Source: Octopus sinensis
Taxonomy: Eukaryota
Assembly (NCBI RefSeq): GCF_006345805.1
Contig: NW_021829335.1
Location: 1 to 6,486, forward strand
Length of the DNA: 6,486 nt
Direction of reading: 5' to 3'
Positions within the stretch are counted from its first letter, which is position 1. Every line of letters starts with the position of its first letter. The notes beneath the pieces are model-generated. The model was not told where the DNA came from, made no database searches, and saw nothing but the letters and a program-made list of their open reading frames with translations. Below are positions 1 through 6,486 of the stretch, piece by piece. The position numbers were made by a program, and so were the translations under genes.

Positions 1-7
1 AACATAG

Positions 8-92
8 GGCAGCGAGCTGGGAGAGTCGTTAGCACTCCGGGAAAAATACTTAACGGCATTTCGTCCGTCTTTACATTCTAAGTTCAAATTCC
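8..92 (+). mobile_element. 5' head of a tRNA-derived SINE (octopus OK-like family), truncated just after the B box
   Basis: GGCAGCGAGCTGGGAGAGTCGTTAGCAC...GTTCAAATTCC aligns with the reverse complement of 625-709. Pol III B box GTTCAAATTCC at 82-92 and degenerate A box near 18-28. Family name is from recall only. Confidence 0.8.
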
Positions 93-253
93 TGGCAGAG
101 GTGAGGGCGCCTTTGGGCCTCTGTTTCTCCCCCACCAACGCTTGACAACCCATGTTGGCGTATTTACGTCCCTGTAATATATCAGTTCGGCAAAATAAAA
201 AATATAGAACCAAGTACCAGGCTTAAAAGAAACACTGGGCCGATTCATTAGAC
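93..253 (+). repeat. Direct repeat of 1714-1874; degenerate 3' body of a second SINE family
   Basis: 161-bp match to 1714-1874, roughly 90% identical by eye. CGCTTGACAACC...TTTACGTCCC...GTTCGGCAAAA resembles an abundant octopus SINE body (recall). Confidence 0.8.
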
Positions 254-292
254 CAAAAATTTCGTCCCTTTGGTACCGGTAAAATAAATACT

Positions 293-473
293 TATTTCTT
301 TATTACCCACAAGGGGCTAAACATAGAGGGAACAAACAAGGACAGACATAGGTATTAAGTCGATTACATCGACCCCAGTGCGTAGCTGGTACTTAATTTA
401 TCGACCCCGAAAGGATGAAAGGCAAAGTCGACCTCGGCGGAATTTGAACTCAGAACGTAGCGGCAGACGAAAT
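293..473 (-). mobile_element. 5'-truncated SINE unit (3' member of a head-to-tail dimer)
   Basis: About 95% identical by eye to 480-660, period ~186 bp. Keeps the B box (439-449, minus strand) but lacks the A-box head. Confidence 0.85.
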
Positions 474-709
474 AATACCTATTTCTTTAATACCCACAAG
501 GGGCTAAACATAGAGGGAACAAACAAGGACAGACATAGGTATTAAGTCGATTACATCGACCCCAGTGCGTGACTGGTACTTAACTTATCGACCCCGAAAG
601 GATAAAAGGCAAATCGACCTCGGCGGAATTTGAACTCAGAACGTAATGGCAGGCGAAATACGGCTAAGCATTTCGTCCGACGTGCTAACGGTTCTGCCTG
701 CTCGCCACC
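474..709 (-). mobile_element. Full-length tRNA-derived SINE (octopus OK-like), 5' member of the dimer
   Basis: Minus strand reads GGTGGCGAGCAGGCAGAACCGTTAGCACG...GTTCAAATTCCGCCGAGGTCG...; B box at 625-635. AAATAAATACT at 282-292 and 713-723 flanks the dimer as a candidate TSD. Confidence 0.85.
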
Positions 710-845
710 TATAAATAAATACTGGCTGAGCACTTGTTTACTGAGAATCTGTGAGAAAATTATTTTAAAAATACATTTGGCATTTTGTTGGATTGGAGTT
801 GTTTTATTAAATTATCAAATATGTCCCCAAATACCTCTTGCACCC

Positions 846-1059
846 TGTATATACACGTGGATGTGTATGTATGTAGATATATATAGCTTTAGTAACTTAT
901 ATTTGCATACATAGTGTAAGATGCGTGTGTTTAGTTGATTGTATTTATATACATATATATATTATATATATATATATATATAATATATATACACACATAT
1001 ATATATATATATAATATATATATATACATATATTATATATGTATATATATATCATATAC

Positions 1060-1109
<50 letters not shown>

Positions 1110-1165
1110 GTGTGTTTATGTGTGTGGTGTGTGTGGTGTGTGTGTGTGTGTGTGTCTATGAGTGT
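846..1165. repeat. Compound (TA)n/(TG)n microsatellite
   Basis: Imperfect (TA)n at ~945-1108 followed by (TG)n at ~1108-1155, with degenerate TA/TG sequence upstream. Confidence 0.95.
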
Positions 1166-1270
1166 GGGACTGGTTGTTGCGTGTGAGGTTTAAAGGCAAT
1201 AAACAAATGAAACTAAGAATTTCAGATGTTAACGAGATATTTGTGCCAAGAAATTGAAAAAAAACATTAC

Positions 1271-1400
1271 GCACACACACACACACGTACACACACACAC
1301 ACACGTACACACACACACACATTCAAACATCCTACATACATGGACACACACACCGACATACATATACACATATACAACAAATACATATATGTAACATATA
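1271..1400. repeat. (CA)n and degenerate (CATA)n microsatellite
   Basis: Directly visible; CA runs interrupted twice by CGTA. Confidence 0.9.
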
Positions 1401-1475
1401 CGCCAACACTTATGTATATGTTTCATATAGTAATTTTCTAAGTAGAAATATTTACAAATCTATCTCGTGATTAAA

Positions 1476-1484
1476 TGTGTGTTT

Positions 1485-1516
<32 letters not shown>

Positions 1517-1560
1517 TGAGAGAGAGAGTGTGTGTGTGTGTGTGTGTGTGTGCGTGTGTG
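1476..1560. repeat. (TG)n/(AG)n compound microsatellite
   Basis: Directly visible. Confidence 0.95.
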
Positions 1561-1713
1561 AGCGTGGAGTGGACTCAGCACGCTTCTGGCATATGCAATG
1601 TAATAATATTTTGAGCACTTTTAGGTTTTCACTATGAAACATATATATAAGTGCATACAATTACCTACCTACACAGACACAGACACACAAACACACACAC
1701 ACAGAAATATATA

Positions 1714-1948
1714 TGGCAGAGATGAGGGCGCCTTTGGGCCTCTGTTTCTTCCCCACCAACGCTTGTCAACCAGTATTGGCGTATTTACGTCCCCGTAATA
1801 TATCAGTTCGGCAAAATAAAAAGATAGAACCAAGTACCACGCTTAAAAAAAATACTGGGGCCGATTCATTAGACTAAGGATTCTTCAGTGTTATGCTCCA
1901 GCAGGGCCGCAGTGTGGTAATCGAAACGAGTAAACGGTAAAAGGAAGA
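1714..1948 (+). mobile_element. Degenerate 3' half of a SINE, including its tail region
   Basis: Homologous to 93-253 and continues with TGCTCCAGCAGGGCCGCAGT...GAAACGAGTAAACGGTAAAAGGAAGA, resembling the 3' end of an octopus SINE (recall). Confidence 0.7.
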
Positions 1949-2704
1949 CATTTTAGCGTGTATAAACGTACATTCAGATATATATACGCTCATAGATGTT
2001 TCGCCCCCACTCTCTCTCTATATATATGTATGTGTGTATGTGCGTGTCTGCGTGAAATATAGGAAGTACGAGGAAACATCAAATAATTTTAACGGCTGAA
2101 TCTACTTGGAGATGAATAAAAGCATATAATATATAGGGCTAAACATAGTGCAGCGAGAAGGGGTATCATTTCTTAATCAGTCAGCAGCTTGGAAAGTTAT
2201 AAAATGACACTTTCTTGTATCGACGGTATAGATTATAGATCTTTGATTGAATTTTTTTACGCATCAGGAAAATAATAATAAGGAAAAAAAGCTCTTTTGA
2301 AATTCCCAAGGGAGAATTTGTGCGTGTGCCGGTATGGCGAAATTAATCTTTTAGTAAGCTGAGGCAGCGTGTATGATGTAGTGTTTTCCTGTCGAACAGA
2401 GGATGCATGACTGAACAGTTCTTAAAGGATTGTATACTACCAAATACTTCCCGTAAATTATGATAAATTTTACACTGACTCTCAATTTCTAAATTTACCC
2501 TGAAAATAATGTGTTTTCCAGAAGTTTGCGGAACGATCTACTGTGTTGGTGCGAGGAACCTTTAAAGTATGCACGGTAAGCATTTTTTAGCTTGATGATG
2601 CGTTGCTGATGAAGATATCAACCCGGTATGCAAAGTCTTTTTCCTCCTGTGATTTCGCAATTGCGTAGTGGATACCTTTTGCTGTATATTTAATTGCAAT
2701 ATGT

Positions 2705-3086
2705 GGAGGCGCAATGGCCCAATGGTTAGGGCAGCGGACTCGCGGTCATAGGATCGCGGTTTCGATTTCCAGACCGGGCGTTGTGAGTGTTTATTGAGCG
2801 AAAACACCTAAAAGCTCCACGAGGCTCCGGCAGGGGATGGTGGTGATCCCTGCTGTATTCTTTCACCACAACTTTCTCTCACTCTTACTTCCTGTTTCTG
2901 TGTACCTATTTCAAGGGTCAGCCTTGTCACTCTCTGTGTCACGCTGAATATCCCCGAGAACTACGTTAAGGGTACACGTGTCTGTGGAATGCTCAGCCAC
3001 TTCCACGTTAATTTCACGAGCAGGCTGTTCCGTTGATTCGGATCAACCGGAACCCTCGTCGTCGTAACCGACGGAGTGCTTCCATC
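2705..3086 (+). mobile_element. Full-length tRNA-derived SINE (octopus OR1/OR2-like, tRNA-Arg-like head) with TSD
   Basis: A box TGGCCCAATGG at 2715-2725 and B-box-like GTTTCGATTTCC at 2759-2770, with tRNA-like spacing. TSD AATTGCAATATGT (2692-2704) / AATTGCAATATTT (3087-3099), 12/13 identical. Confidence 0.9.
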
Positions 3087-3235
3087 AATTGCAATATTTT
3101 CGCATTTTAGCATTAAGAATATTTACCCCTGCAGCAGCTTACCTTAAAGTTGGTTTTGTTATAAATATTATGGAATTTAAGCACGTTCTTCATCTGATCA
3201 TCATCTTTTCATATCGATACAACGTTATTTTGCGG

Positions 3236-3545
3236 CAGAGGTTCCCAACCATATTTTATGAACCCCTTTTGATTCTTGTTTTACTTGGGTGGACCCGTTT
3301 AGCCATTCGATCTTTTAAAAATATCCTATTGTAGTTTTATAATTAAATATTATTAGGACTTGAATAATAATTGTTAAAATATTTTGTTTATTATGGAAAT
3401 ATAACAAATTTACTGCACATAAGTTTAACTGTTCTGAAGTGCAATTCTTCTTGACCCATGAGAAAATACTATGGGACGCCCAATTTACCATATTGCATCC
3501 ATGGACGCACAAAAGTCTTTTATAGACTCCGGTTGAGAACCCCTG
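3236..3545. mobile_element. Non-autonomous hAT (Charlie-like) DNA transposon / MITE, 310 bp
   Basis: TIRs CAGAGGTTCCCAACC (3236-3250) and GGTTGAGAACCCCTG (3531-3545) are 13/15 complementary. 8-bp TSD TTTTGCGG (3228-3235) / TTTTGAGG (3546-3553), 7/8. AT-rich non-coding interior. Confidence 0.85.
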
Positions 3546-3601
3546 TTTTGAGGGAAAGCAGTTTATTGATTGTGAAGAGGTTAAAAAGATAATATCGAGT
3601 G

Positions 3602-3628
3602 TTATTATCATTATCATTATTATTATAA

Positions 3629-3660
<32 letters not shown>

Positions 3661-3699
3661 GTATTATATTATTATTATTATTATTATTATTATATTATT
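3602..3699. repeat. (TTA)n microsatellite abutting the 3' end of the retrotransposon
   Basis: Directly visible. Confidence 0.95.
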
Positions 3700-4850
3700 C
3701 AGTAGTTTTTTTTTTTTATAGCGTGCTTTCACTTCACTACCGAGCGCAGCTCTGTGTGCCTTGGGTATGTGCTGTGATTTGTTGTGATGCTTTGATGGTT
3801 ATTGTATGGAAAGTGTTCTGCGTAGGATGTGTGCAGTGTGCTAGTAGTGCAATTTTCTGTATGTTATATGTGTTTGTAAGTCCTGGTGTTTTGTTATGTA
3901 TTTGTCTGAATATTTTTTTATCATGCCTAATGCACCTACTATGATAGGAATTGTTTCTGTTTTCAGGTTCCACATTCTAGTTACCTCTGTTTCCAGGTCT
4001 TTGTATTTTGAGAGTTTCTTTTAGAGTTTCTTTTAGAGACACGTTGTCATCTGCCGGTATTGATACATCAATTAGAAAGCATTTTTTTTCTTCATGATCT
4101 CTGACAACAATATCTGGTCTGTTGGCCTTAATTTCTCTATCTGTGTGTTTCGGCATATCCCAGAGTATGGTTGCTTTCTCGTTTTCTGTGACCTTTCTGG
4201 TGTGTGCCTATACCATCTTTTTTCTGTTGTTATTTCCATAATGTTGGCATAGCTTCCAATGTATGTAGGTTCCAACTCTGTCATGTCTGTGAATATATTC
4301 CTTCTTAGCCAGGACTGGGCAGCTAGAGATAATATGATTTATTGTTTCTTGTCCATCTCCACATATTCTGCAGTTACTTGTAATATTTCTTTTCATTACA
4401 TGTTTTTGGTACTTTGGTGGGGAGGCTTTGGTCTTGTGCTGCAATTAAAAATCCCTCTGTTTCTGCTTTGAGTCCTGAGCTTCTCAACCATTGCTGGGAT
4501 TTTCTTTGTCTATTTCTTTTGCGTTTAGTTTAGTGCAGTATTTACCATGAAGGGGCTTTTCTTGCCATCGTTTTATCATGGCTCGTTGCTGTTCTATTTT
4601 TAGTTTGGATTTCATTTCTTTATAGCTTTTGTTGTTTCTTTTCATCATCTTCTTCTTCTTCTTTGTGTTTATTAGGTGGTATGATGTCTGTTTGTATTTG
4701 TCGGCTTCCTTAAATACTGAGAACAGTTTTTTGTTTTGCTCGTGTTTGCTGCTATCTGGATCAGTTTTCCTTCCTTCTGAAGTAGGTATTTTTGCAGTCC
4801 TATGGTGGTATTTTATAGTAGTTTTCCAGCTGTATAAGGCCTATACCACC
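3700..4850 (-). mobile_element. 5'-truncated R4/Dong-clade (RLE-type) non-LTR retrotransposon inserted in a (TAA)n array
   Basis: C-terminal ORF remnant plus ~100-nt 3' UTR ending A12-CTACTG-(AAT)n. TTA arrays lie immediately on both sides. Dong elements are known to target TAA repeats. Confidence 0.88.
3799..4850 (-). pseudogene. Frameshifted C-terminal part of non-LTR retrotransposon ORF: post-RT region, CCHC zinc knuckle, PD-(D/E)xK restriction-like endonuclease
   Basis: Manual translation across frameshifts gives GGIGLIQLENYY, WQEKPLHGKY, WLRSSGLKAETEGFLIAAQDQSL, CRICGDGQETINHIISSC (4372-4319), RHDRVG, ILWDMPKHTDREIKANRPDIVV (RPDI 4120-4109), LIDVSIP, KLSKYKDLE, IPIIVGALG and AHILRRTLSIQ* (stop at 3801-3799). 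Confidence 0.92.
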
Positions 4851-4904
<54 letters not shown>

Positions 4905-4956
4905 TATTATTATCATCATCATTATTATCATTATTATATTATTATTATTATTAGAC

Positions 4957-4990
<34 letters not shown>

Positions 4991-5023
4991 TATTATTATC
5001 ATTATATATTATTATTATTGTTG

Positions 5024-5061
<38 letters not shown>
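4851..5061. repeat. (TTA)n microsatellite with TCA/TTG variants
   Basis: Directly visible. Confidence 0.95.
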
Positions 5062-5063
<2 letters not shown>

Positions 5064-5069
<6 letters not shown>

Positions 5070-5562
5070 GTACTGGGAAGATATTAAAACACTTAATCGA
5101 GTGTTTATTTGATTCGATATCTGAAGGATTTTACGCTCAAGAGATGAATATTTTGCTAAGTAGATGGGATTAGGTTATCAATAATGAAGGGACTTATTAT
5201 CTTGATTAAATATATCAATTAAGACCAAAGAAAAATTTATTTCTGTTTCTTCTCATTTTCATATGTGACAGGACTTTCTAACTTTTCACTTATTACTGCA
5301 ACCAACACGGATTTGGGTCATTAGCACCAGCACAACGACCAGTACCAGAACAAGCACCACCATAATCAACACCATCACCATCATCACAACAACATCCCTA
5401 CTACCATCACAACCGTATATGTATATATACATACACCCATATATACATTTATATTACGTAAACTAACATATTGGTATCAAGTATGACATCTTATACGGAC
5501 ACGATACCTCACATTTTTAGGGGACAGGATTAAGTGTCTTAATCTCTTCCCAGTACTTCACA
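5064..5562. mobile_element. Putative TIR/foldback element, TG...CA ends flanked by TTAA
   Basis: 5061-5098 and 5528-5565 are reverse complements (36/38). TTAA at 5060-5063 and 5563-5566. The inverted repeat is certain; its mobile-element nature is inferred. Confidence 0.5.
5323..5455. repeat. Degenerate (CAN)n triplet tract followed by TA/CA dinucleotide tract
   Basis: CAC/CAG/CAA/CAT periodicity at ~5323-5414, then TATATG/CATA-like repeats. Confidence 0.75.
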
Positions 5563-5563
5563 T

Positions 5564-5604
5564 TAATAATAATGATAATAATGATAATAATAATAATAAT
5601 ATTT

Positions 5605-5635
<31 letters not shown>

Positions 5636-5726
5636 TAATAATAATAATAGTAATAATAATAATAATAATAATGATAATAATAATAATAATAATAATAATA
5701 GTAATAAATTAATTATAATAATAATG

Positions 5727-5771
<45 letters not shown>

Positions 5772-5864
5772 TATATAATAATAATGATAATAATAATAAT
5801 AATAATAATAATGATGATGATGATGATGATGATGATGATAATAATAATAATAATAATGATGATG

Positions 5865-5904
<40 letters not shown>

Positions 5905-6037
5905 TAATAATAATAATATAATAATAATAATATATAATAATAATAATAATAATGATGATGATGATAATAATGATAATAATAATGATAATGATGATGATGA
6001 TGATGATAATAATATTAATAATAATAATAATAATAAT
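5564..6037. repeat. Long (TAA)n/(TGA)n compound microsatellite
   Basis: About 470 bp of TAA with embedded TGA blocks (~5812-5838, ~5953-6007). Confidence 0.97.
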
Positions 6038-6435
6038 TGCATTTCTTTTAAAGTTCTTGCTTGTGTTTCTCTTGTATAGCAGCAGTGTTGTATTAAATTA
6101 CTGTATCTTCTGACATTTGTTTTCGGCTATTATCTCCCGCCGGTAATAACAGTGGAATAAATGAAGAAAAAGGAAAAGAAGAAAGGAAAAGATGAGAGAG
6201 GAAGAGGAGGAGTTTGAAGTGGCTCGGTGAGGATGAGGATGTGGGGAGGGTTGGGGTTAGAGTGGATGCAATGAGTAGGCAAGATGCTTTCATGAAAGAT
6301 GAAAAAAAAAAACCATCTCTTCACTTTCGTTCTCACCCACACCCTGCCTCCTCTCTTATTCTTTCAAATCCACATATGTAACCCCCACAACGCAGAAACA
6401 CATACATTCATACATGTATGCATACACATACATAT

Positions 6436-6479
6436 CTAACCCATGCCGCCATGGAAAACGGACGTGAAATGCTGATGAC
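6436..6479 (+). mobile_element. Isolated 3' tail fragment of a SINE/LINE (stem-loop plus decayed (TGA)n tail)
   Basis: CTAACCCATGCCGCCATGGAAAACGGACGTGAAATGCTGATGA contains the hairpin CCATG-CCGC-CATGG (6441-6454). It resembles a common octopus retroposon 3' end (recall). Confidence 0.55.
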
Positions 6480-6486
6480 ATGTTTA

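What the first reader, a model, noticed from the sequence alone, without database searches (positions are those of the whole stretch)
4851..6037. Foldback structure: 38-bp inverted repeats across which the microsatellite flips from (TTA)n to (TAA)n
Seen: TAATGTGAAGTACTGGGAAGATATTAAAACACTTAATC (5061-5098) is the reverse complement of 5528-5565 at 36/38 positions, around a ~430-bp non-coding spacer. Each arm runs straight outward into a triplet array of opposite polarity, so the complementary arms extend about 200 bp further. The boundaries read TTAA|TG...CA|TTAA. Inference: simple insertion into an existing array would leave the same polarity on both sides, so the arrays are part of, or seeded by, the termini. 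Options are (a) an unrecognised MITE family whose ends carry or generate TAA arrays (TTAA TSDs are known for piggyBac and Kolobok, but TG..CA is not the piggyBac CCY end), (b) two outward-facing 3' ends of a (TAA)n-tailed retroelement, or (c) a one-off inverted duplication. Under (a), the element would spread target sites for TAA-specific Dong elements, and one sits in its left array.
Basis: partly seen in the sequence, partly recalled or inferred. Interest (0 to 1): 0.75.

Follow-up and report, generated by a model that had tools for sequence, protein, structure and literature searches.

The report
One-off inverted copy, not a transposon
The apparent foldback element is a single local event, not a new transposon family: a short stretch beside a TAA repeat sits as a backwards copy inside an old transposon remnant about 430 bases away, likely made by a slip of the DNA-copying enzyme, and a repeat-seeking retrotransposon likely jumped into the new repeat afterwards.

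Summary
The 36/38 inverted arms and the TTA-to-TAA flip are real. They are not the ends of a mobile family: the arm occurs only twice in the 2.72 Gb genome, both here. The left half of the 'spacer' is the 3' end of an old mariner relic whose upstream part lies outside the left arm. That relic is split by a 1,492-base insert (3604-5095) bracketed by an exact 10-base duplication; the insert is 33 bases plus TAA array copied in reverse from the right arm, with 3-base microhomology at the junction, and a young 5'-truncated Dong-type LINE inside the array. Best reading: a local template-switch insertion, then an ordinary Dong insertion (0.6). Main rival: one Dong insertion whose cDNA captured neighbouring DNA (0.27). 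Contigs of public runs support the right arm and, indirectly, the left junction; the left-arm junction is unconfirmed. The same look does recur genome-wide from a different, multi-copy repeat, which the scan has already described on other DNA.

The parts
3188..3235 (+). mariner relic, upstream piece (left limit not mapped)
   Evidence: BLAST hit 3188-3230 to family copy L007, collinear with the next piece
3236..3545 (.). hAT-like MITE nested in the mariner relic (label recalled from its ends and 8-base duplication); not part of the event
   Evidence: 13/15 inverted ends, 7/8 duplication at 3228-3235 / 3546-3553
3546..3603 (+). mariner relic, piece left of the insert
   Evidence: aligns to family copies directly upstream of the place where 5096 aligns
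3594..3603 (+). 10-base duplication, left copy (ATCGAGTGTT)
   Evidence: identical to 5096-5105; occurs only twice in the window; present once in family copies
3604..3699 (-). outer (TTA)n array of the insert; its first letters share 2 bases of microhomology with the duplication
3700..4850 (-). 3' 1,151 bases of a young Dong-type non-LTR retrotransposon, 5'-truncated, AA microhomology with the array at 4850/4851
   Evidence: about 95-97% to family copies; 21 private substitutions in 1,141 columns; longer copy L083 encodes RVT_1
4851..5062 (-). inner (TTA)n array of the insert
5063..5095 (-). left arm: 33-base reverse copy of 5531-5563, carrying both mismatches
   Evidence: right-arm letters agree with contigs of runs X1, X4, X5
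5096..5105 (+). 10-base duplication, right copy; its first three bases (ATC, 5096-5098) also belong to the arm = junction microhomology
5096..5279 (+). mariner relic, 3' end (left half of the 'spacer')
   Evidence: 40 other places listed at 74-85% identity from 465 candidates; family copy L017 matches SETMAR/Mos1 transposase, E 1.5e-17
5280..5527 (.). rest of the spacer: ACC- and TA-rich simple repeats, then single-copy DNA
5528..5563 (+). right arm = inferred donor, native single-copy flank of the TAA array
5564..6037 (+). (TAA)n array = inferred donor array; outer flank single copy

Best explanation
The structure is a single-locus inverted copy: 33 bases of unique DNA and part of the adjoining TAA array were inserted in reverse into an old mariner relic 430 bases away with a 10-base duplication, likely by a polymerase template switch, and a Dong-type LINE likely inserted later into the new array. 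Shown: the insert limits, the duplication, the 3-base and 2-base microhomologies, the single-locus arm. Inferred: a strand made right to left copied the target as far as 5096, its 3' GAT end paired with the ATC of the same strand at 5528-5530 (a fold-back with a loop of about 430 bases, or a switch to the sister template), it copied the arm and roughly 300 bases of array, and returned 10 bases behind its point of departure. The mirror-image path, or end-joining with a templated patch, gives the same sequence and cannot be told apart. The result is a new TAA array of opposite polarity; no function is claimed.
For: Arm found only twice genome-wide, exact 18-mer and 27-mer with 2 mismatches allowed; arm plus inner flank 2 of 2 candidates are this locus. 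Mariner pieces 3546-3603 and 5096-5279 abut in family copies with exactly 10 bases of overlap in 20 of 27 usable copies (of 29); both decamers carry a variant found in 1 of 29 copies, so they are duplicates of this copy. ATC shared by arm and duplication; weak prior likeness of target and donor (score reached by 5 of 228 array edges and 72 of 3,000 random places). Matches the '4 before 1' template-switch class: one large insertion with direct and inverted repeats (PMC7954356, section 8 read) and the MMB-TI signature (PMC8421209, passages). Dong step is ordinary: arrays on both sides in 57 of 72 other copies and no junction-adjacent duplication of 10 bases or more outside the arrays in 72; 2 of 44 arrays in 599,900 evenly spaced bases carry a Dong end. 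Contigs of X4 and X5 follow 3338-3594 and stop 34-35 letters later, as expected on entering a simple repeat (inference).
Against: No empty allele was seen; the ancestral state is inferred from paralogues. Order of the two steps is not shown: arm divergence (2 of 36) fits the Dong copy's age (P 0.14-0.38), so one event is not excluded. The duplication abuts the Dong-side array, as target-primed insertion would leave it. Descent of the left arrays from the right array is not shown by variant units (positive one way, P 0.004-0.15; no excess the other way). The copied length (about 340 bases) and distance (430) exceed those of the surveys cited (maximum 128 bases; templates within 100 bases), though both surveys searched only short ranges. 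The locus lies on an unplaced 6.5 kb contig with indel errors.
Confidence: 0.6

Rival explanations
1. One event: Dong inserted by target-primed reverse transcription at a non-repeat site in the mariner; its cDNA left the RNA after 1,151 bases, jumped onto the nearby TAA array through AA microhomology, copied 212 bases of array and 33 of flank, and joined the other end of the cut through ATC, giving the 10-base duplication.
For: One event explains the duplication, the tail-side array next to it and the two microhomologies. Ages are compatible. Precedent in human L1: 22 templated insertions among about 3,600, templates under 250 bases (10.1101/2024.08.27.596794, passages).
Against: 0 of 72 other Dong copies show a junction-adjacent duplication of 10 bases or more outside their arrays (pipeline recovered the window's as positive control); the target is not a TAA repeat; the L1 templates lie within about 15 bases of the site, not 430; no second case with a unique arm among 39 opposite-polarity array pairs, window included (28, 11).
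Confidence: 0.27
2. Assembly or long-read artefact: chimeric read or mis-join through TTA arrays on a small unplaced contig.
For: The window is a whole 6,486-base unplaced contig with 19 private indel columns in the Dong copy; both flanks are single copy, so no second assembly of the locus checks it.
Against: The two mariner pieces complement each other with a 10-base overlap and a shared private variant; the arms differ by two substitutions; contigs from X1, X4, X5 span 5203-5573/5575 and X4, X5 contigs end where the left array begins. One of these runs may be the assembly's own sample.
Confidence: 0.07
3. Retrocopy of a local TAA-ended transcript (arm plus array) by a LINE reverse transcriptase, landing next to its source; Dong came later.
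For: Duplication, tail-side priming and 5' microhomology are the target-primed signature (established knowledge; for the features).
Against: Retrocopies land genome-wide; 430 bases from the source is not expected unless nascent RNA is used in cis. No RNA data were examined.
Confidence: 0.04
4. An unrecognised MITE family with TG..CA ends and TTAA target duplication that carries or seeds TAA arrays, or two outward-facing ends of a TAA-tailed retroelement.
For: Inverted arms and symmetric TTAA are present. Microsatellite-targeting MITE/Mutator families exist in plants (PMC4486113, PMC8449440; search listing only). Back-to-back repeat ends with outward TAA arrays occur in this genome from another family.
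Against: Arm is single-locus; spacer is continuous with mariner DNA outside the left arm; the other family's marker motifs are absent from the window.
Confidence: 0.02

Closest known systems
Short-range template-switch mutations, four-point model, '4 before 1' class (Walker et al. 2021, PMC7954356; passages and section 8 read)
   Same: One large insertion, an inverted repeat of nearby DNA and a short direct repeat at the return point.
   Different: About 340 bases copied before the Dong (their median 12, maximum 128), mostly microsatellite; no ancestral allele in hand; a LINE lies inside.
Microhomology-mediated templated insertions, MMB-TI (PMC8421209; passages read)
   Same: Insertion near and inverted to its template, microhomology at both junctions, seen as germline variants.
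   Different: Template 430 bases away (their search: within 100); invertebrate genome; mechanism not tested here.
L1 insertions with locally templated 5' DNA (10.1101/2024.08.27.596794; passages read)
   Same: LINE 3' fragment joined to a copy of neighbouring DNA under 250 bases, inside a target duplication.
   Different: Element here is a TAA-targeting Dong type; template is far from the site; no other Dong copy examined shows an outside duplication.
Dong elements, TAA-targeting non-LTR retrotransposons (PMC3812793, passages; Dong-R4 reported as recently active in an octopus, PMC13282606, passages)
   Same: 5'-truncated copy in a TAA array in the family's usual orientation; 7,294 exact 3' ends in G000.
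   Different: Nothing unusual in the copy itself; only its host array is unusual. Clade not tested by a tree.
Microsatellite-associated MITEs and MuTAnT (PMC8449440, PMC4486113; search listing only)
   Same: Inverted ends abutting microsatellite.
   Different: Those are multi-copy families inserted into existing repeats; this arm is single-locus and does not delimit an element.

Membership tests
MITE / non-autonomous TIR transposon | Dispersed copies sharing the ends | tested here: not met
   2 matches genome-wide, both in the window
MITE / non-autonomous TIR transposon | Inverted repeats delimit the element; inside is not continuous with outside | tested here: not met
   5096-5279 continues the mariner piece 3546-3603 outside the left arm
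MITE / non-autonomous TIR transposon | Target duplication around the TIR-to-TIR unit | tested here: not met
   TTAA symmetry is forced by reverse copying of a palindromic array edge; the real duplication brackets 3604-5095, which holds one arm
MITE / non-autonomous TIR transposon | Copies or an autonomous partner in sister genomes | not testable with these tools
   G000 has no relatives in the genome search
3' ends of a TAA-tailed LINE/SINE, back to back | Arm is the end of a multi-copy element | tested here: not met
Template-switch / MMB templated insertion | Insert matches a nearby template in inverted orientation | tested here: met
   31 of 33 bases, template 430 bases away
Template-switch / MMB templated insertion | Microhomology at both switch points | tested here: met
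   3 bases at 5096-5098, 2 bases at 3602-3603; short, so individually weak
Template-switch / MMB templated insertion | Direct repeat when the return point precedes the departure point | tested here: met
   10 of 10 bases
Template-switch / MMB templated insertion | Ancestral allele without the insert | tested here: inconclusive
   Inferred from mariner paralogues; no empty allele in G000 or seen in four runs
Dong-type LINE (the copy at 3700-4850) | Reverse transcriptase ORF with C-terminal zinc knuckle and restriction-like endonuclease | tested here: inconclusive
   RVT_1 E 2e-26 and zf-RVT just under cut-off in copy L083; endonuclease motif judged by eye from recall
Dong-type LINE (the copy at 3700-4850) | Insertion into (TAA)n | tested here: met
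   arrays on both sides in 57 of 72 other copies
Dong-type LINE (the copy at 3700-4850) | Placement in the R4 clade by RT tree | not tested
   No named reference fetched; the original Dong paper is not held
LINE insertion with captured local DNA (one-step model) | The element family makes target duplications at non-repeat sites | tested here: not met
   0 of 72 copies with a junction-adjacent duplication of 10 bases or more; 2 of 72 had a shared word that long, both away from the junctions

The most novel reading that the evidence does not exclude
A TAA-specific Dong retrotransposon inserted at a non-repeat site and, while copying itself, jumped onto a TAA array 430 bases away and duplicated it in reverse: a sequence-specific LINE building its own target array on both sides and founding a new, oppositely oriented landing pad. 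Two literature searches gave this only for human L1, not for a microsatellite-targeting element.
Probability: 0.27. Interest if true: 0.42.

Novelty: new member of a known kind. Interest (0 to 1): 0.2.

Why it matters
Little, as it stands: one readable example of how a microsatellite can be born by local inverted copying and then serve as a retrotransposon target, and a warning that inverted arms with a symmetric TTAA at array edges mimic a MITE. It would matter more if the one-step reading held and recurred, since a target-specific LINE would then be making new targets for itself.

Tried and rejected
Allelic empty site in G000: none; both flanks are single copy. Public runs: no listed contig of X1, X2, X4, X5 covers 5050-5067 or joins the left arm to the spacer, and 5122-5139 has no depth in two runs; the tool warns that holes prove nothing, and short low-depth links between repeats are, as I recall, pruned from such contigs, so this is no evidence either way. 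Short pieces at 5078-5111 in three runs look like mariner paralogues and were not counted as support. Dating by arm versus Dong divergence: no power. Variant-unit homology of the arrays: confounded by length, contradictory. First duplication scan missed the window's own decamer and was replaced. Rfam on the window and 8 loci: only sub-threshold microRNA hits on simple repeats; ARAGORN on 7 loci: no tRNA. Pfam on the window's short Dong frame: nothing above cut-off. Idea that the left arm is itself mariner-derived: rejected, likeness is weak and the arm matches the right arm at 31 of 33. My note calling the back-to-back repeat a TAA-tailed SINE was wrong: its array is internal. Paper searches showed no report of this structure in a cephalopod; supplements were not read.

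Full report
Setting. The window is the whole of contig C5806 (6,486 bases) of a 2.72 Gb animal genome with 13,516 contigs.

Observation. 5061-5098 is the reverse complement of 5528-5565 at 36 of 38 positions and the match ends abruptly inward. The arrays are (TTA)n 4851-5062 and (TAA)n 5564-6037, with a third, (TTA)n, at 3602-3699. The arm match has E 1.4e-9 in a whole-genome search and the region folds better than 100 of 100 shuffles. The outward extension is simple repeat only.

Not a family. The exact 18-base core occurs twice in the genome, both in the window; a 27-base pattern with 2 mismatches allowed gives the same two places; 5445-5570 finds only itself and the left arm (2 of 2 candidates). 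The flanks 6035-6330 and 1870-2690 have no second long match.

The spacer is a broken mariner. 5096-5279 matches a dispersed repeat at 74-85% (40 other places listed, 465 candidates, 40 scored); an open frame of one copy matches SETMAR and Mos1 transposases (E 1.5e-17). In those copies the sequence upstream of this piece matches window 3546-3603, 1.5 kb to the left. Aligning the two pieces separately to 29 copies, 27 gave a usable match for the left piece and 20 of these put the overlap at exactly 10 bases; 5 gave 13-14 (extrapolation across a small insertion in the window, my inference) and 2 were outliers. The decamer ATCGAGTGTT stands at 3594-3603 and 5096-5105 and nowhere else in the window; 1 of the 29 copies has this exact variant. 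So one mariner relic was opened by an insert at 3604-5095 with a 10-base duplication. The unit between the two arms is therefore not an element: the left arm is inside the insert, the right arm outside it.

Anatomy of the insert, read on the minus strand: 33 bases copied from 5531-5563 (31 identical), 212 bases of TAA array, 1,151 bases of LINE 3' end, 96 bases of TAA array. The three bases ATC at 5096-5098 belong to both the duplication and the arm; the outer junction shares 2 bases. Target and donor had a weak prior likeness (score reached by 5 of 228 other array edges and 72 of 3,000 random places), suggestive only.

The LINE. It is about 95-97% identical to the best family copies, has 21 private substitutions in 1,141 columns (1.8%; median of 29 relatives 1.15%) and is cut at its 5' end with AA microhomology to the array. 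A near-complete copy (about 4 kb) encodes a reverse transcriptase (RVT_1). There are 7,294 exact 3' ends in the genome. TAA targeting is the described property of Dong elements (PMC3812793, passages), and Dong-R4 is listed as recently active in an octopus (PMC13282606, passages); clade placement was not tested. From 69 loci I took 90 Dong ends, dropped 3 overlapping loci and 7 copies whose 5' end lay outside the stretch and 1 too near an edge: of the 72 left, 57 have arrays on both sides and none has a junction-adjacent duplication of 10 bases or more outside the arrays; 2 share a word that long away from the junctions; the routine recovered the window's decamer. These copies are biased to long ones and to the start of one chromosome, and some are nested. 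In 60 evenly spaced stretches (599,900 bases) 2 of 44 TAA arrays carry this Dong end, so a later hit on a new array is unremarkable.

Reads. Five runs of three studies hold part of 5063-5563. Contigs of X1, X4 and X5 span 5203-5573/5575 with 2-9 other letters, none listed in the right arm, and X2 spans 5262-5534: the right arm, its spacer side and its array are real, and both arm mismatches lie on the left copy or are window errors. Contigs of X4 and X5 follow 3338-3594 with 2 differences and end 34-35 letters later; that is what entry into a simple repeat gives, whereas an unbroken mariner allele should run on about 100 letters more (inference; the letters were not shown). X4 and X5 are one study, and one run may be the assembly's own sample. 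The left-arm junction itself remains unconfirmed.

Mechanism. Shown: an inverted copy of nearby DNA, microhomology at both ends, a direct repeat at the edges. This is the '4 before 1' class of the four-point template-switch model, described as one large insertion with direct and inverted repeats (PMC7954356, section 8 and passages), and the MMB-TI signature (PMC8421209, passages). Inferred: a strand made right to left reached 5096, folded back or switched so that its GAT end primed at 5528-5530, copied arm and array, and re-entered 10 bases behind. A Dong then entered the array. I give this 0.6, and about 0.9 to the core claim of a real, single, local inverted copy. The main rival (0.27) is one Dong insertion whose cDNA jumped to the neighbouring array; human L1 does something similar in 22 of about 3,600 insertions, with templates under 250 bases but within about 15 bases of the site (10.1101/2024.08.27.596794, passages). 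For it: economy, and the duplication next to the tail-side array. Against it: no Dong copy with an outside duplication in 72, and a non-repeat target. Ages do not separate the two (P 0.14-0.38), nor do array variants.

How common is the look? Of 28 opposite-polarity array pairs within 3 kb in 556,659 repeat-enriched bases (window included) 2 had inverted inner flanks: the window and L066; of 11 pairs in the evenly spaced sample, 2. All three others come from one multi-copy repeat (2,940 exact motif matches): 8 of 27 loci are back-to-back pairs 96-152 bases across, the inverted match goes on beyond the arrays, and a conserved block follows the array in 21 of 27, with a hammerhead-like core (label recalled) in 11. 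Its TAA array is internal, and 6 of 73 Dong copies lie in or beside it. Earlier notes of this scan read what appears to be this repeat as the end of a Penelope-type element with a tRNA-derived head (e1-9506287 and others; not tested here beyond these counts).

Verdict. Observation confirmed; option (c) supported; a new instance of a known mutation class with a common LINE inside. Interest 0.2.

Noticed in passing
L200, L205, L210, L213, L216, L223, L225, L226 (around 1350-1700); also L066:4927-5136, L163:3587-3724, L194:2622-2734: A multi-copy repeat with a tRNA-like head, an internal (TAA)n array and a hammerhead-like block stands back to back in 8 of 27 loci, giving a TTA...TAA foldback; 6 of 73 Dong copies lie in or beside its array, so it supplies Dong targets. 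Earlier scan notes call it a Penelope terminal repeat.
   Followed up: partly
window 2703-3086: tRNA-like SINE (label recalled) with an exact 11-base duplication at 2692-2702 and 3087-3097.
   Followed up: partly
window 3236-3545: hAT-like MITE with 15-base inverted ends and an 8-base duplication, nested in the same mariner relic.
   Followed up: partly
window 282-660: Two tandem copies, 187-base period, 94% alike, of a SINE-like repeat; 93-239 is repeated at 1714-1859.
   Followed up: no
L068, L079, L083 and other near-complete Dong copies, 5' end: Full-length copies begin with a variable number of short tandem units containing CACCGGGGACG directly after the TAA array.
   Followed up: no
   Followed up: no
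Dong copies L082, L104, L132, L101, L072, about 960 bases from the 3' end: An internal GAA run (coding a Glu/Asp tract) is expanded to varying lengths among copies and mimics a truncation point.
   Followed up: no
window 5203-5573: Runs X1 and X2 share several differences from the window that X4 and X5 lack (about 3% against 1%), suggesting a second lineage that carries the right arm.
   Followed up: no
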